Positions 1 to 64,000 of a DNA stretch of 64,000 nt are shown here, in pieces. The translations under genes and the position numbers were made by a program. This stretch comes from a virus. Lineage: Duplodnaviria; Caudoviricetes. The notes beneath the pieces are model-generated. The model searched no databases. It was not told the origin of the DNA and saw nothing but the letters and a program-made list of their open reading frames with translations. The first letter of the stretch is position 1. Each line of letters starts with the position of its first letter. The stretch covers positions 1-64,000 of the IMG/VR virus record IMGVR_UViG_3300032017_000001; one strand, given 5' to 3'.

Positions 1-146
1 TGCACCTGCCCTTGGCTACGGGTTTCTAAGGCCCCACCTACCTACCAGCTCCCCAAGCCGGCTTGGCTGCCCTGGCGGTGGCTTTCTGCTGGCCTGTCTC
101 ATCTGCCCGTGCGCCCTGGTGGCGCGCTTTGACCCTGGAGGTCTCC

Positions 147-584
147 ATGGGCACTCGTGGACCCATCCCCAAGCGGAGCGAGGAACGTCGCCGGGCCAAT
201 AAGAGCGACGGGCCTAAGCTCATACACGCCCCTTCGGGGGCGCCGGCTGGCCTACCGGATCTGCCGGAGCCGGACGAACTGTGGCATCCGATCGCCTCGG
301 ACTGGTATCTGTCCCTGCGGGAGTCGGGGCAGGCGGCGTTCTATCAGCCGTCAGACTGGGCGGTGGCCCGGTATGCCGCGGACTTGATGTCGAAGGTGCT
401 GCTGTCGGAGCGAGGGCCGAACGGCCAGTTGGTGGCCGCACTGAACTCGGTGATGTCGTCGCTGCTGACGACCGAGGGCGACCGCCGTCGGGCCCGGATG
501 GAACTGGAAAGGCAGAAGCCAGCCGAGACGAGACTGGCGTCGGTCAGCCCGCTGGATTCCTACCGTGACATCGCAGGCGGATGA
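147..584 (+). CDS. Terminase small subunit (probable)
   Basis: ATG 147 after GGAGG; MGTRGPIPKRSEERRR N-terminus typical of actinophage small terminases; directly upstream of the large terminase. Confidence 0.7.
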   Translation: MGTRGPIPKRSEERRRANKSDGPKLIHAPSGAPAGLPDLPEPDELWHPIASDWYLSLRESGQAAFYQPSDWAVARYAADLMSKVLLSERGPNGQLVAALNSVMSSLLTTEGDRRRARMELERQKPAETRLASVSPLDSYRDIAGG

Positions 585-2322
585 CGAGCAGGTCCCCGAC
601 GTCGTCGAACCCTTCACACTCGGACCTACGTGGAAGCGCGGACCTGACGGCAAGTTCATCCTGCCCGAGTACACGCTGGGCTGGCAGTGCTTGGCATGGA
701 CGGCCACGTACCTGCAGCACTACGTCGGAAAGACGTGGCAGTACACCGCCGAGCAGGCTCGCCTGACGCTGTGGTGGTACGCGATGGATCCGGAGACGAA
801 CCGGTTCCTGTGGCGCGACGGCGTGATCCAGAGGCTGAAGGGGCACGGCAAGGATCCTTTGAAGGCGACGTGGGCGGCGTTCGAGTTCGTGGGGCCGTGC
901 CGGTTCGACAAGGTCGCGGACGAAGGTAACGAGTGGGATGTGCCGCCTGGGCAGCCGCTGGGCGTGCAGCATCCGGCGGCGTGGGTGCAGATCGCGGCGG
1001 TGTCGCAAGACCAGACCCGGAACGCGATGACACTGTTCCCGTCGATCCTGTCAAAGCGGGCGATCGAGGAGTACCGCATCGACCTCGGTAAGGAGATCAT
1101 CTACGCCGACAAGGGGCGGGCCCGCATCGAGGCTGTGACGTCGTCACCGCGCGCTCTTGAGGGTGGTCGACCGACGTTCACGTCGATGGGGGAGACGCAT
1201 CACTGGCTGGAGTCGAACTCGGGGCACGAGATGGCGGCGGTCATCGAGCGCAATGCAACGAAGTCGGCTGACGGCCAGTCCCGGACGTTGGCGGACACCA
1301 ACGCCTTCGAGCCAGGCGAGGACTCGGTGGCCGAGCGCACCCGGGACGCCTACGAAGCCGCGGAAGCCGGCCGGGCCGCCGACACGGGGTTGTTCTACGA
1401 CACACTGGAGGCTCCTCCTGAGGCGAAGCTGACGGAGGCGTGGATCGAGCCGACGCTTCGAGCGGTCCGCGGGGATTCGACGTGGTTGGACATCGGCCGA
1501 CTGAAGGCGTCGATCCTAGATGTCCGTAACCCGCCGAGCCGATCTCGCCGCTTCTGGTACAACCAGATCGCCGCGGCCGAGGATGCGTGGCTGGCCCGCT
1601 ACGAGTGGGACGCCTGCAAGCGCGAGGACTTGGCGCTGCAGGACGGCGACGAGATCGTTATGTTCTTCGATGGCTCCAAGTCCGACGACGCGACGGGCCT
1701 GGCGGCCTGTCGCATGTCGGATGGCCTCGTGTCCGCGCTGGGTGTCTGGCAGAAGCCGGCGAACTGGCCAGCACCGAACACGCCGGGCTTCGTGCCGTAC
1801 CAGATCCCGCGGGACGAGGTGCATGGCGTGGTGGAGAACGCGTTTGCCCGGTTCAAGGTGCTGGCGTTCTTCGCCGACCCGGGTGGCGGCAAGGACGACG
1901 AAGACGGCGAGATGTACTGGGACTCCTACGTCGACCTGTGGGGTCAGACCTGGGGTCCCAAGCTTGCGCTTCGCGCAGTGCTGTCTGGGCCGAAGGCGCA
2001 CGCGGTGCGCTGGGACATGCGCGGTGACTCGCGGAACCAGGAGACGTTCACGGAGGCGGTGAAGCGCACGCACGCCGACGTGCTGCAGCGGCAGTTAGTG
2101 CACGACGGCCACAAGACACTGCGCATGCATGTGATCAACGCCCGGCGGCGAACCAACCGGTGGGGTGTGACGATCGGTAAGGAGCACCGTGCGTCCGCGA
2201 AGAAGATCGACCTTGCTATCTGCATGGTCGGGGCTCGGATGCTGCGCCGGATGATCCTCAACTCGCCGAAGCGGGCGAAGAAGAAGACCGCGGGCAAGGG
2301 GAGGGTGGTGGTGTTGCGATGA
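565..2322 (+). CDS. Terminase large subunit
   Basis: Walker A-like RLKGHGKD, Walker B region MGETHHW, nuclease motif FFDGSKSDDAT, C-terminal KIDLAIC; contains an in-frame TTA at 2095. Confidence 0.92.
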   Translation: MTSQADDEQVPDVVEPFTLGPTWKRGPDGKFILPEYTLGWQCLAWTATYLQHYVGKTWQYTAEQARLTLWWYAMDPETNRFLWRDGVIQRLKGHGKDPLKATWAAFEFVGPCRFDKVADEGNEWDVPPGQPLGVQHPAAWVQIAAVSQDQTRNAMTLFPSILSKRAIEEYRIDLGKEIIYADKGRARIEAVTSSPRALEGGRPTFTSMGETHHWLESNSGHEMAAVIERNATKSADGQSRTLADTNAFEPGEDSVAERTRDAYEAAEAGRAADTGLFYDTLEAPPEAKLTEAWIEPTLRAVRGDSTWLDIGRLKASILDVRNPPSRSRRFWYNQIAAAEDAWLARYEWDACKREDLALQDGDEIVMFFDGSKSDDATGLAACRMSDGLVSALGVWQKPANWPAPNTPGFVPYQIPRDEVHGVVENAFARFKVLAFFADPGGGKDDEDGEMYWDSYVDLWGQTWGPKLALRAVLSGPKAHAVRWDMRGDSRNQETFTEAVKRTHADVLQRQLVHDGHKTLRMHVINARRRTNRWGVTIGKEHRASAKKIDLAICMVGARMLRRMILNSPKRAKKKTAGKGRVVVLR

Positions 2323-3782
2323 CCCTGTCCATCCCCGAGTTGCCTCTGGTGACGTTGTCGGATGATGAGCTGGCCCTGGTGCAGATGCTGCGGGCGGACA
2401 TGCTGCGTGACCGCTGGGCGCTGCAGTTGCGGGATGCGTACTTCAACGGCGAGCAGCTGGTGCGCGATCTGGGCATCAGCATCCCGCCGCAGTTGAAGGG
2501 CCTGCACACGGTCATCGGCTGGCCGCGGGTCGGCGTCGAAAGCCTTGAGGAGCGTCTCGACCTGGAGGCGTTCCGGTGGGCGGATGGCGCGGACTCCAGT
2601 GAGCTGTCGGAGATCGCCGAAGCGAACGATCTCTTCGACGAGTCGTCGCTGGCCCACCTGGACGCTCTGGTGTATGGCCGGGAGTATCTGGCGGTCGGGT
2701 CGGGAGACTGCGATGGGGAGTGTCCGCCGCTGATCTCGGCGGAGTCGCCGCTGGATATGACGCTGATGTGGGATGCCCGCCTGCGGATGGGCACGGCGGC
2801 TCTGCGGGAGTGCGCCGCGGACTCGTACATCGAGTCGGGCCCCGAGGAGCGCATGCTGGTTCTCTATCTGCCGGATCAGACGGTGATGTGCCTGCCGTCG
2901 GCGTCTGGTGGGTGGGAGGTCGTCGACCGGGACATGCACAACCTGGGTGTGGTGCCGGTGGTGCGGATGGCGAACCGGCAGCGGACTGCGGACCGGGTGG
3001 GCAGGTCGGAGATCACGCCGGAGGTCATGTCGATCACGGATGCGGCGTGCCGGCGTCTGATGGGCATGGAGGTGGCTGCGGAGTTCTTCGGCGCCCCGCA
3101 GCGGTACATCCTGGGGGCGTCGGAGTCGGCGTTCCAGGACGCGGACGGTACGGCCAAGAGCGCGTGGGAGACGTACATCGGCCGGGTGCTCGCGTTGGAG
3201 CGGGACGAGGACGGTCAGGTGCCGTCGGTCGGCCAGTTCGCGGCTCACGATCCGACAGGCATGACGAAGATCATTGACCTGTATGCGCGGATCATGTCGT
3301 CGCAGTTCGGTCTGCCGCCGCACATGCTCGGCTACACCACCGACAACCCGGCTTCCGCTGATGCGATTCGGTCGACGGAGGCGAAGCTCGTCAAGCGCAG
3401 CGAGCGGCGGATTCGCCGTTTCGGTGCGGCGTGGCAGCAGGCGATGCGTCTCGCGCTGTGGGTGCGTAACGGGGAGCCGCCGGAGAAGACCCGGCGGATC
3501 GAGACGGTGTGGCGGAACCCGGCGACTCCGACGGTGGCAGCCCAGGTGGATGCCACCGTCAAGCTGGTCCAGGCCGGGGTGCTGCCCGCGGACAGTGACG
3601 TCACCCTGGAGATGGCCGGGTTCACTGAGGCGCAGCGGCAGCGGATCACGGCGGATCGCCGTCGTTCTGCTGCTGCGGCTGCCGGCGGGGGTCTGATGGC
3701 GCGGCTGGCTGCTTTGAATGACGAGCCGGCTGGGTCTCTGCCTGATGTGGTGGAGGTCGACGGTGGCGACGACGGTCTCTGA
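2319..3782 (+). CDS. Portal protein (SPP1 gp6-like)
   Basis: Follows terminase; motifs VVPVVRMANR, GRSEIT, NPASADAIR, WRNPATPT typical of actinophage portals. Confidence 0.9.
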   Translation: MTLSIPELPLVTLSDDELALVQMLRADMLRDRWALQLRDAYFNGEQLVRDLGISIPPQLKGLHTVIGWPRVGVESLEERLDLEAFRWADGADSSELSEIAEANDLFDESSLAHLDALVYGREYLAVGSGDCDGECPPLISAESPLDMTLMWDARLRMGTAALRECAADSYIESGPEERMLVLYLPDQTVMCLPSASGGWEVVDRDMHNLGVVPVVRMANRQRTADRVGRSEITPEVMSITDAACRRLMGMEVAAEFFGAPQRYILGASESAFQDADGTAKSAWETYIGRVLALERDEDGQVPSVGQFAAHDPTGMTKIIDLYARIMSSQFGLPPHMLGYTTDNPASADAIRSTEAKLVKRSERRIRRFGAAWQQAMRLALWVRNGEPPEKTRRIETVWRNPATPTVAAQVDATVKLVQAGVLPADSDVTLEMAGFTEAQRQRITADRRRSAAAAAGGGLMARLAALNDEPAGSLPDVVEVDGGDDGL

Positions 3783-4536
3783 TGGCGGCCGGGATCCGGA
3801 GCGGTATCGGGCTGCGCAGCGTGGCCTGACGCGGATGCTGGTGCGGGATGTTCGAGGCCTGCGCCGGTTGATCATTCCGTCGCGGCTGCGGCAGTCGATG
3901 CCGGACTGGTTTGCCGCGGTGCAGGCGGTGGTGGATCAGTACGCGCAGACGTCGGCCGCGCTGGGTGCCGAGTTCTACGACGGGCAGCGGGCTGCGGCGG
4001 AGGTGGCTGGCTCGTTCACGGTGCCTGTCGCGGATCCGCCGCCGCCGGGGAAGACGGAGGCGTCGCTGCGGTGGGCGGCGAAGGACGTGTGGGAACGCGA
4101 TCCGGAGCAGGCCACGCCCGCACAGCGGGAGCCGCTCGAGGTCCGGCTGGAGCAGGCCGAGAAGAAGGCCGAGCTCGTCGTTCAGAAGCTCGTCGCGGAT
4201 ACGGGTCGCGGTACTGTCCTGGAGGCGGTGCGGCAGGACCCGCAGGCGAGAGCGTGGGCGCGGACAGCGGCGCTCGGTGCGTGCGCCTTCTGCAAGCTAC
4301 TGGCCTCCCGCGGTTCGGTCTTCGCCCGGGAGACGGTGGGCTTCCGCGCTCATGACGGCTGTCATTGCGCAGCCGTTCCGGTCTTTGCGGGGCAGACGTT
4401 TGAGCCGTCCCCGCAGGCCCGTGAGTGGGCGCGGCTGTATGAGGAGTACGCCGCTGGCCACTCCGGTAGCCAGCTTGCCCGTTTCCGGCGGGCGCTGGCG
4501 GAGCACGACTCGAATCCGCTTCCGGGTTCGTTCTGA
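3763..4536 (+). CDS. Capsid maturation protease / MuF-like minor head protein
   Basis: Between portal and scaffold; WART...ACAFCKLLASRG and FRAHDGCHC motifs; GTG start inferred from upstream GGAGG. Confidence 0.7.
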   Translation: MATTVSDGGRDPERYRAAQRGLTRMLVRDVRGLRRLIIPSRLRQSMPDWFAAVQAVVDQYAQTSAALGAEFYDGQRAAAEVAGSFTVPVADPPPPGKTEASLRWAAKDVWERDPEQATPAQREPLEVRLEQAEKKAELVVQKLVADTGRGTVLEAVRQDPQARAWARTAALGACAFCKLLASRGSVFARETVGFRAHDGCHCAAVPVFAGQTFEPSPQAREWARLYEEYAAGHSGSQLARFRRALAEHDSNPLPGSF

Positions 4537-4600
4537 GTATCCGGTCGCCCTGGTGGCGGCCTTCCCCCTTTTTCGACAGCCCCTGGAGGGCCGATTCGTC

Positions 4601-5230
4601 ATGCCCGAAGAGACCGAGACCGTCGAGCAGCAGGACACCGGCACTGAGGAGGGCGTTGAGGAGACGTCCGCCGAGGAGAACGGCACCGAGCAGCAGGAGA
4701 CCGCCCAGGAGGCGGACACCGGCGGCGAGGAGAAGCCGTTCGACCGGAAGAAGTTCGAGGCGGAGCTGCGGAAGAAGAACAGCGAGGCCGCGAACCTCCG
4801 CAAGCGTCTGAAGGAACTGGAGCCGGCTGCTGCCGAGCTGCAGCGCATCAAGGACGCGGAGAAGTCGGAGTCCGAGCGCCTCAACGACCAGCTGGAGCGT
4901 GCACGGGAGCAGGTGGCCAAGACGCGTCAGCGTCTGGCGCGCACGCAGGTGCAGGCCCTGGCGATGACGTCGTTCGCTGACCCGGAGGACGCGGTCGGCG
5001 CGCTGGATCTCGACTCGTACATCGACTCTGACGGCGACATCGACGAGGCGGCCATCAAGGCGGACCTCGAAGCGCTCCTCGAGCGCAAGCCGCACTGGGC
5101 GAAATCCCAGCCCCAGGAGGGCCCGCGGCGCCCCGCGCCGGATCGCACTCAGGCGTCCGGCGCCAACAAGAAGCAGGCCCCCAACCCTCGCGACGAGTTC
5201 GCAGGGTGGCTGAGTTCGAAGCTCACGTAG
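4601..5230 (+). CDS. Scaffolding protein
   Basis: Acidic N-terminus, coiled coil ELRKKNSEAANLRKRLKE, immediately before the capsid gene. Confidence 0.8.
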   Translation: MPEETETVEQQDTGTEEGVEETSAEENGTEQQETAQEADTGGEEKPFDRKKFEAELRKKNSEAANLRKRLKELEPAAAELQRIKDAEKSESERLNDQLERAREQVAKTRQRLARTQVQALAMTSFADPEDAVGALDLDSYIDSDGDIDEAAIKADLEALLERKPHWAKSQPQEGPRRPAPDRTQASGANKKQAPNPRDEFAGWLSSKLT

Positions 5231-5249
5231 CTTCGGGAGAAGAGACATC

Positions 5250-6206
5250 ATGGCGGTCACCGCCCCCCTGACGCTGTCCAACGTGGACGGCGCGCTCCTG
5301 CCCCGCACGATCACCGCGCCGATCTTCGAGAAGTCGGTGGAGGCGTCCGCGGTCATGCAGCTGGCCCGTCCGGCGCCGCTGGCCCTGGACGCGACGACGT
5401 CGGTGCCGATCCCGATGGACGTCCCCGTGGCGGACTGGGTCGGGCAGGCGGCGAAGAAGCCCCTGTCGACGGGCGGCGTCGACGTGAAGCAGATGCAGGC
5501 GAAGAAGGTCGCCGTGCTCATCCCGGTCGCGATGGAGGTCGCGAAGACCAACGCGGGCGGCCTGTACGACCAGCTGCAGAAGGATCTGCCGACGGCATTC
5601 GCGCGGGCTTTCGACCACGCGACGATCCACGGCCAGACGATGAAGGGCGCGGCGGGCCCGTTCACCGAGTACCTGGCGGCTACCTCCAACAGCGTGGCGC
5701 TGGGTACGGCCACGCAGGCGGAGGGCGGCATCTGGGCCGACTTCGTCAACGGTATGGCGGAGGTCGTCGACTCGGACTGGGACTACACGGGTACGGTCGC
5801 GGACCACCGGCTGAAGCCGTCGCTGCTGCTGGCGACGGACACCACGGGTCGGCCGATCCTGGTGGACACGCAGACGCCGGGTACGAACATGGCGGCGGCG
5901 GGCACGCTGATCGGTGAGCCGCTCGCTTACTCGCGGAGCGTGTCGGGGAAGCAGCGTCGGCAGTCGACGTCGGTCGACACCGGTCTGCGGGCGATCGGCG
6001 GCGACTGGTCGCAGGCGGCCTACGGCGTGGGCATGGACATCACGGTCCGGATCTCTGACCAGGCGACCTACGTCGACGAGGAGGGCGGCGTCCACTCCGC
6101 CTTTCAGGAGAACCTCGTCCTGATCCTCGCGGAGGCCTACTACGGCTTCGTCCTCGGCGACGTCGACGCGTTCGTGAAGTACACCGGCACTCCGAGCGGT
6201 TCCTGA
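5250..6206 (+). CDS. Major capsid protein (HK97 fold)
   Basis: Size, position, motifs AFARAFDHATIHG and FQENLVLILAEAYYGF. Confidence 0.9.
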   Translation: MAVTAPLTLSNVDGALLPRTITAPIFEKSVEASAVMQLARPAPLALDATTSVPIPMDVPVADWVGQAAKKPLSTGGVDVKQMQAKKVAVLIPVAMEVAKTNAGGLYDQLQKDLPTAFARAFDHATIHGQTMKGAAGPFTEYLAATSNSVALGTATQAEGGIWADFVNGMAEVVDSDWDYTGTVADHRLKPSLLLATDTTGRPILVDTQTPGTNMAAAGTLIGEPLAYSRSVSGKQRRQSTSVDTGLRAIGGDWSQAAYGVGMDITVRISDQATYVDEEGGVHSAFQENLVLILAEAYYGFVLGDVDAFVKYTGTPSGS

Positions 6207-7243
6207 TGGGCACGGCTGTCCCGGCTTCCGCGCCGGGCGGGGCAGCCAAGCCCCTGACTGTCGTCGCTCGTGTCCATGCGATGCCACCAGAGCACAATGC
6301 GGGTGCCGAGCACATGCTCGTGTCGATGCTGCGGCCTCTGGTGGAGCGCGGGCACGACGTATCGGTGTGGCTGTCCCGCTATGGGAAGGCCAGCCGGGAG
6401 TACGAGTACCGCGGCATCAAGGTGGTGCCGCTGTCTGCACGACTGGACTTCCCGAACGCGGTGAAGCGGGCGGACGTGCTGCTGGCACATCTGGAGACGG
6501 TTCCGTCGACAGCGTCGCTGGCTCGCGGCTACGGTAAGAAGCTGATCGTGGTGTGCCACAACACGCACCGGCCGACGTTCCGGGATGCGGCGGCCGGCGG
6601 TACTTCGCTGGCGGTGTACAACTCGCAGTGGATGGAGCGGGAGGCGGAACTCTTCTTCGCCGAGTACCCGAAGTCCATCCGCCCCGCGCAGTCGCTGATC
6701 GTGCGCCCGCCCGTGTTCGCCGACGAGTACGCGACGAAGCCCGGCAAGGCGATCACGCTGGTCAACTGCAATGCGGAGAAGGGCGGCAAGGTTCTTCGGG
6801 ATCTCGCCTCCCGGATGCCGGATCAGCAGTTCCTTGCGGTGAAGGGCGCCTACGGTGAGCAGATCCTCCCGGACCTGCCGAACGTGGAGATCGTCGACCA
6901 CGTCCGGGGCGAGGACATGCGGGAGCAGGTGTACGCCCGCACGCGGGTGCTGCTGATGCCGTCCTCGTATGAGTCGTGGGGCCGGGCCGCCTGTGAGGCG
7001 CTCGCCTCAGGTATCCCCGTGATCGCGCACCCCACCCCGGGGTTGTGTGAGTCGCTGGGCGAGGCTGGGATCTTCGTCGACCGCAATGACGTCGCCGGGT
7101 ATGAGGCGGTGCTGCGGAAGCTGCTGGCGCCCGCCGAGTACCGGCTGGCGTCGAAGCGGGCGAAGACCCGGTCCGCCGAGCTCGATCCGGCCGCCGATCT
7201 GGCGGCCTGGTGCAGTGCTGTGGAGTCCCTCGCCAAGAAGTAG
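6206..7243 (+). CDS. Glycosyltransferase family 4 (GT-B)
   Basis: C-terminal EX7E motif ESWGRAACEALASGIPVIA, N-terminal GAEHML loop; TGATG coupling to the capsid gene. Confidence 0.85.
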   Translation: MGTAVPASAPGGAAKPLTVVARVHAMPPEHNAGAEHMLVSMLRPLVERGHDVSVWLSRYGKASREYEYRGIKVVPLSARLDFPNAVKRADVLLAHLETVPSTASLARGYGKKLIVVCHNTHRPTFRDAAAGGTSLAVYNSQWMEREAELFFAEYPKSIRPAQSLIVRPPVFADEYATKPGKAITLVNCNAEKGGKVLRDLASRMPDQQFLAVKGAYGEQILPDLPNVEIVDHVRGEDMREQVYARTRVLLMPSSYESWGRAACEALASGIPVIAHPTPGLCESLGEAGIFVDRNDVAGYEAVLRKLLAPAEYRLASKRAKTRSAELDPAADLAAWCSAVESLAKK

Positions 7244-7251
7244 GAGGCATC

Positions 7252-7668
7252 GTGGCATTCGTTCCTCCTACCGCCGAGCAGCTCGGCCTGTACCTGGGCA
7301 TGGATGAGATCGACGGGGCGCGGGCTGACCTGCTGATCACGTCCGCGACCGCTCTCTGCCAGACGATCGTCAAGCCTCTCCCGGAGGGCGCGGAGGCGGT
7401 CGTCCTCTCAGTCGCGGGGCGGGCCTATGTCAACCCCCAGCAGGTCAGCTACGAGACGATCGGCCCCATGTCGGTGCAGCGCCCCCAGGGATCTGGCGGC
7501 CTGTACCTGACCAAGGCCGACAAGTCGGCGCTCAAGTCCCTCGCCGGCCGCGGGGGAGCGTTCACCGTCGATCCGACACCGACTACCGCCGATCCGTCGC
7601 CGACGTGGCCGATCGACGATCTGACCGGGTGGGCGGAGGACTATGAGGCGGGCTGGGGGTATCCCTGA
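7252..7668 (+). CDS. Head-to-tail adaptor
   Basis: GTG after GGAGG; RAYVNPQQVSYETIGP motif; position. Confidence 0.7.
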   Translation: MAFVPPTAEQLGLYLGMDEIDGARADLLITSATALCQTIVKPLPEGAEAVVLSVAGRAYVNPQQVSYETIGPMSVQRPQGSGGLYLTKADKSALKSLAGRGGAFTVDPTPTTADPSPTWPIDDLTGWAEDYEAGWGYP

Positions 7669-8039
7669 TGCCTGCCCCGTACCCGTTCGGGGAGACGGTG
7701 CGGATCCTGCGCACGGGCGTTTCTCCGGGTCGGGATCCGCGCGGACAGCCGCTGCCGGGCCCAGACGAGTCGTTCGACCTGGCCGGCTGTGTGGTGACGC
7801 CACGCGCGGAGACTCCGCAGGTGGGCGGCAGCCAGCAGCAGGACCGGGACACGGTCATCGTCGGCTGGACGGTGTACGCCCCGCCGGACCATCCGAGCAT
7901 GCCGCTGCGGACGACGGACAAGGCCCAAATCCGGGGTGTCGTCTGCGAGATCACGGGCGAGCCGGGCGACTGGGGCCGCTCACCGTTCACTGGCACCCGC
8001 GGCCCAATCCAGTTCGCCGCAGACCGCGTCACCGGCTGA
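7668..8039 (+). CDS. Head-to-tail stopper
   Basis: Position; beta-rich pattern with TDKAQIRGVVCEITGEP. Confidence 0.7.
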   Translation: MPAPYPFGETVRILRTGVSPGRDPRGQPLPGPDESFDLAGCVVTPRAETPQVGGSQQQDRDTVIVGWTVYAPPDHPSMPLRTTDKAQIRGVVCEITGEPGDWGRSPFTGTRGPIQFAADRVTG

Positions 8040-8053
8040 CCAGGGAGGTTCTG

Positions 8054-8383
8054 ATGGCCGCGAAGTTCAAGGTCAAACGCAAGGGCATCGGGCAGATGCT
8101 GCGGATGCCGGGCATGCAGGCAGAGATGCTGCGACGCGCCGAGGTCATCAAGGGCGTGGCTGTCGGCATCTCCCCGGTCGACCCGCACAGTCCTCACCCC
8201 GGTCACTACAAGGAGTCCTGGGAGACGGACAGTACCGCTCGGGGCGGCCGACGGCGGGACCGCGCGGTCGGCTACGTCCGCAACACGTCCTACTACGCCC
8301 GCTGGGTGGAGTACGGCACGGAGAAGGTGCGCGCGCATCATGTGCTGCTGAGGGCCGCGCAGATCGGCGGACGAGACCAGTGA
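8054..8383 (+). CDS. HK97 gp10-like neck protein
   Basis: YARWVEYGT motif. Confidence 0.7.
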   Translation: MAAKFKVKRKGIGQMLRMPGMQAEMLRRAEVIKGVAVGISPVDPHSPHPGHYKESWETDSTARGGRRRDRAVGYVRNTSYYARWVEYGTEKVRAHHVLLRAAQIGGRDQ

Positions 8384-8772
8384 CCGTCCTCGTCGACATC
8401 GAGCTGGAGCTCATCAGCCGCGGCACGGCCCGCTTCCCGCAGGCCGTGGTCCGGGACGAGCTCGACAACAACCTGCTCAACGAACTGCCGACGATCCAGA
8501 TCAACCAGATCCCGGCCGGGGATGACGACGGGGTGCGTCTGGCCCGGATGCTAGTCGACGTCGACGTGTACGCGGCAACGCGGGCCGACGCCATCACGCT
8601 GGCCCGGGACGTGCACCGCTGGGTGACTGGCGAACTGCGCGGCTCATCCAGCGACGACCTGGTCATCGGCCGCACGGGCGCTGTCACCCTGCCCGCGATC
8701 CGGCCCTATGAGAACGCCGCCCTCCGCAGGGTTGGCGCCACCTACGAGATCTTCTGTCACCCGGTTTCCTGA
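8380..8772 (+). CDS. Tail terminator
   Basis: Position before major tail; VDVDVYAATRADA motif. Confidence 0.7.
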   Translation: MTVLVDIELELISRGTARFPQAVVRDELDNNLLNELPTIQINQIPAGDDDGVRLARMLVDVDVYAATRADAITLARDVHRWVTGELRGSSSDDLVIGRTGAVTLPAIRPYENAALRRVGATYEIFCHPVS

Positions 8773-8844
8773 CCGGCTGTTCGGCCCGCGCCAGGCCCAT
8801 TAGTTCCCGCCCGTGCGCGGGCTTCACGCATGTCTGGAGACATC

Positions 8845-9432
8845 ATGGTCAACATCACCCGCGCAGCGGATCTGCTTGAGGTGGGGGCGAATGGAGGGGG
8901 CTGGACAGCTCCTGTCGGCTCGACGTCCCCGGGCGATCCGGAGATTCAGCCGGCGTCGCCGTGGCTGCCGCTGGGCGCCATCTCGGATGACGGTCTGGTG
9001 CAGGGCTTCGAGGAGGACTCGGAGTCGTTCACGCCGTGGGGGTACACGGCGCCGATCCGCACCACGATCACGTCGTCGCTGCGGACGTTCGGGCTGACGG
9101 TGTGGGAGACGGGCCGGACGACGGTGCAGGCGCTGCAGTACCGCCTGGACACCGCCGACCTGACCCCGACCGGCGGTCTGACGACGTTCGCGGAGACGGC
9201 GAGCCCGGTGCCGGACCGGCGGGCGTTCTGGTTCGTGGTCCTGGACGGCGACAGCTTCCAGCGCGGCTTCTACGTGCCGGAGGGGGAGATCACCGAGCGG
9301 TCGGACGTGAACCACAAGCAGGACGAGGTCGCGGGCTACGAGTGGACGATCACCGCGTACCCGGACGCTGCCGGGAACACGGTCTACCACTACGACCGGG
9401 TGCCGGAGACCGCCGAGTACACGGGGTCCTGA
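8845..9432 (+). CDS. Major tail protein
   Basis: LGAISDDG and YEWTITAYPD motifs; position; ATG 8845 follows GGAG (8830 is an alternative start). Confidence 0.85.
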   Translation: MVNITRAADLLEVGANGGGWTAPVGSTSPGDPEIQPASPWLPLGAISDDGLVQGFEEDSESFTPWGYTAPIRTTITSSLRTFGLTVWETGRTTVQALQYRLDTADLTPTGGLTTFAETASPVPDRRAFWFVVLDGDSFQRGFYVPEGEITERSDVNHKQDEVAGYEWTITAYPDAAGNTVYHYDRVPETAEYTGS

Positions 9433-9540
9433 ATACGGGTGGACGGGCCGTAGGCACCTGCGGGTGCCACCGTTGGCGCGGGCCCGGCCCGTCCACCTTC
9501 ACACCAGCCCGCGCCGAGAGACGAGTAGGGAGCCCGCGCC

Positions 9541-9975
9541 ATGGCAGCGACGCGCAAGACCACCAGCAGCACGAGCAGGAAGCCGCGCACTGCGGCACGT
9601 GCAGCATCCCGCCCCGCCACAACCCGGCGTCCGGAGCCGGACGTCGAGCCCGACGAGGATGTCGAGGTGCCGGCGTCGGAGGCGCAGGAGATCGAGGCGG
9701 AGGGGTACGTCACCGCGGAGCTGTGCGGTGAGGAGGTGCGGATCGTTCCTCCGGCGGCGTGGCGGCTGTCGTGGCAGCGGATGCTGACGCAGGGCCTGAT
9801 CGACGCGTTCGCGGAGAGGGTGCTGCACCCGGACGATTTCGACTTCTTCATCGAGATCGATCCGACGGCCCAGGAGTTCCAGGAGTTTGTGGCGGATGCG
9901 GGGGAGCGGGCGGGGGAGTCGTTGGGAAAGTCCGCGGTACGGTCGCGATCTGGGAGGCCCACGCGGAGGCGGTAG
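9541..9975 (+). CDS. Tail assembly chaperone (G)
   Basis: Between major tail and tape measure; ends just after a slippery heptamer. Confidence 0.8.
   Translation: MAATRKTTSSTSRKPRTAARAASRPATTRRPEPDVEPDEDVEVPASEAQEIEAEGYVTAELCGEEVRIVPPAAWRLSWQRMLTQGLIDAFAERVLHPDDFDFFIEIDPTAQEFQEFVADAGERAGESLGKSAVRSRSGRPTRRR
9924..9930 (+). other. Programmed -1 frameshift site GGGAAAG
   Basis: G-GGA-AAG in the G frame; the -1 frame is open to 10379; same heptamer as lambda G-T. Confidence 0.85.
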
Positions 9976-10379
9976 AGGCCGATCTGATCGACCGGCACTA
10001 CGACATCGCTGATGTGCTGGCCGGCAGACGGTCGTGGCGGTGGCTGCGGGTTTTTATCGAGCATCTGCCGCCGGAGTCTCACACGATGACCGCTCTCCGC
10101 AATGGCCTCACGCCGATGCAGATTGAGGAGCAGGCGGGCAGGGGCGAGCCGGAGAAGGCCCGCTGGTCGCAGCAGGAGCAGTTGCTCGCCGCGGCGGTGG
10201 ATGCGATCCGCCGCCTGGAGTGGGTGCTGATCTGCGTCAACGTCGACAAGAAGTCGAAGCGGCCGGATCCGCCTGAGCCGATGCGCCGGCCGGGTGCGGG
10301 GCCGCGGAAGAAGACCGCGCAGCTCACCGACAAGTCCGCGAACCGGCTCTTCGAGCTGTTGCAAGGGGGCGCCGCATAG
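9924..10379 (+). CDS. Tail assembly chaperone GT extension (frameshifted)
   Basis: -1 frame reads GKVRGTVAIWEAHAEAVEADL...SWRWLRVFIEHLPPES, typical of actinophage T segments. Confidence 0.75.
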   Translation, partial: GKVRGTVAIWEAHAEAVEADLIDRHYDIADVLAGRRSWRWLRVFIEHLPPESHTMTALRNGLTPMQIEEQAGRGEPEKARWSQQEQLLAAAVDAIRRLEWVLICVNVDKKSKRPDPPEPMRRPGAGPRKKTAQLTDKSANRLFELLQGGAA

Positions 10380-10400
10380 GGCGCTGGGAGGAGGCTCCCG

Positions 10401-13400
10401 GTGCCTGCTATCTCTGTCGGCTCGGTCGAGGTCGATGTCGTCCCGAACGCGCGTGGCGTGCAGTCGCGGCTGCGGGCCGCGCTGGTGCCGCCTGCGTCGA
10501 CAATCGGTGATGAGGTTGGCCGGATCATCGGTCAGCGGATCGCCGCGAACATCGCGCCGGCGGTGCGGGACGGTATTCAGGACGGTGCGCGGGCTGCTCG
10601 TCCTGCGGCGGCTCGGGGTGGTCAGCAGGCGGGCGGGGCGTTCGCGCGGTCGCTGCGGGCGCGCCTGGAGGCTGCGTTCCGCAGCATGCCGCGCCTGGAT
10701 GTTCGCTTGTCGGACACGGGTGTCGACGCGGACCTGGCCAGGCTGCGGGCCCGGCTGGAGTCTCTGGCCGGGAAGACGGTCGGGATCGACATCGACGCCG
10801 AGTCGGCTCGGGCTCAGGCGGCGGACATTGAGGAGCGGCTGCGCCGGATCGGCGCCGCCCACCCCAATGTGGCGGTGCGCGCGGACACTGCGGCGGCGAT
10901 CGCGCAGCTGCAGCTGCTGCAGCAGCAGATCGACGAGACGACCCGTGACCCGGCCCGGGTTCGGGTGGAGACGGACGGAACGTTCGGGCAGCGTCTGCGG
11001 GCTCAGGTGCAGGCGGCTGAGGCGGCGCTGCCGAACATCAACCTGACGGCGGACTCGTCCGATGTTGATGTGGAGATCGCGCGGCTGCGGGCGCAGCTGA
11101 CGGCTCTGCGGGATGTGCGGATCGGTGTCGACATGGACACCGCCACCGCGACGGCGCGTATTGAGGCGGTCCAGGCGCGGCTTCAGGCGCTGTCTGCTTC
11201 GGACGCTGATGTGGCTGTGCGTGTGGACACGGCAGCAGCGGCTACGCAGCTCGCCGCGATTCAGGCGATGGTGAACCGTCTGGACGGGCAGACGGCGAAC
11301 GTCAATGTCCGCGTGTCCGGCATGCAGATGCTGGTCACGGCGGCGTTGGCGTTCGGGCCTGCGTTGCTGCCGGTGCTGCCGGTGGCGGCGGCGGGCCTGG
11401 GGGCGGTTGCGGCTGCGGCGACGGCCGCGGCGGTCGGTATCGGGTCGATTGCCCTGGTGGCGGCGCCGGCGTTCATGCAGATCGGGAAGGTGCTGCAGGC
11501 GCAGAAGGCCGCTCAGGATGCGTCGACGCAGGCAACGCTGCAGGGCGGGCAGGCGGCGTCTCAGGGCGCGCAGAAGGCTTTGCAGATGGCGTCGGCGCAG
11601 CAGTCGCTGGCGACGGCGCACCGGAATGCGGCGCGGCAGGTTCGGCAGGCTGAGCAGGGTATTTCGGATGCGGTCAGGAATGCGGCGGAGGCGAATGAGC
11701 GGGCCGCCGACCAGGTGAAGTCGGCCCGTCAGGGTCTGGCGGATGCGGTGCAGCAGGCCGCGGACCGGCAGCGGTCGGCGGCGGAGCAGATCCGCAGCGC
11801 GGAGGAGTCTCTCGCCAACGCGCAGCGGTCGGCCCGGCAGGCGCAGGAAGATCTGACGGAGGCGCGCGCGGACGCTTCCCGGCAGCTGGAGGATTTGGAG
11901 TCCCGGCTGGCGAATGCGTCGCTGTCGGAGCGGGACGCTGTGCTGGCGGTGCAGGAGGCCCGTGACCGGCTGCAGCGCATGCAGGAGGCAGGGGAGAACG
12001 CCTCCTATGTGCAGCAGCAGCGTGCGCAGCTTGCCTATGAGCAGGCGGTGCAGCGGCTCGAGGACCAGCGCACTGAGACGAAGCGGCTGACCGCCGAGAA
12101 GAAGAAGGCGGACAAGGCCGGCGTCGACGGCTCCGAGCTGGTCCTGGATGCGCAGGAGCGTCTACAGCAGGCCGAGAAGGGCGTCGCTGATCAGCAGCGG
12201 TCCTTGGCGAAGGCCCGCGAGGATGCGTCCCGGCAGGCGGTGCAGTCGCAGCGGGATATCGCTGAGGCGCAGGAGCGTGTCGCGGAAGCCCAGCGGAACG
12301 TCACAAGGACGCAGGAGGATGGGGCCCGCTCTGTGGCGCGGGCGCAGGAGCAGTTGGCTCAGGCTCAGCAGTCGGCTGCGGATTCGATTGCTTCAGCGCA
12401 ACGTCAGATTGCCTCCGCGTCGCTTTCGGCGGCCGGGGGCGCGGATCAGGCTGCCCTCGCGCAGGCCAAGTACCAGGCTGAGCTGGCGAAGCTGACGCCG
12501 TCGGCGCGGGAAACCTATGACTCGTTCCTGAGCCTGAAGGACGCGTTCGGCGAGTGGTCGCGCAGCTTGCAGCCGGCCGTCATGCCGATCTTTACGCGTG
12601 CGCTGGACGGCATGAGGCGGGCGCTTCCCGGTCTGACGCCGTTCGTGCTGGAGGCTGCGGACGCGATCAAGGGTCTGCAGGACCGGGCGTCGGAGGGCTT
12701 CAAGTCGCCGTGGTGGAAGGAGTTCAAGCAGGATCTTGAGGGCTCCATCAAGCCTGCTATCACTGGTCTCGGTGTCGCCTTCGGGAACATTTTCGTGGGC
12801 ATGGCTGGGATCGTGCAGGCCTTCATGCCGCACATGGACTCGATCTCGCAGCGCATGCAAGACATCACGAAGCGGTTCGCGGACTGGGGCAGCAATCTCA
12901 AGGGCAGCCCGGAGTTTGAGAAGTTCCTGGCCTACTCCTCTCAGATGGGGCCGGTCCTGGCGGAGACGTTCGGGAGCCTCGGCTCGGCATTCATGAGCGT
13001 CGCGCAGGCTTTGAAGCCGCTGTCGGAACCACTCCTGCGGATTATCGGCGCGGTGGCGGAGTTCGTGGCTGTCGTCGCCGAGAAGGCGCCGTGGCTCATC
13101 TTGTCGATCTACGGGATCATCCTGGCCACGAAACTGTGGACGATCGCCATGTGGGCGTTCAACGCCGCCGCGGCAGCCAACCCCATCACCCTGATCATCA
13201 TCGGGATTGTGGCGCTTGTCGCCATCGTCGTGTGGGCGTACAACCGGTTCGGCTGGTTCCGGGACCTTGTACAGACTGTGTGGTCGGCGATCCAGACTGG
13301 TGCGCTCTGGTTGTGGAACAGGGTGCTGAAGCCGACGTTCACCGCGATCTGGCTCGGCTTGCAGACCGTCGGCCGGTGGGCTCTCTGGCTGTGGAGCAAC

Positions 13401-16340
13401 GCGATCAAACCGGCGTTCGACTTCATCGTCCTTGCCGGGAAGATTCTGCTGACCGCGCTGGTCACGATCGTCCTGCTGCCGATCTATGCAATGCTCAAGC
13501 TGGTCGGCTGGATCGCCATGTGGCTGTGGAACAACGCCATCAAGCCTGCCTTCGAAGGCATCGCTTCGCTTGCCATGTGGCTGTGGACGAATGCCTTCAA
13601 GCCTGCCTTCCAGTGGATCGGCGACAAGGCGAAGTGGCTGTGGAACAACGCCATCAAACCCGCGTGGAACGGCATCCAGACCGGCGCCAAGTGGATGTGG
13701 GAAAAGGTCCTCCGGCCTGTCTTCCGGTTCATCTGGGATGGGCTGAAGGAGGTCGGCCGCTGGGCGAAGTGGCTGTGGCAGAACGCGATCGAACCTGCCT
13801 GGGACGGCATCTCCTCTGCAGGTAAGACGGCATGGGAGGAGAACATTCGCCCGATCTTCAACCGTTTCAAGGAGATCGTCAGCGGCCTGAAGGACACTTT
13901 CGACACCGCCGTCAAGAACATCAAAACGGCCTGGGACAAGATCAAGGAGATTGCGAAAACGCCTGTCAAGTTCATCGTCGACACGGTGTACAACGGCGGG
14001 ATTCTCAAGGTCTGGAACAAGGTCGCCGACGCGTTCGGTGCTCCCAAGCTGGAGAAGGTCAAGTTTGCGTCCGGCGGCATCATGCCCGGCTACACGCCGG
14101 GCAGGGACGTCCACAAGTTCATGTCCCCGACCGGTGGCGCTCTCGAGCTGTCGGGCGGCGAGGCCATCATGCGGCCCGAGTTCACACGGGCAGTCGGCTC
14201 GGGCTTCGTCAACACGATGAACTCGGTCGCCAAGTCCCGCGGCGCTCAGGGCATCAAGGCCGCCCTCGCGCCGATGCTCGGCGGCAACCCGAACACCCCG
14301 ACGGATACGTCGCTGCGGTATGCGACCGGCGGCGTGGTGCAGCGGTATGCGGACGGCGGGATCTTCGGCTGGATCAAGAAGACCGCATCGTCTGCGGTGG
14401 GTGCCGGATCGGCAGCCTGGAACAAGGCCAAGGAGGGTGCTTCCTGGCTGAAGGATGGTCTTGAAGCGTCCGCGCGGGCAGGCGTCAAGCGTGTTGTCGA
14501 CCCGCTCCTGAAGAACTTCCCGGGCGCCGACACTGGCTTTGGGAAGATGATCCGCCGCATCCCGACACGGATCATCGACTCGCTGTTCGGCTACAGCAAG
14601 GAGGCCGACAAGCGCGGTGCGGGCGGGATCGGCGGGCCGCGGATTGCTGCCGCTCTGAAGTGGGCGAAGACGCAGAACGGCCTGCCCTACCAGTGGGCAG
14701 GCAACGGCAACCCGTCCTGGGACTGCTGTATCGTCGGACCTGTGAGGGTTTATGGGCCCGATGGGGCAAAGCCAATTCAGGATGTGCGAGCCGGCGACGA
14801 GGTCTACTCCTACATCGACGGCAAGCTCACCGTTCAGGCTGTGACCGCAGCCTGGAAGTCCAAGACTCAGCCCGTCTTCAAGGTGCGGACCCGCAACAGG
14901 GCTGTCACCGCGTCTGCCAACCACCCGTTCATGCGGCTGGTGCAGATGGCGAAGTCGGAGCCTGTCAAGGGAGGCAAGCGAGGGGAACAGATCCCAGCGA
15001 AGTACGGCATTGAGTGGGCGCGCTTGGACGAACTCAAGCGGGGTGACCTTCTCGTGCAGCCTCGCGAGATGGCGCCTGCTGAGGTAAACAACCCGTCGCT
15101 GCCGGACGGAACTCCAGTAACCGAGGACATTGCCTGGCTCCTCGGGCTGTTCGTGGGCGATGGCCACATGAACCGCAACACGGTACGCATATGCGTTTAC
15201 GACGACTTGAGCGTCCGAGCGCAGATGGTGTTCCGGAGTTTGGGGGTCAACAGTTTCACGGCTCAGAAGCACGGCGTCGTGGCGTCGAGCGTCCAACTCG
15301 TCAAGGCTCTAACCGAGATGGGATTCGACAAGCCGGGTCCCGAGAAACGCGTTCCGGACGCAGTCTGGACGTGGGGGCAGGAACTCCGCCAGGCGTTCCT
15401 CGACGGGTACTGCGACGCCGACGGGCACCGTCCGGCGAACCAGGCAAAGCATGGGCAGCGGACCTACTCATCGGCATCTCGCGAGCTGATCGAGGATGTG
15501 CGAGCAATGCACATCATGCTGGGGCACCCGGTGTCCAACATCTCGACGAACAACCGGGCCAAGCCGATCATCATTAAGGGCAAGGCGGTCAAGAAGGCTC
15601 TCCCTCTGCACTCCTTCACCGTGTGGGTAGGGGAGGGGCGCGGCGAGGTCGCGCTGCGTCGACTGCCGGGTGTCGCTGCCTGGTTGGATGCGGGGGACTT
15701 CACTCTGGCGAAGGTGCTTGAGGTGAGCGATGAAGGCGTCCAGGAGACCTACGACCTTGAGGTCGAGGGCGCGCACAACTTCATTGCTGACGGTGTGGTA
15801 GTCCATAACTCCGGGTTCATGTCGGCGATCGAGTCCGTCATTCGAGGTCAGAAGCCGCACCGCAGGTGGGCGACGATGGCGTTCTCGGGGCGGACGGCTC
15901 CTCCCGGCTGGGTGAAGAACGGCAACTCCGCGTTCAAGGTCGGCATCACCAATGCCGGTGTCGGCCACACCGCGGGCACCCTCGGCAGGACGAACGTGGA
16001 GTCCCGCGGCGGCGACGGTGTGGTGGTGGGCTCGAGGGCCCGCAGCTACAAGGACCGCCTGTTCACCGACTGGTACGGGTTCATGCCCGGCAAGTACGAC
16101 TCGGGCGGCTACCTCCAGCCGGGCCTCAACTTGGCCTACAACGGCACCGGCCGGCCGGAGCCCGTCTTCACCACGGCTCAGGCCAACGCGCTGACGTCGC
16201 TGGCAGCCAGGTCGGCGCAGCAGCAGCTCGGTGACCTCGACATCAGCGTGTACGTCGGCAACGAGCAGATCACCGACATCGCGCGGGCCGAAGTCCGCAC
16301 CGCTCAGGGCGAACTCATCCAGGTACTCAACGCGAACTGA
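10401..16340 (+). CDS. Tape measure protein with C-terminal NlpC/P60 peptidase, interrupted by an intein
   Basis: 1979 aa, Ala/Gln coiled coils, Trp-rich repeats, FASGG/YATGG/YADGG/YDSGG motifs; PYQWAG...WDC|SGF and GHT of NlpC/P60. Confidence 0.92.
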   Translation: MPAISVGSVEVDVVPNARGVQSRLRAALVPPASTIGDEVGRIIGQRIAANIAPAVRDGIQDGARAARPAAARGGQQAGGAFARSLRARLEAAFRSMPRLDVRLSDTGVDADLARLRARLESLAGKTVGIDIDAESARAQAADIEERLRRIGAAHPNVAVRADTAAAIAQLQLLQQQIDETTRDPARVRVETDGTFGQRLRAQVQAAEAALPNINLTADSSDVDVEIARLRAQLTALRDVRIGVDMDTATATARIEAVQARLQALSASDADVAVRVDTAAAATQLAAIQAMVNRLDGQTANVNVRVSGMQMLVTAALAFGPALLPVLPVAAAGLGAVAAAATAAAVGIGSIALVAAPAFMQIGKVLQAQKAAQDASTQATLQGGQAASQGAQKALQMASAQQSLATAHRNAARQVRQAEQGISDAVRNAAEANERAADQVKSARQGLADAVQQAADRQRSAAEQIRSAEESLANAQRSARQAQEDLTEARADASRQLEDLESRLANASLSERDAVLAVQEARDRLQRMQEAGENASYVQQQRAQLAYEQAVQRLEDQRTETKRLTAEKKKADKAGVDGSELVLDAQERLQQAEKGVADQQRSLAKAREDASRQAVQSQRDIAEAQERVAEAQRNVTRTQEDGARSVARAQEQLAQAQQSAADSIASAQRQIASASLSAAGGADQAALAQAKYQAELAKLTPSARETYDSFLSLKDAFGEWSRSLQPAVMPIFTRALDGMRRALPGLTPFVLEAADAIKGLQDRASEGFKSPWWKEFKQDLEGSIKPAITGLGVAFGNIFVGMAGIVQAFMPHMDSISQRMQDITKRFADWGSNLKGSPEFEKFLAYSSQMGPVLAETFGSLGSAFMSVAQALKPLSEPLLRIIGAVAEFVAVVAEKAPWLILSIYGIILATKLWTIAMWAFNAAAAANPITLIIIGIVALVAIVVWAYNRFGWFRDLVQTVWSAIQTGALWLWNRVLKPTFTAIWLGLQTVGRWALWLWSNAIKPAFDFIVLAGKILLTALVTIVLLPIYAMLKLVGWIAMWLWNNAIKPAFEGIASLAMWLWTNAFKPAFQWIGDKAKWLWNNAIKPAWNGIQTGAKWMWEKVLRPVFRFIWDGLKEVGRWAKWLWQNAIEPAWDGISSAGKTAWEENIRPIFNRFKEIVSGLKDTFDTAVKNIKTAWDKIKEIAKTPVKFIVDTVYNGGILKVWNKVADAFGAPKLEKVKFASGGIMPGYTPGRDVHKFMSPTGGALELSGGEAIMRPEFTRAVGSGFVNTMNSVAKSRGAQGIKAALAPMLGGNPNTPTDTSLRYATGGVVQRYADGGIFGWIKKTASSAVGAGSAAWNKAKEGASWLKDGLEASARAGVKRVVDPLLKNFPGADTGFGKMIRRIPTRIIDSLFGYSKEADKRGAGGIGGPRIAAALKWAKTQNGLPYQWAGNGNPSWDCCIVGPVRVYGPDGAKPIQDVRAGDEVYSYIDGKLTVQAVTAAWKSKTQPVFKVRTRNRAVTASANHPFMRLVQMAKSEPVKGGKRGEQIPAKYGIEWARLDELKRGDLLVQPREMAPAEVNNPSLPDGTPVTEDIAWLLGLFVGDGHMNRNTVRICVYDDLSVRAQMVFRSLGVNSFTAQKHGVVASSVQLVKALTEMGFDKPGPEKRVPDAVWTWGQELRQAFLDGYCDADGHRPANQAKHGQRTYSSASRELIEDVRAMHIMLGHPVSNISTNNRAKPIIIKGKAVKKALPLHSFTVWVGEGRGEVALRRLPGVAAWLDAGDFTLAKVLEVSDEGVQETYDLEVEGAHNFIADGVVVHNSGFMSAIESVIRGQKPHRRWATMAFSGRTAPPGWVKNGNSAFKVGITNAGVGHTAGTLGRTNVESRGGDGVVVGSRARSYKDRLFTDWYGFMPGKYDSGGYLQPGLNLAYNGTGRPEPVFTTAQANALTSLAARSAQQQLGDLDISVYVGNEQITDIARAEVRTAQGELIQVLNAN
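14727..15809 (+). mobile_element. Intein with LAGLIDADG homing endonuclease (361 aa)
   Basis: Starts C(IVGPV), block B SANHPF, ends TYDLEVEGAHNFIADGVVVHN followed by Ser; LAGLIDADG helices WLLGLFVGDG and AFLDGYCDADG. Confidence 0.93.
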
Positions 16341-16350
16341 GGAGGTCTCC

Positions 16351-18582
16351 ATGCCGATCCCCGGGAACCTCCTCTCCGCGACGACGGAGATGGTCGACCC
16401 GAACACCTCCGGCTGGACGGCGAAGCTGAACGCGACGCTGTCGAAGGGCGTGGGCGGAAGGAACGGGGACGGCTGCCTGGTCGCCAAGAGCGTGGCGGCG
16501 GGGGAGGTGCAGGCCCGCACCGTCTCCTCCTACCCGGTCACGGTGGGCACCGTCTACCTGGCATTCGCGGACGCGTCGGGTGCCTCGTCGACGCAGGAGC
16601 GGATCGGTATCCGCTGGCTGTCCGGCACGGGCACGGAGGTCGCCGTCACCTGGTCGCTGTCGACGCTGTCGGCGTCGGCTGCGTGGCATCGCGTGTCGGT
16701 GGCCGGCGCGGCCCCGGCGGGGGCGGCTCAGGCGCAGGTCATCCTGTCGTCTACTGCCGCCGCGGCGCTGGTCAACGAGTACTGGGAGAACGTCTATCTC
16801 GGGGCGCCGATCCGCACGATGGGCAACCTGCTCCCCTTCAACACCGAGTCCTCCGAGGTAGATGCGTCGGGGTGGGCGGCGGTCGTTAACGCGACCGTTT
16901 CCCGGCAGGTGCCGGTCATGCAGTGGTCCGCCACCAACTATGTGGCGGGCGGCCACACGCTGGCGATGACCGCGGTCGCCGCAGGCAACGCCAGCATTTT
17001 GGCGGTGGACCAGCCGACGGTTACCCCGGGCCAGGAGTACCTGGCCTACGCCTACGTGCAGCCGCCTACGGTCGCCTCCACGGCGTGGATCGAGCTGCGG
17101 TTCTACGACGGTGACGGCAATCAGGTGCAGGCCACCCGCAGCACGTTGGCGCCGCCGACTCCGGCGTCGGGCATGTACCGGCAGCGGGCGTCCGCGACGG
17201 CTCCGGCGGGCGCGGCGACCTGCTCGCTCGCCGCCGGCCTGGACGGTGCTTCTGCGGGGCAGGTGCTGCGTCTGGAGACCGTCGTCATCGCGGCGGCCCC
17301 GGAACTGCAGTCCGGGAGCGTCCTGCCGTATGCCGATGCCTCCTTCGAGCAGGGGGTCGCCGGGTGGACGGTGGCGTCCGGTGTGGCGACGATCGCCCGC
17401 ACCACACCGTGGGGCGAATCAGGGCTCGCCGGGGCCTACGCGCTCGCCGTCACCAGCACGACGGCCACAGCCTCCGTGCTCCAGTCGGTGAAAGTGCCGG
17501 TCACGGAGGGCCTCAACTGGCGGGCCCTGACCTACGCGCATCCGGCAACCGGCACCTGGTCGACGGTCACAGTCAGGGTCCGCTGGTACGACGCGGACGA
17601 TACTGACCTGGGCGCCAGCACGGGCACCTCCTACAGCGTGCCCGGCTCCTCCTGGTACGGGATGCAGTCGGACCAGGTGGCGCCCGCAGGAGCGACGCAG
17701 GCGGCGATCGAGATCGTGCCGACGGCGGCCACCACGGGCGCGGTGCTGCACCTGGACTGGATAGCCCTGTGGGAGGTGCTGCCACTCACTGCGGTAACCG
17801 CCGACTCGACCGCCGGCTACATCACGCTCACCCTGCGGGAACTGCCCCTGGATTACGAGGTCACCGTGTACCGCGTGGGCGAGGGCGGGGCCCGGACGCT
17901 GGTGCGGGGCGAGTCGGGGCTGATCGACCGGCAGACCATCACGTCGGACCTCATGGTCATCGAGGACCATGAGGCGCCGATGGGCGTGCCGGTCTTCTAC
18001 CACATCGAGATCTACGACCTGTCTGGCGACAGGTCCACCCGGTCCTCCGACACGGTGGCCGTGACCCTCGACGACATCAACGAGGCATGGCTGAAGGATC
18101 CGGGGAATCCGCAACGGAACATGCGGGTCGTGGTGCAGCGGGCTCCGGACTGGCAGCGGCCGATCGAGCAGGCCAGCCATGTAGTCCGGGGCCGCCGTAA
18201 CAAGGTCGTCCTGTCCGGACGGAGGCAGGGACTCGAGGGGGACCTGGCCGTGTGGACGCGCTCCGACGACGAGCGGCGTGCCCTGCATCTGCTGCTCGAC
18301 TCGGGCAGCACGCTGCTGTGGCAGGCCGCCCCTGGCATGGGCGTCTCGGACATGTATGTGGCCGTCGGTCTGGTCGCCGAGGCGAGGGTGGGGAGGCTGG
18401 CGCAGGAGCAGTGGCGGGCGTGGTCGCTGCCGTTGGTCGAGCAGGACATGCCGGTCACGGTCGGTGTGGGCGGGGCGGCCGGGCGTACCTGGCAGGACGT
18501 GCTCACGGAGTTCGCGACTTGGGGCGATCTCATGGACACCTACGCAACGTGGGAAGACGTTTTCCTCGACCGGCGGGGGTGA
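16351..18582 (+). CDS. Minor tail protein with repeated carbohydrate-binding-like domains
   Basis: Three repeats beginning GNLL/GNLL/GSVL...GW; C-terminal distal-tail-like region; follows tape measure. Confidence 0.7.
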   Translation: MPIPGNLLSATTEMVDPNTSGWTAKLNATLSKGVGGRNGDGCLVAKSVAAGEVQARTVSSYPVTVGTVYLAFADASGASSTQERIGIRWLSGTGTEVAVTWSLSTLSASAAWHRVSVAGAAPAGAAQAQVILSSTAAAALVNEYWENVYLGAPIRTMGNLLPFNTESSEVDASGWAAVVNATVSRQVPVMQWSATNYVAGGHTLAMTAVAAGNASILAVDQPTVTPGQEYLAYAYVQPPTVASTAWIELRFYDGDGNQVQATRSTLAPPTPASGMYRQRASATAPAGAATCSLAAGLDGASAGQVLRLETVVIAAAPELQSGSVLPYADASFEQGVAGWTVASGVATIARTTPWGESGLAGAYALAVTSTTATASVLQSVKVPVTEGLNWRALTYAHPATGTWSTVTVRVRWYDADDTDLGASTGTSYSVPGSSWYGMQSDQVAPAGATQAAIEIVPTAATTGAVLHLDWIALWEVLPLTAVTADSTAGYITLTLRELPLDYEVTVYRVGEGGARTLVRGESGLIDRQTITSDLMVIEDHEAPMGVPVFYHIEIYDLSGDRSTRSSDTVAVTLDDINEAWLKDPGNPQRNMRVVVQRAPDWQRPIEQASHVVRGRRNKVVLSGRRQGLEGDLAVWTRSDDERRALHLLLDSGSTLLWQAAPGMGVSDMYVAVGLVAEARVGRLAQEQWRAWSLPLVEQDMPVTVGVGGAAGRTWQDVLTEFATWGDLMDTYATWEDVFLDRRG

Positions 18583-19679
18583 CAGCGGTGTATCCCGTCT
18601 CCGACCGTTTCCTCGCCCGTATCGCCGAGTCGCACACGGTCGTCACCCGCGTGACCCTGTTCCTGACGACGGGTGAGGTGGTCGACCTGCCGCACACGGG
18701 CGGGTCGGTGACGGTGGACCGCGGGCAGGCGATCCGCCGCACCTGCACCGTCACCTGCCCCGACCCGTCCCTCATCCCGCGCACTCCGGCCGATCAGCTC
18801 GCCACCTACGGGGCCAGGCTGCTGGTGCAGCGCGGCGTCGACTACGGCGACGGCACCGAAGAGCTGGTGCCGCTGGGTCTGTTCCGGCTGGACTCCGTGG
18901 ACGGTGACATCTCCGACGGCCCGGTCACACTGCAGGGCAAGGATCTTTCGGCAGTGGTTGTCGATGACAGGTTCACTGCCCCCTTCGCGGCGACTGGAAC
19001 CGCGGTTGCGGCTGTCACGGAGCTGATCCGCCGGTCGCTGCCCGACGCGTCCGTCCTGAGCAGTGTCGTCGATGTGGGTATCGGCCGCCGGACTTTCGAC
19101 ACGGAGAGCGATCCGTGGGCGGCCTGCCAGGAGCTCGCTGCTGCGGCCGGCGCGGAGGTGTACGCCACCGCGGACGGCGAGTTCGTCATCGCGACGCTGC
19201 CCGACCTACTCACGACCGAACCCGCGTGGGAGATCGCCGCCGAGGAGGGCGGCGTCTACATCTCCGCTACCCGCGGCATGGCCAGCGACAACGTCTTCAA
19301 CGGGGTGCTCGCGCGCGGGGAGAACTCCTCCGATGGCATCCCGCCCGTCTCCTACCTGGCGACCGATGACGACCCGGGCTCACCCACCTACTGGGGCGGC
19401 CCGTTCGGGCGCCGGCCCGCCTTCTACAGCTCGTCCACGCTGATCAGCTCCGCCAGCTGCCAGGCCGCGGCCCGGCTGAAGCTGGCGGCGGCGAAGGCAC
19501 CGAACGCGGCCGGCGACATCACCGCACTGCCGAACCCAGCGCTGGAGCCGGGGGACGTGCTGCGGATCGTGCACCCGGACGGCACCCGCGAACTCCACCA
19601 GGCCGCGGCGTTCACGGTGCCGCTGGACCAGTCCGGCGACTTCCCCATCAGCACGATTTCCGCGAAGGAGGGCTCATGA
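18579..19679 (+). CDS. Minor tail / baseplate hub protein (DUF5047-like)
   Basis: VTVDRGQAIRRTCTV and LPNPALEPGD motifs; position. Confidence 0.65.
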   Translation: MTAVYPVSDRFLARIAESHTVVTRVTLFLTTGEVVDLPHTGGSVTVDRGQAIRRTCTVTCPDPSLIPRTPADQLATYGARLLVQRGVDYGDGTEELVPLGLFRLDSVDGDISDGPVTLQGKDLSAVVVDDRFTAPFAATGTAVAAVTELIRRSLPDASVLSSVVDVGIGRRTFDTESDPWAACQELAAAAGAEVYATADGEFVIATLPDLLTTEPAWEIAAEEGGVYISATRGMASDNVFNGVLARGENSSDGIPPVSYLATDDDPGSPTYWGGPFGRRPAFYSSSTLISSASCQAAARLKLAAAKAPNAAGDITALPNPALEPGDVLRIVHPDGTRELHQAAAFTVPLDQSGDFPISTISAKEGS

Positions 19680-20293
19680 CGGCCGCCGTGCCCCCGCGCG
19701 TGCACCGGGATTTGGCGTGGGCCATCAGACAGCAGGCGCGCCGGGTGGGGGAGCAATCGCCGACCGTGCGCGGCGCCGACTGGCGTCAGGCCATCGTCCA
19801 GACCGTCAGCACTGACGGCACCGTCACCACCGTGGACGGGATCGTCGCCCGCCGCATGCAGACCTACGAGGCGCCCGCCGAGGGTGACGTCATCGTCGTC
19901 ACCGTTTCCAGCGCGGGCGACTGGATCGCCGCCGGGCGTCTCGCCTCGGGCGACGGCGCGTGGACGCCGCTCACGCTCGCGGCCGGGTGGACGGCCGTCG
20001 CCTCCTACAACACTCCCGCCTACCGGCTCTATGAGGACGGCACGGCCGGCCTGTGCGGCATCAGTACCATCTCCGGCGCGCTCACCGCGGGCATGACCGT
20101 TGCGACGCTGCCCGCCGAGGCGACGCCGGCGAAGAACAGCCGCGTCGCGGTGCAGGTCGCGTCGGGCTACTTCGGGGTGATGACCGTCACCAGCACCGGC
20201 GTCGTCACCCTTACGGATTTCAACCCGGCACCGCCCGGGACCGGCACCAAGTTCGCCGAGTTCGACGCGCTCAGCAAATACCGGCTCGTGTAA
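19676..20293 (+). CDS. Minor tail protein
   Basis: Position; beta-rich C-terminal fibre-like segment. Confidence 0.55.
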   Translation: MTAAVPPRVHRDLAWAIRQQARRVGEQSPTVRGADWRQAIVQTVSTDGTVTTVDGIVARRMQTYEAPAEGDVIVVTVSSAGDWIAAGRLASGDGAWTPLTLAAGWTAVASYNTPAYRLYEDGTAGLCGISTISGALTAGMTVATLPAEATPAKNSRVAVQVASGYFGVMTVTSTGVVTLTDFNPAPPGTGTKFAEFDALSKYRLV

Positions 20294-20302
20294 GGGAGCA
20301 GC

Positions 20303-20962
20303 ATGGCCACCACGGACGACTACGGCCAGGGCGTCAGCATTGCCTCCCTCGCCGACGCCCCCAACGCGGAGGCGCTCGCGAAGAACATCGCCAACGCGAT
20401 CGTGCAGCGGGCGGTGATGCGGTTCGCGTCCGCGTCGACCCGCAACGCGACCATCACCAGCCCGGCCGAGGGCATGTTCGCGTGGCTGCAGGACACCAAC
20501 CTGCTGACCGTGTACACCGGCACCACGTGGCTGCCCTACCTGGGTACCACCGTCAGCGACGTGCAGAACTCCGCCTACGAGGCGAAGCTGACGTCGTACA
20601 CGACGGCGACGACTGCGGGCACCTATGCGCACTGCGGCGTGAACTTCATCGCGCCGCTCTCCGGCAAGGTGAAGATCACGGTGGGGGCGCGCGTGCAGAA
20701 CTCCTCCACCGCGGGGTCGCTCGTGTCGCCGGAGACCCGAGAGGGCTCCACGATCGGCTCCGGGTCCATCGTGGAGGCCGCCGCAGACCTGATCGGCTAC
20801 TCCCACTACGGCGTCACCTACGCCCGCGGCACCGCCACGCACCTACTGATCGGTCTCACCCCGGGCGCCTCCTACAACAGCCGCATGCTCCACCGCTGCT
20901 CGGTGACGGGCGAGACCGCCCACTTCGCGTTCCGCGAGCTCATCGTCGAACCCGCCTCCTAG
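20303..20962 (+). CDS. Minor tail / fibre-associated protein
   Basis: MATTDDYGQG...VMRFASASTRNA...PAEGM.AWL motif seen in actinophage tail proteins. Confidence 0.55.
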   Translation: MATTDDYGQGVSIASLADAPNAEALAKNIANAIVQRAVMRFASASTRNATITSPAEGMFAWLQDTNLLTVYTGTTWLPYLGTTVSDVQNSAYEAKLTSYTTATTAGTYAHCGVNFIAPLSGKVKITVGARVQNSSTAGSLVSPETREGSTIGSGSIVEAAADLIGYSHYGVTYARGTATHLLIGLTPGASYNSRMLHRCSVTGETAHFAFRELIVEPAS

Positions 20963-21031
20963 CCGGGCTCCACCGCCCCGCCCCGCGCCGACGGCCGGGG
21001 CTTCTCTCATGCCAAGAAGAAGGGGGACGCC

Positions 21032-21883
21032 TTGAAACTCGTCTCCAGATCACAGTGGGGTGCCCGCGCCTACCGCACCCCGAACGGCGCCACCCCCTAC
21101 AGCAGGGCCCGCCGTGGGGTGAAGCTCCACTACCTCGGCACCCCATACTCCGACCGCCCGCATGCCCAGTGCGACGACTACGTCCGCCAGCTCCAGGCAC
21201 AGCACATGGACGGCAACGGCTGGTCCGACATCGGATACAGCTTCGCCGTCTGCACGCACGGCTACGTGTACGAGGGCCGCGGCCTGCGCCGCCGCAACTC
21301 GGCGAACGGCAACACCAGCCTGAACGAGCAGGACTACGCGGTGCTGCTGCTCGTCGGCTCCTCCGGCCTCACCGAGCCCACCGACGCGCAGCTGCACGGC
21401 GCGCGCGACGCCATCGAGTACTGCCGCGAGGAGGGCCCCGCAGGGGACTGGCTCGGCGGGCACCGCGACGGATACGCCACCGCCTGCCCCGGAGACGCGG
21501 TCTACGCGTGGGTCAAGGCCGGCGCGCAACGACCCAGCACGACCGAGGAGGACGACATGGCGCTCAGCAACGCCGACATGCAGAAGCTCGCGGACCTGGT
21601 GGCGAACCGGGTGTGGCGGACGGACAACATGCCCGTCCGCTGGGGCACCACCGAGAACCCCACCTGGGCGGCGTACAGCATCCTGCACCACGTCACCGAG
21701 GTGTCCCGCGAGAACCGCGGCCGCATCAAGGCTCTCCAGGCCGACGTCGGCGCGCAGGCCGCAGTCCTCGCCCGGCTCGCCGAGGGCGGCGGACTCACCG
21801 CCGCCGAGATCCAGGCCGCCGCCGAAGCCGGCGCCCGCGCGGCGCTCGAGCAGCTCGGCGAAACCCTCACCGACCAGAGCTGA
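21032..21883 (+). CDS. Endolysin, N-acetylmuramoyl-L-alanine amidase
   Basis: Amidase_2 motifs KLHY, GWSDIGYSF, GHRD...TACPG. Confidence 0.9.
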   Translation: MKLVSRSQWGARAYRTPNGATPYSRARRGVKLHYLGTPYSDRPHAQCDDYVRQLQAQHMDGNGWSDIGYSFAVCTHGYVYEGRGLRRRNSANGNTSLNEQDYAVLLLVGSSGLTEPTDAQLHGARDAIEYCREEGPAGDWLGGHRDGYATACPGDAVYAWVKAGAQRPSTTEEDDMALSNADMQKLADLVANRVWRTDNMPVRWGTTENPTWAAYSILHHVTEVSRENRGRIKALQADVGAQAAVLARLAEGGGLTAAEIQAAAEAGARAALEQLGETLTDQS

Positions 21884-21890
21884 AGCGCCA

Positions 21891-22232
21891 GTGATCCTCA
21901 ACCTCACTCCGCACCCGATCCGCCTGTACGCCGCCGAGCGAGAGGACGGCATCGACGACCTGGAGCCGCACCTGCGCGAGGTCATCGAGCCGGAGGCGAC
22001 GCCCGCCCGGCTGGCCACGTCCGAAGTCAGCAGCGGCATGTGGCCCGTGCTCGTCGAGTACGGGCACGCCCAGAACCTGCCGTCCAAGCGCGACGGCGTC
22101 CAGTACATCGTCTCCCTCGTCGTCGCCCTCGCGCTCGCCGACCGGCGCAGCGACCTGCTCGGTCCCTACCGCGAGGTCCGCAACGCCAGCGGAACCGTCA
22201 TCGGCTGCCGCGCCCTCGCGCAGCCCGTCTGA
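21891..22232 (+). CDS. Conserved hypothetical phage protein (NLTPH-start family)
   Basis: Clean 113-aa ORF with GTG start inside the lysis cassette. Confidence 0.6.
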   Translation: MILNLTPHPIRLYAAEREDGIDDLEPHLREVIEPEATPARLATSEVSSGMWPVLVEYGHAQNLPSKRDGVQYIVSLVVALALADRRSDLLGPYREVRNASGTVIGCRALAQPV

Positions 22233-22244
22233 GAAGAGAACCTC

Positions 22245-22607
22245 ATGAAGATCTTCGGCAGAGAGCCCGCTCTCATCATCGCCAGCGTCAGCGCGGGCCT
22301 GTCCCTGCTCGTCACCTTCGGGTTCGCCCTGTCCGCCGAGCAGGCCGGCGCGATCGTCGCCGTCATCAGCGCGGTACTCGCCGCGGCCACCGCCGCCGTC
22401 ACCCGGCCCATCGCACCGTCCGCGTTCACCGGCCTCGTCGCCGCCGTCGCCGCGCTCCTCGCCGCCTACGGCCTCGACCTGTCCGCTGAGAAGATCGGCG
22501 CCATCAATGCGGTCGTCCTCGCCGGACTGGCACTCCTGACTCGCGTGCAGGTGTCCCCGTCCAGCCCGAGCGCGCCGGCCACGGCCGAACCCCCGCGGAC
22601 GGTCTGA
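22245..22607 (+). CDS. Holin
   Basis: MKIFGREP start, several hydrophobic helices, after the endolysin. Confidence 0.8.
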   Translation: MKIFGREPALIIASVSAGLSLLVTFGFALSAEQAGAIVAVISAVLAAATAAVTRPIAPSAFTGLVAAVAALLAAYGLDLSAEKIGAINAVVLAGLALLTRVQVSPSSPSAPATAEPPRTV

Positions 22608-23047
22608 TGCGAGCGGCGGTCCGGCGGCTGTCTAAGCGGCTGGGCCGCCGCGGCACGTTCCTGCTGATCCTCGGCGTCGGCAAGACGTGCTGGGGCGTGA
22701 GTTTCCTCGTCGACCCGCCCGACGATCGCGGGCTGAGGCTGCTCACCGACGTGTGTAGCCTCCGCCACTGGTCGTGGTTGTGGATCGTCTGCGGCCTGGT
22801 CACCCTCGGCTCCGCGTTCCTGCGCATCGGCCGGGACAAGCTCGGGTTCCTCGCTGCGTTCATACCCCCCACCGTGTGGGCCACCGCCTACACCGTCGCC
22901 GTCATCAGCGGCGACTACTCCCGCGGCGGCTTCGCCGCACTCTGGTATCTCACCTCGCACGTCGGGGTCATCTGGTGGGCGAGCACGGTGCCCGAGTACT
23001 CGGTCCCCCCAGCGCCGCGACCGCCCCGGAAGGGTCAGGCGCCATGA
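22607..23047 (+). CDS. Membrane protein (lysis cassette)
   Basis: About four hydrophobic segments. Confidence 0.6.
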   Translation: MRAAVRRLSKRLGRRGTFLLILGVGKTCWGVSFLVDPPDDRGLRLLTDVCSLRHWSWLWIVCGLVTLGSAFLRIGRDKLGFLAAFIPPTVWATAYTVAVISGDYSRGGFAALWYLTSHVGVIWWASTVPEYSVPPAPRPPRKGQAP

Positions 23048-23406
23048 ATGTCGCCGAATGGGCAGGCATCGTCGGGGCTGCGGGCAGCATCCTCGGGGGC
23101 GGCGGGTGGTTCGTCTCCCGCGCCACCCGGGATGCTGCCCGAGCGACCGCCGCAGCGACCGAAGCCGCCGCCCGCGCCAACGCCGCGCCGGCACAGCAGG
23201 CCGCGAACCTGGCCGTCCTCGAAGCGACCGTGCGACGCGTCGATGAGGAGAACGGGCAGCTGAGGGGGAAGATGTCCCGCCTGGAAACCGTCGTGCGCGC
23301 GTTCGCGTGGACGACGGACCGGTGGGTCCGCCAGATGCATCGGGCGGGGATCGAGCCGGAGCCTGCGCATCCTCTGGTGGATGAGTACAACCGAACTGGA
23401 GTGTGA
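23044..23406 (+). CDS. Membrane-anchored coiled-coil protein (lysis cassette)
   Basis: N-terminal hydrophobic helix then coiled coil. Confidence 0.6.
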   Translation: MNVAEWAGIVGAAGSILGGGGWFVSRATRDAARATAAATEAAARANAAPAQQAANLAVLEATVRRVDEENGQLRGKMSRLETVVRAFAWTTDRWVRQMHRAGIEPEPAHPLVDEYNRTGV

Positions 23407-23408
23407 GT

Positions 23409-23753
23409 ATGCCTCAGCCTCCGCGCGCGATGGAACGCCGCATCGACCCGTCGGCGGCGGACGCGGCTTCGCTGGTAAGGCTCGGGCTCACCGCCCCGCA
23501 GCCGACACCATCGCCGCCCCCCGAACCTCCCACGCCCGCGCCGGCACCCGTACCCCGACCGGTGCCCGACCCGGTCGACGAGGCCGAAGCCCTTCAGCTC
23601 TCGATGGCTCTCACAGAAGCCGGCATCACCCCGGCAGCCGAAGACCAGGCCGCAGTGCAGCAGCTGGCGAAGCTCGACGCGGAGACCGTCGCCACCGTGC
23701 AGCGCTGGCTGAAGAAGCGGGGCAAGCCCGAGACGCCCGGCGTCAGCAAGTAG
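23409..23753 (+). CDS. Hypothetical protein, Pro-rich linker
   Basis: ORF in operon order, overlapping the stop of the previous gene. Confidence 0.5.
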   Translation: MPQPPRAMERRIDPSAADAASLVRLGLTAPQPTPSPPPEPPTPAPAPVPRPVPDPVDEAEALQLSMALTEAGITPAAEDQAAVQQLAKLDAETVATVQRWLKKRGKPETPGVSK

Positions 23754-23860
23754 GAGACCTCATGGCCGACGAAGACGACGACCCGCCGTTCTGGCTGTCA
23801 GGCCGCCCGTTCCGCGAACCGGAGTGGCCCCCGACCGACGACGAACCCGCCTGAACGACT

Positions 23861-23899
23861 GCGCCCCGCACCCCCGCTTCGGCGGCGGGTGCGGGGCGC
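23861..23899. terminator. Hairpin terminator at the end of the late operon
   Basis: GCGCCCCGCACC...GGTGCGGGGCGC inverted repeat with TTCG loop between convergent genes. Confidence 0.7.
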
Positions 23900-23916
23900 T
23901 TCGTCGCGCGATCAGA

Positions 23917-24273
23917 TTAGGAACCGCTGGCCTTGAGTTCGCATGACGGGCACAGCGCACCGTGAGTGGGCTCCGGGCATCCTGGGGTACCGCAGATTCC
24001 CAGCGGGGGTCGGGTCGCACTGGGGATAGTCGTCTTGCCGCGCAGCAGCGACTCGAGGACGACGGCGGCATGGTGGGCCTCCCGTGCGAGACCCTCGTCG
24101 CCGGCGACTTCGTCTGGGTCGAGGATTCTGCCATCCAGGTCGTGCTTGTGGATGCGGTGCAGGATCTCCCATGGCAACTCGCTGCCGTCGAGGTCGCGCA
24201 CACGGTACGCCTGGAGTAGGGCGTAGACGCGTTCGTAGTCTGCACGGACTATGGGCCGTTCCTTAGATGTCAT
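23917..24273 (-). CDS. Hypothetical protein with C-terminal Cys motif (CxxxxC...CxxC)
   Basis: ATG 24273 (MTSKERP) within ORF 23917..24459. Confidence 0.5.
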   Translation of the reverse strand: MTSKERPIVRADYERVYALLQAYRVRDLDGSELPWEILHRIHKHDLDGRILDPDEVAGDEGLAREAHHAAVVLESLLRGKTTIPSATRPPLGICGTPGCPEPTHGALCPSCELKASGS

Positions 24274-24333
24274 GGCCGACAGGCTAGGTGGCGGCGTCAG
24301 TGAGAGGTTCCCCCTGGCTCCCGGGTGGTCGTC

Positions 24334-24367
24334 TCCGCCCTCGATAACATGCCATATCGCGGGCGAA
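24334..24367. other. 34-bp 13-8-13 inverted repeat (lox-like site or operator)
   Basis: TCCGCCCTCGATA-ACATGCCA-TATCGCGGGCGAA; arms complementary at 11 of 13 positions. Confidence 0.5.
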
Positions 24368-24374
24368 AAAACGG

Positions 24375-24380
24375 TACAAT
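24375..24380 (+). promoter_or_regulatory. -10 box of a probable leaderless promoter
   Basis: TACAAT 5 nt before ATG 24386, no RBS. Confidence 0.55.
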
Positions 24381-24385
24381 CAGGC

Positions 24386-24793
24386 ATGCCTTTGAACCCG
24401 CATGACGAGTCGTCAAGCCGCCACCAGGCGGGCGCCCAGCTGGTCGCCAGCCCTGACATCGACCCGGTGTACGACCCCCGCGCCTGGGAGACCTACCGCC
24501 GCGACGCCGGATGCGGATGCACCGCACCGGCCCCCGTCGACTGCAAGGTCCCTCACGGCACCGGCGCGTGGCTGTGCGTCTGCCACCGACTCAGCGGGCC
24601 GCCCATCAAGGACACCGACCCGCCGGGCGAGTTCCTCAGCTCCAAGGACGAGGCGATCCGCCGCCACTTCACCGACCCGAACCGCTGCACGTCCACCGAC
24701 TGGATGTTCCGCTGCTCCCGGCCCGTCGGACACTTGGGCCACCACCGGCAAGGGCGCACGTTCTGGGGGCGCCAGACAGAGGACGAGGGGTGA
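24386..24793 (+). CDS. Cys/His-rich hypothetical protein
   Basis: CGC, CVCH and C...C...GH.GHH clusters. Confidence 0.55.
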   Translation: MPLNPHDESSSRHQAGAQLVASPDIDPVYDPRAWETYRRDAGCGCTAPAPVDCKVPHGTGAWLCVCHRLSGPPIKDTDPPGEFLSSKDEAIRRHFTDPNRCTSTDWMFRCSRPVGHLGHHRQGRTFWGRQTEDEG

Positions 24794-25035
24794 CGCACGT
24801 GACCGAGTCCAACGGCCTGCCGCGAAATCTCATTGCCGCCGCCCTTCGTAAACGTGCCGAGAACGGGGGCCAACATCTGCATCACCGGGATTGCATCCAC
24901 AACCTGCCGCCCGATGAGCAGGTCGCAATGCGCGGCAAGACCGTGGAGTGGTGGACGCGGGTGATAGGCCCGTTGCCCGAGCAGATCACACCCGATCAGT
25001 GGGAGACTGACCCGCCCACTCGGCGGCCGGAGTGA
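24790..25035 (+). CDS. Hypothetical protein
   Basis: GTGA overlaps with both neighbours. Confidence 0.5.
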   Translation: MTHVTESNGLPRNLIAAALRKRAENGGQHLHHRDCIHNLPPDEQVAMRGKTVEWWTRVIGPLPEQITPDQWETDPPTRRPE

Positions 25036-26069
25036 ACGAGCCCGTGACCAACCATGCCCTCGTCCCGCGTCAGCCGGACGCCACCCCCGCCGTCTACGAC
25101 GCTGCGACGCTCGCCGTCCTCGCCGCGATGGAGGAAGCAGCCGAAAAGCACCTCGACGCCATCCGCCCCCACAACACCAAACGCAGCTACGCCAACGACT
25201 GGGCGTTGTGGGCAGAGTTCCACGGCTGGCTCGCCGAACGGACCGGGCAGGCGTTGCCGCTGACCGCCGTCACGAAGGGCACGCTCGTCGGGTTCGTCGT
25301 CTGGCTCGACACCATCAAGCTCGCCGCGCCCAACAGCATCGACCGCCGCATCACCGGCGTCACCGTCACCGCCCGGAATGAACACGGGGTCGAGGTGCCG
25401 AAGGCTGCGACGGTCGCCGCGCGGCAGGCGCTCAAGCCGATGAAGAACGACCCCGAACGCATGGCGCGCGGCCGGGGGAAGGCCGCAGCCGCAACCCCCG
25501 AACAACTGCGCCAGATGAACGCCGCTGTCGCCGACGGACTCACCGGCCTGCGCGACCGCGCCCTCTGGCTCATGGCCTTCGCCATCGCCGGACGCTCCGC
25601 CGAGGTCGCCGCCCTCCGCGCCGACACCATCGTCCACGTCAGCCAAGGACTCGAAGTCCACGTCCCCGCCGTCAAAGGCCGCCCACCCCGTGACGTCGTC
25701 GTCCACTACGGCCGCAACCCCGACACCTGCCCTGTCCGCGCCTGGCTCACCTGGCGCGCCGCCGCAGGCATCACCACCGGCCCCGCCTTCCTGCCCATCA
25801 CCGCCCACGGCCGCCTCGGCGACCGCGCCCTCTCACCGGAAGCCGTCCGAGAGATCATCGCCCGCAACGCCGAACGCGCCGGCCTCTCCGTCCGCCTCAC
25901 CGGCCACTCCATGCGAGCCGGATTCATCACCACCTCTCGACGCGCAGGAAAGCGAGAGGAGAAGATCCGCGAACAGTCCGGCCACGCCGAGAACAGCCCC
26001 GCCTTCTGGGGCTACATCCGCGAAGCCGACAAGTGGACCGACGCAGCATCGGAGGACATCGGACTCTGA
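25032..26069 (+). CDS. Cre-like tyrosine recombinase
   Basis: N-terminal SAM-like NTKRSYANDW; catalytic R (AGRSAEV), K (VKGR), GHSMR, SGH, WGYI. Confidence 0.85.
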   Translation: MNEPVTNHALVPRQPDATPAVYDAATLAVLAAMEEAAEKHLDAIRPHNTKRSYANDWALWAEFHGWLAERTGQALPLTAVTKGTLVGFVVWLDTIKLAAPNSIDRRITGVTVTARNEHGVEVPKAATVAARQALKPMKNDPERMARGRGKAAAATPEQLRQMNAAVADGLTGLRDRALWLMAFAIAGRSAEVAALRADTIVHVSQGLEVHVPAVKGRPPRDVVVHYGRNPDTCPVRAWLTWRAAAGITTGPAFLPITAHGRLGDRALSPEAVREIIARNAERAGLSVRLTGHSMRAGFITTSRRAGKREEKIREQSGHAENSPAFWGYIREADKWTDAASEDIGL

Positions 26070-26077
26070 GCATGCGA

Positions 26078-26107
26078 ACGCCCCCGCAGCTACGGCTGCG
26101 GGGGCGT
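26078..26107. terminator. Hairpin terminator
   Basis: ACGCCCCCGCAGC-TACG-GCTGCGGGGGCGT perfect stem. Confidence 0.7.
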
Positions 26108-26601
26108 CGTGCTGTCCGGGCTCTCAGCCCCAGGCGGTGTCGTCGCTCATGGCGCCTCCCCAAGTAGGTGCGGCCTGCCAGCGGGGAGAACCCCACGCCC
26201 CCGAGGGGGTCGCTGCGAACGAGGCGGGCCGCCCGGCCACGGTACGCGGAACACCGCCGTCCTGTCATGGGGTCGTGCCACACTGGCCGCAGACCCGCCG
26301 TGCCGTCCCCCGTCCTGGCGGGTCTTCTGCCATCCTGAAGCAGGCGGCAATGCTCCCGGGGAGGCTCCTCGGACACCTGGCGGTGACGGCCGCCGCCCCC
26401 TGACGCGCCACTCGTGGTGCTCAGAGGCGACAGCCTGGCGTGGTCGCCAACCCCCGAGCGCCCTGTCTGCCCCCAGCAGCGGGGCGCTCGCGCTGTCAGC
26501 GGCCCCTCGTAGACTGGCCGGACTATCAGCCCATGCTGGCGCAGTGCTGAGAACGCCCCGCCTGGTCACGCAGGCGGGGCGCGCTGCTAGAGGAGGACGC
26601 C

Positions 26602-27003
26602 GTGGACGACCTGGTGCAGTGGCTCGGGCAGCAGCTCGACGAGGACGAGCGGACCGCGCGGGCGGCGGGCGGGGCTTCGTGGGAGGAGCTACCGGTCAGT
26701 GGCTGGGTGCACACCGCACCACTGCCGACGTCCGAGTGGCAGCCGCCGGGGTATGACCATCACGTGGCATCCGCCCCGTTGGTCGAGGACCGGGCGCACA
26801 TCGTGGCGCATGATCCGGCGCGGGTGCTGCGTGAGATCGCTGCCAGGCGGCAGGCCCTCGCCCACTACGCGCGGGTCTGCGAGCTCACGAAGGACGGCGA
26901 CGAGGCGTACCTCCTGGCCGAGGGCGTGGTTGCCAAGCAGCTCCAGATCATGGCTACGGCCTACGATCACCGGCCCGGCTACCGGGACGAGTGGCGCCCT
27001 TAG
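26602..27003 (+). CDS. DUF6221-like protein
   Basis: DLVQWL...LDEDE, HIVAHDPARVLREI, AYDHRPGYRDEWRP. Confidence 0.7.
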   Translation: MDDLVQWLGQQLDEDERTARAAGGASWEELPVSGWVHTAPLPTSEWQPPGYDHHVASAPLVEDRAHIVAHDPARVLREIAARRQALAHYARVCELTKDGDEAYLLAEGVVAKQLQIMATAYDHRPGYRDEWRP

Positions 27004-27197
27004 CCCTCCGGGTGCCGGACGGCCCGCTTGAGCGCCATCTCCGCCTTGTACCGGTCGACTCGGGCCTCGGTCGCGTAGGCGGTCAGCCGGTCCTGTACCG
27101 CGCCCGCCAGCTCCGGCGTCAGTGAGCCGGCCTGGATCGCCGCCCACGCCTCACGCTCAGCCGCCAGCAGGTCATCAGGGAAGTCGAAGTCGCTCAC
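27000..27197 (-). CDS. Hypothetical protein
   Basis: Clean ORF coupled to its neighbour. Confidence 0.55.
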   Translation of the reverse strand: MSDFDFPDDLLAAEREAWAAIQAGSLTPELAGAVQDRLTAYATEARVDRYKAEMALKRAVRHPEG

Positions 27198-27206
27198 GAC
27201 CGGAGC

Positions 27207-27386
27207 CTACGCCGCGGTCGTCACCTCGACGCGCACGGCCTCCGCGTACTCCCGCAGCAGCTCCTCGTACTCGCCACGCTCCACATCCGACAACCGCCGG
27301 CGGGTGCGCTCCAGCAGGGCACGGATCTCCGCGTTCACCACAGCAGAAGGCCGCGCGGGACCCTGCGGAAGCGAGGCGGGAGACAT
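27207..27386 (-). CDS. Hypothetical protein
   Basis: SAVVNAEIRALL...EYEELLREY small helical ORF. Confidence 0.5.
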   Translation of the reverse strand: MSPASLPQGPARPSAVVNAEIRALLERTRRRLSDVERGEYEELLREYAEAVRVEVTTAA

Positions 27387-27419
27387 GCCCCGATCGTATC
27401 CGCGAGCCCCGACAGTCAC

Positions 27420-27704
27420 CTATGAGTTCCCGGCGGGCGGCTGCGGCAGCTCCGTGACGAACGTCCCGATGCCCACCTGCATCTCCGCCAGGCCGGCCGC
27501 CCGCAGCTCCTTCAGTACACGCTTCGCCGTCACCTGGCTGATGCCGAACTCGTCGCACACCGCCATCGCCGACGGGAGCCGCTCGCCGGGCGGATACGTG
27601 CCGTCGAGGATGCGCTCCGACATCACGGCATACACCTGCCGCCACCTCGGGATCTCCGGCTCCCACTTCATGATCCCGGACGGTAGGCGGACCAACCCGA
27701 ACAC
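27420..27704 (-). CDS. GntR-family winged-helix regulator
   Basis: GTYPPGERLPS...EFGISQVTAKRVLKELRAAGL...GIGTFV. Confidence 0.88.
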   Translation of the reverse strand: MFGLVRLPSGIMKWEPEIPRWRQVYAVMSERILDGTYPPGERLPSAMAVCDEFGISQVTAKRVLKELRAAGLAEMQVGIGTFVTELPQPPAGNS

Positions 27705-27829
27705 GCGAGATCAGTCGTCCCATACGGGCTATACCGCCTATCCCGCAGGGGTACCCTGCAATTGCAGGACCCCCGCGACCGCCGTCAACGGCCCGGGGGC
27801 ATGGCCGACAGCCGCAAGGAGCCGTCAGC

Positions 27830-28060
27830 GTGGACGAGCCTACGGACCCCGCACCCGCACCCGGAAGACGGCCGCCCGTAGCCGCCGGTATCCGCCTCAG
27901 CCCCGTGCAGGAGGCGTGGAGCGCCTACGTCGAGCACAGCCTCCACGCCTGCCCGGTCTGCCGGCGCGTCGACGGCAGCCCCTGCGAGGCTGCCGAAGGC
28001 CTGTATGCCGCCTTCCAGGAGCTCGCCAATGCGGGCATGGACCGGATGCGGGAATCCTAA
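27830..28060 (+). CDS. Small CxxC hypothetical protein
   Basis: HACPVC motif; divergent from the GntR gene. Confidence 0.5.
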   Translation: MDEPTDPAPAPGRRPPVAAGIRLSPVQEAWSAYVEHSLHACPVCRRVDGSPCEAAEGLYAAFQELANAGMDRMRES

Positions 28061-28221
28061 AGCGCTGGCCACAGCCTCAACGGCTGGTCACAGAAACACA
28101 CCGGGTGCACGCTGTCTGCACAGATTGATGCAGCCGACACCCTTCCCTTAGTGGATCAACATGTTGTTGACTCAAAATCGGTAAGAGGCCGGTAAACCTT
28201 CAGGTGAGATCGCTGCCGCCC

Positions 28222-28464
28222 TCAGCCGTGAAGGAGGTCGGTGACGTGCACCCGCAGTGCGTGGGCAATCAACAGCAGATCCGAGTACTGCGGATCCCGC
28301 ACCGCATTCTCATACCGTTGGATCGAACGTCGCTCCATGCCGGCGAGGTGGGCCAGCTCCTCTTGGGATAGGCCTGCTTGGCGGCGTAGGTCGGCGACCC
28401 GGTGACCGAGGTCTACACGCTTTTGCATGACCCAGGCGGGTCGGGGGTTGCGGCGAGATGGCAC
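28222..28464 (-). CDS. XRE-family HTH regulator
   Basis: LRRQAGLSQEELAHLAGMERRSIQRYENA. Confidence 0.88.
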   Translation of the reverse strand: MPSRRNPRPAWVMQKRVDLGHRVADLRRQAGLSQEELAHLAGMERRSIQRYENAVRDPQYSDLLLIAHALRVHVTDLLHG

Positions 28465-28881
28465 TCCGCACACGCTCAAGCGCACGCGATCTTGTGTCAG
28501 TACCCAAACGGTCGCCTAGTGATCGAGGATCGGCCCTGCGGTATGGCGTATGCCGCAGGGCTATGGGTTCTGTCCGAAAATCGAACGGACGTTCCCTCTT
28601 TCGGGTGAATCAAGACTTCCACCTGCATCCATCCGGGAAGCCGGATGGTCAGGAGGGATACGCGTGTCGGCGAACCACGGAACGGGCGCCCCCTTTTGTG
28701 GTCGCCGACGCGAGCGCCCCCCGGCCCACCCGGGGTCGGGGGGCGCGCCGCTGGGAGATTTGGGAGACGTTCCGGGAGATGATCTTGCGGAAGGAACCCA
28801 GAGAAACGCCGAAGCAAGCCAGAGGAACACCCGCCGATCTGCACAGCAACCAGGGAACTTGCCACCCGCGCCCAGGTGGGG

Positions 28882-28977
28882 CACCGCGACGCCGCGATCT
28901 ACACCATCTTCGAAGGCACGAGCGAGATCCAGCGCCTGGTGATCGCCCGCACCTTGTCGGGCATGCCCATCCGCTGA
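28882..28977 (+). other. attP core region: copy of the 3' end of a host acyl-CoA dehydrogenase gene
   Basis: Reads HRDAAIYTIFEGTSEIQRLVIARTLSGMPIR-stop, the canonical ACAD C-terminus, with no upstream gene body; adjacent to the integrase. Confidence 0.8.
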
Positions 28978-29019
28978 GAACATTCCAGCAGCAGGACACG
29001 CATAGATCAACACCACGGA

Positions 29020-29051
29020 AACGGCCCCTCCTGCTTTCGGGAGGGGCCGTT
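29020..29051. terminator. Terminator following the attP gene fragment
   Basis: AACGGCCCCTCC...GGAGGGGCCGTT stem. Confidence 0.7.
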
Positions 29052-29071
29052 CCTTCGCGCCCAGGCGAAGA

Positions 29072-30364
29072 TCAAATACGGTTTGGGAGACGGCTGGGAG
29101 ATCGTTTTTTACGGGAAGCCTTCAGTGGGGGATACGGGCCGAACTCGCGGCGGTCCACGACGACCCTCAACGAGTCCTCCCACAGTCGCTGGAGGTACTC
29201 GGCGATCGCCAACTCCATCGCCAGCGTCACATGCGAGTACGTGCCCTCGACGCCCTGGAGCACATGCCCCATCCGCGCCTCGACAGCCACCCTAGGATGA
29301 TTCCCCTCGTCCAGCCAGACCTTGTGCGAGTGCCGCAGCCCGTGCGGCGTCAACCCTTCCACCCCCAGTACCGGCCGGAGCCCTCCGCGGGCCTTCGCGC
29401 CCCGCACCACACCGCGCGACGCCCGGCCCGACACCATCGGCTGCCACGTCTCGGCGTACCAGTCACCGCCCCGCAGCAGCCGGCCGCCCTTCGGTGCGGT
29501 GAACACCCACTCCCCCTCAGGCCGCGATTCCAGCAGCTCCCGCAGCAGGTCGGCGAGGAACGGCGGCAGGATTAGCCCGCGGCCCGAGTCGTACTTGTTG
29601 CCGATCTCTGTGAACTGGCCGTCGATGTACTGGGACTGCTGCACCGAGTGAAGCCGCGCTCCCTCGCCGGCGTCCTTCAGCGCCAACTGGTCGCGGTGCA
29701 CGCCGGCCAGCTCCCCGATCCGCAGGCCCGTGTAGGCGGAGGCGAGGACGATCGCGTACTCGTTCAGCCCACGCATCTCGCGCGCGTTGCGGGCGACGAG
29801 CAGCACCTGGCGGGGGGTGGCGATGGTTCGTTCGTCCTTCGGCTTGGGCTTGTATCGGCCGCGACGCCCGGACTTCCTCGCCGCCACTGGGTTGTCACCA
29901 CGGAGCTTCTCTGCGACCGCGTCGTCGAGCATGGTGCGGAAGACGCTCATGACGTTGTCGGCGTAGTTCTTCGACAGACGCTGACGCAGCCTCTTTTCCC
30001 ATGCGGCGATGCCGGTGGGGGACAGGTCGCCGACGGCCGTCTCGCCCCACTCGGGCAGGATCTGGTTCTTCAGGCGGAGTCGGTACTCCTTCTCGGACAG
30101 CGGCCCGACGTCGATGGACGGCAGCCACTTCTCCGCCCACTCCTCGACGGTGATCCGCCCGTCGCGGGGGTTGATGAACTGTTTGCGCCGCACGTCGACC
30201 TCGAGGCCGTGCGCGTACTGCTCGGCGGCCCGCTCCGTGTAGAACGGCTGCCCATGCTCGTCCTTGCTGACTGACCCCCACTTGCCGTTGGGGAGCTTGT
30301 ACCGGCCGCGGTACCGCCACTTCTTTGCGCGCTTGTCGTAGGTGCGTCTTTCCGCATGCGCCAT
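29072..30364 (-). CDS. int: Tyrosine integrase
   Basis: TGLRIGEL, HGLRH, MGH, TYSH; N-terminal arm-binding region; 3' end abuts attP. Confidence 0.92.
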   Translation of the reverse strand: MAHAERRTYDKRAKKWRYRGRYKLPNGKWGSVSKDEHGQPFYTERAAEQYAHGLEVDVRRKQFINPRDGRITVEEWAEKWLPSIDVGPLSEKEYRLRLKNQILPEWGETAVGDLSPTGIAAWEKRLRQRLSKNYADNVMSVFRTMLDDAVAEKLRGDNPVAARKSGRRGRYKPKPKDERTIATPRQVLLVARNAREMRGLNEYAIVLASAYTGLRIGELAGVHRDQLALKDAGEGARLHSVQQSQYIDGQFTEIGNKYDSGRGLILPPFLADLLRELLESRPEGEWVFTAPKGGRLLRGGDWYAETWQPMVSGRASRGVVRGAKARGGLRPVLGVEGLTPHGLRHSHKVWLDEGNHPRVAVEARMGHVLQGVEGTYSHVTLAMELAIAEYLQRLWEDSLRVVVDRREFGPYPPLKASRKKRSPSRLPNRI

Positions 30365-30393
30365 GGTTCACCTCGCCGTGCAGGCAGCTCTGA

Positions 30394-30612
30394 TCAGCCT
30401 GTGACTGCTCGAAGTGTGGCGTACACCGTGGCCTCGTCGAGCCGCCTCCACCCGGCGATGGTGGTGTTGAGGATCTTCTGCAGGGCTTCGGCGCCCGGCA
30501 CAGAGATCAACTCATCGTCGACGTACACGTTGAAGAGGCCGCTCTCGCAGTCCTCTACCCAGACTTTGACATTGAACGGCATATCCGTCACAGCCAGAAC
30601 CCGCACAGGCAT
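30394..30612 (-). CDS. Hypothetical protein between repressor and integrase
   Basis: Clean 72-aa ORF. Confidence 0.5.
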   Translation of the reverse strand: MPVRVLAVTDMPFNVKVWVEDCESGLFNVYVDDELISVPGAEALQKILNTTIAGWRRLDEATVYATLRAVTG

Positions 30613-30717
30613 AGGTCCCCCAACCGACCACTGCGGGCGCCCCCCTTTGTGGTCCTGGTATCAGATCACATTTCGGGCGGCCTGGGGAGGGGACGTGTGC
30701 GATCAGTGCGCAGGGAG

Positions 30718-31272
30718 TTACGCGCCGTTCGCGGCCTGTGGTCCGTCGTCGTTGTCGGGCAGTCGGCGCAGGCTGTGCTCAGCCTTCCGCCACGCGAGGA
30801 GCGCCTTCTGGATCTCCTCGGGGGTGGCGTCGGGCGTGCCGTGCACGACGACGGTCATGCGCACTCCGTTGGCACCGGGCAGTTGGATGACCTGCGAGTC
30901 CAGGAGCGGGTCATCGCTCTCCAGTTCGTCGACGATCCGCAGCGGCAGTTTCCCGCGCAAGCGGTCGGAGCCGCCGCGAAGGCTGGCTGAAACGTCGTGG
31001 ACGACCGGGGCCGGGGTGGGTTCGCCTCCGTTGAGGATGGCTACCGCTGAGCCGGCCGACCAGCCGAGGTGGGGCTCGAGCTGGGGCAGTGTTTTGGGGA
31101 CGCGGGGACGCGGCTTGCCACTCTCGAGGTTCTGGACAGTGCTTTCGCTGACGCCGGCGAGCTCGGCGAGCGCGACCTGCGAGAGGTGGCGTGCTTCGCG
31201 TGCAGCTCGGATGGCGGTGGCAAGCTCTGGCCATCGTTTCGTGGTCCAGTCCGCTGTCATGACGGCCATCAT
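30718..31272 (-). CDS. Immunity repressor (XRE HTH)
   Basis: AAREARHLSQVALAELAGVSESTVQNLE; divergent from a Cro-like gene. Confidence 0.82.
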   Translation of the reverse strand: MMAVMTADWTTKRWPELATAIRAAREARHLSQVALAELAGVSESTVQNLESGKPRPRVPKTLPQLEPHLGWSAGSAVAILNGGEPTPAPVVHDVSASLRGGSDRLRGKLPLRIVDELESDDPLLDSQVIQLPGANGVRMTVVVHGTPDATPEEIQKALLAWRKAEHSLRRLPDNDDGPQAANGA

Positions 31273-31494
31273 GCCGCACAGGTAGGCAACACGCACCCAC
31301 CAGATCCCCCAATTGACCAGGATTGATCGGTCTTAGGGGCGCCATTTTTGTTGCTTTGTTAGCTCCCTATTGCGCTCGCGCCCCGTGAGTACGCCTGTGC
31401 GCGCCGTGCGCCTCTGGCCATAGTTCAGCCGTCAAGTTCACTCACGGCACCCAAGGAAGCCAGAGAAACACCCAGAGAACCCAGAACGCAGCCC

Positions 31495-31524
31495 TTGCTG
31501 ATGCCGTTTCGTTGGGTCTATGTT
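31495..31524 (+). promoter_or_regulatory. Early rightward promoter (leaderless Cro)
   Basis: TTGCTG-18nt-TATGTT, GTG 7 nt downstream. Confidence 0.5.
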
Positions 31525-31531
31525 GGGTGTC

Positions 31532-31783
31532 GTGAGACCCAATGGAGCCGCAATGAAGGCGATCCGCGAGGCACGGGGGATCAGCCTTCGGCAGCTCGCA
31601 AAAGACATCGGCCGAGATGTCGGCTTCCTCTCCCGAGTCGAGGACGACAAGCAGGGAGCCGGAGACGAAACCCTCCACCGCTACGCCGAGCGTCTGAACG
31701 TGCCCATCAAGGCCATAACCCACAAGGAGACGACCAGTGACCAGGACCAGCCTGGCTCCCCCCACCGAGAACACCCCCACTGA
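31532..31783 (+). CDS. Cro-like XRE regulator
   Basis: IREARGISLRQLAKDIGRDVGFLSRVE. Confidence 0.8.
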   Translation: MRPNGAAMKAIREARGISLRQLAKDIGRDVGFLSRVEDDKQGAGDETLHRYAERLNVPIKAITHKETTSDQDQPGSPHREHPH

Positions 31784-32072
31784 CCGGCCGGCCGCCGACG
31801 AGACCACCCTCATCCTTCGCCTCGCCGAAGTGGTTGAGCAGCTCGCCGCGAGGCAGACGGCGGCCGATCTGGAACTGCGCTGCTTCACCCCGGAGCAGGC
31901 CGCCTCGATCCTCGGCAAGACCGAGAACTGGGTTCTCGAGGCCATCTACGAGGGCCGCATCCCCTACACGCGGGTCGGCAAGTCCCCGCGTCTGACCGCG
32001 GCCCACATCCGCTGGGTGCAGGCCCAGGGCGAGTGCCTTCCCAACAAGTACGCCAAGCCGATCGCCGCCTGA
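31737..32072 (+). CDS. Excisionase-like HTH protein
   Basis: FTPEQAASILG...IPYTRVGKSPRL (HTH_17 pattern). Confidence 0.75.
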   Translation: MTRTSLAPPTENTPTDRPAADETTLILRLAEVVEQLAARQTAADLELRCFTPEQAASILGKTENWVLEAIYEGRIPYTRVGKSPRLTAAHIRWVQAQGECLPNKYAKPIAA

Positions 32073-32150
32073 GCGGCAGTGAGGCCGACCCCGCGCCTAC
32101 GGGACCGGCCTCGTGATCCCCATCCAGAGCACGCAACGAAAGGGACCACC

Positions 32151-32597
32151 GTGTCCATGATCTCACCCCAGTCCGAGACCCCCAAGGTCTCCCTCGACAC
32201 CGAACTCCGCAACGCCGCCGCGAAGCTGCGCAAGCACCTGAAGCACGCGACCGACAGCCCTTGGGTCGCCAGCTCCGTCTGGTCGCCGGATGCCGTGAGC
32301 ACGTCCGCGGTCTACTCCCACGCCCACCCGACCGCCACGGTCGAGTCCGAGGTCGTCGCCTCCGGCCGCATCCGCTCCGGCTACGGCGGCATCCGCGAGC
32401 CGTGGAACGCCGAGTACATCGCCCTCATGCAGCCCGCCGTCGGCGCCGCGCTGGCGAAGCTGCTGGAGGTCGAGGCCGACGTCGTCGCGGCCCGCGTCGC
32501 CGAGGACGGCACGGACGACTACGCCGCCGACTTCGGCACCGGCTACCTCATCGAGATCGCCCGCCTCATCAACGGCGACGAGGAGGCGGCCCGATGA
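32151..32597 (+). CDS. Hypothetical protein (paralog of 52447..52803)
   Basis: NAEYIALMQPAVGAALA. Confidence 0.6.
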   Translation: MSMISPQSETPKVSLDTELRNAAAKLRKHLKHATDSPWVASSVWSPDAVSTSAVYSHAHPTATVESEVVASGRIRSGYGGIREPWNAEYIALMQPAVGAALAKLLEVEADVVAARVAEDGTDDYAADFGTGYLIEIARLINGDEEAAR

Positions 32598-33319
32598 GCG
32601 ACTACGCCGAGGTCGCCGCTCACGTCGCTCGTGACGTGAAGGACGGCAAGCTGGTCGAGCTCCGCGAGGACGGCCTGTACAGGCACGTCGAGTTCAAGGC
32701 CCTGCAGGGATGGTCGCGGATCATCCTCGTGACCTGGCCGTACAACCTGCTGGTCGCTGGCTCGCACGGCTCGTTCCACTTCGAGCGGTTCGGCCCGGAC
32801 ACCGAGGACATGTTCGACTGGCTACGCGGTATCCGCGTCGAGCCGAACCGGTGGGCGTCGAAGCTGGTCAACGGCGCCGACAGCGTCCGCGAGTACGACC
32901 AGGAGCGGCTCGTCGCTCAGGTCAAGGACGAGGTCGCCGAGGCCGTCAAGGACGGTGCCCCGCGCGGTCTGCGGGCTGCGGTCCGGGAGCAGATCCTGGA
33001 GAGCGACCGACTGCACTCGCGGGACTGGGCCATGCAGATGGTCTACGACTTCGAGCACGGCGTCACCTACCGCGCCGAGTGCACCTGCGGGTCCTTCAAG
33101 GACCACGACGACCAGAGCGACGCCTACCGCTGGGAGTTCTACCGGCACCGTCCAGCAGGCGACCACAAGGTCAAGATCCGTGAGATCGGCGGCTTCGCCT
33201 TCTCCGACGTCGGCGACTGGTCCCTGGACAAGGTGAATTACCACTTCGCCTACCAGTGCTACGCCGCTTCTTGGGCCATCGCCCAGTACGACGCCGCCCG
33301 GAAGCAGGTGGCCGCATGA
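32594..33319 (+). CDS. Conserved hypothetical phage protein
   Basis: DGLYRHVEF...LVTWP...DMFDW pattern; coupled ORF. Confidence 0.6.
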   Translation: MSDYAEVAAHVARDVKDGKLVELREDGLYRHVEFKALQGWSRIILVTWPYNLLVAGSHGSFHFERFGPDTEDMFDWLRGIRVEPNRWASKLVNGADSVREYDQERLVAQVKDEVAEAVKDGAPRGLRAAVREQILESDRLHSRDWAMQMVYDFEHGVTYRAECTCGSFKDHDDQSDAYRWEFYRHRPAGDHKVKIREIGGFAFSDVGDWSLDKVNYHFAYQCYAASWAIAQYDAARKQVAA

Positions 33320-33585
33320 GCGACGCCCTGACCCCGTTCGAGTCCTTGCTCCGCGCGTCCGACGTGCGTCTGCCGCACCTGTGGCAGACGGCGTGGGAGG
33401 AGGCGGAGACGACTCTGCAGGCCGTGTTCCCGGAGGGTTATGACGTCCTGGAGGCCGGCCGACTCGCGTTCGAGTCCCTGCACGACGACCTGAAGCCCGT
33501 CGCCCTCGACGCGCTCATCTACGGCTGGTGGGAGGCCGAGCAGGACCGCGCCGCCCGCTTCGAGGCCATGGGAGGCGCGCTGTGA
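33316..33585 (+). CDS. Hypothetical protein
   Basis: ATGA/GTGA-coupled early operon gene. Confidence 0.55.
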   Translation: MSDALTPFESLLRASDVRLPHLWQTAWEEAETTLQAVFPEGYDVLEAGRLAFESLHDDLKPVALDALIYGWWEAEQDRAARFEAMGGAL

Positions 33586-33875
33586 GCGAGCTGACGCTGA
33601 TGGTTCAGGTCGACGGCGAGATTCGCCCTCTGGCTAAGTGCGTGTGGATCACGCGGGCGCCCTGCGGCTGCCCGTGCGGAGCACTCACTGCCGCCTACGG
33701 AGACCAGGCACACGCCACCGAAGAGCAGGCATGGCGGGAGCAGTACCCGCTGAAGCGTGAGCGCGACAAGTACCAGCGCAAGGGCTTCCGGCTGGAGCTC
33801 ATGAGTTGGGACCGCTACCGCGGCGAGGTCGACCTCGCCGCACGGTGCCCGCACGTGAAGGCGGTGACCCGATGA
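33582..33875 (+). CDS. Hypothetical protein (CGCPC motif)
   Basis: Coupled ORF. Confidence 0.55.
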   Translation: MSELTLMVQVDGEIRPLAKCVWITRAPCGCPCGALTAAYGDQAHATEEQAWREQYPLKRERDKYQRKGFRLELMSWDRYRGEVDLAARCPHVKAVTR

Positions 33876-34144
33876 ACGACCGCCTGACACCCCAGTGCGA
33901 AGCCGAGATCGTCGCCCGGCAGCGAATTGCCGACCTGCTGTGGTGGAGCGTTCCGAGCTGCGACAACACAGAGGCGAAGGCGAAGGCCGAGGCGTTGCTG
34001 GACGCGTTCGCCTCCGCTGTCCGCGCTGAGGCCTTGCACGCGGCGGCCGACCACTTCGCCACCGCCCAGCAGCGGCACCTCGTCAACGCCACCGTCGTCA
34101 ACATCCGCCGCCGCCGCGCCAACACCGCCGGGGAGGCGTCGTGA
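33872..34144 (+). CDS. Hypothetical protein
   Basis: Coupled ORF. Confidence 0.5.
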   Translation: MNDRLTPQCEAEIVARQRIADLLWWSVPSCDNTEAKAKAEALLDAFASAVRAEALHAAADHFATAQQRHLVNATVVNIRRRRANTAGEAS

Positions 34145-34329
34145 CCCGCCCGCTCGCCGACCTGGAAATCGACTCCGTCCTCGCGGTTGAGGCTGCCTGG
34201 GAGCGCCGCTCGCAGGGCCTGAAGCCGTGGACGACGGAGGAGTTCCTCGACGCCGTCGCCGCTGTACACGCCCGCTACCAGCTGCGCCGTGAATGGCTGC
34301 GCACCCACCGGCAGGGAGACGCCACATGA
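34141..34329 (+). CDS. Hypothetical protein
   Basis: Coupled ORF. Confidence 0.5.
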   Translation: MTRPLADLEIDSVLAVEAAWERRSQGLKPWTTEEFLDAVAAVHARYQLRREWLRTHRQGDAT

Positions 34330-34592
34330 CCGCCTACGAGCATGACGGTGTCGTCTTCGACTTGACCGTCACCCACACCGATGTGACCGGGGTGGAGTGG
34401 CAGTGGTCCGGCAGCTACAACGCCGCCGGGGAGCCGCTGATGGGGTGCCCGGAGCGCGGAAGCGTCATCCTCCACCCGGCGCTCGTGTCCCTGCCGGACC
34501 TGTACGCCTGGCACGGGCCACTCATCCCCAACCCGCGCAAGGCGACCGCCGCCCTCTACCGGCACGTCCTGCTGTCGGCGGTGACCGGATGA
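34326..34592 (+). CDS. Hypothetical protein (phiSA1p31-like)
   Basis: VVFDLTVTHTDVTGVEW...LPDLYAWHGPL. Confidence 0.5.
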   Translation: MTAYEHDGVVFDLTVTHTDVTGVEWQWSGSYNAAGEPLMGCPERGSVILHPALVSLPDLYAWHGPLIPNPRKATAALYRHVLLSAVTG

Positions 34593-34735
34593 CCGCCCCG
34601 CCCGTACCGGCAGTCACCGAGCCCGACGCCGCACCCAGCCGAACACCCGCCTGGATCACCAACCCGGACCTCATCGCCTCCATCGAGGCCGGACTCATCG
34701 ACATCGACGACGACCTCCTGGGAGACCGCACGTGA
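34589..34735 (+). CDS. Small hypothetical protein
   Basis: Coupled ORF. Confidence 0.4.
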   Translation: MTAPPVPAVTEPDAAPSRTPAWITNPDLIASIEAGLIDIDDDLLGDRT

Positions 34736-35193
34736 CCGCCACCCACACCGTCCCGCACGCCCCCTACATTGCGGCCGCTTTCGACGCGCTCGCCGAAGCC
34801 GCCACGCCGCCGGCCGAAGTGGACGTCCGCGCCAGCGAGTCCTGCGGCAACTCCCTCATGCTCGACGCCGTCATCACCCTCACCCCCGAGGACTCGGGCA
34901 TTCCCGCCGCCCGCTACCCGCACGGGCTGATCCTCATCTGGGAGCACCACAACGAGCACGAGGACGGCTGCCTGAACGAGGGCGCGGTGTGGCAGTGGGC
35001 CCGCCTCAACGAGGACGGCAGCAACTCGCTGCCCGAGCCGCTGCCCCTGCCGGGCTGGGTGATGCCCGCAATGCTCGCCGGCGCTGTCGTCACGCTCGCC
35101 CACACCGGCACCGCCACCCCGATGACCAGCGGCTGGCACCAGCACCTGCGTGCCCCCGTCCAGACCGCCATCGAGGACTGGGAAACGCGGTGA
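34732..35193 (+). CDS. Hypothetical protein
   Basis: Coupled ORF. Confidence 0.55.
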   Translation: MTATHTVPHAPYIAAAFDALAEAATPPAEVDVRASESCGNSLMLDAVITLTPEDSGIPAARYPHGLILIWEHHNEHEDGCLNEGAVWQWARLNEDGSNSLPEPLPLPGWVMPAMLAGAVVTLAHTGTATPMTSGWHQHLRAPVQTAIEDWETR

Positions 35194-35300
35194 TCTACAT
35201 CGCGCCCATCCTCGGCGGCGTGACCGCCTTCCTGCTCCTCTTCGGCGAACAGTTCGCCGCCCGCATCGCCGACCGCCTCGACAGCAAGGGGGACCAGTGA
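35190..35300 (+). CDS. Small membrane peptide
   Basis: Single hydrophobic helix, coupled on both sides. Confidence 0.45.
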   Translation: MIYIAPILGGVTAFLLLFGEQFAARIADRLDSKGDQ

Positions 35301-35656
35301 GCATCGCGACCGCACCCACGGCAACCGACATCGCAGCCGTCCTCGACCTGGCCGCCGACCACATCACCACCGTCGGCTACTGCAAGAAGTACCTGTACAA
35401 CACCCACCAAGCCGCGACCGGGCCCCCGCTCGACAAATGCGCCGTCGACATCATCGGCGCCATCAACACGGCCGTCCACGGCACCCCAAGGCACGTCGGA
35501 GGCGACCCGCTCACCTGGGCTGCCGAGAAGGCGCTCGCCGCCCGGATCGACGCCCCGTCGCTCGCCGCGTGGTGCGACTACCCGGGCAGCGGCAAAACGA
35601 CCGCGCTCGCTCTCCTCCGCGACACCGCCGAAGCACTCCGTGAGGAGACGTCGTGA
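35297..35656 (+). CDS. DUF6197-like protein
   Basis: LDLAADHI..VGYCK...CAVDIIGAI...AWCD. Confidence 0.6.
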   Translation: MSIATAPTATDIAAVLDLAADHITTVGYCKKYLYNTHQAATGPPLDKCAVDIIGAINTAVHGTPRHVGGDPLTWAAEKALAARIDAPSLAAWCDYPGSGKTTALALLRDTAEALREETS

Positions 35657-36135
35657 GCATCCTCCAAGACCTCCGCACCCGGGGCCGGCACCGTGGCAAA
35701 ACGCCGTGGCAGCTGATCCAGACGATCGGCCGCCTCGAACGGGAAGCGGACACGGCCGCCTGCCAGCTGGTCGCGATGGCCACGGAGGTCGACGAACTGA
35801 CCGCCGACCGCAACCGGCTCGCCGCCGAGTGCGACGAGCAGGCGGTCGCCCACCAGGCAGCCGTCGACACCCTCACCGTGCACCGCGACGAACTCCTCGC
35901 CGAAGTGACCGCCCTCAAGGACCGCTTCGGCCCGCAGCTCGCCGAAGAGGCCAACGAGAACGCCATCACTGTCCCGGCGATGGTCCGCGACACGAGCGCT
36001 TTCGAAGACCAGGCCACCGAACCCATCCCGGTGATCACCCTTCGTGAAGCCGCCGCCGCTGGGCGCCTGGGTCCGACCACCGACCCCGGCCGGATCGGGC
36101 CCGACGACGACACCCAGCCCATCCCGGCCACCTGA
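35653..36135 (+). CDS. Coiled-coil hypothetical protein
   Basis: Coupled ORF with heptad-like helix. Confidence 0.55.
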   Translation: MSILQDLRTRGRHRGKTPWQLIQTIGRLEREADTAACQLVAMATEVDELTADRNRLAAECDEQAVAHQAAVDTLTVHRDELLAEVTALKDRFGPQLAEEANENAITVPAMVRDTSAFEDQATEPIPVITLREAAAAGRLGPTTDPGRIGPDDDTQPIPAT

Positions 36136-36212
36136 ACTGCCGCCCCGGCCGGATGACCAACGGCCGGCCGAGGCGGCACCCAACACCACCCCTACAGGAA
36201 CGGACAGACCGC

Positions 36213-36656
36213 ATGACCGACCGCATGGCAGACCGCCTGTACACCGACGACGACCTCCGCGCCGAGGCTGCCCGCCAGCTCTCTGCGCACGGGCCGGGCA
36301 TGAGTCCCGAGCAGGCCTACGCTGCAATGCTCGACGCCCGGATCGAGAGCACCAGCGACACGGACGGCCCGACGTGGTCCGAGGCACTCGGCGCTCCCGA
36401 GCTCAGCACCCCAGCGTCCGCGATCCACGCCCTCATCAACGGCGCGGCCGACACCTCCGAGTGGGCCGTCAACCTCGGCGCCGACGGACTCCAGCCCGAC
36501 GGCCACACCCTCCAGCTCGGGGCCAAGGGCCCCGCCGCAGAGGACCCGGACCAGCCGTTCGTTCGACTGCACTTCGCCTTCCACCCCGACGCGACGGCCG
36601 ACGAACGCGACCGCTTCGTCATGGAGCTGTCGAAGGCCGTGCTCCACAACCTCTGA
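36213..36656 (+). CDS. Hypothetical protein
   Basis: RBS AGGA; clean ORF. Confidence 0.55.
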   Translation: MTDRMADRLYTDDDLRAEAARQLSAHGPGMSPEQAYAAMLDARIESTSDTDGPTWSEALGAPELSTPASAIHALINGAADTSEWAVNLGADGLQPDGHTLQLGAKGPAAEDPDQPFVRLHFAFHPDATADERDRFVMELSKAVLHNL

Positions 36657-36719
36657 CCACCGCCCACGAGAAGCGCCCCGCCGGGCGAATCGGCGGGGCA
36701 CCAAGCCCAAGGAGAACAC

Positions 36720-37025
36720 ATGACCCTCGACCACACGGTCGGTGTCGCCTACGGCTTCGAGATCCCCGACACCGACCTCGACGCCCTCACCGAAGCGACC
36801 GCCGGGCTGCCCGTCGGCTACGACACCCTCGGCGACCGCGACAAGACGTTCCTCGTCACCGCCTACACGCCCGTCGGCAAGAACACGGCCGCCCGGCTCA
36901 CACCCGAGTCGATGGCCGCCGCCATCCCGGCCGGCCTCGACGAGGCACTCCACACGGCCGCCACCCGGCTCGGCCACACCGATCACGACCCGCCCGCCTG
37001 GCTGGTCCTGCACGACTACAGCTGA
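36720..37025 (+). CDS. Hypothetical protein
   Basis: RBS AAGGAG. Confidence 0.6.
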   Translation: MTLDHTVGVAYGFEIPDTDLDALTEATAGLPVGYDTLGDRDKTFLVTAYTPVGKNTAARLTPESMAAAIPAGLDEALHTAATRLGHTDHDPPAWLVLHDYS

Positions 37026-37160
37026 CCGGCGCCACAACTCCACAGTCCGGCGGTCGCGTCGAGGCCCCCGCTCCGCGACTGCCACCTAGGGCATCCAGCC
37101 CCACCAACCCCCCGGTCGGGGCTGGATGCCCGCCACCCCGCACACCCGAAAGCAGGAGAC

Positions 37161-37568
37161 ATGAGCACCGAAACCACCACAATCCCGGCCGACGTTGCCG
37201 CGCACGTCCTGTCCCACTTCGGCCGCGGCGGCTACCCCGCCGGCGACTGGACCGAAACCCTCATCACCCTCATCGACCGCGCCGACATGACCAACCGGGC
37301 CAAACTCGCCGCCGCCTTCCCCGACTACGGGGCCGCCGTCCTCCTCGCCAAGTACGACGAGGAAGGCATCGCCACCCTCCAGCGCATCCTGCAGGGCGAG
37401 ACGACGCCCGCCCGATCCGACGTGCCGCAGTGCCCCGAAGCGCTGTTCAACCCGGACACCGGCAGTCTCCTCCGCTGCGTGCAGGAGGGCAGGCACGACT
37501 GGCACAAGACGCCGGGTGGCACGCACTGGAACGTCCCCGTCGACTCCGGCGCGAGGGACCCGTTCTGA
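37161..37568 (+). CDS. Hypothetical protein
   Basis: RBS AGGAG. Confidence 0.6.
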   Translation: MSTETTTIPADVAAHVLSHFGRGGYPAGDWTETLITLIDRADMTNRAKLAAAFPDYGAAVLLAKYDEEGIATLQRILQGETTPARSDVPQCPEALFNPDTGSLLRCVQEGRHDWHKTPGGTHWNVPVDSGARDPF

Positions 37569-38497
37569 TGGCCACCGCGACCGCACCCGAGGGCATCCTG
37601 CTCGGCTCCTTCACCCCCGGCACCCCGGAGTGGAACGAGGCACGGAAGGGCCTGTGCATCACCGCCACCGAGATCGCCGCCGTCGTCGGTCTCTCCCCGT
37701 GGATGTCCCGCTTCACCCTCTGGCACAAGAAGGCCGGCCTGCCCACCGCCCCGTTCGAGATGAACCTGGCGATCGAGTGGGGCAACCGGCTAGAGGACGC
37801 CGTCGCCTCCAAGTGGCAGGACGAACACCCCGGACACCTCGCCGCCCCGGCAGGAACGTGGCGGCACCGGGACCGCGAGTGGCAGCGCGCCACCCCCGAC
37901 CGGCTCATCTACCCGCACCCCGCCACCGAGTTCGAGGTACCGGAGCAGGCGGTTGGACTCCTCGAGGTCAAGACGTCCCCGTTCGGGGACGACTGGGGAC
38001 CGTCCGACTCGGAAGAGATCCCCATCTACTACCGATGCCAGATCCAGTGGCAGCTCGACACGCTCGGCCTCGACGTCTGCCACGTCGCGCTCCTCGTCTC
38101 CGGCCACGACTACCGCGAATACACCGTCGCCTACGACGAGAACGACGCGAAGATCCTCCGCGCCGCCGCCGAGCGGTTCCTCGACGACGTCCGCAACGGC
38201 GTCCGGCCGCCCATCGACGGCGCGACGGACACCTACCAGACCATCCGTGTCCAGCCGGACGGGCTCGAGGACCGCGACGTCGAAATCCCCGCCGAGTTGG
38301 TCGCCCGCTGGGACAAGGCCTACACCGCCGTCGCCACCGCCTCCGCCGATCTCACCCAGATCCGCGGCGAAGTCCTCGACCTCATCGGCACCGCCAAGCG
38401 CGCCATCTGCGGCGACCGCCGCATCGCCTACCGCACCGTCCGCGACGGCCACACCTACAGCCTCAACCCCTACACCAGCAGCAAGGACGCAGCATGA
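37568..38497 (+). CDS. YqaJ/RecE-type exonuclease
   Basis: ITATEIAAVVGLSPW, WGNRLE, ATPDRL, LLEVKT, YYRCQIQWQL. Confidence 0.9.
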   Translation: MATATAPEGILLGSFTPGTPEWNEARKGLCITATEIAAVVGLSPWMSRFTLWHKKAGLPTAPFEMNLAIEWGNRLEDAVASKWQDEHPGHLAAPAGTWRHRDREWQRATPDRLIYPHPATEFEVPEQAVGLLEVKTSPFGDDWGPSDSEEIPIYYRCQIQWQLDTLGLDVCHVALLVSGHDYREYTVAYDENDAKILRAAAERFLDDVRNGVRPPIDGATDTYQTIRVQPDGLEDRDVEIPAELVARWDKAYTAVATASADLTQIRGEVLDLIGTAKRAICGDRRIAYRTVRDGHTYSLNPYTSSKDAA

Positions 38498-39291
38498 GCC
38501 AGATCGGCAACGCCATCGCCACCCGGGACAACGGCCCCGAGGCCATCGTCCGCCAGCACAAGGACGACCTCACCCTCGTCCTCCCCTCCCACGTCAAGGG
38601 CGAGACGTGGATGCGCCTCGCCTACGGCGCCCTCCGCTCCAACAAGCAGCTCCTGCAGGCCGCCACCCGCAACCCCGGCAGCCTCATGAACGCCCTCCAG
38701 GAATGCGCCCGCCTCGGCCACGAACCCGGGACAGAGAGTTTCTACCTGGTGCCGTTCGGCAACGAAGTCCAGGGCATCGAGGGGTACCGCGGAGTCGTCG
38801 AGCGCATCTACCGGGCCGGCGCCGTCAAGGCCGTCAAGGCGGAAGTCGTCCACGCGAACGACCACTTCGAGTACAGCCCCGACATGGACCGACCCGTGCA
38901 CAAGCCGGACTACTTCGGCGACCGCGGCCCCATCGTCGGCGCCTACGCCTACGGCGTCTTCCAGGACGGCTCCACGTCCAAGGTCGTCGTCATCAACCGC
39001 GCCTACATCGACAAGGTTCGCAAGGAGTCCAAGGGCAGCAACAGCCCCACCAGCCCGTGGGTGAAGTGGGAAGACCAGATGGTCCTCAAGACCGTCGCCA
39101 AGCGCCTGGAGCCGTGGGTGCCGTCCTCCACCGAGTGGCGCAAGGAGCAGCTCCGCGCTGAGCAGGAAGTCGCCGCCGAGCAGGGCAAGCACGCCGTCAT
39201 CGCCCCCGCCACACCGCAGTCGGCGCCGCAGCAGACCGACGAGGCCACCGACTACGACGAGGGCCCCATCGAGGGCGAACTCGTCGACTAG
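38494..39291 (+). CDS. recT: RecT-family single-strand annealing protein
   Basis: SLMNALQECARLG, YLVPFG, IEGYRG, MVLKTV. Confidence 0.9.
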   Translation: MSQIGNAIATRDNGPEAIVRQHKDDLTLVLPSHVKGETWMRLAYGALRSNKQLLQAATRNPGSLMNALQECARLGHEPGTESFYLVPFGNEVQGIEGYRGVVERIYRAGAVKAVKAEVVHANDHFEYSPDMDRPVHKPDYFGDRGPIVGAYAYGVFQDGSTSKVVVINRAYIDKVRKESKGSNSPTSPWVKWEDQMVLKTVAKRLEPWVPSSTEWRKEQLRAEQEVAAEQGKHAVIAPATPQSAPQQTDEATDYDEGPIEGELVD

Positions 39292-39374
39292 CCGGCCGCC
39301 GTCGGGGCCCGGCCCACCCCAAGAGGGCCGGCCCCCGGCACCACCCAGCACACCACACCGTGAAGGAGCCAACC

Positions 39375-39746
39375 ATGGCCCGCAAACTCACACCCGCCGA
39401 GCGCCTCGCCTCAGCCGAGAAGGACCTCCTCCTCGAGGAGATCGCCGACCAGTCCTCGTGGGACCAGTTCCTCGTCGAGCAGGCCGTCTTCCACTACGGC
39501 CAGCGGCACAACGACTTCTCCTGCAATGACCTTCGAGACGTCCTGCCCGAGCTGGGGCACGGCTTCCTCGGCGCCGCCATCAACGCCCTCAGCCGCGGCG
39601 GGATCATCCAGCACACCGGCCGCACCGTGCCGTCCACCCAAGCCAACACGCACGGACACCGCATCGGGGTTTGGACCCTCACCGCCAAGGGCCGGCAGAT
39701 AGCCGCCCAGCGGGCCGCCCGCGCCGAGCAGCGGAGGGCCGCCTGA
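39375..39746 (+). CDS. Hypothetical protein (possible winged helix)
   Basis: RBS AAGGAG; helix-helix-wing pattern. Confidence 0.55.
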   Translation: MARKLTPAERLASAEKDLLLEEIADQSSWDQFLVEQAVFHYGQRHNDFSCNDLRDVLPELGHGFLGAAINALSRGGIIQHTGRTVPSTQANTHGHRIGVWTLTAKGRQIAAQRAARAEQRRAA

Positions 39747-40021
39747 TGCCGATCACCACCCACACCTGCATCACCGTCGCCTGCGACGTCTGCGAGCAGC
39801 CCCTCGAGGCCTTCGAGGACGAAGGCATCATCCACTTCGCCAACTTGACCGAGGCCCGCAGCCTGGCCCGGCACTACCGGTGGAACGCACTGTCCGGCGG
39901 CGAGTTCCTCTGCCCCGAGCGCGACCCGGAGCACCAGGCGTTCCTCGACGCCCTCATGCCGCCCGAGCCCGCCACCCAGGTCGTCGGCCAGCTCGGACTC
40001 GACGGAAGCGAGGCGTCATGA
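39746..40021 (+). CDS. Small Zn-finger-like protein
   Basis: CDVC...CP. Confidence 0.5.
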   Translation: MPITTHTCITVACDVCEQPLEAFEDEGIIHFANLTEARSLARHYRWNALSGGEFLCPERDPEHQAFLDALMPPEPATQVVGQLGLDGSEAS

Positions 40022-41010
40022 AGCTCACCGACGACATCCTCACCGTGCTGCGGGAGCGCACCGACATCGACGGCACGCACCTCGTGCTCACCGGCCCGCG
40101 CATGGACCCGCGCCTGTACCAGCGCGTCAATGAGGTTCTCGAAGCTGTCGGCGGCCGGTGGACCGCCAGCGTTCAGGCGCACGTGTTCCCCATCGACGCC
40201 ACCCAGGCGCTCGCCCCCGTCCTGGAGACCGGGCAGGTCGTGACGCTGCGGGAGAAGCGACAGAGCGCCCAGTACTTCCCCACCCCGGCCGCAGTCGTCC
40301 AGCGGGTCATCGACCTCGCCGACCTGAAGCCCGGCATGGAAGTGCTGGAGCCGTCGGCCGGCTCCGGCGCCATCGCGACGGCCGCCGGCACCGCAGGCGC
40401 GATCGTCGACTGCATCGAACGCGACCCCGGATACGCGGCCGTCCTCGCAGAAACGGGCATGGCGCGCACCCTGACCGTCGCCGACTTCCTCACCGTCCCA
40501 CCCCGCCCGATCTACGACCGCGTCGTCATGAACCCGCCCTTCACCAAGGGCGCCGACATGCAGCACGCCGAACACGCCCTCCGCTTCCTCAAGCCCGACG
40601 GGCTCCTCGTCTCGGTCATGTCGTGGGCGGTGACCTTCCACGGCCGGAAGACCGCCAAGTTCCGGGCCCTCGTCGAATCCCGCGGCGGCACAGTCGAGGC
40701 CGTCGCCAGTGGAGCCTTCAAGGAGTCAGGCACCGACATCGAAACCGTCATCGTCTCCATCCCCGCCAGCCGTTCCACCAGCGCTAAGCCCACCGTGTGG
40801 CCGCAACGGGAGATCCCGGCCGGACCGGAGCCGGAGTTCCAGCACCCCTCGGAGATCCTCGACGAGATCCGCGCCAACCTCCGCGACGCCATGCGCGAGT
40901 TCGACGCCCTCGCTGAACTCCTCGCCAAGCCCGCCCCGAAAGCCGACGTCATCGACCTGCCCGCACCCCGCGAGGAACAACTCGCCCTCGACGTCGGGGA
41001 GGCGTCATGA
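40018..41010 (+). CDS. SAM-dependent amino-methyltransferase (probable N6-adenine DNA MTase)
   Basis: QYFPTP, VLEPSAGSG, VMNPPF. Confidence 0.85.
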   Translation: MKLTDDILTVLRERTDIDGTHLVLTGPRMDPRLYQRVNEVLEAVGGRWTASVQAHVFPIDATQALAPVLETGQVVTLREKRQSAQYFPTPAAVVQRVIDLADLKPGMEVLEPSAGSGAIATAAGTAGAIVDCIERDPGYAAVLAETGMARTLTVADFLTVPPRPIYDRVVMNPPFTKGADMQHAEHALRFLKPDGLLVSVMSWAVTFHGRKTAKFRALVESRGGTVEAVASGAFKESGTDIETVIVSIPASRSTSAKPTVWPQREIPAGPEPEFQHPSEILDEIRANLRDAMREFDALAELLAKPAPKADVIDLPAPREEQLALDVGEAS

Positions 41011-41114
41011 CCGCCGCCCTGTTCCTCGCCTGCCTCGGTTTCACCATCGTCCTCGCCGCGGTCGCCTTCGCGCTCATCACCCGCCGCGCCCGGCGCTCGG
41101 GAGGCGAGTCGTGA
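41007..41114 (+). CDS. Small membrane peptide
   Basis: One hydrophobic helix plus basic tail, coupled on both sides. Confidence 0.45.
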   Translation: MTAALFLACLGFTIVLAAVAFALITRRARRSGGES

Positions 41115-42067
41115 ACGCATCCCTGACCCTGGTCGCCTCCGAAACGTGCGCATGCCCGCCACACGTCCGCTACTCCTGCGGGCACTGCTGGCACGACCAG
41201 TGCCTCGACTGCGGGTTCTGCACCGTCGGAGGCTGCGTCTGCCACTGCGAGTACGGCCTCGGATTCAACCCCGGCATCGCGCCCACAGTGGGCCCCCAGT
41301 TCTGGCTCGGCGCCCACCACCCGCGCTGGCTCGCCACCACCGGCGTGCCACTCATGGTGTCCCGCCGCTCCCTCGCCGGCCGCCGCAGCCTGCCGCGCGC
41401 CGCCGAACAGTGGGTCCTCGACTCCGGCGGATTCACCGAACTCTCCCTCAACGGCGGATGGACGGTCACCGCGCACGTCTACGCCCGCGAAGTCGCCCGC
41501 TTCCGCGACGAGATCGGCCGCATGGTGTGGGCCGCACCGCAGGACTGGATGTGCGAAGACCACATCCTCGCCAAGACCGGCCTCACCGTCGCAGAACACC
41601 AGGCCCGCACCGTCGGCAACTACCTCGACCTCATGTCCATCGACGACACCCTGCCCATCATCCCCGCCGTCCAAGGGCAGACCATCGCCGACTACGAACA
41701 CTGCCTCACCCTGTACGACCGAGCAGGCATCAACCTGACCACCCGGCCACTGGTCGGAGTCGGCTCCATCTGCCGCAGGCAATCCACCGCCGAAGCCTCC
41801 GCGATCCTCGGCACGCTCGCCGAAACCGGGCTCCGCCTACACGGCTTCGGCCTGAAACTCGACGGCCTGCGCACCAGCGCCGACCACCTTGCCTCAGCCG
41901 ACTCCCTCGCCTGGTCCTACGACGCCCGCCGCTCCGCGCCGCTGCCGGGACACGACCACAAGTCCTGCGCGAACTGCGTGCACTGGGCGATGCGCTGGCG
42001 GCAGCGCGTCCTCGACGTCCTCCACGGCCCGCGCCAGATGGCCCTCACCTTGAGGGAGGCCGCGTGA
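41111..42067 (+). CDS. DpdA-like (TGT-fold) deazapurine DNA transglycosylase with Cys-rich N-terminus
   Basis: TGT signature LDSGGF, PQDWMCE, PAVQG, VGVGSIC, LHGFG, SADSLAW. Confidence 0.75.
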   Translation: MNASLTLVASETCACPPHVRYSCGHCWHDQCLDCGFCTVGGCVCHCEYGLGFNPGIAPTVGPQFWLGAHHPRWLATTGVPLMVSRRSLAGRRSLPRAAEQWVLDSGGFTELSLNGGWTVTAHVYAREVARFRDEIGRMVWAAPQDWMCEDHILAKTGLTVAEHQARTVGNYLDLMSIDDTLPIIPAVQGQTIADYEHCLTLYDRAGINLTTRPLVGVGSICRRQSTAEASAILGTLAETGLRLHGFGLKLDGLRTSADHLASADSLAWSYDARRSAPLPGHDHKSCANCVHWAMRWRQRVLDVLHGPRQMALTLREAA

Positions 42068-42393
42068 CCTCCGTCCAGTACACGGCCCAGGCCGTGACTC
42101 CGCTCGTCGACTGGTACATCAACCAGCTCGCCACCCACGGCCTCGAGGTTGTCCTCGCCGCCCAGGCAGCCGCATGCATCGCCACCTGGTGCGCCATCGG
42201 AGCCCTCCTCCATGCCATCGACCGCTACCGCACCCGGCGCGCCACCCGCGCCGAACGCCGACAGACGACCCCGCCCCGCGACGACACCCCCCTGATCCCA
42301 ACCGAACCCGGCTGCGACGACGACCTACTCCTCGCCTGCTGGGACGCCTGGAAAGCCGACACCACCCACACCCGCAAGGAGGACCAGCCGTGA
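42064..42393 (+). CDS. Hypothetical membrane protein
   Basis: Coupled ORF, one hydrophobic helix. Confidence 0.5.
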   Translation: MTSVQYTAQAVTPLVDWYINQLATHGLEVVLAAQAAACIATWCAIGALLHAIDRYRTRRATRAERRQTTPPRDDTPLIPTEPGCDDDLLLACWDAWKADTTHTRKEDQP

Positions 42394-43199
42394 CCACCAC
42401 CGCCGACCACACCGCCTCCCGCAACTGCTACCTCCGCGGCTGCCGACAGCCGGCATGCGTCGAAGTCGCCACCCGCTACACCAAACAACTCCGCGTAGAA
42501 CACGCCCGCGGCCAATACCGGCTGACCGGCGCCACCCAAACCCGCCACCACATCGAACGCCTCATGGCAGCCGGCTGGACACAGAAGCAGATCGCCCAGG
42601 TCACCGGAGTCGAATCCGCGAGCATCCACCAGATCTACGTCGGCCACCAAGAGAAGACCGCGAACTGGCGCGCCGCCGCCATCCTCGCCGTCCCCATCAC
42701 CAGCCCGCCCGCCGACCCCCACCACGTCGACGCCACCGGCACCCGGCGCCGCCTCCAAGCCCTCCGCGTCATCGGCCACCGACGCTACGACCTCGCCGCC
42801 GCACTCGGAATGACCGACGACAGGGTCAAACACATCACCAACGGCAAAACCCGGCGCGTCCCCAAGCACGAAGCAGACGCCATCGCCCGCCTGTACCGGC
42901 GCCTGTCCACCATCCCCGGACCCAGCCAGCAGACCGCCACCATCGCCCGCGACAAAGGCTGGCACGGCCCCCTCGACTGGGAAGCGATCGACGACCCCGC
43001 ATGCCAGCCGGAAACCGGACACCGCTCGCGCGCCAGAAGGGGCAGCCGAATGGCGGTCGTCGACAACGAGCGAATCGCCGAGCTGACCGCGGCCGGTCGC
43101 ACAGCACAGCAGATCGCCGACGAACTCGGCTGCCACAAGCGGACCGTCACCCGCGCCCGCGGACGCGTCACCCGCCAGACCCTTCAGGAGGCGGCGTGA
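42390..43199 (+). CDS. HTH-containing DNA-binding protein (paralog A)
   Basis: CYLRGCRQPAC, GTRRRLQAL, C-terminal HTH TAQQIADELGCHKRTV. Confidence 0.6.
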   Translation: MTTTADHTASRNCYLRGCRQPACVEVATRYTKQLRVEHARGQYRLTGATQTRHHIERLMAAGWTQKQIAQVTGVESASIHQIYVGHQEKTANWRAAAILAVPITSPPADPHHVDATGTRRRLQALRVIGHRRYDLAAALGMTDDRVKHITNGKTRRVPKHEADAIARLYRRLSTIPGPSQQTATIARDKGWHGPLDWEAIDDPACQPETGHRSRARRGSRMAVVDNERIAELTAAGRTAQQIADELGCHKRTVTRARGRVTRQTLQEAA

Positions 43200-43990
43200 C
43201 CATCACAGGCCGACCGCACGGCAATGCCAAATACCGCCTCGAGAAGTGCCGCTGCCTGCTGTGCTGCACAGCAGCCCGCGACTACGACAACAACCGGCGT
43301 CGCGCCATCGCCTACGGCCGCTGGCAGCCCTACGTCGACGCCGAACCCATCCGCGCCCACGTCCGCGCACTGAGCGAGTTCGGCATCGGCTGGATGCGCC
43401 TCGCCCGACTCGCCGGCGTACCCCGCGGCTCCATGTCGAAGCTCCTCTACGGAGACCCCCAGCGCGGCATGGCCCCGTCGAAGCGGATCCTGCCGAAGAA
43501 CGCCGCCAAGATCCTCGCAGTCGAGCCCGCCCTCGAACACCTCGGAGACGAGGTCAGTATCGACGGCACCGGCACACGGCGACGGCTGCAAGCCCTGGCC
43601 GCCGCGGGCTGGCCGCACCGGCAACTCGCCGTCCGCCTCCGGATCGAGCCGGCGAACTTCAAGCCGATCATCCACGGGCAGCCGGGCCAGTTGGTGAAGG
43701 CCGGCACCCTGCGCGCCGTCACCGCCCTGTACGACCAGCTGTGGAACGTCGACCCGCTCCAGCAGGGCGTGCGCCGCGACTTCTACGACCGGGCCCGCGA
43801 CCAGGCCCGCCAAGCCGGCTGGGCCCCGGTCGGCGCCTGGGACGACGACCGCATCGACGACCCCGAAGCCTTCCCCGACTGGACCGGCTGGTGCGGCACA
43901 CCCCAAGGCCGCCGCATCCACTACCGGATCAAGGTCCCCGTCTGCCAGCCCTGCCGCGAAGCCGCCAGCCAGCAGCAGACCGCCGCCTAG
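43196..43990 (+). CDS. HTH-containing DNA-binding protein (paralog B)
   Basis: CRCLLC, GTRRRLQAL, C-terminal CQPC. Confidence 0.6.
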   Translation: MTITGRPHGNAKYRLEKCRCLLCCTAARDYDNNRRRAIAYGRWQPYVDAEPIRAHVRALSEFGIGWMRLARLAGVPRGSMSKLLYGDPQRGMAPSKRILPKNAAKILAVEPALEHLGDEVSIDGTGTRRRLQALAAAGWPHRQLAVRLRIEPANFKPIIHGQPGQLVKAGTLRAVTALYDQLWNVDPLQQGVRRDFYDRARDQARQAGWAPVGAWDDDRIDDPEAFPDWTGWCGTPQGRRIHYRIKVPVCQPCREAASQQQTAA

Positions 43991-44050
43991 CCCACGACAA
44001 AGGCCCCGCGGAAGCGGGGCCCGGAGGACGAACGAGAGGAGGAGGGGATG

Positions 44051-44272
44051 TCAGTCGGATTCTGCGGCCGGCTTCTTGCGGCGAACGATCCGGGGCTTCG
44101 GTTTGGGCATGTTGATGCCCTCGGCCTTGCAGTAGGCGCGGACGCGCGAGTGGATGTGGCGGCGAAGGTCGTCGGTGCGCGTGGTGCCGTCTTTAGCGCA
44201 GGCGCGGTCGTACAGATCCCACATCTCATCGTCGATGCGGATCATGCGACCCGGCGTCCCTCTCGTCGTCAT
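44051..44272 (-). CDS. Ribbon-helix-helix (CopG-like) regulator
   Basis: RMIRIDDEMWD...TRTDDLRRHI; leaderless -10 TAGGCT 6 nt upstream. Confidence 0.65.
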   Translation of the reverse strand: MTTRGTPGRMIRIDDEMWDLYDRACAKDGTTRTDDLRRHIHSRVRAYCKAEGINMPKPKPRIVRRKKPAAESD

Positions 44273-44300
44273 GTCGACAGCCTAGCTGACCTGACAGCGG

Positions 44301-44372
44301 CTACACACCCCGCGTGGCTGACCGTTTACCGCGAACGTGTTGCTCCTGTATTGCTTGTGCCTACACACCCCG
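44301..44372. promoter_or_regulatory. Two 12-bp direct repeats CTACACACCCCG in a divergent promoter region
   Basis: Exact copies at 44301 and 44361. Confidence 0.6.
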
Positions 44373-44488
44373 TTATAGACTGGCTCCACGCCAACCGGCC
44401 AAAGCGAGACCGGTTCGAGCCTCCATGAGGGCTGTCCCAAAACCAGTCATGACCAGCACAGACACCCTCCTCGAGAAGAGATCCATAA

Positions 44489-45430
44489 ATGCCAAGCCGG
44501 TTCGAGTTCGAGCGCGCGATCAGGCGCAGCAGCCTTCCGCCCCTGGCGCGGCTGCTCGCCCTGACCGTTGCGACGTGGGCGGACGCCGAGACCGGCTCTA
44601 TCTCCCGGCGTCACCAGCCGGCCCAATCCGTCCTACTGGAGGCGACCGGGATGTCGAAGTCCGCCTTCCTGTCTCATCGCAAGACCCTCCTCGAGGAGGG
44701 CTGGCTGAAGTGCGAGTCCCCGGACCGCATCAAGGCCCAGAAGGAGCACGCCCAAAATGTCTATTCGATCCATATTCCTGACGGTAAGGCTCGGTCGGGA
44801 GGCGACCTAGCTAAAACGGACAAGCGCCCCGGAAAGCGACGCGAACCTAGGTCGGGAGACGACCTAGCCCTAGGTCGCCAGCCGACCCAGCCAAATGGGG
44901 CAGAACCCGCTAAGTCTGGATTGACCCTAGGTCGCCAGCCGACCACAAGAGTTCTTTCCTCTACTTCTCTCTCCTCTCTCCCTCCCGTGGACAACGGGCC
45001 GGACGGCAGCAGCGAGGAACGGATCCCGGACGCCTTCGCCTACATCCAGCCGCTCATCCGAGCCATGACCGACGCCGGACTCACCGTGTCGTGGCAAATG
45101 CAGGCCGAGGACTACCAAAGCGTCGCCCGCGTCATGCACCGAGCTGGCGTCGAAGCGATGGTCGGCTTCGCCCTCGAAACCAAGGCCAGCAGCCGCAAGT
45201 CGATCCGCTACGCCACGTTCTTCCTCCGTGGCGGCTGGCTGGGCCTGCCGCCCAAGAGCACCAAGCCCACACCGAGGCATGGCAGTACGCCTGGCAAGCC
45301 GCCGCACTGCGGCCACCCCGACTGCGACCCGGCCAGCAGGCTCCGCGAAACCGAAGACGACAACGGCCTCCGCCGAGTCCACCCCTGCCCCGACTGCCAC
45401 CCCAACGCGAAGAAAGGCCACGCCGCATGA
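44489..45430 (+). CDS. Replication initiator (N-terminal wHTH)
   Basis: LARLLALTVATWAD...QSVLLEATGMSKSA; internal iterons; precedes DnaB. Confidence 0.75.
   Translation: MPSRFEFERAIRRSSLPPLARLLALTVATWADAETGSISRRHQPAQSVLLEATGMSKSAFLSHRKTLLEEGWLKCESPDRIKAQKEHAQNVYSIHIPDGKARSGGDLAKTDKRPGKRREPRSGDDLALGRQPTQPNGAEPAKSGLTLGRQPTTRVLSSTSLSSLPPVDNGPDGSSEERIPDAFAYIQPLIRAMTDAGLTVSWQMQAEDYQSVARVMHRAGVEAMVGFALETKASSRKSIRYATFFLRGGWLGLPPKSTKPTPRHGSTPGKPPHCGHPDCDPASRLRETEDDNGLRRVHPCPDCHPNAKKGHAA
44790..44985. repeat. Iteron array and pyrimidine tract (probable replication origin)
   Basis: Four 21-bp CTAGGTCG-N5-CGACCYAG-type units at 44790, 44847, 44870 and 44927, then a C/T tract. Confidence 0.7.
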
Positions 45431-46788
45431 CCGAGCCCCTGTGGGAGCCCAACGCCATCGCCGACGAACCGGCGATGCCCCACAACATCGAAGCCGAAAG
45501 GGCTGCCCTCGGCTCAATGTTCTTCGACCTCGCCGCCATCGACGCCCTCGACCGGACCCTCTCCGGCGTCGAGGACTTCTACGAGCTGCACCACCAGATC
45601 ATCTACCGGACCGTCCTCGGCATGTACTGCCGCGACCGCAAGCCGAAGATCGACCCCATCACCGTCGCTGCCGAGCTCCTCGCCAGCGGCGAGCTCGCCA
45701 AGGTCGGCGGCGCCGCCTACCTCCACCAGCTCGCCCAGTCCGTACCCGTCGTCGGCAACGCCGTCGGCTACGCGGCCATCGTCCGCGAACACGCCCAGCT
45801 CCGTGCAGTTCTCGCCGCCACCCGCAAAGCCAGCCAGCGCGTCCTCTCCGCCGCCAATACTGCATCCGAAATCCTCGAAGCCGCCATGGCCGACCTCCAG
45901 GCCGCCGCCAAAGGCGTCGACACCGTCGACGAGAAGCTGTCCGTCGCCGACCGCTGGATGGGATTCATCGACGAACTCGAGGCCGGTCACGACCCGCGCG
46001 CCCTCGACACACCCTGGCCCGACCTCAACGACATCATCGAACTCAAGCCCGGCCAGCTCATCACCGTCGGCGCCGGCACCGGCCAGGGCAAGTCCCTGTT
46101 CGGCATGAACCTCGCCGCGCACGTTGCTCTCACCCGCGGCAAGCCAGCCCTCGTCGCCTCGATGGAGATGGGCGGCAGCGAACTCATGGCCCGCCTCACG
46201 GCAGCCGAAGCCGGAGTCGACGTCGACCACCTCATCCGCCGCAAGCTCCAGGCGGCCGACTGGGAGAAAGTCTTCCGAGCCGCGCCGAAGATGCAGAACG
46301 CCGGCAACTTCATCCTCGACGACTCCCCGAACCTCACCCTCGGGAAGATCCGTGCTCGCGTCCGCTGGATGGCCGCATCCGGCTGGGCCCCGGCCATCGT
46401 GGTCGCCGACTACCTGCAGCTGTTGACGCCTGAGTCGACCGGCAAGAAGGAGCGCACACGCGCCAACGAGGTCGCCGAACTGTCCCGCGGACTGAAGCTC
46501 CTCGCGATGGAGTTCGAACTCCCCGTCGTCGCGCTCGCCCAGTTCAACCGCGGCGCGGTCGGCCGTCAGCCGATGGTGTCCGACTTCAAGGACTCCTCCA
46601 GCATCGAGCAGGACTCCAACGTGATCGTCCTGATGCACCGGCCGCTCGCCGAGGACGGCACGGACACCGGTCCGCGGGCCGGTGAGATCGACCTCATCGT
46701 CGCGAAGAACCGCAACGGCGCCTCCGGCCGCATCGTCTCCCTGGCCTTCCAGGGCCGGTTCGCCCGACTCCGGTCGATGGCCGGGTGA
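45427..46788 (+). CDS. dnaB: DnaB-like replicative helicase
   Basis: PHNIEAE, Walker A GAGTGQGKS, SMEM, DYLQL, AQFNR, SSIEQD, AKNRNG. Confidence 0.93.
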   Translation: MTEPLWEPNAIADEPAMPHNIEAERAALGSMFFDLAAIDALDRTLSGVEDFYELHHQIIYRTVLGMYCRDRKPKIDPITVAAELLASGELAKVGGAAYLHQLAQSVPVVGNAVGYAAIVREHAQLRAVLAATRKASQRVLSAANTASEILEAAMADLQAAAKGVDTVDEKLSVADRWMGFIDELEAGHDPRALDTPWPDLNDIIELKPGQLITVGAGTGQGKSLFGMNLAAHVALTRGKPALVASMEMGGSELMARLTAAEAGVDVDHLIRRKLQAADWEKVFRAAPKMQNAGNFILDDSPNLTLGKIRARVRWMAASGWAPAIVVADYLQLLTPESTGKKERTRANEVAELSRGLKLLAMEFELPVVALAQFNRGAVGRQPMVSDFKDSSSIEQDSNVIVLMHRPLAEDGTDTGPRAGEIDLIVAKNRNGASGRIVSLAFQGRFARLRSMAG

Positions 46789-47528
46789 CCGCCATGACCA
46801 TCCAGCGCGACTGGCACTGCGCTTCAGCCGGTGACATAGCGGCCGAGCGCCTCGAGCAGCACACCGTTCGCCGCAGCCACATACCCGGCCAGCCCGGCGC
46901 CCTCGCCGACGGCATGACTCACGAAGCCCTGCCGACCTCCTACGCCGGCACCACCTTCCGGTCCGCGCTCGAAGCGTCCTGGGCCGCCACCCTCGACACC
47001 CTCGACATCGCCTGGGAGTACGAGCCCGAGACGATCGCCCTGCCGTCCGGAGCCACCTACATCCCCGACTTCCGCCTGCCGGACATCGGCTGCTGGCTTG
47101 AGGTCAAAGGCCCCGGCGTCCCCCGTGTCGAGAAGGCCTACGAGTTCGGCGAGAGCCTCGCCTGCGGCCACCCCATGTGGGAGTGCGCTTGCCGCTGGCC
47201 GGGCGGAGAGCTCGTCCTCATCGGCCACGAGCCCAGGCCGTACAGCGCCTGGGGCGACCCGGAGATCGACGTCCAGAACTACTGGATCGCCGCCAACGTG
47301 CAGCGCCGCCACGGTGGCCACCCCGACTGGACGTCCACCCGCGGCCGGGCCGCATGGCTCACCCGGTGCGCGGACTGTGACCGCGGCACCTGGTTCGACA
47401 GGCCCAAATGCCGGGCCTGCGGCGGCCCTCTCGCCGACTGCTACGGCTATCGGCCTGGCGAACCGGGCCTCGAGTTCCGTCGTATTCGCGGTCCCGTCCG
47501 AACCCACGACACCGAGGAGAACCAGTGA
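46785..47528 (+). CDS. PD-(D/E)XK-type nuclease-like protein
   Basis: FRSALEASWA...YEPE...YIPDF...LEVKG. Confidence 0.65.
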   Translation: MTAMTIQRDWHCASAGDIAAERLEQHTVRRSHIPGQPGALADGMTHEALPTSYAGTTFRSALEASWAATLDTLDIAWEYEPETIALPSGATYIPDFRLPDIGCWLEVKGPGVPRVEKAYEFGESLACGHPMWECACRWPGGELVLIGHEPRPYSAWGDPEIDVQNYWIAANVQRRHGGHPDWTSTRGRAAWLTRCADCDRGTWFDRPKCRACGGPLADCYGYRPGEPGLEFRRIRGPVRTHDTEENQ

Positions 47529-47983
47529 CCACGACCACCGACATCGCCCGCGCCCACGGTCACACCGGGCCGACCCGCTGCCAGGACTGCGGCACCACCG
47601 AGAACCTGCACGTTGTCCTGTGGTCCGACCCGAGGACCGGCGAGAGCGGAACCCACCTGGAGTGCTGTACCTGCGGCATTGCCGCCGGTGACCCGATCTG
47701 CGTTCACGCCGAATGCGAGCCCGATGAGCCCGACGAGCCGGACCCGGAGCCCGTAGAGCCCGGACCGATCGTCCGCGTCCACCACCGCCCCGCCGGCTGG
47801 GTGCTGCCCGACTTCACCGACCTCGCGGACTGCACGACCAACTTCCACCGCGCCCAGGACGGCCGTCCCGCCTGCACTGACACCGCCGTGTGGAAGGTCG
47901 TCGAAGACCACGGTCTGCATTTGACCATCGGCTTCTACTGCGACGCCGATCTGCCCGCCGAACACCGAGAGGACGCCGCCTGA
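47525..47983 (+). CDS. Cys-rich hypothetical protein
   Basis: CQDC, CCTC and CD motifs. Confidence 0.5.
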   Translation: MTTTTDIARAHGHTGPTRCQDCGTTENLHVVLWSDPRTGESGTHLECCTCGIAAGDPICVHAECEPDEPDEPDPEPVEPGPIVRVHHRPAGWVLPDFTDLADCTTNFHRAQDGRPACTDTAVWKVVEDHGLHLTIGFYCDADLPAEHREDAA

Positions 47984-49740
47984 TGTCCAGCACGTCGAAG
48001 AAGCAGAAGGCCCGCACGGCCACGCACCGGCCGGCCGTCCGGCGTCGCCGCTTCCGCCACGACGACCTGGTCGCGGTCGACCTGTTCTCCGGCTTCGGCG
48101 GTCTGACCCGCGGGATCGAGATGGCCGGATTCACCACGATCATGGCGGCGAACCACAACAGCTACAAGGTCGAGGTCCACGAGGCGAACCACCCGGACGC
48201 CGAGCACTGGATCGCCGACCTGGTCGACCCCGATAAGGCGGACTACCACTCTGCTCGGGACCTCCCCGCAGCCGACATTCTGGCCGCAGGAATTTCGTGC
48301 GTTAATCACTCGCAGGCCAACACGATCAAGGCCTACGAGCAGGGCGCGACGCTGTTCGACCTGGACGACCCCGACTACGAGGCGCGGGTGACCAGGTCGG
48401 AGCGGGACCGGGCGACCGCGAACTGTGTGCTGGCCTACGCCGCCCAGCACCACCCGCGGCTGATCCTCATCGAGTGCACGACCGAGCTCACCTCGTGGGG
48501 GCCGGCCCTTCCGAACCGTCCGAAGATCGGAGACGGCAGCACCTACCGGTGGTGGCTGAAGCAGTTCGACCTGCTCAACTACCGGCACAAGGTGCTGTAC
48601 CTGAACAGTCAGTTCTTCGGCGTCCCGCAGTCCCGCGACCGGCTGTTCATCGCGTTCTGGGACAAGGCTCTGCCCGCCCCGGACCTGGAGCACCGTCCGG
48701 TGTCGCGCTGCCACCCTTGCGACAGGGACGTCGAGGCCGTGTGGTCGTGGAAGACGGGCATCCCGGCGTCCGGGTCGGTGCGTTACGGAAAGCAGTACGA
48801 GTACAGGTGCCCTTCCTGCCGTCGGCCCGTGGTGCCGCCGATGACGCCGTCGCTGGCCGCGCTCGACCTGTCCGACCTCGGTATCCGGATCGGCGACAAG
48901 CCGGTCAAGACGTTCAAGGACGGGTTCGTCGGCCCGCTCGCCCGGTCGACGATGGCGCGTGCCGAGCGGTGCCGTCAGAAGTTCGCGGACTTCCCTGCCG
49001 TGCTCATGCCGGCGAAGGCCGTGCACGGCACCGAGAAGCATCCGTGGCAGCCGCTGGCGACGCAGACGAGCCAGCAGGAGACGTCGATCCTCTCGACCGG
49101 CGCGATCATGGCAGCGGCGGGAAACACGTTCGAACGGCCGGGGTCCACCTGCCGGTCCCGCGGTCTCGATCAGCCGCTGTGGGCGCAGACCGCTACGAAC
49201 GCCACGGGGCTGTTCACGCCGCCGATGGCGCTGGCCGTGGACAACTACCAGGGCGGCCCGCGCGGCGCGAACGAGCCGCTGCCCACTCAGGTCGGTTCGG
49301 AGACACTCGCCGTCGTCTCGTCGGGTGTGGTCCCGTTCCGCAAGAACACGTTGCCGACCGTGCACGGCGAGGCGATGCCCACGTTCACGTCGGACCAGAT
49401 CCCCGGTCTGCTCACGGCGGCCAGCACCATGGACGCCGTCGCGTTCGAGACGCAGCTCATGGCGCAGTGGCGGGCCGCGCTCAAGAGCCTGCCGTTGGAG
49501 GACTGCTACTTCCGCATGATGCGGGAGTACGAGATCGGCCGCGGCTGCGGCTTCGATGTCGACTTCGGCGACCACAAGGGCTCGTTCATCGTCTGGGGTT
49601 CCGCCCGGGACCAGACCGACGGCTTCGGTAACGCCGTCTCGCCGCAGGTTGGTGCCTGGATCGGGGCCCGGTTGCGGGCCATCGTCCACAGCCCTCAGGA
49701 CCGCGGCACGACGTCGGCTGCCCTTGAGGCCGCCGCCTGA
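47983..49740 (+). CDS. C5-cytosine DNA methyltransferase
   Basis: Motif I DLFSGFGG, motif IV variant GISC, GVPQSRDR, motif X GNAV. Confidence 0.85.
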   Translation: MSSTSKKQKARTATHRPAVRRRRFRHDDLVAVDLFSGFGGLTRGIEMAGFTTIMAANHNSYKVEVHEANHPDAEHWIADLVDPDKADYHSARDLPAADILAAGISCVNHSQANTIKAYEQGATLFDLDDPDYEARVTRSERDRATANCVLAYAAQHHPRLILIECTTELTSWGPALPNRPKIGDGSTYRWWLKQFDLLNYRHKVLYLNSQFFGVPQSRDRLFIAFWDKALPAPDLEHRPVSRCHPCDRDVEAVWSWKTGIPASGSVRYGKQYEYRCPSCRRPVVPPMTPSLAALDLSDLGIRIGDKPVKTFKDGFVGPLARSTMARAERCRQKFADFPAVLMPAKAVHGTEKHPWQPLATQTSQQETSILSTGAIMAAAGNTFERPGSTCRSRGLDQPLWAQTATNATGLFTPPMALAVDNYQGGPRGANEPLPTQVGSETLAVVSSGVVPFRKNTLPTVHGEAMPTFTSDQIPGLLTAASTMDAVAFETQLMAQWRAALKSLPLEDCYFRMMREYEIGRGCGFDVDFGDHKGSFIVWGSARDQTDGFGNAVSPQVGAWIGARLRAIVHSPQDRGTTSAALEAAA

Positions 49741-50015
49741 TGTCCCGCCGGAAGTGCGAGGGCGGTTGCGGCCGGTGGTTGTCGGATCCGGAGTCGATTG
49801 CCCGCGGCTACGGCAGGCAGTGCGCGGAGCGTCTCGGCATCCCGATTGCCTCACCCGCCCGCCGTCTGGCCACCGTCCGCCGACCGCCCGCGATCCGCAC
49901 CACTGATCCGCCGGTCGAGATCCACCCCGACCAGACCGCCCTCGAGCTTCAGCCCCTACAGCCCAGCCTCTGGTCCCTGTGGCCAGCCACCGAATCGAAG
50001 GAGGCCAGACCATGA
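49740..50015 (+). CDS. DUF6011-like protein
   Basis: CGRWLSDPESIARGYGRQC. Confidence 0.6.
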   Translation: MSRRKCEGGCGRWLSDPESIARGYGRQCAERLGIPIASPARRLATVRRPPAIRTTDPPVEIHPDQTALELQPLQPSLWSLWPATESKEARP

Positions 50016-50476
50016 ACGTGACTGAAGGGACGCTGCCTTGCCGGGGCAATGCGGCCCTCTACGACCTCGTGCTGTTCGAGGACGGTGCTTCGCCGGAACG
50101 CCAGCAGGCCGTTCACCGGGCTGTGGTCCTGTGCGCGTCCTGCCCTACCCCGTGCGAGCTGAAGGTCACCGCCGACAGTGGCCCCGCCGAACTGGTCCTG
50201 CTGGAGCCCGGCTGGATGCCGCCCGAGCGTGAAGGCCGGCCGGAGCCGCAGCCGCGCATGCCGGTCCGCCGGAAGCGCGACGCCGGATCGGACATCCAGG
50301 TCGGAGCCGACTACGTGCCCACGACTCGGCGCGTCGCTGTGTGGGCCGGGATGTGCGCGGACCGGGCCGCACTCGGGCACAGCGTCTCGGACATTGCCGC
50401 GGAGCTGTGCGTCAGCGAGGACACCATTACTCGCTTGATCGCTGTGGCGCAGAAGACGCGGGGGCGGGCGGCGTGA
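50012..50476 (+). CDS. WhiB-like protein with C-terminal HTH
   Basis: LPC...AVVLCASCPTPC; SVSDIAAELCVSEDTI. Confidence 0.45.
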   Translation: MNVTEGTLPCRGNAALYDLVLFEDGASPERQQAVHRAVVLCASCPTPCELKVTADSGPAELVLLEPGWMPPEREGRPEPQPRMPVRRKRDAGSDIQVGADYVPTTRRVAVWAGMCADRAALGHSVSDIAAELCVSEDTITRLIAVAQKTRGRAA

Positions 50477-50661
50477 CCCGTTCGTGGCTGCGCCACCCAC
50501 CACGCACGGTGCGCCCGCCGCTGGTCTGCCCGACCGGCCTGCCCCGGTACGCGTCGCGTGCCCTGGCGTGGCTCCCGGCCGGACTCCACACCCAGCAGAC
50601 ACCCCGCCAGTGCACCGCCTGTGACGGCGGCTGGCACCTCACCGAAGGAGACACCCGATGA
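50473..50661 (+). CDS. Small Zn-binding hypothetical protein
   Basis: C...CTACDGGWHL. Confidence 0.45.
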   Translation: MTRSWLRHPPRTVRPPLVCPTGLPRYASRALAWLPAGLHTQQTPRQCTACDGGWHLTEGDTR

Positions 50662-50951
50662 CCGACCAGACCACCACCTACCACATCGAATTCGGGAAGG
50701 TCGGCGAGACCTACCCGGTGCCGCCGATCACGCTCGATCACACCGACCCGAACCAGTTCGCCCGCGCGGTCGCCGAACATGCGATCCCGTACCTGCGCCC
50801 GGTGCTCACGGAGATGGGCCGCCCGGAGCTGGCCGACTGCTTCTTCCGCCGCGACCCGAAGGACCCGACCTACGGGGACTTCCTGTGGATTGATCTGGTC
50901 GGCGACAGGGGCGCGCAGTTCTGCCCGGCCCGGATCACGCCCGCCCCGTGA
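50658..50951 (+). CDS. Hypothetical protein
   Basis: RBS AAGGAG. Confidence 0.6.
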   Translation: MTDQTTTYHIEFGKVGETYPVPPITLDHTDPNQFARAVAEHAIPYLRPVLTEMGRPELADCFFRRDPKDPTYGDFLWIDLVGDRGAQFCPARITPAP

Positions 50952-51031
50952 CCCGCCTGCCGGCCCGCGGCGGCGGCTATCCGCCGCGGGCCTCCCGTCA
51001 GACAACCACCCCAGGAGTCTCAATGACGAAG

Positions 51032-52234
51032 TCAAGCCGCTTGCGTGATCGGCGGGGCGGAGGTGAAGACCCGTCCGTCACGCAGCAGGGCCCACAGCAC
51101 GCTCGCCCGTCGCCGGGCCAGGGCGATGACGGCTTGGACGTGCTTGCAGCCCTCACCGCGCTTTTTAAGGTAGAAGTCCCGGTTCGGGCCCTCGCGCATC
51201 ATGCTGGTCTGCGCGGACATGTAGAACACTCGTCGCAGGCGGCGGCTGTAGCGCTTGGGCCTGTGCAGGTTGCCGGTACGGCGTCCGGAGTCGCGCGGGA
51301 CCGGCACGAGCCCGGCCGCAGAGGCGAGGCGGCCGGCGTCCGCGTAGGCCGACAGGTCGCCGGCGGCAACGACGAACTCCGCCCCGAGGATCGGACCCAT
51401 GCCGGGCAGGGACTCGATGATCTCGGCCTGTGGGTGGGCGCGGAACGTGTCGCGGATCTGCTGGTCGATCCGCTTCAGTCGGTCGTCCAGCGCCAGGATC
51501 TGCGTTGCCAGATCAGCCACGATCTGCGCGGCGACGTCCTCACCGGGCAGCGCGGTCTGCTGGGCCTGTGCGGCCTCCAGCGCGGTCACGGCAACCGAAT
51601 CAGCGCCCCGGACGCTGCGGTTGGCGAGCCAGGCCGTCAGCCTCGCTCGTCCGCGGCGCCGGATCGCCGCCGGGGTCTGGTAGCCCGTCAGCAACACCAG
51701 CGCACCCTTGTGCGCCGAGTAGTCGAAAGCCCGCTCCAGTGCGGGGAAGACCCCGGTGAGCACGTCGCGAAGCCGATTGATCATCCTCACCCGGTCAGCC
51801 ACCAGATCGGAGCGGTGGGCGGTCAGCAGGGCCAGGTCGGCGGCCAGCTGGGCAGGCACGTCGATGGCGGCGAAGTCCCGGCGGTGGCGGGCGGTCTCGG
51901 CGATCACGTAGGCGTCGCGGGCGTCGGTCTTGGCCTCGCCCCGGTAGGCGCCGGACATCCGGTTGACCGTGCGGCCGGGCACGTAGACGGCCCGCTGGCC
52001 GTGGGCTGCGAGCAGGGCCAGCAGCAGCGCGGAAGCCGTGCCGGAAATGTCCACCGCCCAGGACACCTCGTCGGCCAGGTCCAGGATCTCGCCCATGGCG
52101 GTCAGGATCGCCGTCTCGTCGTTCTCGATCTTCTTCGACCACAAGGTCGCGCCGGTCTCATCGACCACCGCAGCCCAGTGGTGGCCTTTACCGGCATCGA
52201 CACCGGCCCATACCCGGGCCTGTCGCTCGCTCAC
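51032..52234 (-). CDS. IS110 transposase (DEDD recombinase)
   Basis: AGVDAGKGHH, AKTDARDA, SLPGMG, RDSG; GTG 52234 after GAGGAGGGG. Confidence 0.92.
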   Translation of the reverse strand: MSERQARVWAGVDAGKGHHWAAVVDETGATLWSKKIENDETAILTAMGEILDLADEVSWAVDISGTASALLLALLAAHGQRAVYVPGRTVNRMSGAYRGEAKTDARDAYVIAETARHRRDFAAIDVPAQLAADLALLTAHRSDLVADRVRMINRLRDVLTGVFPALERAFDYSAHKGALVLLTGYQTPAAIRRRGRARLTAWLANRSVRGADSVAVTALEAAQAQQTALPGEDVAAQIVADLATQILALDDRLKRIDQQIRDTFRAHPQAEIIESLPGMGPILGAEFVVAAGDLSAYADAGRLASAAGLVPVPRDSGRRTGNLHRPKRYSRRLRRVFYMSAQTSMMREGPNRDFYLKKRGEGCKHVQAVIALARRRASVLWALLRDGRVFTSAPPITQAA

Positions 52235-52249
52235 TCGCCCCTCCTCGTT

Positions 52250-52425
52250 CCGCACGGCTTGCCGTCGGCCCGAGGAACACCCCGCTGTCATCTCCGTAAT
52301 CAGCGACCGCACGAAGCGCGCACATCTCAATCAGCAGCCAGGGCGCCCCGGAGGGCCGGGCGGCCACTCCTCGGAAGCCACTGAAGGCAAGAAGCCATAA
52401 GCCACACCCGGCCCTCCCGGGCCGC
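52250..52425 (-). ncRNA. Putative bridge/seek RNA of the IS110
   Basis: 5' GGCCC-GGGA-GGGCC hairpin; segments matching the donor junction and the insertion target; ends approximate. Confidence 0.65.
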
Positions 52426-52446
52426 CTAACAACTTACGGAGCAGCC

Positions 52447-52803
52447 ATGACCACACCCGCCGACGAACTCGCCGCCGCAGTGGAGACGCTGCGGGCCCGC
52501 CTGACCGACCCCGAACTCACCCCAGGGCCGTGGCTGTCCCTCGACCACGGCGACCGGCTCCTCTACGACGGGCCCGGCGCCGAGGACCAACCGCCTGTGT
52601 ACGTCGTCGACGAGCCCATGAGTAACGGCGCCAATGCGGACTACATCGAGCTCATGCACCCGGGCGTCGGGGCCGCGCTCGCCGACTGGCTGGAGACCAC
52701 CGCCGAAGCGCTCGCCGCCACCACGCACCCCGGCTGGCAGGAGTGTGTCGCCTCCAACGCCCTGGCTGTGGCCCGCCAGATCAACGCCGCCGCCCGTCCC
52801 TGA
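52447..52803 (+). CDS. Hypothetical protein (paralog of 32151..32597)
   Basis: NADYIELMHPGVGAALA. Confidence 0.6.
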   Translation: MTTPADELAAAVETLRARLTDPELTPGPWLSLDHGDRLLYDGPGAEDQPPVYVVDEPMSNGANADYIELMHPGVGAALADWLETTAEALAATTHPGWQECVASNALAVARQINAAARP

Positions 52804-52853
52804 CCCGCCCGGCCGCCCCCGCACCGGGGCGGCCCCCACCACCCGGAGACCCG

Positions 52854-54182
52854 ATGACCCAGCTCACCGCCACCTTCACCGTCACGATCAAGACCAAGCC
52901 CGACGGCGACTACTACTTCGACCACGACGACCTCGTCAGGAACGCCGTCCCGTGGATCGAGGGCGGCCTCGACGACCGCGACGACATCGCCGAGGTCACG
53001 ATCACCGAGCAGCCCGCCGCTGTGTCTGCTGCCGTGGCCCCACCCACCAACCAGACCGCCGACGAGGTGGACGCCGACACGGTGGCGAACCGCGCCGCCC
53101 AGGTGATCACCACCATGGGCGCCGAGATCCGCGAGCTGACGCACAGCCGAGACCGCTACCGGTTGGCGTGGCACAACGCCCGTCGCCGAGCAGGGGTGCT
53201 CTCCGCCGAGGTCACCCGACGGGCGCCGCTCCTCGGCAAGTACGCCGCCGAGATCGAGCGGCTGCGCGCCGAGTTGGAGAGCGAGCGTGACGTCTCTCGC
53301 CGACTGCTTGCCCAGCGTCAGGAGATGGCCGAGGAGCGCTACGCCTGGCAGCAGCGGGGTGACCGCGCCGAGGCCGAGCTGCGCCGCATGGCCGACGAGA
53401 CGGCAACCGAGACGACCCAGCCCGCGCGCTGCGTCTGTGGGCACCCCATCGGCCTCCACCACGAAGACGTCTGCCTCCGCACCGACTGTGGATGCGCTGA
53501 CGCGCTGGAGATTAACGCCGTGCCCGAGGCCCTCGAAGCGGTACTGACGGAGCGCTACACCGAACTCGGCAACTCCTTCTCCCGGATGCGGCGCCAGGAG
53601 CAGGGCCCGGACGGGTGGCCCGCAGAGCGCCCCGTCGGCCCGCACCACGTCGCCGAGACGCTGCGGGAGCTGCTGCGGCGGGCGGCCACCGACGGACCCG
53701 GACTCCGCCTGCCCGACCACACCGTCAACGAGGAAGAGACCCCGCCCCCTGCCCCCCGCGACCGCCACCGCGCCGCATGGAACGCACTCACCCCCCAGCA
53801 GCAGGCCGCCTACCTCGCCCAACTCGACAGCGCCGGTGCGCGGCAGGACCAGACCACAACCGACGAGCCGGAGCGCTGCGCCCACTGCACCCACCCCAAG
53901 CGCGACCACGACGGCCGCGCCGACCACCGAGCCAAGCACTCCCCGCTGGTGGCCGGAGACCCCTGGTGCCACGCCTGCGACGGCCCGTGCGACTACGCCG
54001 CCGGGGCGCGGCAGGACCAGACGGCAACCGACCAGCCCGCGCCCGGGAGCACCGAGACCCGCCCCTGCCGGACGTCCGTCTCCGGCGGCACGGTGTGGTG
54101 CTGCGAAGAAGGCGAGACCGACTGCCCGTGCGTCTGCCACCAGCCCGCCGCCGGGGCGCGGCAGGACGGGGCCACCCAGTGA
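52854..54182 (+). CDS. Mosaic hypothetical protein with Cys/His modules
   Basis: Coiled coil plus CVCGH, CAHC and CPCVCH modules joined by GARQD repeats. Confidence 0.6.
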   Translation: MTQLTATFTVTIKTKPDGDYYFDHDDLVRNAVPWIEGGLDDRDDIAEVTITEQPAAVSAAVAPPTNQTADEVDADTVANRAAQVITTMGAEIRELTHSRDRYRLAWHNARRRAGVLSAEVTRRAPLLGKYAAEIERLRAELESERDVSRRLLAQRQEMAEERYAWQQRGDRAEAELRRMADETATETTQPARCVCGHPIGLHHEDVCLRTDCGCADALEINAVPEALEAVLTERYTELGNSFSRMRRQEQGPDGWPAERPVGPHHVAETLRELLRRAATDGPGLRLPDHTVNEEETPPPAPRDRHRAAWNALTPQQQAAYLAQLDSAGARQDQTTTDEPERCAHCTHPKRDHDGRADHRAKHSPLVAGDPWCHACDGPCDYAAGARQDQTATDQPAPGSTETRPCRTSVSGGTVWCCEEGETDCPCVCHQPAAGARQDGATQ

Positions 54183-54451
54183 CCACCGCCGAACTCCTCG
54201 CCGACGCCTTCGCCACCCTCCGCATCCTCGGCTGGGCCTTCGCCGGCTGGATCGCCGTCTTCGCCGCGATAGGCACGATCGTCGTTCTCGCTGTCGCGGC
54301 GACCGGCACGTGGGCTGTGAAAGCCGTGTGGCGGCGCACAGCGGGCCCATCCTGGCGTCGAAGCGCCGTCCGTGCCCGAATCCTTGCCCGACGGCGCGTC
54401 AGGCCGTCAGGCGCCCGCTCAGGCGATTCCGATTGGGAGGAAGCCGCATGA
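54179..54451 (+). CDS. Membrane protein
   Basis: Long hydrophobic stretch, basic tail. Confidence 0.5.
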   Translation: MTTAELLADAFATLRILGWAFAGWIAVFAAIGTIVVLAVAATGTWAVKAVWRRTAGPSWRRSAVRARILARRRVRPSGARSGDSDWEEAA

Positions 54452-54924
54452 CCGTCATCCTCCTCGCCGGCGCCCGCCACCTCACCGAACCCGGCATCGT
54501 CCCCGGCACCCTCGCCGACATCGCCTTCAACATCGCCGAAGGACCCATCGTCATCCGCCATGGCGCCTGCCCCGGCGAGCGCTCCGCCGACCAAGCCGCC
54601 TCCGACTGGATCAACGACATCGGCCACCGGCACGGCATCACCGAAGACCCCATGCCCGCCGACTGGGACAACTGCGCACCCGACTGCCCGATCGACCCCG
54701 CTCATCGGCGCCGCAAAAGGCCTGGTGATGTGGCACACCCGGGGCTACTACCCGACTACTGCCCGACGGCCGGGCCGCGCCGCAACACGGCCATGGTCGC
54801 CAAGCTGCCGCGCCCCGACTGGATGCTCGCCTTCCCGCAGCCGGGCCATCCCAACTACGGCACCAACAACTGCATCCGCCTCGCCGAACAGGCCGGCATC
54901 CAAGTCCACCAGGTGACCTCCTGA
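54448..54924 (+). CDS. SLOG-superfamily (YspA/DUF2493-like) protein
   Basis: IRHGACPG..SAD, ADW, AGPRRNTAM, AFP...GT..C..LA..AGI. Confidence 0.7.
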   Translation: MTVILLAGARHLTEPGIVPGTLADIAFNIAEGPIVIRHGACPGERSADQAASDWINDIGHRHGITEDPMPADWDNCAPDCPIDPAHRRRKRPGDVAHPGLLPDYCPTAGPRRNTAMVAKLPRPDWMLAFPQPGHPNYGTNNCIRLAEQAGIQVHQVTS

Positions 54925-55040
54925 TGGGCCGCGCCCTCGGCATCGCCGTCGTGCTCGCCCCGTTCATCTCCGCGCTCCTCCTCGCCATCCACCGAGGAGG
55001 GCGCGCCCTCACCAACCGCTACCGGAGGAACCGCCCATGA
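54924..55040 (+). CDS. Small membrane peptide
   Basis: Coupled on both sides, hydrophobic. Confidence 0.4.
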   Translation: MGRALGIAVVLAPFISALLLAIHRGGRALTNRYRRNRP

Positions 55041-56245
55041 CCCAGCTCGACACCCTCATCCCGCCCGCAGACCTGGATGCCGCGATCGCAGCCGGCCACA
55101 TCACCCGCCGTCAGCACCCCACCCTGCCGCTATCGATCTACACCTACACGAGGACGGCGCAGTACTCCCGCGCTTGGACGTCGGCCACCATCCACTGCCG
55201 CGGCCTCATCGCCGACGACAAGACCGGCGAGATCATCGCCTGGCCGTTCGCCAAATTCTTCAACGTCGGAGAGCACGACCACGGCTTCGACTACGCGCCC
55301 CCGCTGCCGGCCGACGAGCCGTTCGAGGTGTACGACAAGGTCGACGGCAGCCTCGGCATCGTCTTCCACTACGCCGGCAGGTGGTGCGCCGCCTCCAAGG
55401 GCTCGTTCGTCAGTGAGCAGGCCCGGTGGGCGCAGCAGTGGATCGACGAAGGCGACACTGCCCTGCTGACGCCCGGCGTCACCTACCTCGCCGAGATCGT
55501 GTACCCGGAGAACCGCATCGTCGTCGACTACGGCGGGCGCCGCGACCTCGTCCTGCTGGCCGCCTACGACGCTGACGGGCGCGAAATTCGTCTGCCCTAC
55601 GCGGCAGAGGACTGGCAGGGCCTCGGCTCGATCGTCCGCACCTGGCCCGCCATTCCGCTGCCCGACCTGCTGAAGCTCACGGAGGCGAACACTCGCCCCG
55701 ACGGCAGGCCGACGACCGGCATGCACGCCGAGGGGTACGTCATCCGCTACGCCTCCGGTGTGCGCGCGAAGGCGAAGCTGGCCGAGTACGTCCGCCTCCA
55801 CAAGATCCTCACCGGGATCAGTGAGCGGGACATCTGGCGGATGCTCGGCATGCAGCGTTATGCCGACCAGCCGCCGAAGCTCTTGGCCAAGGCCCTCGGC
55901 TGCAGCCTCGCCGAGGTGACCGCCCTGTCCACAGCCGGCCGCGGCCCGCTGGACGCGCTGCTGGAGACCGTGCCCGACGAGTTCGACACCTGGGTCCGGT
56001 CCGTGGCTACGCGACTCGAGGAGCAGGCGGCCGTGCTCGACGAGCGGGTGGCCAGCGGGTACGCGACGATCGCCCACCTTGCCGGAGACCGCGGTCAGTT
56101 CGCCCGCGCCGCCCAGCAGATCGACGACCCGGCCGTGCGCGCCTGCATGTTCCTCATGCTCGACGGCCGGCCCACCGGCCTCCACCTGTGGCGCGCCATC
56201 AAGCCCGAAGCCGCTGTCCCGTTCATCGCCGACGACGAAACCTGA
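55037..56245 (+). CDS. RNA ligase (T4 Rnl1-like)
   Basis: CRGLI, KFFNVGE, motif I KVDGSLG, LAEIV, EGYVI, KAK. Confidence 0.88.
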   Translation: MTQLDTLIPPADLDAAIAAGHITRRQHPTLPLSIYTYTRTAQYSRAWTSATIHCRGLIADDKTGEIIAWPFAKFFNVGEHDHGFDYAPPLPADEPFEVYDKVDGSLGIVFHYAGRWCAASKGSFVSEQARWAQQWIDEGDTALLTPGVTYLAEIVYPENRIVVDYGGRRDLVLLAAYDADGREIRLPYAAEDWQGLGSIVRTWPAIPLPDLLKLTEANTRPDGRPTTGMHAEGYVIRYASGVRAKAKLAEYVRLHKILTGISERDIWRMLGMQRYADQPPKLLAKALGCSLAEVTALSTAGRGPLDALLETVPDEFDTWVRSVATRLEEQAAVLDERVASGYATIAHLAGDRGQFARAAQQIDDPAVRACMFLMLDGRPTGLHLWRAIKPEAAVPFIADDET

Positions 56246-56301
56246 TCATCCACCCCGCCACCCCACGTCTGGGGCGGCGGCCCTCTCGGAAAGGCCCGCA
56301 C

Positions 56302-56523
56302 ATGACCCCCGATCAGGAACTCCACGCCGCAGCCAAGCGCCTGGAGGCCATGGACGACGCGAACTGGCGTGGCACCCCGCTTCACGTGCTGTTCCCCGGC
56401 ATCATCCGACTCCTCACCGAGTACGGCGACGACTGGGACCAGTGCCCCGAAGACCACCCCGGGCACAGCCTCGACGAGGCCGCCCTCGACCTCGCCCGCG
56501 CGATCAACGGGGAGGCGTCGTGA
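56302..56523 (+). CDS. Hypothetical protein
   Basis: RBS GAAAGG. Confidence 0.5.
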   Translation: MTPDQELHAAAKRLEAMDDANWRGTPLHVLFPGIIRLLTEYGDDWDQCPEDHPGHSLDEAALDLARAINGEAS

Positions 56524-56608
56524 ACCGTCGCGTACCGCTCCGCTGGCAGCCCGATGACGGCAGTGCCGCGATCCTCACCGCCTACGCCCGCCGCGACGGA
56601 GGCCGGCC

Positions 56609-56851
56609 GTGAAAAGCCTGACCGCGCGCCGCCGCCACGTCCTTGCGCTTGTCGCCAACGGCCACACCAACGCCCAGATCGGCCGGATGCTCGGCATCCA
56701 CGAACGAACCGTGAACCGGCACCTCGCCGAAATCTTCCAGGCTCTCGGCGCCCGCGACCGGGCGAACGCCGTCGCCATCGCCCTCGTCACCGGCCAACTC
56801 GACCCGCAGCAAGTCCACTTCCCCAACCAGCAGAAAGCAGCCGCCGCATGA
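56609..56851 (+). CDS. LuxR-type HTH regulator
   Basis: LTARRRHVLALVANGHTNAQIGRMLGIHERTVNRHL. Confidence 0.88.
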   Translation: MKSLTARRRHVLALVANGHTNAQIGRMLGIHERTVNRHLAEIFQALGARDRANAVAIALVTGQLDPQQVHFPNQQKAAAA

Positions 56852-57066
56852 CCGAACAGCCCCAGCCGCGTGTCCGTTTCGCCCGCCGCTTCGTCGCCAC
56901 GATCCCCGGCCAGCCAGACATCCACGGCGTCCAGTTCCCCGACAGCGGCCACTGCATCGCCGACGTCCCCTACGTTGGCCTCACCGGATACCTGACCGCT
57001 GACGCTGTCATCGACGGTGCCGACGGGGCCGCCATCCACTGGGCAGACGAGGAGGCCGACGCGTGA
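56848..57066 (+). CDS. Hypothetical protein
   Basis: Coupled ORF; HGVQFPD. Confidence 0.5.
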   Translation: MTEQPQPRVRFARRFVATIPGQPDIHGVQFPDSGHCIADVPYVGLTGYLTADAVIDGADGAAIHWADEEADA

Positions 57067-57494
57067 CCGGATCTGAGATCTCGCCACTGCGCGACCGGAT
57101 CATCGCTGCCGTCCGCGACACCCCCGCCCAGTACCCCGACGACATCGCAGACGCCATCTGGCGTGCCGTCCAGGCCGAGCTCGCCGGGCACTACCAGCGC
57201 GCCGTCGACGCCGCCCTCGCAGCCGAAGCCCGCGCGAAGCAAGCCGAGGACACGCTTGAGCATTACCGCGGCTGGCTCGCCACCCAGCACGCGAACGCCG
57301 CCCGCGCTAACCAGGCCGGGGGAGTACCCGACCACCTGAAGATCAGCCCGCACAACGGGATCGCCGCCGGCCTCCACACCGCACTCCTCGGCCTCGACCG
57401 CATCCTCAACCCGCACGACGCCGGCCCCACCGTTGCCGAAGCAGCCGCCCAGGACCGGCGTTGGTGGAACAGCGAGAAGACAGGCGAGCGATGA
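57063..57494 (+). CDS. Hypothetical protein
   Basis: Coupled ORF. Confidence 0.55.
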   Translation: MTGSEISPLRDRIIAAVRDTPAQYPDDIADAIWRAVQAELAGHYQRAVDAALAAEARAKQAEDTLEHYRGWLATQHANAARANQAGGVPDHLKISPHNGIAAGLHTALLGLDRILNPHDAGPTVAEAAAQDRRWWNSEKTGER

Positions 57495-57612
57495 TCACCC
57501 ACCCTGCGCTCCCCGAGTGGCGATGCCCGACGCCTGACGAACTGCGCGAGCAAGCCGAAACCGACGACCTCACTCTCATCCATCCACCTGACGAACAGTC
57601 CGAGGAGACGCC

Positions 57613-57873
57613 GTGACCGCTTGGACTCCGCCGCCGCCCGGCGACACCCGCGAACAACTCCCCAACCATGTGCTCGCCCTCATCGAGGTGCCGTCGTACC
57701 TGTCCACCGCCTGCGAGACCGCCGGGGCCATCGAGGCCGCGGTCGGCACCCACCACACCCAGGCCGGCGAACTCGCAGTGTGGAGGGAAAGGCTGCACGC
57801 CCGCTGCCGCATCAACAACAAGTACACCGGCCAACTCTGCGTCTGCGGATGCCACACGGAGGCCCGGCCGTGA
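57613..57873 (+). CDS. Hypothetical protein
   Basis: YLSTAC...CVCGCH. Confidence 0.55.
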   Translation: MTAWTPPPPGDTREQLPNHVLALIEVPSYLSTACETAGAIEAAVGTHHTQAGELAVWRERLHARCRINNKYTGQLCVCGCHTEARP

Positions 57874-58148
57874 CCGAGCAGCTCGCCCTCGACGTCCCGA
57901 TGCCCGCAGCGCCCGAGCCCAGCCCGGAGCCGCGCACCTACTGGGAGAACCGCGGCCCGAACCAGTGGGAGCCGGTCACCGTCCGCACCCGCTACGCCGC
58001 CCCCGGACCGGCACCCGACCTTCTCCCGCACGTCACCACCGGCCGGACCGCACCCCGCAACGTCCTCGTCGAAAGGGGCGACGGCTCCCGGGACGTGCGG
58101 CCCGTCCGACTCCTCCGCGCACGACAACCCCGCACCCGCGACGGGTGA
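57870..58148 (+). CDS. Hypothetical protein
   Basis: RNVLVERGDGSRDVRPVRLLR; coupled ORF. Confidence 0.5.
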   Translation: MTEQLALDVPMPAAPEPSPEPRTYWENRGPNQWEPVTVRTRYAAPGPAPDLLPHVTTGRTAPRNVLVERGDGSRDVRPVRLLRARQPRTRDG

Positions 58149-58161
58149 CCCGGATACGGCG

Positions 58162-58196
58162 ACGCCCCTGCTCCTCAACCCGAGGAGCGGGGGCGT
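58162..58196. terminator. Bidirectional hairpin terminator
   Basis: ACGCCCCTGCTCCTC...GAGGAGCGGGGGCGT between convergent genes. Confidence 0.7.
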
Positions 58197-58208
58197 TCAC
58201 TGCTGCCG

Positions 58209-58949
58209 TTACGGCCAGTACAGCTTGACGTCCTCGGCGGACCCTCGCTGCCGCCCCACCGTCGGCGGCTGCACCGAATACCCCAGCGTCCGCAGCACCT
58301 CGGCTGCAGCCTCAGGTGCATCCCGCACCGCCGACATCAGCTGAATCTCCCGCCAGCTCCTCAACCGCTCCTCGATCACCGCACGCCACCCCGGCGCCGT
58401 CTCAATGGCGAACTCCCGCTTCATGAACAGCAGCACGTCCTCGAGCGCCGGCCGCATCCGATGCCCACCCACAGGAAGGTGCATCTCCGACAGCCGCGGC
58501 AACTTCCGACGCCTGAACCCCTGCTTCGGCCGACCAGCATCCGCCAGACGCAGCAGATAGGCCATCTCATCCCGATGCGCGTGCACCTGAATGTGCGCGC
58601 CCGGCGGCTCCTTGCTGCTCCGCACATACTCGAAGCGGATCAACGGATCCGGGATGGCCGCATAGTGCAGGTGAATGTCGGCCTGGTCAGTTGCCAGGAA
58701 CGTGCTGCTGCCATCCCAGCAGCAGAAGTACCGGACCCGAAGACTCAAGACCGCCTCGCCGTTGATCGAGACAGGGATCCGCAGCTCCCTCTCGTCCGCC
58801 GCTATGGGCGAGACCCGAACGCGAGAACCCATGTTCAGGGCAGCAAAACGCGGGGTGTCCTCACCAAGGACACCCCGCGTCAGGCCGTTCAGATCATCCG
58901 CGAACGCGGCCGCTAACGCGTCGAGCTTCGACGTCTCCCCGTTGGTCAC
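58209..58949 (-). CDS. Uncharacterised protein, candidate toxin/defence effector
   Basis: GTG 58949 start inferred; His-rich motifs AHIQVHAH and MHLPVGG; TTA at codon 12. Confidence 0.6.
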   Translation of the reverse strand: MTNGETSKLDALAAAFADDLNGLTRGVLGEDTPRFAALNMGSRVRVSPIAADERELRIPVSINGEAVLSLRVRYFCCWDGSSTFLATDQADIHLHYAAIPDPLIRFEYVRSSKEPPGAHIQVHAHRDEMAYLLRLADAGRPKQGFRRRKLPRLSEMHLPVGGHRMRPALEDVLLFMKREFAIETAPGWRAVIEERLRSWREIQLMSAVRDAPEAAAEVLRTLGYSVQPPTVGRQRGSAEDVKLYWP

Positions 58950-59124
58950 CGTCGAGAAGGTAGTCGATCCCCTCGATGGTGTGCCAAACGTCCAGCTCAT
59001 CCATCGACAAGCTGTACATCTCGGCCCGATCACGCAACTGCTCGAAGGTCATGCCGACCTCGGCGAGCAGACTGGCACGCTGCTCGCGTAACTGCTCCGG
59101 CGTCTTGTGGATCACCGTCGTCAT
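58894..59124 (-). CDS. Small acidic protein, candidate antitoxin
   Basis: 76 aa, overlaps the start of the downstream gene. Confidence 0.55.
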   Translation of the reverse strand: MTTVIHKTPEQLREQRASLLAEVGMTFEQLRDRAEMYSLSMDELDVWHTIEGIDYLLDGDQRGDVEARRVSGRVRG

Positions 59125-59325
59125 AGCGAACCCCCAGTTCGTTGCTGACCGCCAGTCAAGCAGCATCGACTGACAACGCGGCGGGCAACCCGCAGAAACA
59201 ACCTCCGAGCGAGTGAAGCCCACACGGTAGATACCCACAAAACCACCAGCAGACGCCCAGGTCGACGCGTCAGTGCAGTCAGCAGAAGGAACACCAGTCC
59301 CGTTGCTCCGAACGGGCGCAGCCGG

Positions 59326-59709
59326 TCACCCGACGTCCGGCCAAACCTCCCGCGGCCCCGGCTGAGGCTCCGGATCTTGCCGCGCCGCCGCTCTGGCGTT
59401 CTCCGCCCTCAACGCTGTCAGCCATGGCCACAGATCCGGCAAAGCCTGCCTCGAACACGCGAGAGCATGCGCGATCCGGCACTGCTGGTCCCGGGCAGCC
59501 GGAAACGTGCCGTACACCGTCACCCGGCCGTCGGACAGCTCAATCCAACGGTGCTCCGCCGGCACCAGATGCGCCAACACGCGTGCCGCCGGTTCCAACA
59601 GCACCCAGTCGCCGTCCAGCGTGGCTGCACGATCCTGCGCCAGTCCGCAGTACGGGCATGCCGACTGGCCGCTGCCAATTCGTCGCGGACGTTCCTCCAC
59701 AGCCCCCAT
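59326..59709 (-). CDS. DUF6083-like Zn-binding protein
   Basis: CPYC...WVLLEP...HRW...CRIAHALAC...WPWL. Confidence 0.65.
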   Translation of the reverse strand: MGAVEERPRRIGSGQSACPYCGLAQDRAATLDGDWVLLEPAARVLAHLVPAEHRWIELSDGRVTVYGTFPAARDQQCRIAHALACSRQALPDLWPWLTALRAENARAAARQDPEPQPGPREVWPDVG

Positions 59710-59938
59710 ATGTCGAGCGTGCGGGCGTGGCAGCAAGCGGAGTAGGGCGCGAAGTGGACGGGGTGCACGAGGCGACGTACAGCGTTGGAGGTGCTGGAAG
59801 CCACAACAGCCGCCATCAGCATCGGCCGCCAGACGGTCCCAGGCCGGAACGCGACGCGCCCCGCCCGAAGACCGGGCGGGGCGCGTCTAGGTGATCAAAC
59901 CCGCGACACCTCAAGCGGCGCCGGCACCGGCGGGGCGG

Positions 59939-60547
59939 TCAACGTGCACCCCGGGACATCTGCTCCGCGCGCGCTCCCGAGACACCGAGGACTTCGCCAA
60001 CCTCGCGCCACGATCGGCCTTCTGCCTTCAGCTCCAGGACTGCTTCCTGCCGCACCTGGCGGAAGTCCTGCTTGAGGCGCGCCTGGAGCCGTTCAATCTC
60101 CCGGTACTGCTCTACGAGATCGGGCATGGCCGTGACGGCCCTCATGACGTCACGCCGCCTCTCGTCGATGTGCGGGTGCCGCGAGTGAGCCATCTGGGCG
60201 AGCGATACTCGGGGCGCCGGCACCGTCCTCACCCTCCGAACCTTCGGGCTGGCTTTCCTGAGGCTGACCTTTGGTCGAAGCCACGGCTGCCCCTCGACCG
60301 CCCACTTGATGAGCTTCACCGGGTCGAGTCGGAATGTGAACCACTCCCCATGTGACCGCAGTCGGGTGAAGTTGCGGTGCAACTGGGTCTCCAGCTCGTG
60401 CCCGCCTGGAGTCGTCCAGAGGATGGCCAGCGGTACTGGCGACATCCGTTGAATCTCGGCGAAGCGCTTGGTCAAGTTGGTCGTGCGACCGATCTTTACC
60501 GTGTTGCTGCCAGGCGTCCCGAGGACGTAGACGACCTCTTCGGGCAT
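59939..60547 (-). CDS. GIY-YIG (T5orf172/MUG113-type) nuclease with C-terminal HTH
   Basis: VYVL...VKIGRTTN...LETQLH...GEWF; GRSWREVGEVLGVSGARAEQ. Confidence 0.8.
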   Translation of the reverse strand: MPEEVVYVLGTPGSNTVKIGRTTNLTKRFAEIQRMSPVPLAILWTTPGGHELETQLHRNFTRLRSHGEWFTFRLDPVKLIKWAVEGQPWLRPKVSLRKASPKVRRVRTVPAPRVSLAQMAHSRHPHIDERRRDVMRAVTAMPDLVEQYREIERLQARLKQDFRQVRQEAVLELKAEGRSWREVGEVLGVSGARAEQMSRGAR

Positions 60548-60620
60548 TCGTTCTCCTTCCGCGCGACAGGCCCGTCGCTGTTCGGCGGGCCTGTCAGACT
60601 CTAGGGCTGGTGCCTTGCCG

Positions 60621-60896
60621 TCAGACCTCGGTCGTGATGAACGGAGCCGGCAGCTCAGGCAGGTCGACGTCGAAGACTTGGGCGAGGAGGTAGCGGGCGA
60701 CGGTGTCGTGCTCGAGTTCGCTACGGCCCGGAGGCATGGCGAGCAGCAGGTCACCGTTCTTCCGCTGGACGACCGCGCCGAAGAAGTCCCGGTCGGGGAT
60801 CGAGCTGTCGATGATCTCGGCGCCCGTCTCGGCGAGCAGGTCGTCGAGCGGGGTGTCGAGCAAGTGGTTGGGGGAGAGGGGAAGCGCTACAGTCAT
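60621..60896 (-). CDS. Hypothetical protein
   Basis: Clean ORF from ATG 60896. Confidence 0.5.
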   Translation of the reverse strand: MTVALPLSPNHLLDTPLDDLLAETGAEIIDSSIPDRDFFGAVVQRKNGDLLLAMPPGRSELEHDTVARYLLAQVFDVDLPELPAPFITTEV

Positions 60897-61148
60897 GAGC
60901 GGACTCCAATCTCTGCAGGATTGAGTTGCTGTTGGCGGTGGCGACCCGCCGCTTATTTGGCCGGACGGTGGCGACCGTCCGGCCATTTGCGTGCTGAGGG
61001 CGTGCAAGACCCTGCCGTGATGTGCTCACTGTCACAGCGCGGCCACGCCAACGTATCGCTCTAGAGCAATCGACGCCAGTCTTCTTGCAGGAATCCCGGC
61101 AAGGGCTCATTGACCAGCAGCGATGTAGAGCGGGTAGCGTTGCTCTAG

Positions 61149-61928
61149 ATGAATCCGTCCCAAGGAGAGCCCGTGTCACGCAAGCCCGGCGAGCCGCACA
61201 AGTACCGGGAGATCGCCGACGACCTGCGTAGGCGAATCAATGCCGGGGAGTTCGGCGAGAAGCGCAAGCTCCCGTCCGAGCGCGACCTCCGCGCACAGTA
61301 CGACGTCTCACAGATGACCGTGCGGCAGGCGCTCGGTGTCCTGCGGGACGAAGGCCTGATCGAATCCCGCGTCGGCTCCGGCTGGTACGTCGCAGAGTGG
61401 CGTCCCATCGTCCGCAACGCGCTGCAGCGGCTCTCTGCCGCTCAGTGGGGCGAAGGCCGATCCATGTGGGACGTCGATATCGATGACCGCCGCCTTGAGG
61501 CGCGCGACGTGCAGATCGAGCTGATCGACTGCCCGGCCGACGTTGCCCGCGCCCTGGACCTCGAAGAGGGCGAGCCGGTCTGGCGCCGGGACCGGCGCTA
61601 CGTCGTCGACGGGGAAGTCGTCATGCGAGCGACGTCGTACATCCCAGACGGACTCGCACGCGGTACGCGGATCACGCAGATCGACTCGGGGCCGGGCGGC
61701 ACCTATGCCCGGCTTCGTGAAGCGGGGCACGGGCCGGTGCAGTTCCGCGAGCAGCTGCGGTGTCGACTCGCGACGCCAGCCGAGGTGGACGACCTACGCC
61801 TCGCTGCGGGTGCTCCCGTGGTGGAGCAGCACCGCTCGGCAATGCGCGCGGACGGGTATGTCGTGGAAATCAACCGAATGGTTCTGGACGCGTCGAGATT
61901 CCTCTTCGTGTACGACTTCCCTGCCTGA
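61149..61928 (+). CDS. GntR-family regulator with UTRA domain (KorSA/TraR-like)
   Basis: YREIADDLRRRI...LPSERDL...VSQMTVRQAL...GWYV; C-terminal UTRA pattern. Confidence 0.88.
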   Translation: MNPSQGEPVSRKPGEPHKYREIADDLRRRINAGEFGEKRKLPSERDLRAQYDVSQMTVRQALGVLRDEGLIESRVGSGWYVAEWRPIVRNALQRLSAAQWGEGRSMWDVDIDDRRLEARDVQIELIDCPADVARALDLEEGEPVWRRDRRYVVDGEVVMRATSYIPDGLARGTRITQIDSGPGGTYARLREAGHGPVQFREQLRCRLATPAEVDDLRLAAGAPVVEQHRSAMRADGYVVEINRMVLDASRFLFVYDFPA

Positions 61929-62073
61929 CCTGCCGCTTCTGGCCCTCACCCCTTGGGGTGGGGGCCTTTTTGGTGTCTCGTAATCCACCTTTCCGCTCTA
62001 GAGCTATTGATTGCTCTAGCGCACTCTGCTTCTATCTAGGTGTTCACCCCAGTCGACCGCAGGGGAGCACCTA

Positions 62074-62301
62074 GTGACACCTGTCTCCGTCGCCCCTCCG
62101 GGCGACTACCTGACCACCGGAGAGGTCGCCCGCCGCATAGGCGGCACCTCCCAGCACGTGCGGCAGCTCATCAAGTCAGGCCGGCTCGCGGCGATCGATA
62201 TCGCCAAGGGAAACGGCCGGCCCCGCTTCCGAATCTCCGAGGCCGCGCTCGCCGACTTCCTCCGCGACGCGACCGTCACCGCCACGGAGGTGGCCTCATG
62301 A
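62074..62301 (+). CDS. Excisionase-like HTH protein
   Basis: YLTTGEVARRIG...LIKSGRLAA...FRISEAAL. Confidence 0.8.
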   Translation: MTPVSVAPPGDYLTTGEVARRIGGTSQHVRQLIKSGRLAAIDIAKGNGRPRFRISEAALADFLRDATVTATEVAS

Positions 62302-62564
62302 CCAGCACCACCGCCCCGACCGCCCCGCTTCCCTCCGCCGCCGCGCTGGCCCTGGCCCGCCTGGAGTCGGCGTTCCCGGTCATCCAGGCCGTCACCGTGT
62401 ACGAGACGGCGGCGGTGCACCGCGCCCAGCTCGCCGCGCTCGCCGAGGCCGACAAGCTGTCGGACCTCGACGCGGACTCCCTGGCCCACGCCGAAGACCT
62501 GGCCGCCGGCGCCCACGCCACCCTCGCCAACGCCGGCCGCCTCGACCTCATCGGCGGTGCCTGA
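62298..62564 (+). CDS. Hypothetical protein
   Basis: Coupled ORF after GGAGG. Confidence 0.5.
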   Translation: MTSTTAPTAPLPSAAALALARLESAFPVIQAVTVYETAAVHRAQLAALAEADKLSDLDADSLAHAEDLAAGAHATLANAGRLDLIGGA

Positions 62565-62800
62565 TGGCCCGCCCGTCCCGCCGCGAGATGAACGAACTCG
62601 CCGCCGACCGCGAGAAGTGCGCCGCCCGCAGCGAACGGAACGCCCAGTCCGCCAAGGCCGCCGCCAACGACCCCACGCTCCCGGAGACCACCCGCAAGCA
62701 GGCCGCGGCCACCGTGCCGATCGCGCTGCGCCACGCGGCGGAGTACCGAGAGGAAGCCGCAGCCCTCCGCGAGGGCCGCATCCCGGGGGAGGACTGGTGA
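62564..62800 (+). CDS. Hypothetical protein
   Basis: TGATG-coupled. Confidence 0.55.
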   Translation: MARPSRREMNELAADREKCAARSERNAQSAKAAANDPTLPETTRKQAAATVPIALRHAAEYREEAAALREGRIPGEDW

Positions 62801-62961
62801 GCGCCCGCGAGATCCTGGCTGACTTCCCGGCTGGTGGCCCGCGCGGCAGCTGGCCGGCGGAGGAGAAGGCCGCCGAGCTCACCGCCTCCGGCACCCCCGC
62901 CACCGTCCGCATGGACCTCGACTCCGACCGGTTCATCGTCGTCCCGGAGCGTGAGTCGTGA
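62797..62961 (+). CDS. Hypothetical protein
   Basis: GTGA-coupled. Confidence 0.5.
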   Translation: MSAREILADFPAGGPRGSWPAEEKAAELTASGTPATVRMDLDSDRFIVVPERES

Positions 62962-63080
62962 GCCCCGCCGAGCAGGGCGCCGCCGCGAAGGCCCTCGCCG
63001 CGCAGGCCCGCCAGCGGACCGAAGCCGCGAAGGCCGCCGCCGAGGCTGCCGAAGCAGCCCGACGAGCCCGGCAGCGCTAA
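62958..63080 (+). CDS. Small Ala-rich helical peptide
   Basis: GTGA-coupled. Confidence 0.4.
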   Translation: MSPAEQGAAAKALAAQARQRTEAAKAAAEAAEAARRARQR

Positions 63081-63182
63081 CCCCCTAGCCGCCGCGGGGT
63101 GGCGGATGTCCACGGCTCCCCTCCGTCCCGCCACCCCGCGGCCACCACCACTTCCCACCGCACCCCTTGAAAGGGCACAGCC

Positions 63183-63422
63183 ATGTCTCCGTACCTGTTC
63201 TCCGCCGACCACGGCCGCACCGACCTGGGCGAGCGGTTCCGCACCTCGATCACCGTCGCCGAGGCGCTGACCCTGTCGATCTCCGAGGTGTTCGACGAGT
63301 ACGCCGACGCCCGCAAGTCCGGCGACCTGGCCCGTATGGCCGCCGTCCGCGACTACGCCGCCCACCTCGACTCCGAACTCGCCGACGAGCTGGACGGCTT
63401 CGACTACCCGGCCGCCGCCTAA
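63183..63422 (+). CDS. Hypothetical protein
   Basis: RBS GAAAGGG. Confidence 0.55.
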   Translation: MSPYLFSADHGRTDLGERFRTSITVAEALTLSISEVFDEYADARKSGDLARMAAVRDYAAHLDSELADELDGFDYPAAA

Positions 63423-63510
63423 CCCCACAGGCCGCCGCCGCGCGATCCGCTACCCCCCGTCTCACGCGGCGGCACCCCAACCCGCACCACCAACCGAGAG
63501 GAACCCCGAA

Positions 63511-63681
63511 ATGGCCTTCTTCAAGCGCGACATCAAGCCCGTCACCGTCGCCGGTCAGCCCCGCTTCAAGATCGAAGCCGACCCGTCCGCCATGGCGTTC
63601 AGCACGCCCGAGGAAGCCGAGAAGCAGCGGGATCTGCTCGACACCTTCAAGCCCCTGGACGACGGCCGCCGCGAGGACTGA
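63511..63681 (+). CDS. Small hypothetical protein (MAFFKR...)
   Basis: RBS GAGAGG; 56 aa, below the ORF-track cutoff. Confidence 0.5.
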   Translation: MAFFKRDIKPVTVAGQPRFKIEADPSAMAFSTPEEAEKQRDLLDTFKPLDDGRRED

Positions 63682-63777
63682 CCCCACCAGCCCCGGCTAA
63701 GCCGCGACGGTGTCCGATCGACTCGGGCCCGGGGCACTGCACCACCCACCTGACCACCAACCCGAGAGGAACCCGCC

Positions 63778-63981
63778 ATGGGCCTGTTCAGCCGCAAGTC
63801 GTCCGAGCCCCGCACGGCTACGACCCCCGCCACCCAGACCGACCAGTACCGCCTGAAGGCCACCGGCCGCCGGGTCACCGTCCTCGAGTACCTCAGCGGC
63901 GGTGACGTCCGTATCGCCATGGACAACGGCCACATCACACGGGACGACATCGTCAGCTCCCGCGACATCACCCCCGCCTGA
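63778..63981 (+). CDS. Small hypothetical protein (MGLFSR...)
   Basis: RBS GAGAGG. Confidence 0.55.
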   Translation: MGLFSRKSSEPRTATTPATQTDQYRLKATGRRVTVLEYLSGGDVRIAMDNGHITRDDIVSSRDITPA

Positions 63982-64000
63982 CCCCTGCAGCCCCGGCATT

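Follow-up and report, generated by a model that had tools for sequence, protein, structure and literature searches.

An IS110-family insertion sequence in a soil phage record very probably encodes an IS621-type bridge RNA in its left end

The stretch of DNA analyzed here (64,000 nucleotides; hereafter the window) carries a natural and probably active IS110-group element of Streptomyces type, and the 203-nucleotide left end of this element very probably encodes a canonical bridge RNA of the kind described for IS621. We base this reading on comparison with homologous elements, in which we observe a conserved structure of two stem-loops, guide segments that change together with the flanks of their own copy, a conserved promoter at the junction of the joined ends, and a recombinase of the IS110 family. 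An earlier note, made from the letters of the window alone, had proposed that the leader upstream of the recombinase gene encodes a bispecific bridge RNA, and both the covariation of guides with flanks and the conserved two-loop structure now argue for that proposal. The layout that the note assigned to the RNA is a different matter, and is weighed below.

The element and its gene occupy the following positions:

51018-52441, minus strand: IS110-family insertion sequence of Streptomyces type, 1,424 bp with one CTCC copy counted
51017-51014, minus strand: second CTCC copy (the first copy is at 52441-52438)
51032-52234, minus strand: transposase/recombinase gene, GTG start, 400 amino acids, stop codon at 51034-51032

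The record that hosts the element is a soil-metagenome phage or prophage record, and the insertion lies at CATGGCTG-CTCC-TGGGG. Read on the minus strand, the element runs from GTAAGTT (52437) to CATTGAGA (51018) with CTCC flanking both sides, so that its left junction reads CATGGCTG-CTCC-GTAAGTT and its right junction TCATTGAGA-CTCC-TGGGG. A homolog scan with one genome per species gave 80 loci in Streptomyces and Kitasatospora, at 85-94% amino-acid identity, and these share their ends, starting with GTAAGTT and finishing with CATTGAGA adjoining CTCC. Identical or near-identical copies in metagenome contigs agree with these limits, the likeness stopping at 51009/51013 and at 52441. The CTCC and junction assignments of the earlier note were exact, and both the 80 loci and the metagenome contigs confirm the ends. 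The left end of the element measures 203 nucleotides and the right end extends only about 14 nucleotides past the stop codon; a single copy is present in the 85-kb virus record. One soil metagenome run contains the complete stretch and may be where it came from. Four homologs from different genomes (L031, L045, L064, and L076) have right ends reading CATTGAGT-AATCCGATCTCC instead of CATTGAGA-CTCC, which represents either a shared right-end variant that is 12 nucleotides longer or one conserved site that was hit repeatedly. The pre-insertion sequence given above is a reconstruction, since searches for the uninterrupted site did not recover it: the exact 32-nucleotide empty site had no match in viral contigs, BLAST of 50200-53300 against phage records returned only one weak 86-nucleotide match, and none of the contigs of four metagenome runs joins across the element.

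The recombinase ORF matches the Pfam families DEDD_Tnp_IS110 (PF01548, 4.8e-48) and Transposase_20 (PF02371, 1.3e-19), and scores 247.7 bits against the NCBIfam model NF033542, 'IS110 family RNA-guided transposase' (cut-off 140). Its similarity to the IS621 and ISCro4 structures is distant but significant (E 5e-10 to 4e-12) and lies mainly in the C-terminal domain. In the ISCro4 alignment, KTDARDA aligns with KTDAVDA and the DSG of the query aligns with ESG, which we take to be the position of the catalytic serine; the residue equivalent to E60 falls outside the aligned part. The protein therefore has the make-up of a recombinase that joins a DEDD (RuvC-like) domain to a Tnp domain with its serine. 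Between the donor loop described below and the GTG start codon, a fold of the single sequence pairs UUCCUCG with CGAGGAG (52236-52277, minus strand), and the CGAGGAG strand of this hairpin overlaps the Shine-Dalgarno sequence of the transposase, so that the hairpin may act as a translational brake on the transposase.

We aligned 73 leaders, comprising those of 72 homologs and of the window copy (65 distinct leaders; alignment A1). Nearly all columns are conserved apart from two short hypervariable blocks, and both blocks follow the left and right flanks of their own copy, including flanks that do not resemble ATG. For example, a guide reading CAAAGCAG-CU stands in a copy with the flank CAAAGCAG-CTCC, ACCGGUU-CU occurs with ACCGGTT-CTCC, and a right guide reading CTCC-CACAG occurs with the flank CTCC-CACAG. 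RNAalifold, applied to the 65 leaders, agrees with a structure drawn by hand: both give the long non-coding left end two stem-loops, and in each of these an internal loop is closed by a small hairpin. The drawn structure has 37 pairs with 99.5% of cells paired, and seven pairs are changed on both sides, compared with 2.2 in column shuffles and at most one with slid partners; several co-changes in the comparison may be single events, because the homologs are close relatives (85-94% amino-acid identity). The minimum-free-energy fold of the single sequence pairs the guides with each other and with the flanking GUUAGG, an arrangement for which the alignment gives no support. A scan of 50900-52600 against Rfam with E up to 10 returned no bridge-RNA family, only chance miRNA-like matches inside the transposase gene, and the likeness of the leader to that of IS621 therefore rests on layout and not on a shared model. 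The predicted parts of the RNA are as follows:

52345-52422, minus strand: target-binding stem-loop, found by RNAalifold independently of the hand-drawn structure
52390-52398, minus strand: left target guide AUGGCUUCU (7 nt plus CU), a hypervariable block
52367-52374, minus strand: right target guide CCGAGGAG, reverse complement of CTCC-TCGG
52280-52343, minus strand: donor-binding stem-loop, from covariation and RNAalifold
52325-52331, minus strand: left donor guide AUUGAGA, which repeats the final 7 nt of the element's right end (7 of 7 positions)
52292-52299, minus strand: right donor guide UUACGGAG, reverse complement of CTCC-GTAA at 8 of 8 positions

In the target loop, 52422-52400 pairs with 52365-52345 as a basal stem of 20 bp, which leads into an internal loop topped by a 3-bp hairpin (52388-52377). 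Three pairs of the basal stem show changes on both sides, one of them in 27 sequences. The earlier note had drawn a 5' hairpin, GGCCC-GGGA-GGGCC, at the start of the leader; this segment makes better sense as the 5' strand within the 20-bp stem. Both sides of the internal loop co-vary with the target. On the left side, the guide and the left flank of its own copy share a mean longest common substring of 6.85, compared with 4.02 in permuted pairs (z = 16.6), and in register the positions -1 to -7 match above background while -8 does not. In the window copy this guide has one mismatch to the site ATGGCTG-CT, a U opposite the site G that adjoins the core. On the right side, positions +1, +2, and +3 match the flank of their own copy in 82%, 84%, and 88% of 49 sites, against a cross-pair background of 64%, 33%, and 38% (z about 11); the variable bases lie directly 5' of a conserved GGAG, and the window copy has one mismatch to its own site CTCC-TGGG, at +2. 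The earlier note had left the fourth guide ambiguous between two candidates, of which CCGAGGAG is the one that tracks the right flanks. The left target guide carries CU, and AG lies within the GGAG of both right guides.

The basal stem of the donor loop pairs CCCUGGCUG with CAGCGGGG (52343-52335 with 52287-52280); an internal loop follows, and the upper hairpin spans 52321-52303. Three basal pairs are changed on both sides (CG to UA, UA to CG, and GC to AU), and the internal loop is complementary to both ends of the element. Among dinucleotide shuffles of the leader, 3.3% contain an exact match of at least 8 nucleotides to the donor junction. Across the aligned leaders the right donor guide varies little or not at all, and the same holds for the left ends of the elements; there is little variation with which to test the donor-guide pairing, because the ends are otherwise nearly invariant. 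The variation that does occur is in L016, L054, and L061, where the right end, the left donor guide, and the putative handshake base of the target loop change together (A, A, and U to G, G, and C). After the left donor guide comes UG, or CG in one homolog, where core pairing would call for CU. Within the upper hairpin, columns 115-120 of the alignment (52317-52312) occur in a long form or are absent, leaving the hairpin 6 nucleotides shorter, in 18 of 65 leaders; the stem persists in either form, so the hairpin is not constrained in length. All four motifs that the earlier note had located (TGGCTGCT at 52340-52333, ATTGAGA at 52331-52325, TTACGGAG at 52299-52292, and CCGAGGAG at 52374-52367) stand exactly at those coordinates, and its two donor guides, left (52331-52325) and right (52299-52292), fit the second stem-loop by covariation and structure.

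Three homologs bear on the extent of the exchanged core. Their right junctions read CTCG (L016 and L081) or CTCT (L040), the left junctions of L016 and L040 are CTCC (that of L081 was not recovered), and the right target guide of L016 is altered to CGAG, fitting its CTCG junction. These junctions, together with the altered guide, place the exchange 5' of the fourth base. Judged from these sequences, the exchanged core is CT, or at most CTC, and the fourth base is part of the right flank; the 4-nucleotide core proposed in the earlier note thus falls. Hiraizumi et al. (2024; PMC11208158) locate the handshake positions of IS621 immediately 3' of the right guides, and the bases at the corresponding places in the window are a U at 52366 in the target loop and an A at 52291 in the donor loop. 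The target-loop base is U where the right end finishes in A and C in three loci with G, possibly through a single event. For the donor-loop base, 37 out of 62 pairs show complementarity to position 7 of the left target guide, with about 26 expected. This covariation agrees with the IS621 handshake rule (PMC11208158), and is suggestive only, since the sequences are related.

The two ends of the element also carry the halves of a predicted promoter that is completed when they are joined:

51030-51035, minus strand: circle-junction promoter -35 hexamer TTGACT, in the right end, overlapping the transposase stop codon
52431-52436, minus strand: circle-junction promoter -10 hexamer TAAGTT, present in 62 of 69 homologs

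Joining the ends gives TTGACT-17 nt-TAAGTT. A -35 of the form TTGAC(T/A) is present in 67 out of 69 homologs, and the spacer is 17 nucleotides in 66 of those 67. One contig of 2,848 nucleotides, which is exactly 2 x 1,424 (L008:6-2602), holds two copies of the element head to tail across one CTCC and, by this arrangement, shows the donor junction CATTGAGA-CTCC-GTAAGTT as DNA; the contig may represent a tandem dimer or else an assembled circle, and the junction may be genuine or a product of assembly. In a compost metagenome, a 1,455-nucleotide contig matches 51013-52441 with 0 differences over 1,429 nucleotides and has another right flank, CTCC-TCGTGTG. The site of this copy, CTCC-TCG, is a perfect match to the right target guide of the window at +1 to +3. 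Near-identical copies with other flanks are present in two soil metagenomes. These copies suggest that the element has been recently mobile and is widespread.

We weighed three other explanations against a canonical bridge RNA. The earlier note had taken TGGCTGCT (52340-52333) as the left target guide, 1 nucleotide from the left donor guide and used with a 4-nucleotide core, and had suggested that this adjacency may mark a distinct programmable architecture. The window copy taken by itself fits that layout, as TGGCTGCT matches the left target plus CT at 8 of 8 positions and CTCC stands at both junctions. However, the corresponding columns of the alignment (92-99) are conserved at 85-100% across 65 leaders with unrelated flanks, and six bases of TGGCTGCT form the 5' strand of the donor-loop basal stem. 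Five leaders with CT changed to TC in this segment have AG changed to GA on the opposite strand, and another change of G to A is matched by C to U. Being near-invariant and compensated in the stem, the segment is therefore structural, and its likeness to the site of the window copy is coincidental. An exact match of at least 8 nucleotides to the 23-nucleotide target window, on either strand, is reached by 11.8% of dinucleotide shuffles of the leader, and so the target match alone is not beyond chance. When guide segments were compared with flanks among the homologs, a check that the earlier note had itself proposed, 52374-52367 tracked the flanks and 52340-52333 did not. The left target guide that does track them lies about 58 nucleotides upstream, in the first internal loop, and hence the target and donor guides are not adjacent. 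With the CTCG and CTCT junctions ruling out a 4-nucleotide core, and with the guides in the order left target, right target, left donor, and right donor, as in IS621, we consider the proposed new layout refuted.

It is also conceivable that the leader is only a structured 5' UTR for transposase expression, that the protein itself reads CATG...CTCC, and that the guide matches are incidental. In agreement with this, CTCC is found at all sites and CATG at most of them, and the UUCCUCG/CGAGGAG hairpin downstream of both loops overlaps the Shine-Dalgarno sequence of the transposase. Against it, segments of the leader change variant by variant together with flanks that do not resemble ATG (CAAAGCAG, ACCGGTT, AACAGGG, and CACAG), which excludes a fixed preference of the protein and makes a mere 5' UTR highly improbable. 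The remaining explanation accepts the bridge RNA and regards the window copy as an off-target or decaying insertion that is no longer mobile. Each target guide of this copy has one mismatch to its own site, as such an origin would predict, but zero to two guide mismatches are usual at natural IS110 sites (Durrant et al., 2024; PMC11208160). Moreover, the ORF, both guide loops, and both promoter halves are intact, and an identical copy stands at a different site in an unrelated metagenome, all of which makes an immobile copy very unlikely. Overall, the evidence favors a canonical bridge RNA in a probably active element.

The site into which the element inserted is the start region of a phage gene:

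52447-52803, plus strand: phage ORF, 118 amino acids, with the insertion site in its GGAG-N5-ATG start region

The insertion leaves GGAG-CAGCC-ATG in place, with GGAG at 52438-52441, and the GC content of the ORF by codon position (0.76/0.53/0.88) fits a coding frame from a genome rich in GC. Searches of Pfam and PHROGs found no family for the ORFs that flank the insertion site, including this one; an ORF further upstream (49979-50476) gave sub-threshold helix-turn-helix matches. An inverted repeat rich in GC at 50960-51000, GGCCCGCGGCGGCGGC...GCCGCCGCGGGCC, separates the plus-strand ORF at 50658-50951 from the insertion site and looks like a terminator, which would put the element between a terminator and the ribosome-binding site of the next gene. 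The same kind of site recurs among the homologs, where CAT lies 4-7 nucleotides from CTCC in 39 out of 46 distinct sites. AUG is kept in most variants of the left guide and GGAG in both right guides, suggesting that the clade targets Shine-Dalgarno sequences with their start codons, read as the reverse complement (CAT-N4-6-CTCC). The IS900/IS116 group has long been known to prefer CATG-N4-6-CNCC for insertion. Our literature search found no work linking bridge RNAs to IS900 and none stating the old target consensus. The content of the guides would account for the preference of these elements for places between a ribosome-binding site and a start codon.

The spacing within these sites is less strict than the guides would lead one to expect. 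An identity of at least 6 of 7 between guide and site is reached at some offset in 47 out of 52 pairs (null 16%), and only 26 of those 47 are in register. One extra base, of any identity, separates the matched 7-mer from the core in 12 out of 52 pairs (null 4%), and for about 40% of natural sites the left guide fits only when moved by 1-2 nucleotides. Identical copies within one genome use sites of different spacing, and some negative offsets arise from guides with two CU dinucleotides. A search of five homolog genomes for further copies yielded few additional sites. The shifted sites are not accounted for by strict in-register pairing. We tentatively propose, as a possibility that we hold to be rather doubtful, that the left target guide in this actinobacterial clade tolerates a shift of 1-2 nucleotides relative to the crossover point. 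If true, such tolerance would be a bridge-RNA explanation of CATG-N4-6-CNCC, as well as a mode of recognition not described for IS621. No description of register slack at natural sites was found in the bridge-RNA literature searched, and this slack is the only feature here that may be of interest to engineers of bridge recombinases.

We propose that the element works as follows. Excision to a circle would join the right and left ends at CT(CC), and the joined ends would build the TTGACT-17-TAAGTT promoter, from which the leader would be transcribed. The resulting RNA would be bound by the recombinase and would drive recombination by base pairing, with the first stem-loop (52422-52345) acting as the loop for target binding and the second (52343-52280) as the loop for donor binding, in which AUUGAGA and UUACGGAG would read the two ends of the element. 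Exchange would take place at a core of CT, or CTC at most, and the C(C) after it would be no more than a conserved part of what both right-hand guides read. For the field, the analysis offers a well-supported natural bridge RNA of a high-GC host, resolved to single bases by natural variation alone, together with a comparative data set of about 40 distinct natural guide variants paired with their sites.

Among actinobacteria, IS116 of Streptomyces clavuligerus and the IS900/IS901/IS902/IS1110 group are IS110 elements whose older descriptions predate bridge RNAs. Going by those descriptions only, we presume that the window element resembles them in its length of about 1.4 kb, an ORF of roughly 400 amino acids, the lack of terminal inverted repeats, and insertion in one orientation between Shine-Dalgarno sequence and start codon. 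The closest match in layout is to IS621 and ISCro4 (Durrant et al., 2024, PMC11208160; Hiraizumi et al., 2024, PMC11208158), with which it shares a predicted non-coding RNA in the left end, upstream of the recombinase gene, a target loop that precedes the donor loop, left guides on the 5' side and right guides on the 3' side, a CT core, putative handshake positions just 3' of the right guides, and a predicted promoter built by the circle junction. The left target guide is likewise 9 nucleotides including CU, as in IS621 (PMC11208160). In contrast to IS621 and ISCro4, the recombinase of the window is only distantly related, the basal stems are rich in GC and far longer, canonical core pairing is missing from the left donor guide, and the natural sites of the clade show 1-2 nucleotides of register slack. 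The right target guide is about 7 nucleotides with a fixed GGAG, compared with 4 nucleotides in IS621, and longer right target guides occur in other orthologues (Durrant et al., 2024; PMC11208160). With the IS1111 group and its seekRNA the element shares an RNA-guided DEDD recombinase (Siddiquee et al., 2024; PMC11187229). That group carries, downstream of its transposase gene, a long non-coding region, and its guides come in reversed order (PMC11187229); the window element has no such region, its stop codon being at 51034-51032 and its end at 51018, and we therefore set this assignment aside. In summary, what the window holds is a bridge RNA of a known kind in an uncharacterized Streptomyces element, and no new kind of system.
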